From a virus (taxonomy: Duplodnaviria > Caudoviricetes), in IMG/VR virus record IMGVR_UViG_3300044477_000012, positions 1-40,278 of that record: a stretch of DNA of 40,278 nt; one strand, given 5' to 3'. Positions 1 to 40,278 of this stretch are shown piece after piece. The position numbers were made by a program, and so were the translations under genes. Position 1 is the stretch's first letter; every line of letters begins with the position of its first letter. Under the pieces are notes generated by a model that did not search any database, was not told the origin of the DNA, and saw nothing but the letters and a program-made list of their open reading frames with translations.

Positions 1-127
1 TACTCGACCAACTCGGCTACGTTAGCGTATATAGATGAGACTAACGCTAAAGTTACTGCTACTATTCGTTCGGGCAAGTTAGTTATGTGTATACTTCATG
101 TTGGCGGAGTATATAACAGTAATACAG
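1..127. repeat. Terminal direct repeat, left copy (circular assembly overlap)
   Basis: 1-127 is identical to 40152-40278; 127 is a common assembler k-mer length; an ORF reads in frame across the join. Confidence 0.97.
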
Positions 128-387
128 GATATGTGATTAACTTCAATATCGGCATAGGCAACGCAACTGCGGCTGGAACTACAAGTTATATCGGACCTGC
201 TGCTTGGACTGGCGTATGGTCAACTGATGGCTCAAGACGTATCGCTGATACTCTAGTGTTTTTCTTAACAAGCGTTCCAACCGGTTCACAGACATTTTAT
301 CCATTATGGGCAACATCGAACGCTACGGCAACTGCGTATATTGGACAGTATGGTGCATGTAGCTTAAGTGTGGTAGAAATAATATAA
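1..387 (+). CDS. 3' part of the tail fibre / receptor-binding protein that starts at 39660 and wraps the circle (292 aa in total)
   Basis: Position 40152 (= position 1) is a codon start in the 39660 frame and is in frame with ORF 85..387; no stops; beta-rich C-terminus. Confidence 0.75.
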   Translation, partial: YSTNSATLAYIDETNAKVTATIRSGKLVMCILHVGGVYNSNTGYVINFNIGIGNATAAGTTSYIGPAAWTGVWSTDGSRRIADTLVFFLTSVPTGSQTFYPLWATSNATATAYIGQYGACSLSVVEII

Positions 388-398
388 AGGAGAAAATT

Positions 399-764
399 AT
401 GAAAATTGAAGTAGGTTCATTCACACTAAACTCAAATCCGTATACGTTTTATTTTGATGACGCAACACTACAGGCAAAAGCTATAGTATTCGTATCAGGT
501 AAGGATTCTTCAACTGGAACTAACCTGTCAATCGGTATTTCAGACGGAGCTAATGAAAGATGTATCTCGACACTATATGACACGTCTAAAAAGACCGATT
601 TTGCTACGCAGGCAGTTCTTCATTACTTGAACGTAAGTGGTACTCCAACTGTAAAATTAAACGCCACTGGAGTTGACTTGTCGGTAGCTGGCGAATGCAC
701 CATCGGAACAGTGTCTAACTATGACGCAACAATACCAATCATGTATATTGTAATCGGGGAATAA
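399..764 (+). CDS. Small beta-rich protein, probably virion/tail-associated
   Basis: 121-aa ORF; AAGGAG RBS; follows the fibre gene. Confidence 0.55.
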   Translation: MKIEVGSFTLNSNPYTFYFDDATLQAKAIVFVSGKDSSTGTNLSIGISDGANERCISTLYDTSKKTDFATQAVLHYLNVSGTPTVKLNATGVDLSVAGECTIGTVSNYDATIPIMYIVIGE

Positions 765-765
765 C

Positions 766-1107
766 ATGGCACCAAAACAAACACCTGACGATGAAAGATT
801 TGTAAAACTCTATGAGTTGAAAGCTTTTATCAGTTCAAATACCGCCGAACATACCGCTATTATAAAGCAACTTACCGGAGTCAACGAAAGCCTTATTGAC
901 ATTAAAAAGGACGTTAAGGGAGTTGCTACAATAGAGTATGTTGATAACTCCATAAAACAGGCTATGGACACAGTAGATTTAAAATTTGGTCCGACTAAGA
1001 AAAGCATGAATAAACTCGCCTGGACTATCGTAGGTGGTATTATAAATATAGTTATACCGGCTATATTTTATATTCTTTCATTCGGTAATATAGGTGGTCA
1101 AAAATGA
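766..1107 (+). CDS. Membrane protein of the lysis module (helical domain plus C-terminal TM; holin/XhlA-like position)
   Basis: C-terminal hydrophobic segment LAWTIVGGIINIVIPAIFYILSF; upstream of the endolysin. Confidence 0.55.
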   Translation: MAPKQTPDDERFVKLYELKAFISSNTAEHTAIIKQLTGVNESLIDIKKDVKGVATIEYVDNSIKQAMDTVDLKFGPTKKSMNKLAWTIVGGIINIVIPAIFYILSFGNIGGQK

Positions 1108-1646
1108 CTAAATCCAACAACGATAGGAAGATAACAATAATCTGGGTAATTATGATTATAATGACTATCCAGAACTTCATATTTCTTTCTCTATTACTAA
1201 GCCAGAGGCTTGAACTACAAAACAGTGTTAAATCAGTAGTCGAAACTACCGTCGAAAAAAAAATAGAGTTACTTCAAGTTGATAAGATTGTAATTGATAA
1301 GGTTAGTGAGAAAGTCGATTCTCTGAACTTAACATCCGGTAAAGACGGTTATACTCCTATAAAATACATTGATTATTTTGACGGGGTTAATGGACGAGAT
1401 GGGATAGATGGTATTGACGGACTAGATGGAAACGATGGCTTAGACGCATATCATATATGGTTAAATAACGGCAATATCGGTAGTGTTGATGACTATTTAG
1501 CCTCTTTGAAAGGTATCGATGGACAAAACGGTCTTACACCGCTTATACGTTGTAACTCGGTTAAGAACCGCTGGGAAGTAAGATACAACGATTTTGATAG
1601 ATGGAATCTACTCAACGGCGAAATAGTGCCTTGCACAGTTAATTAG
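1104..1646 (+). CDS. Membrane-anchored protein with collagen-like Gly-X-Y repeats
   Basis: N-terminal TM IIWVIMIIMTIQNFIFLSLLL; GVNGRDGIDGIDGLDGNDG repeats. Confidence 0.7.
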   Translation: MTKSNNDRKITIIWVIMIIMTIQNFIFLSLLLSQRLELQNSVKSVVETTVEKKIELLQVDKIVIDKVSEKVDSLNLTSGKDGYTPIKYIDYFDGVNGRDGIDGIDGLDGNDGLDAYHIWLNNGNIGSVDDYLASLKGIDGQNGLTPLIRCNSVKNRWEVRYNDFDRWNLLNGEIVPCTVN

Positions 1647-1655
1647 TGGTATAAT
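1647..1655 (+). promoter_or_regulatory. Extended -10 promoter for endolysin and holin
   Basis: TGGTATAAT; ATG at 1666 lies 10 nt downstream. Confidence 0.5.
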
Positions 1656-1665
1656 GGGGGTTATT

Positions 1666-2478
1666 ATGGGTAAATGGTTACAAATCCGAGACGCTAACTG
1701 GCGAGTGCCATATACAGGCGGTTGGTGTCTAAAATATGTTCAAGACGCTTTCGGGACAGACCACCCTTACCCGCATGCCACAGCAGCCTGGCAAGCAAAT
1801 TATGGCGGCAGAAACCACACCGACCTACCACCAACTGGTAAGACTGTTGCGGTTTACTTTGCACTAGGTAATGAGCCTATGGGACACGTCGCTATCCATT
1901 TAGACGATGGCATGGTTGCTTCGTCAACACAAGGCGGAACTCACCCACAAGGCTATATACACCCTAACTTGAATAATCTGATTTCGGTTTATGGTCAGTA
2001 TAACGGTGGTTGCACTTATTTAGGTTGGAGTGAATACTGCGGAACAGTCAAGACGCTAGTTTGGGAAGATGTAAATTCAGAAACTATCAAAACACCTATC
2101 CTGAGAGACACTATTAAACAATCCGACCCTACATTAGATGTCGGAAAAACTAATACAATAGAAGGCAAAGACGGATTAAAGACTGCTGTATATACAATTA
2201 CCAAGCACGACGGCGTGGAAGTCAACCGAGTTGTGTCTAGTGAGATTATAGTTCCACCAGTACCAACGATTATTAACGAGGGGTCTAAAATCCCTGAACC
2301 TCCCGTAGAACCTCCGGTAGAGCCACCAGTAACTCCTGACGAACCGGTTATCGAGCCACCAATCCAACCAATAGGAGATAGCAAACTTATGCAAATATTA
2401 AAGACGATTATACAAACATTAAAAGTGATTATTGACTTCATCTATAACGTAATTAAAAAACTATTTGGAAAGGAGTAG
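1666..2478 (+). CDS. Endolysin: CHAP/NlpC-P60-like domain, G5-like domain, Pro-rich linker, amphipathic C-terminal helix
   Basis: GWCLKYVQDAFG (catalytic Cys) and GHVAI (His); G5 signature DPTLDVGKT..EGKDG.K...Y....DGVEV.R......PPV..II..G; PEPPVEPP repeats; next to a holin. Start set at 1666 because ATG 1654 overlaps the TATAAT. Confidence 0.8.
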   Translation: MGKWLQIRDANWRVPYTGGWCLKYVQDAFGTDHPYPHATAAWQANYGGRNHTDLPPTGKTVAVYFALGNEPMGHVAIHLDDGMVASSTQGGTHPQGYIHPNLNNLISVYGQYNGGCTYLGWSEYCGTVKTLVWEDVNSETIKTPILRDTIKQSDPTLDVGKTNTIEGKDGLKTAVYTITKHDGVEVNRVVSSEIIVPPVPTIINEGSKIPEPPVEPPVEPPVTPDEPVIEPPIQPIGDSKLMQILKTIIQTLKVIIDFIYNVIKKLFGKE

Positions 2479-2481
2479 ACA

Positions 2482-2667
2482 ATGCAGAACAGACTAAAAA
2501 GTAAAGTATTTTGGATAGCTGTCTTATCAGCTATTGCGATGTTATTAAAGGCGTTTGGTGTCTTTGAAATAAGCGACCAGGTTATCAACAGTATTGTTGA
2601 CGTAGTGTTCTCAGCACTCACAGTATTTGGTATTGCTAACAATCCAACTGACAAAAATAACTTCTAG
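2482..2667 (+). CDS. Holin (two TM segments, phiLC3-like)
   Basis: NRLKSKVFWIA...GIANNPT pattern; directly after the endolysin; AAGGAG RBS. Confidence 0.85.
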   Translation: MQNRLKSKVFWIAVLSAIAMLLKAFGVFEISDQVINSIVDVVFSALTVFGIANNPTDKNNF

Positions 2668-2678
2668 TAGGGGGCAGT

Positions 2679-2861
2679 ATGTTGACGCTAATGTTGCAGT
2701 TAATATATGACACAATTCTCTGTCTCAGCATACTTATTAGTGGTCTATTTATTATCGCGGTCTTAATGGCTGCGATATTTTTTGTGTTCATAAAAAAATT
2801 AATTAAGGGGGATAGATGGCAAAAAGTAATTGCTTTTGTGAAAAGTTTTCGTGTGAGGTAA
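2679..2861 (+). CDS. Possible small membrane protein
   Basis: 60-aa hydrophobic ORF with GGGGG upstream; overlaps the next ORF by 46 nt. Confidence 0.4.
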   Translation: MLTLMLQLIYDTILCLSILISGLFIIAVLMAAIFFVFIKKLIKGDRWQKVIAFVKSFRVR

Positions 2862-3304
2862 CAACTAAAGAAAATTTTCGCTTTCAATACGAAAAAGAGG
2901 ATAACGCTATTTGTAATGGTTATCACGTCAATGAGTCCATTGAGAACTGTCCTATTAGGCAAAGCGGCGAGTTCCAACTGAAACCGTTAAGCAAGCAAAA
3001 CAAGTTAGGCAAATACGTCTTAGACAAGGTAAATGTAAATGCTAGGAAATATAAACCTCAGCCGGAAGTTAAGCCTATGTTCTCCGATCAATATGTTGCT
3101 AATAATCATTGTGAAATCGGGCAGGCTAATACAATGGCGAATTTTGCCGGTGTTCCTATTACAAAGTCTGAAATTGAGGACTATGTTTATGCTAGAAAAG
3201 ATGAGTTCTTTATTGGATATTCCGACCAAAACATTTTAGAGATGTGCCTTGACGAAGAAAAACGACCAGCATTTAGAAAAGCTTTTAGTAATATTGATTT
3301 TTAG
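2816..3304 (+). CDS. Hypothetical protein with Cys-containing N-terminus
   Basis: 162-aa ORF; AAGGGGG RBS. Confidence 0.6.
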   Translation: MAKSNCFCEKFSCEVTTKENFRFQYEKEDNAICNGYHVNESIENCPIRQSGEFQLKPLSKQNKLGKYVLDKVNVNARKYKPQPEVKPMFSDQYVANNHCEIGQANTMANFAGVPITKSEIEDYVYARKDEFFIGYSDQNILEMCLDEEKRPAFRKAFSNIDF

Positions 3305-3305
3305 G

Positions 3306-3311
3306 TATAAT
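3306..3311 (+). promoter_or_regulatory. -10 element for gene 3371
   Basis: Perfect intergenic TATAAT; predicted start near 3318, just before the inverted repeat arm; no clear -35. Confidence 0.45.
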
Positions 3312-3318
3312 AGTTGCA

Positions 3319-3343
3319 TTGAACCTTTACATCACCGCAAAGT
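3319..3343. repeat. Left arm of a 25-bp imperfect inverted repeat flanking gene 3371..3694
   Basis: TTGAACCTTTACATCACCGCAAAGT matches the reverse complement of 3705-3729 at 22/25 positions. Confidence 0.85.
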
Positions 3344-3370
3344 ACAAGTATAGGAAAGAAGTATAAGTAT

Positions 3371-3694
3371 ATGAAAGAGTGTGCGACAAGACAGGTTTTG
3401 AAAGATTATAGAATATTAAGTGAACGCCCATTAATAGACCAAAACGGCAGAGTTTATGTAATGATAAGCCATTCTGAATTAGACAATTTAATCGGTAGTC
3501 TAATGCACTTAATGGATTTAAATAGTGACGTACAGTTTAGGGAAGCTATGAAATCAGAAATTAAGATGAGAACTCGCCAATGGTTAAACGACGAGTATTG
3601 TAATTCAGGATATGAATATAATGCCTACATATCAGGTGCGAAAGTCATTGGTATTGGTGATGACTACGAATTAGTCATCGACACAGCTAAATAA
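3371..3694 (+). CDS. Hypothetical protein (stand-alone cassette)
   Basis: 107-aa ORF with its own -10, flanking inverted repeat and downstream terminator. Confidence 0.65.
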   Translation: MKECATRQVLKDYRILSERPLIDQNGRVYVMISHSELDNLIGSLMHLMDLNSDVQFREAMKSEIKMRTRQWLNDEYCNSGYEYNAYISGAKVIGIGDDYELVIDTAK

Positions 3695-3704
3695 TAAATT
3701 AATC

Positions 3705-3729
3705 ACTTTGCGGTGATTTAATGGTTTAA
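3705..3729. repeat. Right arm of the inverted repeat
   Basis: ACTTTGCGGTGATTTAATGGTTTAA. Confidence 0.85.
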
Positions 3730-3736
3730 GCTATCA

Positions 3737-3762
3737 TAACGCTCTAGGAGCGTTAATTTTTT
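3737..3762 (+). terminator. Intrinsic terminator between convergent genes
   Basis: TAACGCTC-TAG-GAGCGTTA followed by ATTTTTT. Confidence 0.6.
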
Positions 3763-3829
3763 AAATACGATAACTTATACTACTTTTGGTCTAAAACGTG
3801 TCCTACGACACGCTAGGTATCGAAAACGA

Positions 3830-4057
3830 CTAGTTATGATAATATATACCATCAAGTTTTTTATTAAAACGATAATTAGACTCTTTTGCTAATCTATTCC
3901 AATTTTTCTTGTTAATTTTAGCCTCTTTTTTAGTGGTTTTTAAATCACTCGGTCGAGGATTAAAGCATTTATGGCAGAAATAGTTACCGGATTGACCGTA
4001 AATTAATTCACCATTAGGTATTTCTTTGTGGCATATTTGACATTTTATTGTTTCCAT
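3830..4057 (-). CDS. Small zinc-finger protein
   Basis: CQIC...CHKC, basic C-terminus; AAAGGGA upstream. Confidence 0.65.
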   Translation of the reverse strand: METIKCQICHKEIPNGELIYGQSGNYFCHKCFNPRPSDLKTTKKEAKINKKNWNRLAKESNYRFNKKLDGIYYHN

Positions 4058-4066
4058 ACGGTTATA

Positions 4067-4231
4067 TTATCCCTTTTTAAACTCAACGGCAATATCTATT
4101 TCAGTTGCTCCGTTATCTATTAACCACTTACGAGCTTTTATGGCGGTAGAATAGTCTTCATAGACTTTTGAGCCTGGTTTATCGTCTTTATCTAGCCAGC
4201 TAAGAATATATTTACCAGTATATTTTTTCAT
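4067..4231 (-). CDS. Hypothetical 54-aa protein (not in ORF track)
   Basis: MKKYTGKYILSWLDKDDKPGSKVYEDYSTAIKARKWLIDNGATEIDIAVEFKKG; RBS AGAAAGGA 5 nt before the ATG. Confidence 0.7.
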   Translation of the reverse strand: MKKYTGKYILSWLDKDDKPGSKVYEDYSTAIKARKWLIDNGATEIDIAVEFKKG

Positions 4232-4487
4232 AATATCCTTTCTTTAATTTTAACCATTAGACCGCCTTTCCCGAGCTATGAACTAGGGATTAGTATTTAT
4301 AAACCTTCACATCATACCTAAACTCTTTCAACTTCCCGATCTACTAGAGGGTATTATCTCGAACTGTATAGACATCGCAATGGCTAGGTTGACGTTTAGG
4401 CGGTAGTTAATCAGAGCCTAGACTTAACGTCATCTACAAGTTCTTCAGCAGTTTTATGATTGGCTGCAAACAATTATGTAAAGTGGC

Positions 4488-4516
4488 TTGCAAAAATATT
4501 ATCAAACTGCTATAAT
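4488..4516 (+). promoter_or_regulatory. Sigma70 promoter driving a short antisense RNA
   Basis: TTGCAA-17 bp-TATAAT with TG extension. Confidence 0.75.
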
Positions 4517-4522
4517 GTAAGT

Positions 4523-4570
4523 AATTTGATAGTGCAATACTAAGAACTGCCAACTAGGTGGTTCTTTTCT
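4523..4570 (+). ncRNA. Candidate cis-antisense RNA of about 48 nt
   Basis: Starts 7 nt after the -10; ends in hairpin AAGAACTGCC-AACTA-GGTGGTTCTT plus T-rich tail; two G:U pairs favour this strand; no ORF. Confidence 0.55.
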
Positions 4571-4612
4571 TATCTTTATTTTTACCCCCTATCACAATTT
4601 GATAGTGCAATA
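4523..4612. repeat. 17-bp perfect direct repeat AATTTGATAGTGCAATA
   Basis: Copies at 4523-4539 and 4596-4612. Confidence 0.9.
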
Positions 4613-4622
4613 GAGTAATTTC

Positions 4623-4651
4623 ATTATATGTTATTTTATTGACTATTTCAA
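4623..4651 (-). promoter_or_regulatory. Leftward sigma70 promoter for the 4231/4057 operon (leader about 385 nt)
   Basis: Minus strand TTGAAA-17 bp-TATAAT. Confidence 0.75.
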
Positions 4652-4686
4652 CGCGCTAATTCTTATTCTGTGGAGAAACTGCGAAC

Positions 4687-4795
4687 AAAAAAACTACGCC
4701 AGGGTGGGCAAAGCGTAGTTTCGTAGTGTATTTTGTTTTTCTTGAAAGGGCTTACGATCTCGTCTCTTTACCCATCGGCAAAGTAAGTTTCGTAC
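4687..4795 (-). ncRNA. Candidate small RNA of about 110 nt (sRNA2)
   Basis: Own promoter; hairpin CUUUGCC-GAUG-GGUAAAG pairs fully only on this strand; ends in terminator AAACUACGC-loop-GCGUAGUUU-UUUU; no ORF. Confidence 0.55.
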
Positions 4796-4801
4796 AATAT
4801 G

Positions 4802-4829
4802 ATTATAGCATAACCGGCATAAAAAACAA
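4802..4829 (-). promoter_or_regulatory. Leftward promoter of sRNA2
   Basis: Minus strand TTGTTT-16 bp-TATAAT with TG extension. Confidence 0.65.
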
Positions 4830-4880
4830 GCCCACCTAGCTGAAAGGGCTATCTGCAAAGAAGCTTACTAGGTGGTTTGT
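4821..4880 (-). ncRNA. Candidate small RNA of about 60 nt (sRNA1)
   Basis: Starts 7 nt after a -10; stem CCACCUAG/CUAGGUGG followed by a U-tract; loop contains AGCCCUUUCA. Confidence 0.5.
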
Positions 4881-4886
4881 ATATAT

Positions 4887-4915
4887 ATTATATTGCCATT
4901 GTAATATTTATCCAA
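4887..4915 (-). promoter_or_regulatory. Leftward promoter of sRNA1, overlapping the rightward early promoter
   Basis: Minus strand TTGGAT-17 bp-TATAAT. Confidence 0.55.
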
Positions 4916-4927
4916 AAGTAGTATAAT
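4899..4927 (+). promoter_or_regulatory. Rightward early promoter of the recombination operon
   Basis: TTGTAA-17 bp-TATAAT; AATGAAAGGGTT leader; ATG at 4960. Confidence 0.75.
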
Positions 4928-4959
4928 TCTAGTATATTAACTAATGAAAGGGTTAAAAA

Positions 4960-5571
4960 ATGGTGCAAACAAGCAAAGAAATAGATAAACTTAAACTACA
5001 GCTTGATATTAAGCAAGTTACTCGAACTACATCGTTATTAAATGAAAACCAAATTCAGAAGATTTGGAACTCAACACCAGATAGATATAAATATTCACGA
5101 CCAGCAAAAGGAGGTGGTAACTGGACTTATATTAAAAGTTCTTATGTCCGTAAAGTCCTTGATAGCGTGTTTGGCTTTAACTGGTCATTTGACATTGAGA
5201 CATCTTTAGGCGAGGCGTTTGAAATCGCCAAACTTACAAAGGTATGTGTAGTAAAAGGTAAGCTTACCGGACGAGTTAAACACGATGGTGAGTGGATTGA
5301 ATTATCTAAAACACAATTTGGTCGAGCCGAAGTCAAAATGAAAAGAGATAGTAACGATCCACTAGACTTTGGCAACAATATGAAAGCCGCCACATCAGAC
5401 GCACTTAAAAAATGTGCCTCATTATTCGGAATTGGCGCAGATGTTTATGAGGCCAGTGAGTTCCAAGAGATTGAACTAATTGGTTCTGAAGAAAACTCTG
5501 ACAGAGCCAAACTTACAGCAGATCGAGTGAAAAAATTAAGTAAAGAACTTACAGTGGAAGAAGTAAAATGA
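4960..5571 (+). CDS. sak: Rad52/Sak-like single-strand annealing protein
   Basis: GGGNWTYI..SYV...LDSVFGFNWSF and KAATSDALKKCASLFGIG.DVY, the Rad52/Rad22-family motifs. Confidence 0.85.
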   Translation: MVQTSKEIDKLKLQLDIKQVTRTTSLLNENQIQKIWNSTPDRYKYSRPAKGGGNWTYIKSSYVRKVLDSVFGFNWSFDIETSLGEAFEIAKLTKVCVVKGKLTGRVKHDGEWIELSKTQFGRAEVKMKRDSNDPLDFGNNMKAATSDALKKCASLFGIGADVYEASEFQEIELIGSEENSDRAKLTADRVKKLSKELTVEEVK

Positions 5572-6005
5572 TAACTCTAAATTACGAAATCAACGAAGAA
5601 GAGTTAGCCAAGACTATTAACGAGGCCATCAACTTAAACGATAACGATCAGATGTTTGGCAATTTATGTGAAGTTAAGCGCGCTAAAAAAGACCTTGAAG
5701 AAGCATTAGAAAAACTAGATACTATCGAGTCAATCGCAAAAGGTTTTATCGACTCAAAAGCAAGGCAACTATATGGTAATGACTGGCAGACTATCGTAGG
5801 AAAAGGCTATAAAATTACTCGCTCATCAACTGGTAATGTATATGTAAGAAACCCTGATATTCCGGTTAATAAAAAATTTCTAAAAATTGTCGAAAGTCTA
5901 GACACCAAAGCGATTGACGCAGAACTTGAAAAAACACAGAAGCTACCTAAGGGAATTGAAGTCAATCCTAGTCGCGGAACTTCAATCAGAATAACGCTTA
6001 AATGA
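5568..6005 (+). CDS. Hypothetical recombination-module protein (coiled-coil N-terminus)
   Basis: 145 aa; ATGA overlap; C-terminal LPKGIEV...SIRI recalls Gp157/Gam-like proteins. Confidence 0.6.
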   Translation: MITLNYEINEEELAKTINEAINLNDNDQMFGNLCEVKRAKKDLEEALEKLDTIESIAKGFIDSKARQLYGNDWQTIVGKGYKITRSSTGNVYVRNPDIPVNKKFLKIVESLDTKAIDAELEKTQKLPKGIEVNPSRGTSIRITLK

Positions 6006-6571
6006 AAAAAACATTGAAATTAAGTTACTCGATTATAAGTCAGTGGCAGGCCGGAAAGTATGAAGAAGCTATTGCTACATATCTAGGCAAACCATTTCCG
6101 GCTACTCCAGCTATGGAACTAGGTAAACTTTATGACCAGAAATGGAACAAGTATATTGAAGAAACTGGCGAATTACCAAAAGAGCTCGGCGGTGGGAAGT
6201 TAGACAATCCGCGCGTTCAGGTTAAGTATGCTGTTATTCTACCATTAGGCGATGACTACCAGATTCTATTTAGGGGTGTTCCAGATATTACAGAGCCAAC
6301 AATCATAACTGATAATAAGTGTGGTCGCACAGAAGCTAATGCTTATGTATCTAAAAAGCAATTAGATAGCTACTCGTTATTCATACCAGAAGCTACTACG
6401 GGAATTTACAGGTGTTACAATCCATACCTCGACACATTAACTGTTGGGGTAAAGTTCTTAAATGAAGAAACCCGAGAAAACGCCATTAACGATATAATAA
6501 CTACTGGCGGCGAGATACTAGATTATTTACTAACTCAGAAGTTATTTATAGATTATAAGGAGACTAAATAA
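6002..6571 (+). CDS. PD-(D/E)xK-superfamily exonuclease-like protein
   Basis: LSYSII, TPAMELGK, RGVPD...ITDNKCG, QLDSYS; adjacent to the annealase. Confidence 0.7.
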   Translation: MKKTLKLSYSIISQWQAGKYEEAIATYLGKPFPATPAMELGKLYDQKWNKYIEETGELPKELGGGKLDNPRVQVKYAVILPLGDDYQILFRGVPDITEPTIITDNKCGRTEANAYVSKKQLDSYSLFIPEATTGIYRCYNPYLDTLTVGVKFLNEETRENAINDIITTGGEILDYLLTQKLFIDYKETK

Positions 6572-6648
6572 TGCCATTACTTTGTGATACGAACCAATTA
6601 GACGAAGAAATGTTAGATAAGGCGATTGATAAATTAGATGAAAATTGA
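6571..6648 (+). CDS. Possible 25-aa mini-protein
   Basis: MPLLCDTNQLDEEMLDKAIDKLDEN; AAGGAG RBS; TAATG coupling. Confidence 0.4.
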   Translation: MPLLCDTNQLDEEMLDKAIDKLDEN

Positions 6649-7012
6649 TAAAGCCGACGAGTATTTTTCAAAGTATGTCCGACTGAAGCAGGGCAAATGC
6701 CAACGTTGTGGCTCATTAGTTAAGTTTAATGGTAGAGGCGATCCTATATCGCACCAATTAAGCCATTTTCAAGGTCGCAGGAAAGAAGCAACTAGATTTG
6801 ATTTGGACAATGCTGATACATTATGTGGTGCTTGCCACCTTTATTTTACGGCCAATCCATACGAACACGTTCAATGGCAGGTTAGGGTTAAAGGGCAAAA
6901 ATTAGTCGATGAGGTAGTATTCCGGTCTAACCAATACGTTAAAAAAGATCGCAAAATGGCAGAGATGGTGTGGAAAAAGGCATATAATGGCCTCTTGAAA
7001 GAAAAAAAGTAG
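6638..7012 (+). CDS. NinG/Rap-like HNH endonuclease
   Basis: D..FSKYVR...CQRCG...SHF.GR...ATRFD.DN...LC..CH. Confidence 0.8.
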   Translation: MKIDKADEYFSKYVRLKQGKCQRCGSLVKFNGRGDPISHQLSHFQGRRKEATRFDLDNADTLCGACHLYFTANPYEHVQWQVRVKGQKLVDEVVFRSNQYVKKDRKMAEMVWKKAYNGLLKEKK

Positions 7013-7022
7013 CTTAAGCCTA

Positions 7023-7051
7023 TTGACTTTATTAAACGCTCGTGCTATACT
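7023..7051 (+). promoter_or_regulatory. Strong early sigma70 promoter
   Basis: TTGACT-17 bp-TATACT with TG; shares GCTCGTGCTA and downstream AATCAATGAAAGGGTT with the promoter at 14096. Confidence 0.85.
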
Positions 7052-7057
7052 GAAGCT

Positions 7058-7282
7058 ATCAATCAATGAAAGGGTTGACGCAAATATCAGGGCCAGTAGC
7101 AATAACATAGGAGCGATAACCTATAGAAAAAACTATCGAGAGCGACCGCCCACCATTTTAAAAACTTAGTTACCTTCAAGAGCCTAACCAACAGAGTAGG
7201 ATGTGAAATCCATCTCAAAAGTCGATAACGTAAGACTCAAATCTCGTCAAGGTGGGTTCTCGTAGGTAACTAACGAAAGGGT
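7058..7282 (+). ncRNA. Structured leader or ncRNA of about 225 nt
   Basis: TTAGTTACCT (7166-7175) pairs with AGGTAACTAA (7264-7273), with an extended G:U stem and internal hairpins. Confidence 0.5.
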
Positions 7283-7285
7283 AAA

Positions 7286-7402
7286 ATGTTCAGATATAAA
7301 TTATTAATTAAAAAGTATCTACCAAAAGCGATTATACTAGCCATATTGGTCGCAACGATTACACTATGGGTTCAGGATATAATCTGGATTAACGGTAGAT
7401 AG
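7286..7402 (+). CDS. 38-aa single-TM peptide (not in ORF track)
   Basis: MFRYKLLIKKYLPKAIILAILVATITLWVQDIIWINGR; GAAAGGG RBS. Confidence 0.65.
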   Translation: MFRYKLLIKKYLPKAIILAILVATITLWVQDIIWINGR

Positions 7403-7412
7403 AAAGGTCGAA

Positions 7413-7670
7413 ATGAGCAAGAAAGAAACATTTGAACAGTTACAAGAAGACACGATAGAACTAATTAAAAACAAAAAGGATTATATGAAAAAAGCACCTA
7501 AAACTTACGAACTTAAACAAATTATACGAGCAATTGTAGCCACTTTAGTATTACTAGGTATTGGAGCCTTTGCCGGAATTACAATTAACAATTCGATTAA
7601 CAGCACAATCAACTCACAAGTGAAAGAGCAAGTAAAGTCTTTTACAGTCGAGCTAGAAGCCAAGCAATAG
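7413..7670 (+). CDS. Single-TM membrane protein; probable N-terminal part of a frameshift fusion
   Basis: TM AIVATLVLLGIGAFAGITI; AGAAAGG RBS. Confidence 0.75.
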   Translation: MSKKETFEQLQEDTIELIKNKKDYMKKAPKTYELKQIIRAIVATLVLLGIGAFAGITINNSINSTINSQVKEQVKSFTVELEAKQ

Positions 7671-8101
7671 CTCAAACGGCACAACTGGCACCTTTACAGC
7701 CTATAACGCAACCTAAGCCTTCCTGTGAAGCCACAGACTGTATTATTTGGAACTTCTTTATAAATAATGGATATTCCGAAATACAGACTGCCGGAATAAT
7801 GGGAAACTTACAGCAAGAACACGGCTTACAGACTTCAGGAGAAGGATTGGCGCAGTGGAGCGGTGGAAGGTTAGCGGCTCTGATGCAGCGAGGAGAGCCA
7901 TATAGCCTACAAACGCAACTGGATTTTCTATTATATGAATTAAACACTTACGAAAGCGAGGCGAATAGACTAGTCAAACAATCAACCACCATCGAGGAAG
8001 CAACAATTTATTTTCAGAATAAGTTTGAAAGATGTGGACTTTGCCGACAAGATAATAGAATAAATTACGCTTATCAGTTTTATAGCAAATTTAACAATTA
8101 G
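7601..8101 (+). CDS. Phage tail-type lysozyme domain (Phage_lysozyme2-like); frame open from 7601 with no canonical start before the domain
   Basis: IWNFFINNGYSEIQTAGIMGNLQQE...GLAQWSGGR...QLDFLLYEL...FER....R..YA; the ATG at 7799 lies inside the domain. Confidence 0.8.
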   Translation, partial: QHNQLTSERASKVFYSRARSQAIAQTAQLAPLQPITQPKPSCEATDCIIWNFFINNGYSEIQTAGIMGNLQQEHGLQTSGEGLAQWSGGRLAALMQRGEPYSLQTQLDFLLYELNTYESEANRLVKQSTTIEEATIYFQNKFERCGLCRQDNRINYAYQFYSKFNN

Positions 8102-8253
8102 ATGTAGTAACGTGGTTAGTAAGAAGTAGATTGGGAGTAGACCAGGCAAACCCTTTAGGAAAACGCGATAATCCAAACTCCTCGACTGGTGTTACTAGGC
8201 AACTGATCTTAAGCCAGACCTAGAAGGCTTACTAGCCGCACTATTACATCTAA
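8098..8253 (+). ncRNA. Structured intergenic RNA with an interrupted closing stem of about 24 bp
   Basis: 8098-8109 pairs with 8242-8253 and 8112-8123 with 8228-8239; three G:U pairs. Confidence 0.55.
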
Positions 8254-8270
8254 TAAATGAAAGGGAGAAT

Positions 8271-8474
8271 ATGGATATAAAAGACAAAGATGGCAAAGTT
8301 ATTATCAGATTAAGTCGCATTACATCTGACGAAAAACTAGGATATTGGTGGGCGATTGCTACTGATAAGCAGTGGATTGAAATACGCACCACAAAGGCGG
8401 GCAAGATAATACCATTTGAGGTACACAAAGGAGAACACCCATATTTTACACCAACTGAAAGGATAAACAAGTGA
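8271..8474 (+). CDS. Hypothetical protein
   Basis: TGAAAGGGAG RBS; 67 aa. Confidence 0.7.
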   Translation: MDIKDKDGKVIIRLSRITSDEKLGYWWAIATDKQWIEIRTTKAGKIIPFEVHKGEHPYFTPTERINK

Positions 8475-8677
8475 AAGACTGGCAAATAGTAAGTCATAAA
8501 TACCCTAAAGTCATACAAGACGTGTTTAAGTCCACGATAGAACCAAAATATGAACGAGAAGGCGTGTGTAGCCCGACAAGCCTAAACAAGAGGCGTATTC
8601 CTATTGAGATATGGCGACAAGTTGAAAATGGTGGATATATAGTAAAAGATCAAACCTTTAAGCAAGGAGACAAGTAA
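8471..8677 (+). CDS. Hypothetical protein
   Basis: GTGA overlap; GAAAGGA RBS. Confidence 0.6.
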   Translation: MKDWQIVSHKYPKVIQDVFKSTIEPKYEREGVCSPTSLNKRRIPIEIWRQVENGGYIVKDQTFKQGDK

Positions 8678-8881
8678 ATGAATCCATATACAAGGTTGAC
8701 CCCAATTAACGAAATAAAAGTTATTCAAGTAATTGAAGTTAAATCACTAATCGGCGATGGCACAAAAGATTCGCCTATCGCAGAAGTTACCGAATACTAC
8801 TCACTAGACGGTATAAGACTAGCTCGACGTAACTATAACGATAAGTTAGAGAATGGCGTTTGGTTGGAGAAGACTTTATGA
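8678..8881 (+). CDS. Conserved-type phage hypothetical protein
   Basis: KVIQVIEVKS.IGDGTKDSP..EV..YYSLDG..LA pattern; AAGGAG RBS. Confidence 0.7.
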   Translation: MNPYTRLTPINEIKVIQVIEVKSLIGDGTKDSPIAEVTEYYSLDGIRLARRNYNDKLENGVWLEKTL

Positions 8882-9033
8882 ATTTACCAACCTGGAGAAT
8901 ACTTTTAACGCCAATATGTTGGATATTCGGGCATAACTTTCACGATAAGCGACACCCCAAATGGTTGTGTTGTTCTAGGTGTCGTTCTGTAAATGCATTT
9001 GTTAAACAAGTAGAAAGGGATATGAACCTATGA
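8878..9033 (+). CDS. 51-aa Cys/His protein (C..FGH...CxxC; DUF1660-like; not in ORF track)
   Basis: MNLPTWRILLTPICWIFGHNFHDKRHPKWLCCSRCR...; ATGA overlaps at both ends. Confidence 0.65.
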   Translation: MNLPTWRILLTPICWIFGHNFHDKRHPKWLCCSRCRSVNAFVKQVERDMNL

Positions 9034-9251
9034 ACTTACCAGACAAGATAGACCAAGAAAAATATGAAATAGAAGATACGAGATGGGCAGAACGTGGTGT
9101 AATTATATATCTAGCCGGCATTATGGATGATTTAGTTGCCAACCAAAACCAACTTATTGACTACCTAAAAGAGAAAGAGGATGCCTCGCTAGCTACAGTT
9201 CAGCCATTTAATCGTTTCTATAAAGAAAGTGAGCAGAAAAATGACAACTAA
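9030..9251 (+). CDS. Hypothetical protein
   Basis: AGAAAGGG RBS; coupled to neighbours. Confidence 0.65.
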   Translation: MNLPDKIDQEKYEIEDTRWAERGVIIYLAGIMDDLVANQNQLIDYLKEKEDASLATVQPFNRFYKESEQKNDN

Positions 9252-9552
9252 TACACAGGTTGAAGAATTACCACCACTATTGGAGGCAATGAGGATAGTT
9301 CTTAACGGTTTTGGGGTAGATGCTGATAGTGAGTTACTAGATAACTTAGGTGGAGTAGTCCAACACTATTCAAATAAAGCACTCGAACTAGCAAAGATTG
9401 ATGCGAAGATTGAAGAAGTAAGAAACTTTGACTTATCAATATATTCACCCAATACTACTATATTCCAATATAACGACCACGTTGAAGACTACAGGTCGAA
9501 TCGTCTATCCGAACTCAATAAACAAAAGGAGGAGCTTTTAAATGAACAATAA
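9229..9552 (+). CDS. Hypothetical helical protein of the early paralogue set
   Basis: AKIEEV...RLSEL motifs; the real start may be ATG 9241. Confidence 0.65.
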   Translation: MSRKMTTNTQVEELPPLLEAMRIVLNGFGVDADSELLDNLGGVVQHYSNKALELAKIDAKIEEVRNFDLSIYSPNTTIFQYNDHVEDYRSNRLSELNKQKEELLNEQ

Positions 9553-9787
9553 AGACGAAATAGATGATATGTTAGATAAACTATTTGAACAATATATAGT
9601 TAGTAGTCATTTAGATGGGAAAGAAATAGCAAAGACTAAAGCCAAGCAGGCAATCCTCACACTAAAGAAAAAGTGGCAGGATGAGCAAACATTTAAGGTA
9701 ATCCAATCGCTAGTTAAGTCTGGTGGTATTTCGGACCACTTGGCATCAACCATACTAAGTATATTTACAACTAATGGAGATAAATAA
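9542..9787 (+). CDS. Hypothetical helical protein of the early paralogue set
   Basis: DEIDDML...AKQAIL; AAGGAGGAG RBS. Confidence 0.7.
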   Translation: MNNKDEIDDMLDKLFEQYIVSSHLDGKEIAKTKAKQAILTLKKKWQDEQTFKVIQSLVKSGGISDHLASTILSIFTTNGDK

Positions 9788-9976
9788 ATGGAACGAGAAC
9801 GATTAGAAGAGGAAAACAGACAGTTAAGACGTCAAATTGATGAATTGCAACAGGAAAATCACCGGTTATATGAACGTATTAGCCACTCAGAATTCTTAGT
9901 GGAGACTGAACTAGAACCTAGGATTGAAAACGAAAAAAAGGCGTACGATAGATGGGCAACGTCTCCGGATAGGTAG
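9788..9976 (+). CDS. Small coiled-coil protein
   Basis: LEEENRQLRRQIDELQQENHRL heptads. Confidence 0.65.
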   Translation: MERERLEEENRQLRRQIDELQQENHRLYERISHSEFLVETELEPRIENEKKAYDRWATSPDR

Positions 9977-9980
9977 CGCT

Positions 9981-10241
9981 ATGAGATATAACAAAATGAT
10001 AAGACATTATGAGAGATTAGAATTATTATGTGGATTAGTCGGTATTGTCGCTGCTATATCTATAATATTTTTCATAGCCTATCACCATGACATATTGACT
10101 CTATTATCTATTGGTGTATGTATAATATCGTGGCAATTGGGGAACTATTTTGATAGACGAATAGAGTGGTGCCAAAACGAATGGCTATGTAGGAGGACAC
10201 ACGCCGCGCGGTTGCGTGAATATAGGAGACGAGCAAAATGA
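9981..10241 (+). CDS. Two-TM membrane protein
   Basis: Two hydrophobic segments; ATG 9981 preferred over the TTG at 9924. Confidence 0.6.
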   Translation: MRYNKMIRHYERLELLCGLVGIVAAISIIFFIAYHHDILTLLSIGVCIISWQLGNYFDRRIEWCQNEWLCRRTHAARLREYRRRAK

Positions 10242-10369
10242 TTGACACCTACGATTTAGCGGAGAGGATACAAAAAGCCGAAACAGTTGCCGATGGTCAG
10301 GCTATATTAGATGAGGCGCTAGAACAACAGCGAGAAAATGGCGAAACTATAATTGTAAGGGTAGACTAG
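10238..10369 (+). CDS. Hypothetical 43-aa protein (not in ORF track)
   Basis: MIDTYDLAERIQKAETV...; AGGAG RBS; ATGA overlap. Confidence 0.55.
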   Translation: MIDTYDLAERIQKAETVADGQAILDEALEQQRENGETIIVRVD

Positions 10370-10392
10370 TTAAATAATAAGGAGAAAAAATC

Positions 10393-10980
10393 ATGTCAAA
10401 AGATATTAAGCATAATACACGTATAGAAAATAGTGGTGACCGGAATAGTGGCTACTGGAATAGTGGTAACTGGAATAGTGGTGACCGGAATAGTGGTGAC
10501 AGTAATAGTGGCTACCGGAATAGTGGCAACTGGAATAGTGGCTACGGTAATTCGACTAATAGAAGTGCTGGTATTTTCTGCTCAACTGAGCCAACAGTGC
10601 GGATATTCAATAAAGAAACAGGTCTAAAGTGGGAAAACATTGATCACCCTGATTTTTATGAGTTCTATCTAACTAAATGGATATCTGGATTAGAAATGAC
10701 AGACGAAGAGAAGAAAGCAGAGCCAAACTTCTCTGTAATGGGTGGATATTTAAAAACATTTACTTGGGAAGAAGCCTGGGCTAATTACTGGCGTGATACT
10801 GACGAAGAAGACAGGCAGAAAGTGTTAAATCTGCCAAACTTCGACGCAACTATTTTTAAAGAGATTACAGGAATCGACGTAGAGGCAAAAAACCGACCGG
10901 AGACAATAAACATTGGTGGTAAAGAGTACCAAGTTACTAAAGAACTAACTAAAGCACTTAAAGATTTGAAAGAAGTTTAA
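10393..10980 (+). CDS. Phage NSGxx pentapeptide-repeat protein
   Basis: Eight NSG(D/Y/N)x repeats followed by G.F.......IFNK...MT.EEK...GGYLK...LPNFD..IF.EITGI. Confidence 0.85.
   Translation: MSKDIKHNTRIENSGDRNSGYWNSGNWNSGDRNSGDSNSGYRNSGNWNSGYGNSTNRSAGIFCSTEPTVRIFNKETGLKWENIDHPDFYEFYLTKWISGLEMTDEEKKAEPNFSVMGGYLKTFTWEEAWANYWRDTDEEDRQKVLNLPNFDATIFKEITGIDVEAKNRPETINIGGKEYQVTKELTKALKDLKEV
10429..10548 (+). repeat. 15-bp coding tandem repeat, 8 copies
   Basis: AATAGTGG(T/C)nACnGn units. Confidence 0.95.
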
Positions 10981-10982
10981 TT

Positions 10983-11231
10983 ATGACAACCTCTAAAGCG
11001 ATAAGCAGAGTAAATGGTAAGAGCGATATTGAGATATTTGCCAAAGAACAGTTTGGGATAGAACTTTTACCTATTCAAATTGAGATGATAAAAAATTATG
11101 CTAGTGGCAAAATTGTAACTTATTCTAGGTTAAGCGGGCTTACTACAGCTAATAAAATAATCCAAGAATATATTAAACAAGGAATTAGTTATGAACACCC
11201 TAACCTATTACAAAAGAAAGGACAGAAATGA
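10983..11231 (+). CDS. Hypothetical protein
   Basis: 82 aa; FAKEQFGIELLPIQ..M resembles a truncated helicase/terminase N-terminus. Confidence 0.6.
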   Translation: MTTSKAISRVNGKSDIEIFAKEQFGIELLPIQIEMIKNYASGKIVTYSRLSGLTTANKIIQEYIKQGISYEHPNLLQKKGQK

Positions 11232-11473
11232 TGAGTAGTAATTTATATTGGCGTCCACACCAGTTAGATAAAGCAAGAGTTGACCTAGGCAAACAAGATG
11301 ATACCTTGAAAATTACTCTTAGAAAAGAATATGGTTATCCGCTAGATGTTATATTAACAAAATCTGATATTGGTATGTTGCATGGTATGGCGATAATGGG
11401 GTGTAAAGATGCCGAAAAAGCAATAGAACATATTAAGAAGTATGATGAAATACACATATTTGAGGAGAACTAG
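11228..11473 (+). CDS. Hypothetical protein
   Basis: AGAAAGGA RBS; coupled. Confidence 0.7.
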   Translation: MMSSNLYWRPHQLDKARVDLGKQDDTLKITLRKEYGYPLDVILTKSDIGMLHGMAIMGCKDAEKAIEHIKKYDEIHIFEEN

Positions 11474-11474
11474 G

Positions 11475-11552
11475 ATGAGCAAGAACCTGGAAGAATTAGA
11501 GGCAGAATATCAAGCATGGTTAGACGCTGGTAAACCAGAGGAAAGTCTATGA
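11475..11552 (+). CDS. Possible 25-aa mini-protein
   Basis: MSKNLEELEAEYQAWLDAGKPEESL; GAGGAG RBS. Confidence 0.45.
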   Translation: MSKNLEELEAEYQAWLDAGKPEESL

Positions 11553-11595
11553 CTAACACCCCATCTAACCAAAAGAAAGGTATTGGTATAAAGGA

Positions 11596-11901
11596 ATGAG
11601 TGACGATGTTAAAATACCAGTTCCAGTAGAAACAGATATTGCCTATATTGATGAGTTTGGTAGCACAGATACACTAAACTACACTGTTAAAACTATTAGC
11701 CGTCAAGAGTATGACGCAAAACTCGTTAAAGATTGGTATGACCAACATAAACACGCTGATGTTCAAGTGGTTAGCCAAGACACAAAGATGCCACTATATG
11801 CTATATATGCTACTCCACTTGCATATCACGAGGAAGATGTAAAACGATTTTTTGCTGAGATTAGAAAAATAGCAGAAGAACAACATTGGGAGGAGGATTG
11901 A
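11596..11901 (+). CDS. Hypothetical protein
   Basis: 101-aa ORF in the operon. Confidence 0.65.
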   Translation: MSDDVKIPVPVETDIAYIDEFGSTDTLNYTVKTISRQEYDAKLVKDWYDQHKHADVQVVSQDTKMPLYAIYATPLAYHEEDVKRFFAEIRKIAEEQHWEED

Positions 11902-11904
11902 ATT

Positions 11905-12165
11905 ATGACCAAAGACAACCTAAGTTTAGATGAAAAGATAGACAATTTGCTAGACAGAGTATATTTGCTTGAACCCAAAGCAATAGTCAGTCCGTCTAAG
12001 ATAGTCACAGGAGTGACACAATCCATCAAGCAGTTAATAACTGAGGCAAGGATAGAAGAACTAGAATGGGTCAAGTCTAGAAGTGCAAAACACGCCGGAA
12101 TATTTATAGACCCATACGACAGTGAATTACACGACCGTATTAAAGAATTAAAAGGAGAGGTTTAA
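11905..12165 (+). CDS. Hypothetical helical protein of the early paralogue set
   Basis: LDEKID...QSIKQLITEARIEEL...RIKELKG. Confidence 0.75.
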   Translation: MTKDNLSLDEKIDNLLDRVYLLEPKAIVSPSKIVTGVTQSIKQLITEARIEELEWVKSRSAKHAGIFIDPYDSELHDRIKELKGEV

Positions 12166-12168
12166 GTT

Positions 12169-12450
12169 ATGACACCCCAAACCAGTAACCCTACGCTAGA
12201 TGAGCCAAAGTGCGATTGTAATATATGTCGATTGCCAGACAGTTGGAAAAGAGCATTAGATAAATATGCATCAGTTTGGGGTAGTGGTAAAGAAGCTAAT
12301 GATATGGGGTTAGAGTTCGGTGTCCCTACATTGATAGAGTTCGTCAAAGCGATTAAAGATGAACCTATACCAGATATTAAACTAAAGAAAAAGCCATTAT
12401 TAAAACAGTTGCGTAAGACGGCTAAAGATATAGCGAAAGGAAAATTATGA
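12169..12450 (+). CDS. Hypothetical protein with CxCxxC
   Basis: AAGGAGAGG RBS; N-terminal PTLD shared with the next gene. Confidence 0.7.
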   Translation: MTPQTSNPTLDEPKCDCNICRLPDSWKRALDKYASVWGSGKEANDMGLEFGVPTLIEFVKAIKDEPIPDIKLKKKPLLKQLRKTAKDIAKGKL

Positions 12451-12755
12451 CCCCTACACTAGACAAATGTGAACATTGTTTTGATAACCATATTTGCTTA
12501 TGGTGTGGTCTTATAGATAACCAAAAAAGCGTAATGGACATCTATTTAGGAAATGTGAAAGTTATTTACGACATTAAGCCGATACGTGATTATCTAATGA
12601 TAACTCAAGCAGAAGTTGCAGTTATGATAGGGGTTTCACGACTAACATATATTAAATGGGAAAATAACCAAGATTTAATGCCTATAGGAAAATATAAAGA
12701 AACCATAGATAACTTCTCAAAACTTTATCAAAAGAAACTAGAGGTATCACTATGA
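12447..12755 (+). CDS. XRE/Cro-type HTH protein with N-terminal Cys/His cluster
   Basis: IRDYLMITQAEVAVMIGVSRLTYIKWEN; CEHC..HICLWC. Confidence 0.8.
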   Translation: MTPTLDKCEHCFDNHICLWCGLIDNQKSVMDIYLGNVKVIYDIKPIRDYLMITQAEVAVMIGVSRLTYIKWENNQDLMPIGKYKETIDNFSKLYQKKLEVSL

Positions 12756-12985
12756 ACACTGACGAAAAAATATACGAAATATTAAAGGCATTTATTCTTA
12801 CTCAAGAAGCAGAGTTCGGATGGGATGAAGCAAAGCAGGAAATTAAAAACTTAATACTGGATGAGTTAAGACCATTCAATATTAGTATGGATGTTTTAGT
12901 GGCAAACGGTAATTCATTAGATGCCGTAATTTATATTAAAACAATGGCACAAAACCGTATCGAAGAATTGAGAGGCAAATTATGA
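12752..12985 (+). CDS. Hypothetical helical protein of the early paralogue set
   Basis: DEKIYEIL...EAKQEIKNLI...RIEELRG. Confidence 0.7.
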   Translation: MNTDEKIYEILKAFILTQEAEFGWDEAKQEIKNLILDELRPFNISMDVLVANGNSLDAVIYIKTMAQNRIEELRGKL

Positions 12986-13296
12986 GTGATTTAGATAAAA
13001 GACTAGATGAGATACGAAAGCAAGTTCACTTATATGGTGATATTTGTGGTCAACATCAGAGTGCAGTCCATTTCGGTAGATACACAATCGCACAACGCAA
13101 CGAAGCAATTAGAACCTCTGCCAAAAATGTTATGCAATCTATCAAACAGTTAATAACTGAGGCAGTAAACACGGCAGTCATAATTGAACTTGGTCATATA
13201 CAACTTCAATATGGACACCAGCTTGCACAAACTATGGCAGGTGGTGAATGGCAGACAATTCAGGAACGTATCCAAGAATTAAAGGAGGGTAAGTAA
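12982..13296 (+). CDS. Hypothetical helical protein of the early paralogue set
   Basis: LDKRLDEI...QSIKQLITEA...RIQELKE. Confidence 0.7.
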   Translation: MSDLDKRLDEIRKQVHLYGDICGQHQSAVHFGRYTIAQRNEAIRTSAKNVMQSIKQLITEAVNTAVIIELGHIQLQYGHQLAQTMAGGEWQTIQERIQELKEGK

Positions 13297-13298
13297 GT

Positions 13299-13562
13299 AT
13301 GAATATATATCATGTAGAACGAACTGATGGCGGTGGCGGTTACGATACGTTTAGTGACTTTGTTGTTATAGCCAGCTCAGAACAAGAGGCAAGAAAAATT
13401 AACCCAGTTAGTTCATGGGGCTATAGTAATAATGAAGTTACAGAAAAAGAGGACGATGGCGAATGGGTAAAATTTTCACAGACTAAGGCGAACCTAATAG
13501 TAACTGCTAGCCCAGAATATGAAAAAAATATAATAATTTGTTCCAGTTTTCACGCTGGATAA
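13299..13562 (+). CDS. Conserved-type phage hypothetical protein
   Basis: GYDTFSDFVVIA.SEQEAR.I.P...IICSSFHAG pattern. Confidence 0.75.
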   Translation: MNIYHVERTDGGGGYDTFSDFVVIASSEQEARKINPVSSWGYSNNEVTEKEDDGEWVKFSQTKANLIVTASPEYEKNIIICSSFHAG

Positions 13563-13574
13563 AGGATTTATTTT

Positions 13575-13835
13575 ATGAGAGATGAATTAAAAGAAAAGAT
13601 AAAATACATAGTCTTAGATAATGCAGAAGCAGATGACTGGATGTTTAGGGCAGAATTATTGCAAAAACACGACTTATTTTTAGAACATTGCACTAGAGAT
13701 ATTATGCAACTAATAGACGACTATTGCGATAAGAAAATAGAAGATGAATATATGTTTATGCTAGACAATATACATTTTGATAATGGTGAACTAGCAATAA
13801 TTAAAGCTAGGGTTCACCGAAAGGAAACTAAATAA
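13575..13835 (+). CDS. Hypothetical protein
   Basis: AAGGA RBS; 86 aa. Confidence 0.65.
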   Translation: MRDELKEKIKYIVLDNAEADDWMFRAELLQKHDLFLEHCTRDIMQLIDDYCDKKIEDEYMFMLDNIHFDNGELAIIKARVHRKETK

Positions 13836-14090
13836 ATGAGTCAAACAATAGACGAGATATTCAATGAGCTAGAAAACTTTTTATCAACCCCTATCGGCTC
13901 GGCAATAAAAGGCGATTGTTTAACTCAAAAGGAAGCCAAAGACCAACTCTATGAACTAATGCTGGGAGTGATTGGGGAAGATGAAAGGCTAATAAAAGCC
14001 GACCCCTATCAAATAAGGTCATTAGAAATAAGACGTAATGATTTACGAGCCGAGCAACGAGTTAAGTTAAAGGAGGTGTTTGGAAAATGA
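13836..14090 (+). CDS. Hypothetical helical protein of the early paralogue set
   Basis: IDEIF...EAKDQLYEL...VIGEDE...RNDLRAEQR. Confidence 0.7.
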   Translation: MSQTIDEIFNELENFLSTPIGSAIKGDCLTQKEAKDQLYELMLGVIGEDERLIKADPYQIRSLEIRRNDLRAEQRVKLKEVFGK

Positions 14091-14095
14091 TCGTA

Positions 14096-14124
14096 TTGAC
14101 TAATCAATAGGCTCGTGCTACAAT
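14096..14124 (+). promoter_or_regulatory. Strong early sigma70 promoter
   Basis: TTGACT-17 bp-TACAAT with TG; same design as the promoter at 7023. Confidence 0.85.
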
Positions 14125-14150
14125 AGGGGTATAATCAATGAAAGGGTTAT

Positions 14151-14360
14151 ATGAAGATAAATTACCAACCAAGTTATTCAAGGATACCAGTAGCAATTAA
14201 ATACGATTATATGAGCGCACCAACTTACGCCGAGATGATGGCTCGACGCAGGATATACGAGTATAAGCATAAAATGGGCTACATTAAACAATTCGTAGAT
14301 AAAGAACTAAAGCAAGTAATTTCAGATCATCGCAATATGATTTCGGTGGTATCAAAATGA
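14151..14360 (+). CDS. Hypothetical protein
   Basis: Follows TGAAAGGGTT; 69 aa. Confidence 0.65.
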   Translation: MKINYQPSYSRIPVAIKYDYMSAPTYAEMMARRRIYEYKHKMGYIKQFVDKELKQVISDHRNMISVVSK

Positions 14361-14512
14361 GTGTATCAATCCTAGAAGTTATTGAGTCGGCCGGATATGA
14401 CTTATCTACCTATGATGACGCACAGTGGTTACTATCCCAGCAGAGCCAATTTAACGATTTAATCGACGAAGCAGAAAAAACTATCGACGACAAGGAGTTT
14501 GACAATGAATAA
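14357..14512 (+). CDS. Hypothetical acidic 51-aa protein (not in ORF track)
   Basis: MSVSILEVIESAGYDLSTYDDAQWLL...; ATGA overlap. Confidence 0.6.
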   Translation: MSVSILEVIESAGYDLSTYDDAQWLLSQQSQFNDLIDEAEKTIDDKEFDNE

Positions 14513-14726
14513 CTTATCTCAATGTGGCAGATTATTAAAAGAGCTTAAAAAGCACAAAATCTGGGGAATTACCAACCACTTTATAGCTAATAGGTTACAT
14601 ATTTTGAGATACTCGGCCAGGATTGGTGATTTAAGAAACGAAGGTTATAACATTTATGCCGAGAGACAATACTTTCGAGGCAAAGCAACAGGAACATGGA
14701 AATATTACTTAATTGAGGAAAAATAG
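14505..14726 (+). CDS. Winged HTH DNA-binding protein
   Basis: SQCGRLLKEL...IT...ILRYSARIGDLRNEGYNI; AAGGAG RBS before ATG 14505. Confidence 0.75.
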   Translation: MNNLSQCGRLLKELKKHKIWGITNHFIANRLHILRYSARIGDLRNEGYNIYAERQYFRGKATGTWKYYLIEEK

Positions 14727-14918
14727 ATGAATACAGTAGAAGGCGGACACAAAGCCAAAGCTAAATTACTAGCAAGAGACCCAGATTATTATAAGAAAAT
14801 GGGCGCTATGTCCAGGAAAAAAGGAAATTATAAGACGGGTTTTGCACTTAACCCAGAACTCGCAAAAGTAGCCGGGAACAAGGGCAGAGCTAGTCGTAGA
14901 GCTAAAAAAATAGTATAA
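14727..14918 (+). CDS. KGG-motif (general-stress-like) small basic protein
   Basis: GG.KA.AK....DPDYYKKMG......GFALNPELAKVAG.KG. Confidence 0.75.
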   Translation: MNTVEGGHKAKAKLLARDPDYYKKMGAMSRKKGNYKTGFALNPELAKVAGNKGRASRRAKKIV

Positions 14919-14919
14919 T
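14914..14919 (+). promoter_or_regulatory. -10 element preceding a pseudoknot-shaped leader
   Basis: TATAAT 5 nt before stem AGTTGCC. Confidence 0.4.
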
Positions 14920-15001
14920 ATAGTAGTTGCCTAAGTTTAAAAACTATCCATAGCGCTCGCTGGCAACTCAGGTCTACACGATAAACTTAACAAAGGAATA
15001 G

Positions 15002-15094
15002 ATGAGTACACTAGATAAGTTTAAAATAGGATACGAATATGATAAAACACTCTCGAATATTAAATTAGATATTAAGAGACGCACAGAACGATGA
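15002..15094 (+). CDS. 30-aa mini-protein
   Basis: MSTLDKFKIGYEYDKTLSNIKLDIKRRTER; AAAGGA RBS. Confidence 0.45.
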   Translation: MSTLDKFKIGYEYDKTLSNIKLDIKRRTER

Positions 15095-15189
15095 CAATAA
15101 TATGGTTGATAATCTGGATTATACTAGGATGTCCATTAAACATATGGGCATTTCTAACTTTCATAATTGCAATCACTATTGATGACTAA
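15091..15189 (+). CDS. 32-aa hydrophobic peptide
   Basis: MTIIWLIIWIILGCPLNIWAFLTFIIAITIDD; ATGA overlap. Confidence 0.5.
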   Translation: MTIIWLIIWIILGCPLNIWAFLTFIIAITIDD

Positions 15190-15197
15190 ATTTCTTA

Positions 15198-15206
15198 TGC
15201 TATAAT
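15198..15206 (+). promoter_or_regulatory. Extended -10 promoter predicting a leaderless terS mRNA
   Basis: TGCTATAAT, 6 nt, then ATG 15213; no SD. Confidence 0.65.
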
Positions 15207-15212
15207 AAGTCT

Positions 15213-15698
15213 ATGAATAAAAGCGGTAGACCTACTCTTTTCTCACAAGAACTAGCTGATAGTATTTGTGAGCAATTAGCCTTAGGCTACTCAATGAGAA
15301 CTGTATGCGCAGAGAATAATATGCCAGCTATGTCCTCTGTTTTTAAATGGTTGAGAGAAAATAAGCAGTTCTCGGAGCAATACGCGCGTGCGAAACAGGA
15401 ATCAGCCGACGCTATGGCCGAGGATATATTAGATATAGCTGACGATGGCACAAATGACTGGATGGAAGTTGAACGCAAAGATGGGTCAACTTACAAGATT
15501 CCAGATAAAGAAGTGTTAGCAAGGTCTAGGCTTAGAGTGGATACACGTAAATGGTTAATGGCCAAGATGAAGCCTAAAGTCTATGGTGATAGGCTGGATA
15601 TGACAACTAATGGTAAAGATTTACCAACACCAATACTAGGTGGCTTATCACAACACGATAAACCACGTGATGATGGTATTGACATCATAACAGGTTAA
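15213..15698 (+). CDS. terS: Terminase small subunit (Sf6 gp1-like)
   Basis: GRPT.FSQELAD.ICE.LA.G.S.R...F..QYARA...I.DIADD...RLRVDTRKW...K..PK.YGD. Confidence 0.92.
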   Translation: MNKSGRPTLFSQELADSICEQLALGYSMRTVCAENNMPAMSSVFKWLRENKQFSEQYARAKQESADAMAEDILDIADDGTNDWMEVERKDGSTYKIPDKEVLARSRLRVDTRKWLMAKMKPKVYGDRLDMTTNGKDLPTPILGGLSQHDKPRDDGIDIITG

Positions 15699-15757
15699 AA
15701 TATTGCATAATAATATTATTTGATAACAAAAGTACGGCCTTATATAAGAATTGTCAA

Positions 15758-17032
15758 ATGAAATACATACCAACAACCGCTACTCACAAACTACTTGAAC
15801 TGCGTCGTAGCATACGCCTGGTAGCTGGTGGTACATCGGCTAGTAAGACTATTGGTATACTTCAAGTTCTAATAGATGAGGCCCAATCACGTCATAACTT
15901 ACTGATTGACGTAGTGTCAGAGACTATGCCACACATGAGAGGTGGAGCTATGCTCGACTTTGAGAATATTATGCGTGGTCAAGGCTATTGGAAAGATAGC
16001 CTGTGGAATAAAACACTAACTACCTACACGTTTGAAACTGGTACTAAAATACATTTCTTCTCGGCTGATGCTCCGTCAAAGGCTCATGGTCCAAGAAGGG
16101 ATATATTATTTATTAACGAGGGTAATAACATACCTTGGCCGATTGCTGATCACCTTATGGTAAGAACTAGAGAGACTATCTGGGTAGACTGGAATCCATC
16201 GTCGGAGTATTGGGCATATACTGAGATTATTAACAACGAATCATATAAAGATAAGTATGATTTCATCACCCTTACTTATATGGATAACGAAGCGTTAGAT
16301 GACACTACTATCCAAAGAATCGAAGCACACAGAAATAACAAGATGTGGTGGTTGGTATACGGTCTCGGACAATTGGGTGAGATAGAAGGCCGAATATTCA
16401 CAGGTTGGAATTGGATAGACGATATACCATTTGAAGCTAAACTAGTTAAGCGAGGACTAGATTTTGGGTTTACTAACGATCCTACCGGAATTATAGATGT
16501 TTATAAGTATAATGGTGGGTTTATATTTGACGAGAGATGTTACCAATACGGGATGTCAAACGAGGATATTGCCGAGTTTATAAAGTCATTGAATGAACCA
16601 GATAAGCTAGTGGTTGCTGATAGTTCTGAACCTAAAAGTATAGCGAGACTCAAAGTTCTAGGGATTAATATAGTCCCTGCGGTCAAAGGGACAGATTCGG
16701 TTAATAACGGTATTGACTTTATTCAATCTAATCCGATATCTGCCACTAAGCGTAGTTTGAACTTGAAAAAGGAATACGAAAGATATATATGGCTGACCGA
16801 TAGACTGACCGGAAAGTTCATTAACGAGGCTCCTGATGTAGATAATCACTTACTAGACCCTGCCAGGTACGCGCTAGAATCGTTTATGAATAAAGAATCG
16901 GTAGGTGGCAAAGTTATTAAGACGATAAACAGCCATAGAAGCGGTGTGCCTGTTCAATTTAACCCAGATGGGTCAATGAGATTAAACTTAGATTTTAGGA
17001 GGGCGTATGCCAAAAATCGCACCCCACGCTAA
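15758..17032 (+). CDS. terL: Terminase large subunit, PBSX family
   Basis: Walker A GGTSASKT, Walker B ILFINE, DWNP; nuclease motifs GLDFGFTNDPT, ADSSEPKSI, DNHLLD..RY. Confidence 0.95.
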   Translation: MKYIPTTATHKLLELRRSIRLVAGGTSASKTIGILQVLIDEAQSRHNLLIDVVSETMPHMRGGAMLDFENIMRGQGYWKDSLWNKTLTTYTFETGTKIHFFSADAPSKAHGPRRDILFINEGNNIPWPIADHLMVRTRETIWVDWNPSSEYWAYTEIINNESYKDKYDFITLTYMDNEALDDTTIQRIEAHRNNKMWWLVYGLGQLGEIEGRIFTGWNWIDDIPFEAKLVKRGLDFGFTNDPTGIIDVYKYNGGFIFDERCYQYGMSNEDIAEFIKSLNEPDKLVVADSSEPKSIARLKVLGINIVPAVKGTDSVNNGIDFIQSNPISATKRSLNLKKEYERYIWLTDRLTGKFINEAPDVDNHLLDPARYALESFMNKESVGGKVIKTINSHRSGVPVQFNPDGSMRLNLDFRRAYAKNRTPR

Positions 17033-17510
17033 TATATCAATACCTTTATCGTTAGGTTCTATAACTGGACTTCGCTATAAAACCATGCACTGCATTGAGT
17101 GTGGCGAACCAATCATTGAACGTAATAACGAGAAAATGCTTCGGGTAGGTTCAAATGATATGCCAGAGATAGCTCATGTCGGTGCAGACGGTTCTATTCC
17201 TTGTGTGTGTAGAAAATGCTCGCAAAAGTATTCCATAGTAGTTGCACTTAGCACGAAAATGAGTGCTAATGTAGGTATTCCTCTGTATATGCAACCACAG
17301 TCTATATTCATGATACCTGAACCAGTTAAAAGATTGCGCGACGTTTACTGCATGGAATGTGGAAAGGCATTTTATAGCATATCCGATAGGGTAAAGCTTG
17401 TTTCAGATAATACGATGCCAACCGAAATATTAGACCCCAACCGACTTGGGCCGATGGAGGTATGGTGCAAGTTTCATTACTGTAAACAACGCTGGAGCAT
17501 CATGGCATGA
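17007..17510 (+). CDS. Tandem double zinc-ribbon protein (Mu Com-like pattern)
   Basis: HCIECG...CVCRKC..KYSI repeated as YCMECG...WCKFHYC..RWSI. Confidence 0.65.
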   Translation: MPKIAPHANISIPLSLGSITGLRYKTMHCIECGEPIIERNNEKMLRVGSNDMPEIAHVGADGSIPCVCRKCSQKYSIVVALSTKMSANVGIPLYMQPQSIFMIPEPVKRLRDVYCMECGKAFYSISDRVKLVSDNTMPTEILDPNRLGPMEVWCKFHYCKQRWSIMA

Positions 17511-17707
17511 TAATCACCGAAGGCTCGTCGTGCAACGGTAAAAAGCAGTATCGCACATACCGAGAAGCCGAGAAGAGCATGATAAATCTAATAAGAAATA
17601 GAAAGGAGACATCGCTACACGTATATAGATGTAAATATTGTCAGACATTCCATGTTGGACACACTAATGATGTAAAGAAAGGTAAAAAATGTACAAACCA
17701 TATATAA
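17507..17707 (+). CDS. Small Cys/His zinc-binding phage protein
   Basis: C.GKKQY.T..EA...VYRCKYC..FHVGH. Confidence 0.7.
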   Translation: MIITEGSSCNGKKQYRTYREAEKSMINLIRNRKETSLHVYRCKYCQTFHVGHTNDVKKGKKCTNHI

Positions 17708-18000
17708 ATAAAGTTTTAGTAGAAATAGATGACCAAGACGCTGAGTGGGGCAAAAGCTCTGACGGAAATATTGGCGGCGAAGTCTACCGAGAGGGAAAAA
17801 TTATAGAAGGCGGACTTTTAATTGAGACACCCGATTATATTGCTAGCTTAGAAGAGGTCAACGAGGAGATATCTAAGTTAATAGGTAAACGTATCATATG
17901 GAACGAAGGTCATGAAGCTGGCACTGTATTTGAAGAAAACGGCAAGAAGTATGCGCTAATTTACTGGTGGGATATTATCGGAGTAAAAGATGACAAATAA
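17689..18000 (+). CDS. groES: Divergent co-chaperonin GroES
   Basis: KP..NKVLVE...EGKII..G...IGKRIIW...AGT.FEENGKKYALI...DIIG; upstream of groEL. Confidence 0.75.
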   Translation: MYKPYINKVLVEIDDQDAEWGKSSDGNIGGEVYREGKIIEGGLLIETPDYIASLEEVNEEISKLIGKRIIWNEGHEAGTVFEENGKKYALIYWWDIIGVKDDK

Positions 18001-18175
18001 AAAAGTCCGTAAGGTTGTCGTAAAGCCAAAAAAACCTAGCAATAAAATATACTTAGCAAATCTTATGGCGGTTTTAGGAAACGGTGATGTAGTCCACCTA
18101 GATACAATGAAGGTAGAAATAGTCGATAAATTAACAGGTAAGCCCTTATTCAAGGCGAAGGAAATTAAACAATGA
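17990..18175 (+). CDS. Small basic hypothetical protein between groES and groEL
   Basis: 61 aa; overlaps both neighbours; GGAG RBS. Confidence 0.6.
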   Translation: MTNKKVRKVVVKPKKPSNKIYLANLMAVLGNGDVVHLDTMKVEIVDKLTGKPLFKAKEIKQ

Positions 18176-19830
18176 ATCAAGATACGACTAAAGTAACGAC
18201 ATTTGGTAGCGATGCTCATAAGTCTATAAGACTGGGCATTGATACTATGTGCGACGCAATAAGCTCAACTTATGGCCCTGGTGGTCGCAACGTATTAATT
18301 AAGAAGCGATATGTTCACCCTATACTCACACGCGACGGTGTTACTGTCGCTAGAGATATAGCCGGTCATGGCAATAAACTCAAAGACCCTATTGCTACCG
18401 AAGCAGCCAAACTTGTCTATCAAGCAAGCGAAAAGACCAACAAGACTGCCGGAGATGGAACGACTGCCACTGTTGTGTTACTATCTGAACTATATAAGTC
18501 AGGTTATCAACGAGTAGTGTCCGGCCAAGACGCTATGCTAGTGAAAAAACAACTTGATAAGGATAGACTAAAAGTGGTTGAGTTCGTAAAGTCCAAGAGT
18601 ATCGAGTGTGATAAATCTAAACTCAATCAGGTGGCTACAATCTCAAGTGGCGATGACAACCTAGGTAAGATGATTAGTGATCTTGTCTACGATATAGGAT
18701 CAGACGGAGCAGTAACAATCGAATATCATAATGCGCCTCACGTAGAAGTTGAGAAGGTAACGGGATACCTATTCGGATCGGGATTTAAAAACCTAGCAAC
18801 GACTGTCGAATTTGAACAACCGATTGTATTTGTTACGCAAAAGAGAATGGCCGCCAAAGCGGATATAACACCTATATTAGAACTGGCGCAAAAGTCTCAA
18901 AAACAATTCGTCATTATTGGTGATGTAGCCGGTGCGGCCCTAGAAACTCTAGTATGGGCAATACAAAACCAGAAAGCAGATGGTCTTATTATCCCACCTG
19001 TTGCCTATGGTGCCGACGGTCATGATTACTTCGAGGATATTGCTATATACACAGGTGCTAGATTATGGCTGGAATCGGACAGCTTTAGTGGTGTTACACT
19101 AGATGACTTTGGGTCTGTCGAACGTTCGAGGATATCGCGCGATAAAGCAATACTATTTGGTCGATCCAGTATTACTCGTATAGTAAACGAGTCAGTAACT
19201 ACCGAGGTAAAACTAGACGATGGCACGATTAAAAACATAGAGACAGTCAGGCAAGTTCCCTGTGATATTAGCTTGACTGAGGCCATACAAGATCGCATTG
19301 GGACGATCCGCCAACAGATGAAAGGCGACATGACACCTGTCTTACAGGAAGTCCTTGAGACCAGACTAGCCAAGTTAGCCGGTAAGGTTTCTATTATTAA
19401 AGTCGGGGCTGCAACTGATGTTGAGAAAGAGGAACTATTCTTTAGAGTAGAAGACGCGGTAGAAGCTTGTAAATCTGCTCTATCTAGTGGAGTAGTAGCT
19501 GGCGGTGCGACAACATTATTATTCGCTAGTGAATTAGATGTCGATCCTTTTATTCGAGACTCGCTGCGTGGGCTATTCAAACTTTTGATGAATAATGCCG
19601 CAGAAGATGGTGGTTATCGCATGAATCAAGTGCTTAACGCTGGCTATGGAAAAGGCTTCAATTTACGTAATATGACTAAAGAACCGATTGATCTTCTAAA
19701 ATCTGGTATAGTTGACGCTACTAAAGTAGTGTTGCAGACTGTGGAAAACTCATTTAGTGTTGCTGGTGCATTACTAACTACTGGCACAGTAATAACCGAG
19801 GAAGTTCAAGATGAAGCCAATAAAAAATAA
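18172..19830 (+). CDS. groEL: Chaperonin GroEL (Cpn60)
   Basis: TYGPGGRNV, TRDGVTVA, AGDGTT, QVATISS, RLAKLAG.V.IIKVGAATDVE..E...RVEDA, GVVAGG, GIVD.TKV. Confidence 0.96.
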   Translation: MNQDTTKVTTFGSDAHKSIRLGIDTMCDAISSTYGPGGRNVLIKKRYVHPILTRDGVTVARDIAGHGNKLKDPIATEAAKLVYQASEKTNKTAGDGTTATVVLLSELYKSGYQRVVSGQDAMLVKKQLDKDRLKVVEFVKSKSIECDKSKLNQVATISSGDDNLGKMISDLVYDIGSDGAVTIEYHNAPHVEVEKVTGYLFGSGFKNLATTVEFEQPIVFVTQKRMAAKADITPILELAQKSQKQFVIIGDVAGAALETLVWAIQNQKADGLIIPPVAYGADGHDYFEDIAIYTGARLWLESDSFSGVTLDDFGSVERSRISRDKAILFGRSSITRIVNESVTTEVKLDDGTIKNIETVRQVPCDISLTEAIQDRIGTIRQQMKGDMTPVLQEVLETRLAKLAGKVSIIKVGAATDVEKEELFFRVEDAVEACKSALSSGVVAGGATTLLFASELDVDPFIRDSLRGLFKLLMNNAAEDGGYRMNQVLNAGYGKGFNLRNMTKEPIDLLKSGIVDATKVVLQTVENSFSVAGALLTTGTVITEEVQDEANKK

Positions 19831-20146
19831 ATTAGGATTTAGAAACATATATTATAATGGTATGCCAGTATTTAGTCCGAGTAAAAGTTTGAAAAGTATA
19901 ATACTTGATTTTAGAATAAGACTAGCAGATTGGCTGCGCCCAAAATCATCGAAATCAAACGAGGAAGTTGTTGAACATGATGTGTCTATGCATAATCGAG
20001 GACGAGTAGTTAAGGTTACAATACCAGCTGAATACGACCCGAAGATTCCATCTAAAAAAGGCGGTCATGTTGTAAAAATAATGCCAAAGAAGCTCAAAGA
20101 CATCAAGGAAGCTCAAAATAATGACGTGTCAATGCGGTCAGAATAA
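19811..20146 (+). CDS. Basic hypothetical protein
   Basis: 111 aa; internal repeat GRVVKV/GHVVKI, also seen at the TerL C-terminus (GGKVIK). Confidence 0.55.
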   Translation: MKPIKNKLGFRNIYYNGMPVFSPSKSLKSIILDFRIRLADWLRPKSSKSNEEVVEHDVSMHNRGRVVKVTIPAEYDPKIPSKKGGHVVKIMPKKLKDIKEAQNNDVSMRSE

Positions 20147-20405
20147 TACTGTTAGTGCAGTAGTTGACGGTGTTTATTACCCTGAGATATGTAAATCATG
20201 TCTAGCATCGATAAGTTCGGTATCCATAAGTTCTGGTTTACAGGGATATAATCGACGCAGAGACTACGAGGATAATGCGCAAGATACTGTGCAACCATAT
20301 GACGCTGGCGGCAACCCACGACCAGAGTTTTATAGGCTATATCCATCACAAGCCGAAAAAGTATTTACAAAATCTGAAATAGAACAAGTAAAAAGAAAGT
20401 TGTAG
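20121..20405 (+). CDS. Small Cys-containing protein upstream of the portal
   Basis: CQC...CKSC; AAGGA RBS. Confidence 0.65.
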   Translation: MTCQCGQNNTVSAVVDGVYYPEICKSCLASISSVSISSGLQGYNRRRDYEDNAQDTVQPYDAGGNPRPEFYRLYPSQAEKVFTKSEIEQVKRKL

Positions 20406-20407
20406 TG

Positions 20408-20467
20408 TGTTATAATAGTGCCAAGCAGCATTAACGGCTCTTGGCACTAAGCCAAGAGTTTTTATTT
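20408..20467 (+). promoter_or_regulatory. Late promoter + box + leader terminator (element A)
   Basis: TGTTATAAT-6 nt-AAGCAGCATTAAC-GGCTCTTGGC/GCCAAGAGTT-TTTATTT. Confidence 0.75.
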
Positions 20468-22414
20468 ATGAAAGATAATCAAACTAAACCACAATCATCA
20501 ATATTTACCTACGAACCCAACGACGATGACTGGGTAGCCTCACTTGATAATAAAATCAGTGAATCTAAAAGTTTTTGGGATTCTAAGTATAAACTAGAAG
20601 CTAAAACCAAAGAGAACGAAGAAATTTATTTAGGAACTAAAGAGCTTGAAGACGATTCGTCAAATCGTTGCTTAGATAACCGCATTTTTAGTTCAGTAAG
20701 GACGATCGTGCCTTATGTTACGAGCAGAATAACTGAGCCTCAGGTTATACCAAGTTCTAACGCAGAATCAGCTAAGAAATTTGCCGAGGACTTTGAGAAA
20801 GCTTTATATTACAAGGCCGATGACGAAAAAGTCCGAGATAAGATAAAATTTGCTCTTGAAGACGCTATTATTCGACGTAGGGGATATCTTAAACCACGCT
20901 ACGATGGAGCAACAGGTAACTTTTGCTCGATTGAATATGTGCCGGCTGAGTCGATAATTATAGACCATAAGTCTAAACCATACGAAGAACCACGATACTT
21001 TAGGCATTTACTCGATAAAACTACTAAAGATTTGCTAATAATGTTCCCCGATATGAAGGAACGTATATATAAGATATTTAACATTGATGATAATACTAGT
21101 GAGTATGAATTAGAAAAAAGTCATGTTATTAATGAGGACTGGTGCTTTGTTGCTGGTGAAGATGGACTAGACATTGTTGTTACTTGGAGCTACAACAAGA
21201 ACATCCTAGGCAAGATGCGCGACCCTAACTGGAATTATGAAGGTCAGAACTTCTTAAAGCAACATATGATGCCGTTGGTCTTTGTCAATGTCCTATCTGA
21301 TGGGCGAACATATATTGATAAGACATCATTTGTCGAGCAAGCTAAACTATCGCAAAAAAATGTCAACAAACGCAGTGAGCAAATTGACAAGAGTGCTGGT
21401 TTAGGAAATACCGGTATGCCAGTCGTGGATTCGGCTGCACTAGCTGATGACCAGTCTCAATACTTGTCATTTGACGAGGATACAGTGCTAGAACTTGAAG
21501 TGCCAGATGGGAAAAATATTGGCGATGTGTTCGATGTTTGGAAAGCTGGGCAGTTACCTAGTTCAGTCTATGAGGATAAACTTGACTCGCGTAATGCCAT
21601 AGATAACGCATTCGGCACTCCTAACGTATTCCGAGGCGAACAATCTAACGCTAATACCCTGGGACAAGATGTCTTAGTGAGAGACCAAGCTTTTGGTAGG
21701 CAACAAGAAATTGTTGACGCGATTGATAACGCTGCTGACAGACTATATAAGTTAATGGCTCAATTTCTACTTATTTACGGAAATGAGGAAGAATTATTTG
21801 AGTTTATTGGTGAAAACGGTCAATATGACTACGTCTTAATTCACAGCGATAACATAGATACTCGCGCAAAGATACGCGTAAAGTCAGGTACTTCAATGCC
21901 AATAGACCGCGCACAACGCCGTCAGACAGCCGATAAAGCCGCTAGTTATCAAATGATTGATCCGCTTACCTATTGGGAGATTATGGACGAAGCTAACGCC
22001 GAGAAGTATGCTAAACGTGTAGTTGAGTATACTGCTGATCCAGCGTCGTTCATGAAAGAAACTCAGGACGGAGTATTTAACCGAGACGCGTTTGTTGATA
22101 TTGAATTAATCAAACGTGGTGAACAACCTAAATTCCGCGATAGTTTACCTAAAGACTACTTTGATCACTTGAATAAATACATATTAAGTGGCGATTTAGA
22201 CAATCCTAGTATCGAGCCTGCAATTAAGCAAGCAATAGCTCAATTTATTGATGTACAATTAGCTCGCGGCGAAAAGATGTTAGGTATGGCAGAAACTCAA
22301 CTGCCAACCCCAGAAGAAGTCAATATGGCTAATCAACAGACTGACCAACTCAACCAGCAAGACCAAGCCTTAGCTGCTCAACAAGCTAAAATGACACAAA
22401 TGCCTGTAAAATAA
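20468..22414 (+). CDS. Portal protein (large, podovirus/P22-like)
   Basis: About 648 aa; between terminase and scaffold/capsid; Q-rich C-terminus; the TTG at 20441 lies inside the leader hairpin, so ATG 20468 is preferred. Confidence 0.8.
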   Translation: MKDNQTKPQSSIFTYEPNDDDWVASLDNKISESKSFWDSKYKLEAKTKENEEIYLGTKELEDDSSNRCLDNRIFSSVRTIVPYVTSRITEPQVIPSSNAESAKKFAEDFEKALYYKADDEKVRDKIKFALEDAIIRRRGYLKPRYDGATGNFCSIEYVPAESIIIDHKSKPYEEPRYFRHLLDKTTKDLLIMFPDMKERIYKIFNIDDNTSEYELEKSHVINEDWCFVAGEDGLDIVVTWSYNKNILGKMRDPNWNYEGQNFLKQHMMPLVFVNVLSDGRTYIDKTSFVEQAKLSQKNVNKRSEQIDKSAGLGNTGMPVVDSAALADDQSQYLSFDEDTVLELEVPDGKNIGDVFDVWKAGQLPSSVYEDKLDSRNAIDNAFGTPNVFRGEQSNANTLGQDVLVRDQAFGRQQEIVDAIDNAADRLYKLMAQFLLIYGNEEELFEFIGENGQYDYVLIHSDNIDTRAKIRVKSGTSMPIDRAQRRQTADKAASYQMIDPLTYWEIMDEANAEKYAKRVVEYTADPASFMKETQDGVFNRDAFVDIELIKRGEQPKFRDSLPKDYFDHLNKYILSGDLDNPSIEPAIKQAIAQFIDVQLARGEKMLGMAETQLPTPEEVNMANQQTDQLNQQDQALAAQQAKMTQMPVK

Positions 22415-22416
22415 GG

Positions 22417-22422
22417 TATAAT
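22417..22422 (+). promoter_or_regulatory. -10 element upstream of the scaffold gene (no leader terminator)
   Basis: Intergenic TATAAT followed by AAGGAG RBS. Confidence 0.5.
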
Positions 22423-22448
22423 GTAAATAGTAACTAAGGAGAATAAGC

Positions 22449-23306
22449 ATGAACGAAGATGGAACTCCGATAGAATCGGTAGATCAAGCACCTGATAATA
22501 CTAACGATAATGTAGCCGAATCTACTACATCGGAAGAAGTAGCTAAAATACTTCACCTTCCGCAAGCACCTAAGGTGGAAGAGAAACAAGATATTGAAGA
22601 TACCTCAGGCGACGAGGTGGAAAATAAACCAAACGACACTGAGGATAAGCCAGCTATTCCACCAGTAGTTGAAACTCCAGATAAACCGGTTGATACTCAA
22701 CCTACTGCCCAAGACGCGCCAACGTTTGAATTGAAAGTGGCTGACGCTAACGGCGAGGAATTTATCATTAAGCCAGACGATAATCTAGAGTCTGTATTAG
22801 AGAACTTTGAGCCTAAGAGTAACGGGCAAGTATTTGCAATATTAGAGCAAGTTCGTGAGTTAAAATCTCAAAAGGCACAGTATGACAAGGAGCAATCCGA
22901 CAAGATAGCCGAAACAGAAAAATCTAATAAGATGGCCGCTATACAAGAAGGTTGGGAGAAAGAAATCCAATCACTTCAAGGTGAGAAACGACTTGAAATT
23001 ACTACCGATGGTAAGCCAAGCGAACGTGTCAATAAGGTCTTTTCGTATATGGCTGAGGAAAACGACAAGCGGATTAAAGAAGGCCGACCATTGATCCAAA
23101 GCTTTGAAGACGCTCTTGACAAACTAGAACTCAAAGAAACAAAAGACGCTCAGGCGCAAAAAGCCAAAGATGACAAAGAACTAGCTAAGAAACGTGGCAG
23201 CATAGTTGGCGGCTCTAGTGCGCCGGCGACCAATGGATTACCAGTCTATAAAGGTGGTGCCAGGACCGCTAACGAAGCAATCGCTAGAATGGGCCTGATA
23301 AAATAG
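22449..23306 (+). CDS. Capsid scaffolding protein
   Basis: Acidic disordered N-terminus, coiled coil; between portal and capsid. Confidence 0.7.
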   Translation: MNEDGTPIESVDQAPDNTNDNVAESTTSEEVAKILHLPQAPKVEEKQDIEDTSGDEVENKPNDTEDKPAIPPVVETPDKPVDTQPTAQDAPTFELKVADANGEEFIIKPDDNLESVLENFEPKSNGQVFAILEQVRELKSQKAQYDKEQSDKIAETEKSNKMAAIQEGWEKEIQSLQGEKRLEITTDGKPSERVNKVFSYMAEENDKRIKEGRPLIQSFEDALDKLELKETKDAQAQKAKDDKELAKKRGSIVGGSSAPATNGLPVYKGGARTANEAIARMGLIK

Positions 23307-23327
23307 TATTTGTATTACATAGTTTTG

Positions 23328-23378
23328 TGGTATAATAAAAACAACGGAATTAACGTCCTACCTGAGAGGGCGTTTTTT
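23328..23378 (+). promoter_or_regulatory. Late promoter + box + leader terminator (element B)
   Basis: TGGTATAAT-6 nt-AACGGAATT-AACGTCCT/AGGGCGTT-TTTT. Confidence 0.7.
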
Positions 23379-23443
23379 CATGCTTAAATTCTCTTTTGGG
23401 TTAAAACGTTTTTGCCGATAATAACTTAAACGGAGTAATTATA

Positions 23444-24499
23444 ATGGATTACGCAGGAATTCTTACCACAACTGCACAAAGCCTAGCGCCTTATGTTGTT
23501 GATGGTATCCACAACGGTAGCGTATTACCAGCTCGTTTCTTGACTCGACCAGTCGAGTGGGACGAAGGTCAATACCTACAACAGCCAATACAAACAGAGG
23601 AGAACAACAATGGTGGCGACTTCGTCGGTATGCCAGTTTTTGATGTCTCCGCTCAAAACACTGACCAAAATCTTAAATGGTTAGCAAAAGGTAAACGACA
23701 ATCAATCGTTATTCCTTGGGCCGAAATCGCTCACAACAATACCAAAGCTGGAATTATTAAGCTTGTTGGTCGCAAGATGGACGTTGCTAAGAACGCTTTG
23801 AAAGACAAAATTGCTACGACTCTTACCGGTTTAGGTGCTGGTGATGCAATCGAAGGCCTAGACTTGATGACTGACGACAGTGCATTAAGTTCAACCTACG
23901 GTACGCTTTCGCGAACAACCTATGGAACAGTTATTAACGGTCAATCTAATACTCTTGCAACATTAACGCTTGCTGGTATCGGAACTCAATTCGATGCTTG
24001 TACTCCTGCTAATAGTTCAGAAGGTACAACGATTGCATTAACGACTAAAACGATCTGGGGATACGTTGAAAAACTTCTCGATCCTAAGACTCGCGAAATG
24101 TACAACAATGTTCCTACCTATGTATCGGCTTACACACCTAACGGTGGTGCAGTTAAAGCATCTGAACTTGGTGGTGCTAGTGGCTTTACAGCTATCTTCC
24201 ATCGCGGTGTTCCTATTGTCAAAGACGAAAAGATTGGCAGTGGAAAGATGTATACATTAAACGAAAATAGCATAGACTTTGCACGACTTGACTTCCCACA
24301 AATGAAGGCTGTCAGTGTAAGTAATGAAGTAACTAAGGGTGTCTTTAGCGGCGAACCTGCTCCAAGTGCATTCCAAATTACTGAAATGATGAACCCTTAC
24401 AACCAATTAGGCGATATCGGACACATCATAGTCTATGGTAACTTTATTAACCGTAATCCAGTACGATCAGGTGTCTTAACCGGCATAGCTGGCGTATAA
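23444..24499 (+). CDS. Major capsid protein
   Basis: 351 aa after the scaffold; II.L...KM..A...L spine helix; F.GVPIV.DE; GN...RNP..SG.LTGI ending. Confidence 0.85.
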   Translation: MDYAGILTTTAQSLAPYVVDGIHNGSVLPARFLTRPVEWDEGQYLQQPIQTEENNNGGDFVGMPVFDVSAQNTDQNLKWLAKGKRQSIVIPWAEIAHNNTKAGIIKLVGRKMDVAKNALKDKIATTLTGLGAGDAIEGLDLMTDDSALSSTYGTLSRTTYGTVINGQSNTLATLTLAGIGTQFDACTPANSSEGTTIALTTKTIWGYVEKLLDPKTREMYNNVPTYVSAYTPNGGAVKASELGGASGFTAIFHRGVPIVKDEKIGSGKMYTLNENSIDFARLDFPQMKAVSVSNEVTKGVFSGEPAPSAFQITEMMNPYNQLGDIGHIIVYGNFINRNPVRSGVLTGIAGV

Positions 24500-24509
24500 G
24501 GGGAATAAA

Positions 24510-25226
24510 ATGCTTACACAAAGACTTTCACTCACAAACCAAGACGCACGTAAATTAAGTTCTACGCGCCTACATCAAATCGGATCAATCGCTGAAACAG
24601 CCGATGGGCGAGTATATCGCTACAGTCGAGCTGCTGCAGTCGCTCTTGATGCTGGAAAATTAAATATCAATGCCGACTTAATTGCTAACCATACTAACTG
24701 TGCTGTCGCTGCTGCCGTAGCGGTTGGCGCAACAGAGGTTACTGCTACTCTTGGCGCAACTGCTGCTACTCTTGACCAATATCGAGACGGCTTGCTAGTT
24801 GTTAATGACGCTACTGGTGAAGGTATTAATTACCTCATTAACGGAAACATGGCTGCTGATTCTGCTGGTACGATCCGAGTAACATTAGACGAACCGATTG
24901 CAGTAGCTCTAACGACTTCGAGCGAAGTGACATTAAAGTATAATACTTACGACAACGTTATAATCTCGATTGCCGATCAAGCCGACCAACCAGTTGGTGT
25001 CAACAATATTGCTGTAACAGCAAGTTACTACTGCTGGTTACAAACCCGTGGCGAATGTGCCGTACTTGCTGATGAAGCAGTTACTAAAGGCGCAATCCTT
25101 ACTATTGGTTCAAGCACTGTCGGAGCTGTTGAAGCTGTCGATGCAGTTGCAGAGCCGGTTGTAGGTGTAGCTTCCGAGGCACTAGTTGACACTGAATACC
25201 GTAGTGCATTCTTAATGATGGACTAA
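24510..25226 (+). CDS. Capsid decoration/cement-like protein
   Basis: G......DGRVYRY...A, YCWLQT.G, Ala/Val-rich; directly after the capsid gene. Confidence 0.65.
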   Translation: MLTQRLSLTNQDARKLSSTRLHQIGSIAETADGRVYRYSRAAAVALDAGKLNINADLIANHTNCAVAAAVAVGATEVTATLGATAATLDQYRDGLLVVNDATGEGINYLINGNMAADSAGTIRVTLDEPIAVALTTSSEVTLKYNTYDNVIISIADQADQPVGVNNIAVTASYYCWLQTRGECAVLADEAVTKGAILTIGSSTVGAVEAVDAVAEPVVGVASEALVDTEYRSAFLMMD

Positions 25227-25236
25227 AGGAGTTAAT

Positions 25237-26211
25237 ATGCCAGAATTAAACACAGTCGTTCCCGGACTTAACCAGGGATTCAAGATTTTACCTAGTGAAA
25301 TTGCCAATTACGGTATATTAACCGTTGGTAATGTTTATTGGGTAGATGCAGACAACGGTAGCGATACCGATGACGGAAAAACTGCCAATACTGCATTTAA
25401 AACTATTGCAAAAGCTTACGATATGGTTACTTCTAATAATAACGATGTTATATTGCTTAGCGCGTACTCTGCTCATGCTCAAACATCAATGTTGACTATT
25501 AGCAAGAACAGGGTTCACTTTATCGGAACTGGTATCGGAGCTAGAAAATATGGTCAACGAGCCAGGATAACTATGGGCGTGACTACGGCTACGACCGACG
25601 TTTTCCTGCTTAAAAACACAGGTGTTGGTAACTCGTTTATCAATATCAAGTTTGATAGTGGCAATACCCTAACTCAAGCCGTCGCGACCGTCGGTGAGGG
25701 CGGTGAATATGCCTTATATCAAAATTGTGAGTTCTATAATTCCGCTAAACTAACTTCAGATACCCACGCAGAAGTTGTTTTAAATGGTGACTCTGCGCAG
25801 TTTGTTGATTGTACATTTGGTTCACTTGCTGACTCTGTCACGGGTGACAAAGTACGACCAGCAGTTCTATTGACAGAAAATACTGTTGCAGATGGAAAGG
25901 TGTCGCGCGACGTTTACTTTGACCGATGTAGGTTTTGGAAAAATGCCGGTGGCACGACAACTGCTATGATTAAAGGTGGAGCAACCGATATTGAACGAGT
26001 TATGGAATTTCATGACTGTCAGTTCGTTGCTAATCCACTAGGATCTGCTCCTGCTGTGGCAATAAGTTTAGCAACTTTAACTGAAGGCATGGTATTGCTA
26101 ACTGGTGATACTTGCGCTACTAAGTGTACTAAAATTGCTACGGCCACTGGTGTGTTTAACTGCACTCCAGCCAGAGTCGCAACTGCTACAATCGGTATCC
26201 AGGCAACATAG
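25237..26211 (+). CDS. Right-handed beta-helix (pectin-lyase-fold) virion protein
   Basis: YWVD..NGSD..DG.T...AFKTI.KA start; repeated NCEF/DCTF/RCRF/DCQF rungs. Confidence 0.75.
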   Translation: MPELNTVVPGLNQGFKILPSEIANYGILTVGNVYWVDADNGSDTDDGKTANTAFKTIAKAYDMVTSNNNDVILLSAYSAHAQTSMLTISKNRVHFIGTGIGARKYGQRARITMGVTTATTDVFLLKNTGVGNSFINIKFDSGNTLTQAVATVGEGGEYALYQNCEFYNSAKLTSDTHAEVVLNGDSAQFVDCTFGSLADSVTGDKVRPAVLLTENTVADGKVSRDVYFDRCRFWKNAGGTTTAMIKGGATDIERVMEFHDCQFVANPLGSAPAVAISLATLTEGMVLLTGDTCATKCTKIATATGVFNCTPARVATATIGIQAT

Positions 26212-26220
26212 GTAATTATC

Positions 26221-26700
26221 ATGACTGGTAGAATACCTTTAGACGATAACGCAACGCCAATGGTAAATCCTAACTGGATGATTCCAGTGAAGTGTACCCC
26301 CACAGCCTTTGTGGGCGGTACAGCCAACGGTAGAGGTGATTATGATGGTACTGGTAATCCGTTGACATTGTTTACGGTTACAGGTACGGTCATGATGAAA
26401 CTGTTTGGAATATGTACAGTTAGTTTAGTAGGTGATAGTGCTACCCTAGAAGTTGGTACAGCTCTATCTACCGCAGGATTAATTGCCCAAACAACCGCAA
26501 CTGCTATTGACGCTAATGAAATATGGCATGATGCCACACCAGATGCTTCAATTGAGTTGTCATCGGTAGCAACAGAAAAAATAGTATCTCAGAATGTAAT
26601 TGAAACCGTAGCAACGGCCAATATTACAGCAGGGAATATATACTATATTTGCAGTTGGTATCCTTTGACTCCCGATGGTAACGTTGTATCCGCTATATAA
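26221..26700 (+). CDS. Virion structural protein
   Basis: Thr/Ala-rich beta protein in the head operon. Confidence 0.6.
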   Translation: MTGRIPLDDNATPMVNPNWMIPVKCTPTAFVGGTANGRGDYDGTGNPLTLFTVTGTVMMKLFGICTVSLVGDSATLEVGTALSTAGLIAQTTATAIDANEIWHDATPDASIELSSVATEKIVSQNVIETVATANITAGNIYYICSWYPLTPDGNVVSAI

Positions 26701-26712
26701 TTAGGCCACACA

Positions 26713-26747
26713 AAAATAGTCTTGCTTATGGTAAGACTATTTTGTTT
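26713..26747 (+). terminator. Intrinsic terminator of the capsid operon
   Basis: AAAATAGTCTTGC-TTATG-GTAAGACTATTTT-GTTT. Confidence 0.8.
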
Positions 26748-26762
26748 GTCTGGTTTATATAG

Positions 26763-26808
26763 TATAATGTTCTTAACAACTGCACAGTTTCCTTTTTGGG
26801 ACTGTTCT
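26763..26808 (+). promoter_or_regulatory. Promoter with a degenerate leader hairpin (element C)
   Basis: TATAAT, TTAACAACT, then ACAGTTTCC-TTTTT-GGGACTGT; no good U-tract. Confidence 0.5.
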
Positions 26809-26824
26809 TAATAAAGGAGAAAGC

Positions 26825-27205
26825 ATGAATCCAAAAGAGTTCGGATGGACAGAAGATCAACAAGTAACCGTCGTGAATCCCACAAAGGATGACTTTACTT
26901 TTAAGGTATATAACAAAGACTACATAGTCGAAGCCGGTAGAATGGCGAAAATGCCTGGTTATATTGCTTGGATGTTTGTATATAAACTTTCAACAAAGAT
27001 GGCTGTCGACAATGGTGATTTTATTCACTGGAACGAGGAAGGCTTTAGAAAGACCTATTACGATAAATTAGTCGTAGGTATTGACGATATTGTTCAAAAC
27101 GTAACTGTTGAGCCAGTGGTTTCGACCTTTGATGTAACAGAAGATGAGATTAAAGATGAAGTTGCACCAGTAAAGGACAAAGATGTCCGACCTAAGCGGG
27201 CTTAA
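26825..27205 (+). CDS. Hypothetical protein
   Basis: AAGGAG RBS; V.NPT..DFTF pattern. Confidence 0.7.
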   Translation: MNPKEFGWTEDQQVTVVNPTKDDFTFKVYNKDYIVEAGRMAKMPGYIAWMFVYKLSTKMAVDNGDFIHWNEEGFRKTYYDKLVVGIDDIVQNVTVEPVVSTFDVTEDEIKDEVAPVKDKDVRPKRA

Positions 27206-27992
27206 AGAGTTAGTCGAGCGGGCAGAGTCTCTTGAAAGTGAGATATCTAAACTCGAAGACGAGAAAAGCAAACTATCCCAGGAGTGTATCACTCTTAGGG
27301 CTAAATTAATCAACCATAAGTCTATCTTAGATGGTTACGATAAACGGACTGCTGAATTAGATAAAATATATCAAGAGAAAAAAACCGATCTCGACGAGAG
27401 TGTTAAAAAATTTAATGACCAGAAAATCCTATTAGATGGTCAGATACGACAAAAGCAAGCCGAAATCAATCAATTAGGGGTTGAGTTTGGGACTACAAAA
27501 AGCGAAAAAAGTAAAATATTGTCTGATCTTAACGTAAAAATAGACGCTGCCGAAGCTTCGTTAGATCATATTGACAGCAAAATCGAAGAGGGGAACAAAG
27601 AGGTATCAATTTTATCCAACAAAAAGGTGGACTTAGAGGAAGATCTAACTAATTTAGAAAATAAACGACGTAAATCTGAGGAAAGTGCCAAAGAAACATT
27701 AGAATATATGAAAATCGAGCAATTAAATGCCGATAAAACGCTTAAATCGACTAAAGGGGAAATCAAGACTGCCAATAAGTCATTATTATTAGTTAAAAGA
27801 GATATCGACAAGGCTAACGAGGAACTGAATAAAGCCAAATCCGAACATAATTCATTTAAAAAGTATGAGGAATTAGCTCGCACTGCACTTGAAGCGCGTG
27901 AAACTGTCTTATTAAAGAGCGAAAAGCAACTAAAAGAAGCGATTGCAGTGGCACGACGACGTGATGGGGTGCTAGATAAAATTGGCGAATAA
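27183..27992 (+). CDS. Long coiled-coil protein
   Basis: 269 aa of K/E/L heptads with no prolines. Confidence 0.75.
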   Translation: MSDLSGLKELVERAESLESEISKLEDEKSKLSQECITLRAKLINHKSILDGYDKRTAELDKIYQEKKTDLDESVKKFNDQKILLDGQIRQKQAEINQLGVEFGTTKSEKSKILSDLNVKIDAAEASLDHIDSKIEEGNKEVSILSNKKVDLEEDLTNLENKRRKSEESAKETLEYMKIEQLNADKTLKSTKGEIKTANKSLLLVKRDIDKANEELNKAKSEHNSFKKYEELARTALEARETVLLKSEKQLKEAIAVARRRDGVLDKIGE

Positions 27993-28047
27993 TGTTATTA
28001 TCATAGTAGCAACTTAACAGTTCCCGATAGGGAACTTTTTATTTGGA
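27993..28047 (+). promoter_or_regulatory. Late promoter + box + leader terminator (element D)
   Basis: TGTTATTAT-AGCAACTTAAC-AGTTCCC-GATA-GGGAACT-TTTTATTT-GGA. Confidence 0.8.
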
Positions 28048-28052
28048 ATGGT

Positions 28053-29171
28053 ATGGCAAACGCTGAAATAGATGATAATTTTAAACCCACACTTATAGCC
28101 GTCAGCTCGATTGATGGTCAAACTCCTATTCGAGTGGAAGCTGACGAGACAACTAGTGAATTACTAGTTAAAGACGTTGCTATAACCAATGGGACGCAAA
28201 TATCTAAGATTTTTGACTCATGGGGCGATGAAATTGGTTCAACAATGATCGACGAACTCATGGTGTCTGAGAAAAATCGCGTCGCTGGCGGTGTATTTAA
28301 TGGCACAAATCCTGATACTAACTTCTATACTACGACTACTAATGCAAACGGAACAGCAACCATATCTAATTCAGTAATAGACCTCGCTACGACTACCGAT
28401 AGCGGTTCAAGCGTATTAGTTTATACAAAAAGCGTTGCCCGATATATAGGCGGAAGTATGAACCATATGCGAGGTATATTTAGGGTAGGTGATACCGGAA
28501 CTGCCAATAATACACGAATGATTGGTTGCACGGAGAATGACACTCTAGCAAATTCGTTTTATTTTCAGTTATCAGGTTCCGTGTTCTCGATTGTCGCTAA
28601 GACTAACGGTCTTGCGGATATTAATATAGACAACGGTTCGTTTAACGGAGATTTAGCAACTTTCCCACTTACTGACACGTTTCATACTTGGGAGATTCTT
28701 TATACAAATAGGCGCATTCAATTCTATGTAGATAAAGTTTTAATCCACACACTTACTCAAACTACCTCTGTAATATGCGGAACAAGACACCTGAGACCTT
28801 TTATGAAGAACATAAATACAGGGGTTGGAAGTGTTACTCACCTTTATTGCCAAGTATTAAGTGTTTTGACTTGGGGAAACACCAAGACACAACCAAAATA
28901 TTATTTTCAACAAAATATAACCGCTGGAGTGCTTTTAAAACAAGGCATAGGCTCTCTACATAGCCTGGTAATAAGTGGAGTAGTCAATAACGCAGTAGTT
29001 ACCTTATATGACGGAACTAGCACCGCAGGGACAGTTATATGGACTTCTGGAGCTATGACAAACCAGACAATACCGTTCGATGTTACATTTAATACCGGAA
29101 TCCAATTTACAACCGGTTTATTCTTAACTGTAACAGTAGCTAACTGTAATTGTATGGTTATGTATGAATAA
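28053..29171 (+). CDS. Virion fibre/adhesin with a lectin (ConA)-like beta domain
   Basis: FHTWEI......IQFYVD..LIHT pattern; N-terminus shared with the next gene. Confidence 0.6.
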   Translation: MANAEIDDNFKPTLIAVSSIDGQTPIRVEADETTSELLVKDVAITNGTQISKIFDSWGDEIGSTMIDELMVSEKNRVAGGVFNGTNPDTNFYTTTTNANGTATISNSVIDLATTTDSGSSVLVYTKSVARYIGGSMNHMRGIFRVGDTGTANNTRMIGCTENDTLANSFYFQLSGSVFSIVAKTNGLADINIDNGSFNGDLATFPLTDTFHTWEILYTNRRIQFYVDKVLIHTLTQTTSVICGTRHLRPFMKNINTGVGSVTHLYCQVLSVLTWGNTKTQPKYYFQQNITAGVLLKQGIGSLHSLVISGVVNNAVVTLYDGTSTAGTVIWTSGAMTNQTIPFDVTFNTGIQFTTGLFLTVTVANCNCMVMYE

Positions 29172-29179
29172 GGATTAAT

Positions 29180-30937
29180 ATGGTAAATGCGAAAATAGAT
29201 GACAACCGAAAACCAACGCTCATAGTAGTTAATACTACCGATGGTGAAACACCAATGCTTGTTGAGGGTGATCCGGCGACAGGCGAATTATTAGTAAAAT
29301 CTAGTTCTTCTACTGATGGAACTCAACTGACACAAATAGTGGATGCAGGTGGAGAGAACGTTACTGTAACCGGCAATAAATTAGACGTAAATGTTAATTT
29401 TCCGTCTGAGTATCCATTACCAGCTAGTCAGGTAACTACACTTACCCCGCCTGCTGCGATAACCGGATTTGCAACGTCTGCTAATCAAACTAATGCTTCT
29501 CAGAAATCACAAATTGTCGATGGTTCAGGAAATGTCATTGGTGCGACCTCAAATGCGCTTGATGTAAATATTAAATCTGGTGGTGCAGGTGATGGCGCAA
29601 TTCTTGATGGTGTAGACAGTGGCATAAAGGCAACAGTAAAAGATTTGACCAATTCTAATCCAGTTGCGACGGCTATCGTCGACGCTAATGGAGACCAAAT
29701 TACATCATTTGGTGGCGGTGTTCAATATACAGAAGGCGATACCGATTCCTCGATGACCGGGACTGTTGCGATGGTCGAGGGCGCTGCCGATACTGTCGTA
29801 ACTTTAAAGCAACCTACAACACCAACGGATACTCAACCGATAAGTGCCGCATCTCTACCATTACCGACGGGAGCTGCTACAGCTGCTAAACAATTAGCCG
29901 ACAATCATCAGGTAACAGTATCAAATATCGCTAGTACGCCACTAGGTTTAACTGACGATGAATTACGAGCTACTGCCGTTCCTGTCTCCGTCGCAACTAT
30001 TCCATCACATAACGTTACTAACGCGGGAACATTTGCTGTCCAATCGACTAATCAAGCTAATTCAGGTGTAGATATAGGCGATGTTACTATAAACAACTCC
30101 ACTGGTGTGGCTGCTGTTAATATCCAAGATGGTGGTAACTCAATTACAGTAGATGGTGCTGTAACTGTAACTAACTCAACGGCAACTAATTTGAAAGCTG
30201 AGGTAGTCGGAACTGGAACTTTTGCCGTACAAGCATCTCAAGCAACCGCCTCTAACCTAAATATGACCGAAGCAAGTGCTGCTGCTATTAAAACTGCTGT
30301 TGAGGCATTAGATAATGCAGTCGATGGAAATTACCTAAACGTTAATCTAAATCTGGCTGGGACTGATTGCCCATCAGGAAACGGAACAGCAGCTACTTCC
30401 CAAAGAGTTACAATAGCCTCTGATTCGACTGGTCAAATTAAGTTGGCAGCAGGAACGGCTGAAATAGGTAAATTAGCTGCTGGAACTGCCGAAATTGGAA
30501 ATGTAAAAAACTCCGGAACCTTTGCAGTTCAAAATGATAACGTAAAAATAAACGGCGTGACACTACTTGCTGGTAATGGTGCAACCGGTACTGGTTCGCA
30601 ACGAGTAACTATAGCCTCGGATAATACAGCATTTAATGTCTTAACTACATCTGCGATATCAGGAATAGGACATGGCGTTAAGACCGTTACTACTGCCGGA
30701 ACTGATGTTGCTTTGGCCGCATCGACTGCCTGTAAGAGAGTTACCATTCAAGCTCAAACCGATAATACTTCAATAATAGCCGTTGGCGGTTCGGGAGTTG
30801 ACGCTACGATTGCAACAGGAACGGGAGTTATATTATATCCTGGAGACGTTTTTGAGTTAGATATAGATAACTTAGCCGATATTTATATAGACAGTTTGGT
30901 TAATGGAGAGGGCGTGAGATATTGCTATTTTACGTAA
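29180..30937 (+). CDS. Long repetitive fibre protein
   Basis: 585 aa, T/A/G/V-rich; repeats QIVD.xG, GTFAVQ, SQRVTIASD, KLAAGTAEIG. Confidence 0.7.
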   Translation: MVNAKIDDNRKPTLIVVNTTDGETPMLVEGDPATGELLVKSSSSTDGTQLTQIVDAGGENVTVTGNKLDVNVNFPSEYPLPASQVTTLTPPAAITGFATSANQTNASQKSQIVDGSGNVIGATSNALDVNIKSGGAGDGAILDGVDSGIKATVKDLTNSNPVATAIVDANGDQITSFGGGVQYTEGDTDSSMTGTVAMVEGAADTVVTLKQPTTPTDTQPISAASLPLPTGAATAAKQLADNHQVTVSNIASTPLGLTDDELRATAVPVSVATIPSHNVTNAGTFAVQSTNQANSGVDIGDVTINNSTGVAAVNIQDGGNSITVDGAVTVTNSTATNLKAEVVGTGTFAVQASQATASNLNMTEASAAAIKTAVEALDNAVDGNYLNVNLNLAGTDCPSGNGTAATSQRVTIASDSTGQIKLAAGTAEIGKLAAGTAEIGNVKNSGTFAVQNDNVKINGVTLLAGNGATGTGSQRVTIASDNTAFNVLTTSAISGIGHGVKTVTTAGTDVALAASTACKRVTIQAQTDNTSIIAVGGSGVDATIATGTGVILYPGDVFELDIDNLADIYIDSLVNGEGVRYCYFT

Positions 30938-30943
30938 ATTAAT

Positions 30944-31639
30944 ATGCCAGTATATAAATCAAACGCTAATACTATAACAGTACAAGATGAGACGACAGAC
31001 ACGACCTGTTATCCCACTTTTGTTACCACGGCGACTGGTTTTCTTGGACAGAAGACTAATGCCGGTTTGACCTATAATGCCAATACAGACGTGTTTCACG
31101 CAACCACAGTATCAACTGATACTGTAAGCGAATTTAACTCTGCTAATGGAGTAACTGTTGATGGTTGCAAACTAAAAGATAATTTAGTCGTTGGTGGTTC
31201 TGGAACTGGTGTTGCTAACTCATCACTCGATACTACTGCCGGTGAACCTGGTGGAGCATGGAAAAGCTGGACTCCTACTTTTGTAAACTTATCTGGTGGA
31301 ACACTTAACTATGCTGTATATACAAAGATAGGTAAAACTGTTCACTTCAGCTGGAAATATACACTGGCTGGGGCAGGGGTTGCTGGTTCAGTTACATTTA
31401 CTACTCCGACTACTATGAATATATCGGCTTCGTCTGATACTATGGTTAACTCAACACGATTTGTTCGCTCGGCATCTTACGTTGGTGAAATCAGACCAGC
31501 GTCATCAACGGTGTGTACGGTATTGGTAAGAACAGCTAGTGGTAACTACGTCGGGTTAGCCGTACTATCATCAACAGTACCTGATACTTGGGCTAATGGC
31601 GATACGTTGTCGGCATCAGGAACTTATCAAGAAGCCTAG
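30944..31639 (+). CDS. Fibre / receptor-binding protein
   Basis: DTVSE.NS.NGVTVDG.KLKD; W.SWTPT, Y.KIGKTV and SGTYQ C-terminal head domain. Confidence 0.7.
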   Translation: MPVYKSNANTITVQDETTDTTCYPTFVTTATGFLGQKTNAGLTYNANTDVFHATTVSTDTVSEFNSANGVTVDGCKLKDNLVVGGSGTGVANSSLDTTAGEPGGAWKSWTPTFVNLSGGTLNYAVYTKIGKTVHFSWKYTLAGAGVAGSVTFTTPTTMNISASSDTMVNSTRFVRSASYVGEIRPASSTVCTVLVRTASGNYVGLAVLSSTVPDTWANGDTLSASGTYQEA

Positions 31640-31652
31640 AAAGGAGTTTATT

Positions 31653-31679
31653 ATGGGTCGAAAAAAATGTAAAAAATAA
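31653..31679 (+). CDS. Possible 8-aa minigene MGRKKCKK
   Basis: Strong AGAAAGGAG RBS 6 nt upstream; stop overlaps the next RBS. Confidence 0.35.
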   Translation: MGRKKCKK

Positions 31680-31688
31680 GGAGAATCT

Positions 31689-31850
31689 ATGCCAATAGAC
31701 AAGAAAAAGATGTCTTCCATGAAAAAGACTTATGGCGCTAAAAAAGGCGAACAAGTTTATTACGCGATGGAAAATAAAGAAAAGCATGACGAACATCGCT
31801 CAAAAATGTCAATGGACGACGTGGCTCGCAAGTTAAAAGGCAAACGATAG
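31689..31850 (+). CDS. 53-aa basic phage protein (not in ORF track)
   Basis: MPIDKKKMSSMKKTYGAKKGEQVYYAMENK...; TAAGGAG RBS. Confidence 0.75.
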   Translation: MPIDKKKMSSMKKTYGAKKGEQVYYAMENKEKHDEHRSKMSMDDVARKLKGKR

Positions 31851-31867
31851 AATAATTTATAACTTAG

Positions 31868-31928
31868 TGTTATAATATTAACAAGCAACTTAACAGTTCC
31901 CATCTCGGTGGGAACTTTTTATTTGGAG
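31868..31928 (+). promoter_or_regulatory. Late promoter + box + leader terminator (element E)
   Basis: TGTTATAAT-6 nt-AAGCAACTTAAC-AGTTCCCAT-CTCG-GTGGGAACT-TTTTATTT-GGAG. Confidence 0.85.
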
Positions 31929-31932
31929 AATT

Positions 31933-32826
31933 ATGCTAAGTTTCACCGATCAATATACGATGGCACAACAAATAACAGGCGACACTTCGGCTACCCAACT
32001 TGTAATGTTTAAAAGAGACATTAATGAAGGTGGAGCGATGTTTCTTAATCGTCTAGGCCGTAAGTTTAATAAAGAATATAAAAAAGCAAGCCTAGTGGAA
32101 GGACAACAATATTACCAAATGCCGATGGACGTTCTTAGGATATCAGAAATCCGAGTTTTAAATGGTTCAGATTACTATTCTCCAATTCTAGTAACTTCCG
32201 AGGACGAGTGGAACAGATTGAATATCACGACATTTGAGGGAAGTGTGCCTACTCACTATTACATACGAGGCTTTAATGAAGTTGGTCTATATCCTATACC
32301 TTCTGACGACGTTACTGATGGTTTAGTGGTTTCATTTGAGCCGCAACACATTGAGATGACTGCTGCCGACTATACTACTGGAACTATAACAGTTAGTAAT
32401 GGTTCTGTTACAATTACCCACTCAGCAACAGGATTTACGCCTCAAATGGTCGGTAGATACTTGCAAGTTACTGACGGAACTGACGGCAGATGGTATCGTA
32501 TTTCATCTTACACCTCTACGTCAGTTATGAGTTTAGAAAACTACTACGAGGGTATTTCCGGCTCAGGTAGGACGTTCAGGATAGGTGAAGTGATGAAAAT
32601 TCCGCAAGCATATCAAGACGCACCTGTCTATTATGCTTTAGAGAGATACTATTTAACTCAAAGCGACCAAAATTCAGCAGATAGGTTTGGGCGCAGATTT
32701 GACTTAAAGGTGAAGTCTGCTAAACAAACTTACGGTAGGTCAACTTCGCAGATGGGCGTTAAAAAACAAGGGACTGGTAGGCGTATGAGCTGGATTGAAC
32801 TAACTCCACCAGTTACATACCCGTAA
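31933..32826 (+). CDS. Head-tail adaptor / tail tubular protein A-like
   Basis: GQQYY.MP.D, P..YYI, LYPIP, IP..YQDA..YYA; inserted beta domain. Confidence 0.7.
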   Translation: MLSFTDQYTMAQQITGDTSATQLVMFKRDINEGGAMFLNRLGRKFNKEYKKASLVEGQQYYQMPMDVLRISEIRVLNGSDYYSPILVTSEDEWNRLNITTFEGSVPTHYYIRGFNEVGLYPIPSDDVTDGLVVSFEPQHIEMTAADYTTGTITVSNGSVTITHSATGFTPQMVGRYLQVTDGTDGRWYRISSYTSTSVMSLENYYEGISGSGRTFRIGEVMKIPQAYQDAPVYYALERYYLTQSDQNSADRFGRRFDLKVKSAKQTYGRSTSQMGVKKQGTGRRMSWIELTPPVTYP

Positions 32827-34718
32827 TGGCTAACGCAACCGATCAAGTGTTACCCGTTCAAATGTTCTATGGCGGCCAGTCAAGTAACTCGTCGATTGGC
32901 CCAAAAGCGTCATTTAGTTATGGGAGAGCATTAGAGTTTAGACGAGACCCGTCTCAATTAACGGTTCTTCCAGGCCCGCGCAAGATATCTGGTGCAGTAG
33001 TTACTGACTTACCTCTCAATATAGTTCAAGTGGTCAGTGGCGATCGTTATGCCTTTGGGGATACTGGAAATTTTTATAAAATAAGCACAAGTAACGTAGT
33101 TACCGAAATATCCAACACGTTAACTAGCGGTTCTGATGGATTACTTTATAGGGCCGATAGTGATGCAATTTATATGGCAACACAAACCACCGTAGAAAGA
33201 TATGCTCCTATATCGGGTAGCCCAACGTTCGATCAAACTTATGGAAACTCTAAATCCATAGATACTAACGCTTATAGGACTAGTGGTGCAGCTACATACA
33301 CAGTTCCAACGTCAATTAGTGAAACTGCCACTAATATATGTACGTTTGAGCCTGATATTGAACCATTTTACTCAATAAAAGTTAAAGTGGTGGCGAAAGG
33401 CACTGGCAATTGGACGCTCACACTGCACGACGGATTGAATACGGTGCTAGGGTCGGTAACTATTGCCAGTGCAAGCCTTAATAATACCGCTCTAAATGAG
33501 TTTGTTTTTGCGTCCCAAATAAGAGGATACGTAAAACCAAACGCCAGAACTTACCATTTTCATTTAACTAGTACGGTAGCCGACGGAACAGTTCAAACCA
33601 CGACAGCCAGCGATTTAGATACTGCTGACTTTGAACTATGGGCGTATAGACTGGTTAATACCGTCAACGGACTACACCCAATGGCGCAATTTTTACAATA
33701 TACATTGATAGGAAATGGAAATTATTTAGCAGTATGGGAACCGTTATCGCCAACCGATCCGCCCAATAATGAGTTTCAACGTCATAGATTAACTTTCCCT
33801 GATGGGTTTGAGGTATGTGGAATCACGCCAACTGATGAATTTGCCGTAATAGCCTGCGAAAAACGTTCGACGGATGGCACTAAAGATTTTCAAGAGGGAA
33901 AACTATTTATATGGGACGGATCAGCACAAACATATAATCAGATAATCGACGTTTCAGGCGGTTCGCCAGAGTCAATCTATACATATAATAATTATCCTTA
34001 TTTCTTCGTGAACGGATCACTATGTGCATGGCTTGGTGGTAAGAATATCGTACAAATTCGCGCACTCGCTAATACGAGTAATGTCTATACGGATACGGTA
34101 GATAATACTCATTGTTATCCAAATATGATGACAGTTAGAGATAATCTTCTACATTTAGGTTATCCGTCATCTACGACTAATGTATCAATCGAACATGGAG
34201 TATATACTTGGGGAACATTAGATAAGAACTTTCCTAATTCGTTTGGGTATGGATATGTCATATCCACCCAGACACGCTTAAACACGGCTGGAACTCTCCA
34301 AATAGGGTGCGTTCGTAACTTTGGCGATGAGATGTATATATCATGGAAAGACGGTACAGATTACGGTATTGATATAGTCGATAGTTACTGTAATCCTGCA
34401 CCTACATTTGCATTTCGGGCGATGGAGTTTGACGCTGGTTTAATGTGTAAGACGAAAAAAGCTCTTAGAATGTCAATAGATACATTGGCCATTCCTTCTG
34501 GGGTTACAATCACTCCTATTCACTCTATAGATAACGGAGCAGACGTAAGTCATGATACTATGACCGCCGGAAGCACTGAGATAATATCTACCATTCAAAA
34601 CGGACTGTTTAAAAATATAGTGTTTGGATTTGACGGAGCGTGTTCGGGAGCTGACACGCCAACAATAAAGTCGGTAAATCTACTATGGAACGGTTTGCCA
34701 GGTGAGAGGATGATATAA
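32826..34718 (+). CDS. Tail nozzle / DNA stabilization protein (beta-propeller-like)
   Basis: 630 aa, beta-rich; LFIWDG; follows the adaptor as in podoviruses. Confidence 0.7.
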   Translation: MANATDQVLPVQMFYGGQSSNSSIGPKASFSYGRALEFRRDPSQLTVLPGPRKISGAVVTDLPLNIVQVVSGDRYAFGDTGNFYKISTSNVVTEISNTLTSGSDGLLYRADSDAIYMATQTTVERYAPISGSPTFDQTYGNSKSIDTNAYRTSGAATYTVPTSISETATNICTFEPDIEPFYSIKVKVVAKGTGNWTLTLHDGLNTVLGSVTIASASLNNTALNEFVFASQIRGYVKPNARTYHFHLTSTVADGTVQTTTASDLDTADFELWAYRLVNTVNGLHPMAQFLQYTLIGNGNYLAVWEPLSPTDPPNNEFQRHRLTFPDGFEVCGITPTDEFAVIACEKRSTDGTKDFQEGKLFIWDGSAQTYNQIIDVSGGSPESIYTYNNYPYFFVNGSLCAWLGGKNIVQIRALANTSNVYTDTVDNTHCYPNMMTVRDNLLHLGYPSSTTNVSIEHGVYTWGTLDKNFPNSFGYGYVISTQTRLNTAGTLQIGCVRNFGDEMYISWKDGTDYGIDIVDSYCNPAPTFAFRAMEFDAGLMCKTKKALRMSIDTLAIPSGVTITPIHSIDNGADVSHDTMTAGSTEIISTIQNGLFKNIVFGFDGACSGADTPTIKSVNLLWNGLPGERMI

Positions 34719-35170
34719 TGGATATATTGGGAGCTTCTAGCGGACTATCTGAAAGCGTGTCATCTACCCTTAAAAACGACTTCAACACGATAGCAAACAA
34801 TGATATAGATAACTCTCTGCCTGGAAATCGAGTTGAACCACGCCAGGTAGCCACTGGTGTAACGAGGGGAACTTGGCGAATTAACAACACAGATGGTTCG
34901 TATATTACTATCGGTCTCATACCTGGGACTACAGATTTTGGGATAGCCTTTTTCGACTCAAGCAATAATTTGATGTCTAAATACTTAGGTGGTTCACAAA
35001 CCATTTACGATTCAGATAATAACGAGCTGGTTAATATTGATGGAACTGGCTATTTGTTTAGTTTCAACAGTGAGAGACGTATGAAACTAGGATTAAAGCC
35101 GGATAGTTCTGACGTAGGAGCATATATAACACCTGCTGGGACTGATGTTATAGATGAATTAAATGTGTAA
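34718..35170 (+). CDS. Tail-associated protein
   Basis: TAATG coupling; 150 aa. Confidence 0.6.
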   Translation: MDILGASSGLSESVSSTLKNDFNTIANNDIDNSLPGNRVEPRQVATGVTRGTWRINNTDGSYITIGLIPGTTDFGIAFFDSSNNLMSKYLGGSQTIYDSDNNELVNIDGTGYLFSFNSERRMKLGLKPDSSDVGAYITPAGTDVIDELNV

Positions 35171-35862
35171 TGAGTATTGTAAATCTATCATATAACTCTG
35201 GAACGCTAACCGATATATTGGTTTTTGTTAAAGAAGACAGTTTTACGGTAGGTGATACCGGTGTCTTTACGATAGATATACCACACGGGTTGCCGTTTAC
35301 ACCATTACCTGAAATGGTATGGAGCCATACTGCTGATTTTGCAATATGTCAATCTGGAGTGGATGAAGACTATTTTGATAATCAGTGGACTACACTGGTT
35401 GGCGAGTATTACGATATTGTTGCTGACCCCACTAATCTAGTCATCCATGGTAATAATAATAGTGGTTCTACCAAAACCGTATATTACCGAATATGGTGTT
35501 TCCCACCGAGTAATGCAGATGTTAACTCAATAGTTCCCGCCACAGCTACGCACGCAGACAAATTCGCATTTAATTCAGATTACAACTATATGAAGTTAGC
35601 ATTTTCTGGGTATCTAGGTACCGTCAATCCTGGTACCGCCTCATTTACCCATAACCTAGGATATATTCCTCGCGTCAAAGCGTGGGAAGTAACCGGTGAT
35701 TACGATTTTGTAGCTCCGACAATGCTTACTCAGTTAATTAGTACAGACATAGATGGTAGTGGTGGACTAAGCTCAGGATTATATTCTACGACAACCCAAC
35801 TTTTATTAATGAACGATTTCGAGGTCAATGGAATAGAATATAGGATTTATTATGACAGCTAG
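35170..35862 (+). CDS. Tail-associated protein
   Basis: Duplicated H(G/N)L.(F/Y).P motif (IPHGLPFTP, FTHNLGYIP). Confidence 0.65.
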   Translation: MSIVNLSYNSGTLTDILVFVKEDSFTVGDTGVFTIDIPHGLPFTPLPEMVWSHTADFAICQSGVDEDYFDNQWTTLVGEYYDIVADPTNLVIHGNNNSGSTKTVYYRIWCFPPSNADVNSIVPATATHADKFAFNSDYNYMKLAFSGYLGTVNPGTASFTHNLGYIPRVKAWEVTGDYDFVAPTMLTQLISTDIDGSGGLSSGLYSTTTQLLLMNDFEVNGIEYRIYYDS

Positions 35863-36256
35863 ACCACTCAATTTCACACTTAACACCGATTACGCGACTT
35901 TAAAAAACGATAGTAATACTCAAACTATAACGTTAAGTTTACCGGCAACAACACTTACCACTACAACTCCGGTTTATTTTTCGGCTGCTTATACTGCTGG
36001 TGTGTCTGGTGCGCCAATGGACTTCGATATAAACTACTCAATGACTTCCCAAAGATTTATAGCCAATTTCTTGCAAATAGAAGAAAATTTTACTACCACT
36101 AACTGGTATGACGTAGTAATAAAACTCTTCAGAAGTGGTGCGACGACCGTCAAAGTAAAAGTTAGTATGTTTTACGGTGGACCAAGTGCGTCCATAACAA
36201 GTAACGCTAGAACCGTAACTGTTAGAATACGGACTTTTACACCGCCATTTTCTTAA
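35852..36256 (+). CDS. Tail-associated protein
   Basis: F.LNTDYATLK resembles FAFNSDYNYMK of the previous gene. Confidence 0.6.
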   Translation: MTARPLNFTLNTDYATLKNDSNTQTITLSLPATTLTTTTPVYFSAAYTAGVSGAPMDFDINYSMTSQRFIANFLQIEENFTTTNWYDVVIKLFRSGATTVKVKVSMFYGGPSASITSNARTVTVRIRTFTPPFS

Positions 36257-36279
36257 TAATTTTATACAATATAGTTTTG

Positions 36280-36341
36280 TGATATAATACCAATAAGCAA
36301 CTTAACAGTTCCCACATAGTCGGGGGACTTTTTATTTGGAG
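36280..36341 (+). promoter_or_regulatory. Late promoter + box + leader terminator (element F)
   Basis: TGATATAAT-6 nt-AAGCAACTTAAC-AGTTCCC-loop-GGGGACT-TTTTATTT-GGAG. Confidence 0.85.
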
Positions 36342-36347
36342 ATAATA

Positions 36348-37136
36348 ATGGCAACAAGCGCAGAACTAGCCGCACAAATTGAAGCGTATGACAAGAGTAA
36401 GAAAAGCTCTGCTGACATACTCAATGAAGCGATGACTAGATATGGTGTGCCTGAGATACGCCAAAGGGTATCAGGACTTCGCACAACTCTAGGAAATACA
36501 GAAGCAGCACTAAATGCTGTTGATCCATCAGTAACGGGCAGAACTTCAAGAAGTCTAGTTACTGAGGCGCAACGTCAAAGGATGGTAGCCAACGAACGCG
36601 CTCCTATTGCACAACAATACGGCGAGCAATCCGGTGCATTAACCACTGAATCATCTAATTTGACCGATGCAGAAAGAGCCGCACAGACACTAGCACAAGG
36701 AAATATTAGCGACTATACTACCGGAAGAAGTGCTTTACAAAACCAGTACGAATCAGCCTATGCTAGAGAACAGAACGCGCTACAACAAGCTGAGGCAACT
36801 AGACAATATAATGAGACATTAGCGGAACAGAAGCGTCAGGCTAATTTATCTAGTGGTTCTTCGAGCGGTATTGACTTATCTGGAATTATATCGTCTATTC
36901 TTGGTGGAAATGGTGGATATACTGCTACCAAAGACGAGCGTGGTGGACTACAGTTCGCAAGTAGTGGCACACCAATAACAGCTGCTCAGTATGCAAAGGC
37001 TACCGGTAACACGATACTAAGCGTACTAAGTAAATCATCTAACCCTACCGACAAACAAATTATTAACGATATAAATTCGGGTATGTCTTATGAGGACTTG
37101 AGTAATAAGTATCCTTATGTGTTTGGAGGCGTATAA
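36348..37136 (+). CDS. Putative internal virion (ejection) protein
   Basis: A/Q/S-rich helical protein; ATG 36348 follows GGAG. Confidence 0.6.
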   Translation: MATSAELAAQIEAYDKSKKSSADILNEAMTRYGVPEIRQRVSGLRTTLGNTEAALNAVDPSVTGRTSRSLVTEAQRQRMVANERAPIAQQYGEQSGALTTESSNLTDAERAAQTLAQGNISDYTTGRSALQNQYESAYAREQNALQQAEATRQYNETLAEQKRQANLSSGSSSGIDLSGIISSILGGNGGYTATKDERGGLQFASSGTPITAAQYAKATGNTILSVLSKSSNPTDKQIINDINSGMSYEDLSNKYPYVFGGV

Positions 37137-39427
37137 TGGATTATGAATCACTACTCGGTAGGCAAAAAACCACTCCAAAACAATCGTCTGGTGGTCTTAA
37201 AGGCATAATAAGTAGTATAACGCAACCATTTACCGAGACCGCTTCTAATGTGGCAAAAACTATAGCTGGAGTCGGTGCTACTTCTGGTTTAAAGTCTAAT
37301 ACTGAATCTATGCTTAAATTAAATAAAGAGCGTAGTTCCTATCTAAAATCATTATCTGATGCCGATTTTGATAAGCCAGAGGTCAAGGCTAAGTTACAGG
37401 ACTATACCGATAGAGTAAATGCTTTATCTGGAAAAGGTCAGGAGATTAGTAAGTCTCAAGCTGTCCAAGAATTTCAGGCTATTGATCCAGTTAAAGCCGC
37501 TGCTAATGCGGCAGATGTTGCTCTTACGATAGGAAGTTTAGGAGCGGGAGCACTGGCTAAAACTGGTGCTAAAGTTGGGACTAAAGCACTTTTAGGACAG
37601 GCAATCAAGACTGGACTTAAAGAAGGTGCAATCTATGGTGGTGCTTATGGAGCATTAAATCCTCTTAAGGAAAAAGGGACTGCTGCAACTGGTGAAGATG
37701 TTTTAGGTAATACCTTATCTAGCGCTGTTACTGGGGGATTAATGGGTGGCGCAGTAGGTGGCGGTATCAACTTAATCGGAAAAGGTACTAATTTAGTAAG
37801 TAAAATGACTAACCGAAATAAGATACCACTGACTACTGACGCTGAAAGACTGGCGTTGGCTCAAGAAGCAAAGTCTGGTATTGCAAATCTTGGTAAAAAA
37901 GCAAAGGCATCGGGAACCAGTCTACTATCTGCTGATTTAAATGTTACACCTAAAGAGTCAGTAAAGTTCAATCTCCGCAATACAGCAGATGACTTATATA
38001 AGAACTATGGAATGACTGTTAAAGAGGCGGCGGATTATACTCCGATCGTAACCGGTGGCGAAGGTATTACCACTGAGGCATTTAATACAGCGTTGGAAAA
38101 CACCAAAAATGTGAGTTTTAAAAACTTTGCATCTAATTTACGTAAACAACTCGACGATCCAGAGTTTGTCGCTACACACGACCTTACTGCTGCTCAGATT
38201 AAGAACTTTAAATCAACAATTCAGAAATATGATGACAGAATCAATCCTGCCTCGACAAAAGCCTTAACTAGTGGAAAAACGTATAACATTAATGCTTCAA
38301 CTAACGCTAAAGATGCATTTGACGTTGTAAAAGACTTGGAACGAAAAGGGTATAGTAATATCAATTCACCTAGTCAATCTAAAGCGGCAATCGCTGACTT
38401 ACAGCTCAAAATGGCTGACGATATCAAATCATCTATATACAATTCTTCCGAAGGTAAGGCGGCTTTTGGAGAAATTAAAAAATATGCCGCTGATACGTTA
38501 GATAATATTGCTCAACAGAGCGGTAATGCCAAACTGGCTAAGGTTGCTGATTCAATTAGAAACGCCGCTACCTATGAGGAATATAGAAAAATATCTGCAC
38601 CATTTGTTAATGCCCAACAACTAGTTGATGCTTCATTATCTAAAAACGCATCTGATGTCGGCATAGGAATAACTGGGACTTTGATGAAAGGTGCTAAAAA
38701 GACTTTAGGGCCAACGGCTGGGCGCGTTTTATCAACTACTGGAAATATCATTAGTGAAGCGGTCAGGACTCCACAACGGGCTACGCTGTTATCTAGTATG
38801 TTAAATAAGGCACAAGGCGATGGCGTATTAGGTACGGCTGTTAGGCAGACAGTAGGAAGACAAGCCGCCACTCAACCAACCGAACAAGAAATCACTCAGT
38901 CCTCCATAACGCCTACTACCGAGACCCCTACCGAAACGAGTACCGACGTATCTAATATATTTGGCAACAAACAGGTTATTCAAGCGTTATTAATGCAGGA
39001 TATACAAAAAACTGGTGGTAAAAACACATCTAGTATTATCGCTCTATATAATGCATTTAAACCGTCAGAACCCACGTCTGCCGAGTCTGGAATTAAGCAA
39101 GTCTCTGCATTGGTTTCAAACCTTAAAGGACTATACGATAAGGCCGGTGGTGGATCTACCGGTGGCCCAATAGGTGTTATTGGTGGCGAATTATCTAGTT
39201 TTGCTGGTAATATAGGATTAAATGATGCCACGAAAGTGTATAACGACGAGAGAAAAGGGGCAGTAACGGTACTTGCTAAGAATTTATTTAGTCAATCTGG
39301 TTCATTATCTGATACTGATATAGCCCGAGCTGAAGGTTTATTACCGAGTATATCTGATCCTAAAGACGTTGCTGCACAAAAATGGGATTCTATAGATAAG
39401 TTATTAATAGCTAAGAGAGGATATTAG
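37136..39427 (+). CDS. Large internal virion / DNA ejection protein
   Basis: 763 aa; glycine-zipper segments GAIYGGAYGA and GGLMGGAVGGG; G.LSD.DI motif near the C-terminus. Confidence 0.65.
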   Translation: MDYESLLGRQKTTPKQSSGGLKGIISSITQPFTETASNVAKTIAGVGATSGLKSNTESMLKLNKERSSYLKSLSDADFDKPEVKAKLQDYTDRVNALSGKGQEISKSQAVQEFQAIDPVKAAANAADVALTIGSLGAGALAKTGAKVGTKALLGQAIKTGLKEGAIYGGAYGALNPLKEKGTAATGEDVLGNTLSSAVTGGLMGGAVGGGINLIGKGTNLVSKMTNRNKIPLTTDAERLALAQEAKSGIANLGKKAKASGTSLLSADLNVTPKESVKFNLRNTADDLYKNYGMTVKEAADYTPIVTGGEGITTEAFNTALENTKNVSFKNFASNLRKQLDDPEFVATHDLTAAQIKNFKSTIQKYDDRINPASTKALTSGKTYNINASTNAKDAFDVVKDLERKGYSNINSPSQSKAAIADLQLKMADDIKSSIYNSSEGKAAFGEIKKYAADTLDNIAQQSGNAKLAKVADSIRNAATYEEYRKISAPFVNAQQLVDASLSKNASDVGIGITGTLMKGAKKTLGPTAGRVLSTTGNIISEAVRTPQRATLLSSMLNKAQGDGVLGTAVRQTVGRQAATQPTEQEITQSSITPTTETPTETSTDVSNIFGNKQVIQALLMQDIQKTGGKNTSSIIALYNAFKPSEPTSAESGIKQVSALVSNLKGLYDKAGGGSTGGPIGVIGGELSSFAGNIGLNDATKVYNDERKGAVTVLAKNLFSQSGSLSDTDIARAEGLLPSISDPKDVAAQKWDSIDKLLIAKRGY

Positions 39428-39432
39428 ATATT

Positions 39433-39663
39433 ATGTCTAAACTACCTACAGACTGGAGCAAAAACCCATCATCAGACGCAAACGCTTTTGCCTACGATGA
39501 TAGTTCCGTTGAGTATGATTCGACCATAAAAAATTACGATGGCGTAGTGGACACTGATATGTCATATCGAGAAATAGATCCTACCGATTGGGAAAAGATT
39601 AACAAATCACCTATTGGTTGGTCTAAAGTATCTAAAAGTCCTACGGGCTGGGGGTCGGTATGA
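39433..39663 (+). CDS. Small protein with P.xW.K repeats
   Basis: PTDWSK, PTDWEK, PIGWSK, PTGW; YDD..V.YD....YDG. Confidence 0.7.
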   Translation: MSKLPTDWSKNPSSDANAFAYDDSSVEYDSTIKNYDGVVDTDMSYREIDPTDWEKINKSPIGWSKVSKSPTGWGSV

Positions 39664-40278
39664 CTAATTTTCCTACGTCACTAGACGATTCGGTTACTCT
39701 ACCAAGTCCTGCTGCTACGGATAAGCAAAATAGTCCTAGCCACTCTAATTTACACTCCATAGAGAACTCTTCAATAATTGCTATCGAAACTAAACTAGGC
39801 ATTGGAAGCTCTACTGCTGCCGCTAATAAAATTCTGTTAGGAACTGGAGCTGGAACAAGTGCCTGGCAACAACTCACATCCGCTGAATTACGAGGTGTAT
39901 TATCCGATGAAACCGGTACAGGAAGTGCCGTATTTGCGTCATCACCAACAATAGCTACTCCAACATTGACGAACCCTAAGGTCGATACTATCAATGAGGA
40001 TACGTCAGGAAATGGTATCACTGTCGATGGTTTAAACATAAAAGATGGTAAGTTGAACACTACAAATTCTGTGGAATATAACAGTCTAAATCTTTCAACG
40101 TTTGCAACGACCGGATATGGTAAGGTGGCCTGGTCCAACTCATCGGCAGCATACTCGACCAACTCGGCTACGTTAGCGTATATAGATGAGACTAACGCTA
40201 AAGTTACTGCTACTATTCGTTCGGGCAAGTTAGTTATGTGTATACTTCATGTTGGCGGAGTATATAACAGTAATACAG
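39660..40278 (+). CDS. 5' part of the tail fibre gene (missing from the ORF track; continues across the join to 387)
   Basis: ATGA overlap; MTNFPTSLDD...SHSNLH...IIAIETKLG...SDETGTGSAVFA.SPT...DTINEDTSGNGITVDG; open to the window end. Confidence 0.85.
   Translation, partial: MTNFPTSLDDSVTLPSPAATDKQNSPSHSNLHSIENSSIIAIETKLGIGSSTAAANKILLGTGAGTSAWQQLTSAELRGVLSDETGTGSAVFASSPTIATPTLTNPKVDTINEDTSGNGITVDGLNIKDGKLNTTNSVEYNSLNLSTFATTGYGKVAWSNSSAAYSTNSATLAYIDETNAKVTATIRSGKLVMCILHVGGVYNSNT
40152..40278. repeat. Terminal direct repeat, right copy
   Basis: Identical to 1-127. Confidence 0.97.

Follow-up and report, generated by a model that had tools for sequence, protein, structure and literature searches.

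How does a phage control its early genes when no repressor gene is found at its divergent early promoters? The window, by which we mean the whole 40,278-nucleotide stretch of DNA that we analysed, is an entire 40-kb virus record. Its last 60 bases are repeated near its start, so the assembly is probably complete and circular. Contigs of one DNA run, possibly the window's own source, match positions 3400-8400 without differences. The genes include a Rad52/Erf-like recombinase (4960), NinG, terminase, a chaperonin, a P22-like portal, a major head protein and a holin. The chaperonin gene (Cpn60/GroEL, 18172-19830) lies beside the packaging genes and is present in 12 of the 14 related genomes compared. 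No integrase, CI-like repressor, antirepressor or partition gene was recognised among the ORFs scanned (49 against Pfam, 23 and 49 against PHROGs), most of the small ORFs matching no family. There are two HTH-type ORFs (12447 and 14499), neither with a match in the other genomes compared.

An earlier note on this sequence proposed that two tandem leftward small RNAs sit where a repressor gene would be expected, and that they act on several early ribosome binding sites through a shared seed. We put the probability at roughly 70% that these small RNAs do silence the early genes by pairing, acting as a timer. The anatomy of the units, their complementarity to the leaders and the covariation of the two were computed; from these we infer transcription, its strand, pairing and repression.

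The host is likely to belong to the Saccharibacteria or a related CPR group, because the head protein's best annotated relative is that of TM7 phage DolZOral124_53_65 (39% identity), which likewise encodes a chaperonin and has GAAAGGG leaders under its strong promoters. According to an excerpt of the source, the anti-Shine-Dalgarno (anti-SD) motif is retained in the 16S rRNA of CPR bacteria, except in a subgroup of Parcubacteria (PMC9297842). With the motif retained, GAAAGG is plausibly an ordinary SD variant. Its exact pairing with the 16S end is presumed here.

Two predicted RNA units and their targets

The overlapping divergent promoters that the earlier note described are indeed present, each matching the consensus at 10 of 12 positions, and two promoter-hairpin-U-tract units lie on the leftward strand (Table 1). 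The description of these units as free of ORFs needs qualification. A mechanical 54-codon TTG ORF (minus strand, 4858-4694) spans both; we rejected it as a gene, given its TTG start, the absence of an SD upstream and the gaps in this region among relatives. Matches to the promoter pattern are as a class not above chance (68 in the window vs 66 in shuffles), and a terminator scan of the window listed neither unit. Rfam gave no match at gathering score in the window and none at E up to 5 between 4200 and 8300; on eight relative loci it gave a single irrelevant weak match. ARAGORN found nothing.

Table 1. Predicted regulatory features of the window and the sites that the seeds would contact.
Feature	Position	Strand	Remarks
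Early promoter P1 (predicted)	4899-4927	+	10/12
Target 1	4945-4955	+	RBS of the Rad52/Erf-like recombinase gene 4960-5571
Early promoter P2 (predicted)	7023-7051	+	Promoter scan
Target 2	7067-7077	+	Seed-complementary, at 5' end of P2 leader, no gene start behind; same in G009 and G006
Structured RNA in P2 leader	7166-7273	+	Conserved; holds GGUGGGU (7251) paired in cis
Weak secondary target	7275-7282	+	RBS of 38-codon ORF 7286
Secondary target, 8 bp	8258-8265	+	RBS of ORF 8271
Early promoter P3 (predicted)	14096-14124	+	Promoter scan
Target 3	14139-14150	+	RBS of ORF 14151-14360; top-ranked target of sRNA 1
sRNA 1 promoter (predicted sigma-70)	4887-4914	-	10/12; overlaps P1; arrangement kept in L010 and L008
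sRNA 1 (predicted, ~60 nt)	4821-4880	-	Stem 4875-4868 with 4839-4832, loop 26-28 nt, U tract 4826-4821
sRNA 1 seed	4841-4852	-	3' end of loop; 11-12 bp, one or two G:U, to three promoter leaders
sRNA 2 extended -10 box (predicted)	4802-4810	-	From sequence; similar box in L010
sRNA 2 (predicted, ~109 nt)	4687-4795	-	5' hairpin, single-stranded seed, A-rich linker, terminator hairpin, U tract; one homologue (L010)
sRNA 2 seed	4743-4752	-	Identical to 10-nt core of sRNA 1 seed

The word TGAAAGGG occurs six times on the plus strand and never on the minus strand (Markov expectation 0.48 on plus). Its variant TGAAAGGGCT is confined to the two units (4743 and 4841; expected 0.03), and TGAAAGGGTT to 4945, 7067 and 14139 (expected 0.03). 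Hence the claim that the shared seed is complementary to the leaders of three early promoters stands. The TGAAAGGGTT sites sit 14-17 nt below -10 boxes scoring 10-11, a placement reached by 9 of 1500 random positions. Position 9 of TGAAAGGG is C in the two unit copies and T in the three copies below early promoters, a difference that yields a G:U pair if the minus strand is RNA. When the loop of unit 1 was shuffled, at least 3 of 31 strong-promoter leaders were matched in 154 of 20000 trials. The units end at least 65 nt before the nearest target, and the matches are 8-15 nt long.

The motif had also been read as the ribosome binding site of early genes. This holds at 4945 and 14139 but not at 7067, where no gene start follows; the only frame there, read from the sequence, has 14 codons from an ATG at 7066. 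Likewise, GAAAGGG is indeed an early feature (5 of 27 early starts, none of the 35 starts outside the early block), but the statement that late genes mostly use GGAG was too strong, since GGAG precedes 11 of those 35 starts and 8 of the early ones.

Two checks on pairing that the earlier note had suggested came out in its favour. Opening the 10-nt seed is predicted to cost 2.7 kcal/mol in sRNA 1 and 0.16 kcal/mol in sRNA 2. In an accessibility-aware ranking of 65 5' regions of the window, the leaders of 14151, 4960 and P2 come 1st, 2nd and 5th for sRNA 1, and the same three promoter leaders occupy ranks 2, 3 and 5 for sRNA 2. The net pairing energy is predicted to be modest, between -7 and -10 kcal/mol, and the 3rd rank for sRNA 1 goes to what is probably a chance site, at +20121.

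Unit 2 aligns with a second unit in the relative L010, with the same extended -10 box and a common hairpin apex. In the terminator stem, pairing appears by eye to be kept despite changed bases; 6 of 16 predicted pairs are changed on both sides, in what is an imperfect alignment of two sequences. The L010 unit has a seed that differs from that of unit 2, and its target is absent from that 2.6-kb contig. At the place of unit 2 the relative G009 carries a different hairpin. With a single homologue of different seed and another hairpin in G009, unit 2 is less well supported than unit 1.

The word GCCCACCCU is found in the terminator loop of sRNA 2 (4703-4711, minus strand) and in an inner loop of G009's unit 1 (L008 4886-4894, minus strand), and a similar word lies downstream of the unit of G006, near 37270.

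Seeds and leaders across related phages

Relatives were collected by recombinase searches (5, 8, 80 and 1 loci) and by alignment of the head protein (5 more), after which whole records were fetched. We tabulated 14 distinct units after dropping duplicates (L001/L006/L008/L009, L027, L032 and G019), and left out the doubtful candidates G005, G011 and L069. All 14 have a common design: a -10 box, a G+C stem of unrelated sequence, a loop with the seed near its 3' end, and a U tract. Contiguous stems measure 8-16 bp (24 in one unit, counting tail pairs). Loops are 22-33 nt long in 11 units and 10, 45 and 47 nt in the others. The motif ACUC(U/C) opens 7 of the 14 loops (shuffle mean 0.42; 0 of 5000 as many); the window loop has a degenerate form of it, the exact motif being absent. 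When 11 units were aligned by sequence alone, they fell out of register and no consensus fold emerged.

In the closest relatives, whose recombinases are 84-91% identical, the unit occupies the same place. Behind the same divergent promoters stands a hairpin whose stem differs and whose loop complements the phage's own recombinase RBS. There are three such seed/RBS pairs: that of the window, that of G009 and L010, and that of L007. The loop matches its own RBS over 13 nt in G009 (a unit shared with L001, L006, L008 and L009), over 12 nt in L010, and over 8 nt of a different word in L007. The agreement reaches beyond the adjacent gene. G009 has its own variant at three places, exact over 13 nt at the neighbouring RBS, over 11 nt in the P2 leader that lacks an ORF, and over 12 nt in the leader of a third promoter. 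With a different seed, G006 repeats this three-site arrangement. The gene that follows the third target of G009 is unrelated to ORF 14151. Thus the covariation of seeds and targets that the earlier note had proposed to look for is found: seeds change with their own leaders across related phages. Since hairpin and matching sites have changed together in many of these phages, the RNAs likely silence early genes by base-pairing.

At their best, the seeds match sites 11-21 nt below strong -10 boxes. The window, G009 and G006 have three such sites apiece, of which one lacks a gene start; G003, G002, G018 and G014 have two apiece, G004 has five, and G015 has one target. The units of G002, G018 and G014 are not beside a divergent target, so adjacency is common and not required. 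A clear unit was not found in G001, G005, G007, G010 or the TM7 phage, and G008 has a weak and doubtful candidate. At the sRNA unit's place in G001, directly before the recombinase promoter, there is an ORF that looks HNH-like by eye (L015 5621-6136). G018 carries three short TATAAT-hairpin-U-tract units of a different kind, with loops of 8-9 nt (26264, 31391 and 35452). Promoter-pattern scans returned one known relative and two unrelated chance matches (L096 and L097), and a neighbour-gene scan found no loci.

Among the eight unit-bearing genomes compared, no regulatory-type window protein is common to all; only recombination and virion genes recur. G006 has a unit and lacks the recombinase. 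The absence of a common regulatory protein and the unit without recombinase fit a system that is RNA-only or assisted by the host.

How strong is the covariation statistically? In a matrix of loops against adjacent leaders for nine units, the cognate leader was best in eight of nine rows and 4 of 362880 permutations were as good (3 of 40320 without L010), in a test that is partly circular because the units were first found partly by their match to their own RBS. G002, which has no adjacent gene, was left out of the matrix; G003, mis-picked by the rule, was kept as a miss. In a held-out test we dropped the best match of each genome and considered SD-bearing promoter leaders only. Matches of at least 8 nt were found in 22 of 228 own and 103 of 3121 foreign leaders (p 2e-5), and matches of at least 10 nt in 7 of 228 and 19 of 3121 (p 1e-3). 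A target-blind search of 15 near-complete genomes yielded 77 promoter-stem-U-tract hairpins. Eight of these, one per genome, match at least two of their own leaders (shuffle mean 0.83, maximum 4; 0 of 300 reach 8), and in 7 of the 15 genomes this two-target test failed. The p values are optimistic, because the detector thresholds were set after the first examples had been seen and the phages are related, not phylogenetically independent. The intended negative set comprised 61 loci whose recombinases are distant, together 808 kb; it contained 67 hairpins, 18 of which had an 8-nt match of any kind. The set is not clean, since L032/L033 and L053 are members.

One could also argue that the hairpins are general anti-SD decoys that damp host translation, the match to the phage leaders being a by-product of common SD use. 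In most seeds there is indeed a core complementary to the SD, and several (G003, G004, L053, G009 and L010) also match foreign leaders. However, even with the best match dropped, the match rate is about 3 to 5 times higher for own leaders than for foreign ones that bear an SD. The seeds of G015, G018, G014 and L033, moreover, mainly cover the spacer between SD and AUG or the start codon, so they are more than mimics of the anti-SD. We consider host-directed decoys very improbable.

It also matters on which strand the hairpins act. In 9 of 14 units the seed strand has the longer contiguous stem; the two strands are equal in 4 units, and in 1 the seed strand has the shorter. The folding energy is lower on the opposite strand in 3 of 10 units, and unit 1 of the window has the stronger fold on the plus strand (-21.3, z -3.2) and the weaker on the proposed minus strand (-17.7, z -1.6). 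Mismatches flanking the seed matches are of G:U type in 10 cases and of A:C type in 6, a tally that gives no clear RNA polarity. The plus-strand fold of unit 1 would suit ordinary bidirectional terminators, whose loop word is the relic of a duplicated plus-strand promoter-RBS module; the early promoter-leader modules are also alike within each phage. Yet a relic would not recur at the same loop place in the unrelated stems of 14 units while tracking each RBS, and the loop copies in the window have no gene start behind them. This explanation seems to us far-fetched.

The lack of a clear G:U bias in the flanks also speaks for a DNA operator for a repressor protein, with a copy just below each early promoter and auxiliary copies upstream. 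The stoperators of cluster A mycobacteriophages are, like the repeated word, asymmetric, oriented and phage-specific repeats at early promoters (PMC6550527). All six copies of the word lie on one strand, the sites fall 11-21 nt below early -10 boxes, and a DNA repeat would covary between phages too. What an operator leaves unexplained is the extra copy, which always lies in the loop of a stem that, read on the other strand, comes after a -10 box and before a U tract; nor does it account for the coincidence of the word with the translation start region. There are six copies here against 20-30 in L5. Moreover, stoperators are protein-bound DNA sites, numbering 20-30 per genome, with no hairpin RNA unit described in the part of the source that we used (PMC6550527). 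A CI-like repressor was not found among the window ORFs scanned, of which most small ones match no family, and the two HTH-type ORFs have no match in the other genomes compared. We therefore regard an operator as quite improbable and prefer RNAs that pair with the leaders.

The P2 leader and other elements near the switch

The second target lies in front of no gene. Three phages have retained the site, and it changes along with the seed. Its occupation leaves predicted access to the RBS at 7275 unaltered (3.5 vs 3.4 kcal/mol), and it may serve as a sponge or in termination.

Further down the P2 leader there is a conserved RNA element of about 110 nt with a long closing stem and a GUGAAAUCC hairpin, for which Rfam gave no match. 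Homologues are found in G009 (37655-37770) and G001 (24948-25002), with clear matches in 2 of 16 records. In the three sequences 10 of 30 predicted pairs are changed on both sides. The earlier note had proposed a second contact here, between the GCCCACC terminator loop of sRNA 2 and GGUGGGU at 7251. The complementarity exists, but we rejected the contact: the site is buried in a cis stem, opening it in the full leader would cost 12.4 kcal/mol, and its first rank for sRNA 2 arose only with a truncated target that excluded the cis partner. The three homologues differ at GGUGGGU with compensating changes in cis, and the site is not conserved. Hence, of the proposed multi-target anti-RBS system, the part resting on covariation, accessible seeds and ranking survives and the contact at 7251 falls away.

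Several other elements deserve mention. Between 4488 and 4651 two promoter-like sites face each other (plus 4488-4516 and minus 4651-4623), with a terminator-like hairpin at 4542-4566. A 17-bp direct repeat lies at 4523 and 4596, and its copies in L010 both bear the same changes. The region may encode a third small RNA, one antisense to the leftward leader, or may consist of origin iterons. Through an 11-bp repeat (4553-4563 and 4867-4877) the 5' arm of sRNA 1 is complementary to the predicted plus-strand RNA 4542-4566. Positions 3775-3789 are a perfect 15-bp inverted copy of 4912-4926, the spacer and -10 box of P1, which suggests a leftward promoter antisense to ORF 3371-3694. Finally, the intergenic region 8102-8252 (plus strand) is predicted to form a single long hairpin (-40 kcal/mol, 8102-8270) just before the RBS at 8258.

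Proposed timing, possible immunity and known phage RNAs

How would the circuit work? Pairing of trans-acting sRNAs over the SD and spacer is an established way of blocking 30S loading (PMC12197685). By prediction, the two units opposite the early operon yield RNAs of about 60 and 109 nt. The seed common to both would pair in trans with the leaders below three predicted early promoters and block ribosome loading there. Since the sRNA and early promoters are all of the host sigma-70 type, both sets would fire together on phage entry. The RNAs, protected by their hairpins, would accumulate and stop early translation after a delay, giving a pulse of early protein followed by shut-off. Such a circuit would be a negative-feedback timer that needs no repressor.

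An incoming phage would be silenced by these RNAs if its leaders were the same, and spared if it had a different seed/leader pair; immunity of this kind is our inference. It could even be the main role, with the sRNAs replacing CI in a carrier or episomal state resembling lysogeny. The units lie at a divergent promoter pair, and close relatives have three seed/leader pairs, which suggests that specificity is diversifying; the heteroimmunity of P1 and P7 likewise rests on small differences in ImmI, as far as the consulted part of the source goes (PMC6906374). A primary role in immunity is unlikely, however. No integrase or partition gene was recognised in the window ORFs scanned, a scan of the genome collection yielded only a 2.5-kb contig in a MAG, and short seeds would make repression leaky. 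It would also differ from the timer in purpose only, the pairing mechanism being the same.

The closest known systems are RNA repressors of enterobacterial phages. In satellite phage P4 an RNA alone, CI, controls the early operon through a short seed that lies in a loop or bulge. Like CI, the target at 7067, with no ORF behind it, may affect transcription. CI differs in being cut out of the very leader that it regulates, where it brings about premature termination, and the window units have no Rfam match. The c4 RNA of phage P1 is cut by RNase P processing from the same transcript as its target, lies upstream of the one antirepressor operon it controls, and differs in seed and target between phages, which gives heteroimmunity. 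Our units resemble c4 (RF01695) as phage antisense repressor RNAs with a short seed. In contrast to c4, they are closed by one stem, would be transcribed from a divergent promoter of their own and have targets below every early promoter; they diverge from their targets, no antirepressor family match was found among the ORFs scanned, and neither RF01695 nor any other Rfam covariance model matches in the window. P22 sar, lambda OOP and aQ are encoded opposite their targets, and antisense RNAs of the sar and OOP type are perfectly complementary to them over a long stretch. They have one target each, whereas the window sRNAs lie apart from several targets and would reach them with seeds of 8-15 nt. 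The literature describes c4 of P1/P7 as a phage-encoded antisense RNA repressor (Citron and Schuster 1990, via PMC2864571), and sar, OOP and aQ as small phage RNAs that block or degrade early regulatory mRNA (PMC12197685). VpdS, PreS, DicF and 24B_1 are phage-encoded sRNAs that act in trans by short imperfect pairing. They are described as Hfq-associated and directed mostly at host mRNAs or one phage gene, and the portion of the review used here describes none that covers all early leaders (PMC12197685).

As in trans-encoded sRNAs, the seed is predicted to be accessible, complementary to translation start regions and kept in evolution. A consensus -10 box, stem and U tract, found in 14 units, would supply an own promoter and terminator, consensus matches not being proof. 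Most likely, then, these predicted RNAs form a new family of trans-acting sRNAs that silence early genes, working like c4 of P1 without being a member of its family. A literature search covering titles and opening lines of abstracts gave no description of it; the supplements of the two Weinberg motif papers could contain a related motif that is not in Rfam.

A bolder version, which we consider doubtful, is an all-RNA switch in phages of Patescibacteria. It would combine a fixed hairpin scaffold, a conserved ACUCU handle and a swappable seed, and would silence the leader of every early promoter. Immunity groups would arise by co-evolution of seed and leader, and the ORF-less P2 leader, which opens with a decoy copy of the target, would act as an RNA antirepressor by sequestering the sRNA.

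The timing of genes and the exclusion of competitors have hardly been studied in phages of CPR bacteria, whose genomes are small. If our reading is true, an RNA of 60 nt that addresses all early transcripts through a common leader would make a compact regulator. Only a few enterobacterial phages are known to have one of this kind; here it would extend across a whole phage group. Specificity is directly testable, because nature provides both matched and mismatched pairs of seed and leader. The scaffold could also become a minimal silencer of translation that can be re-targeted.
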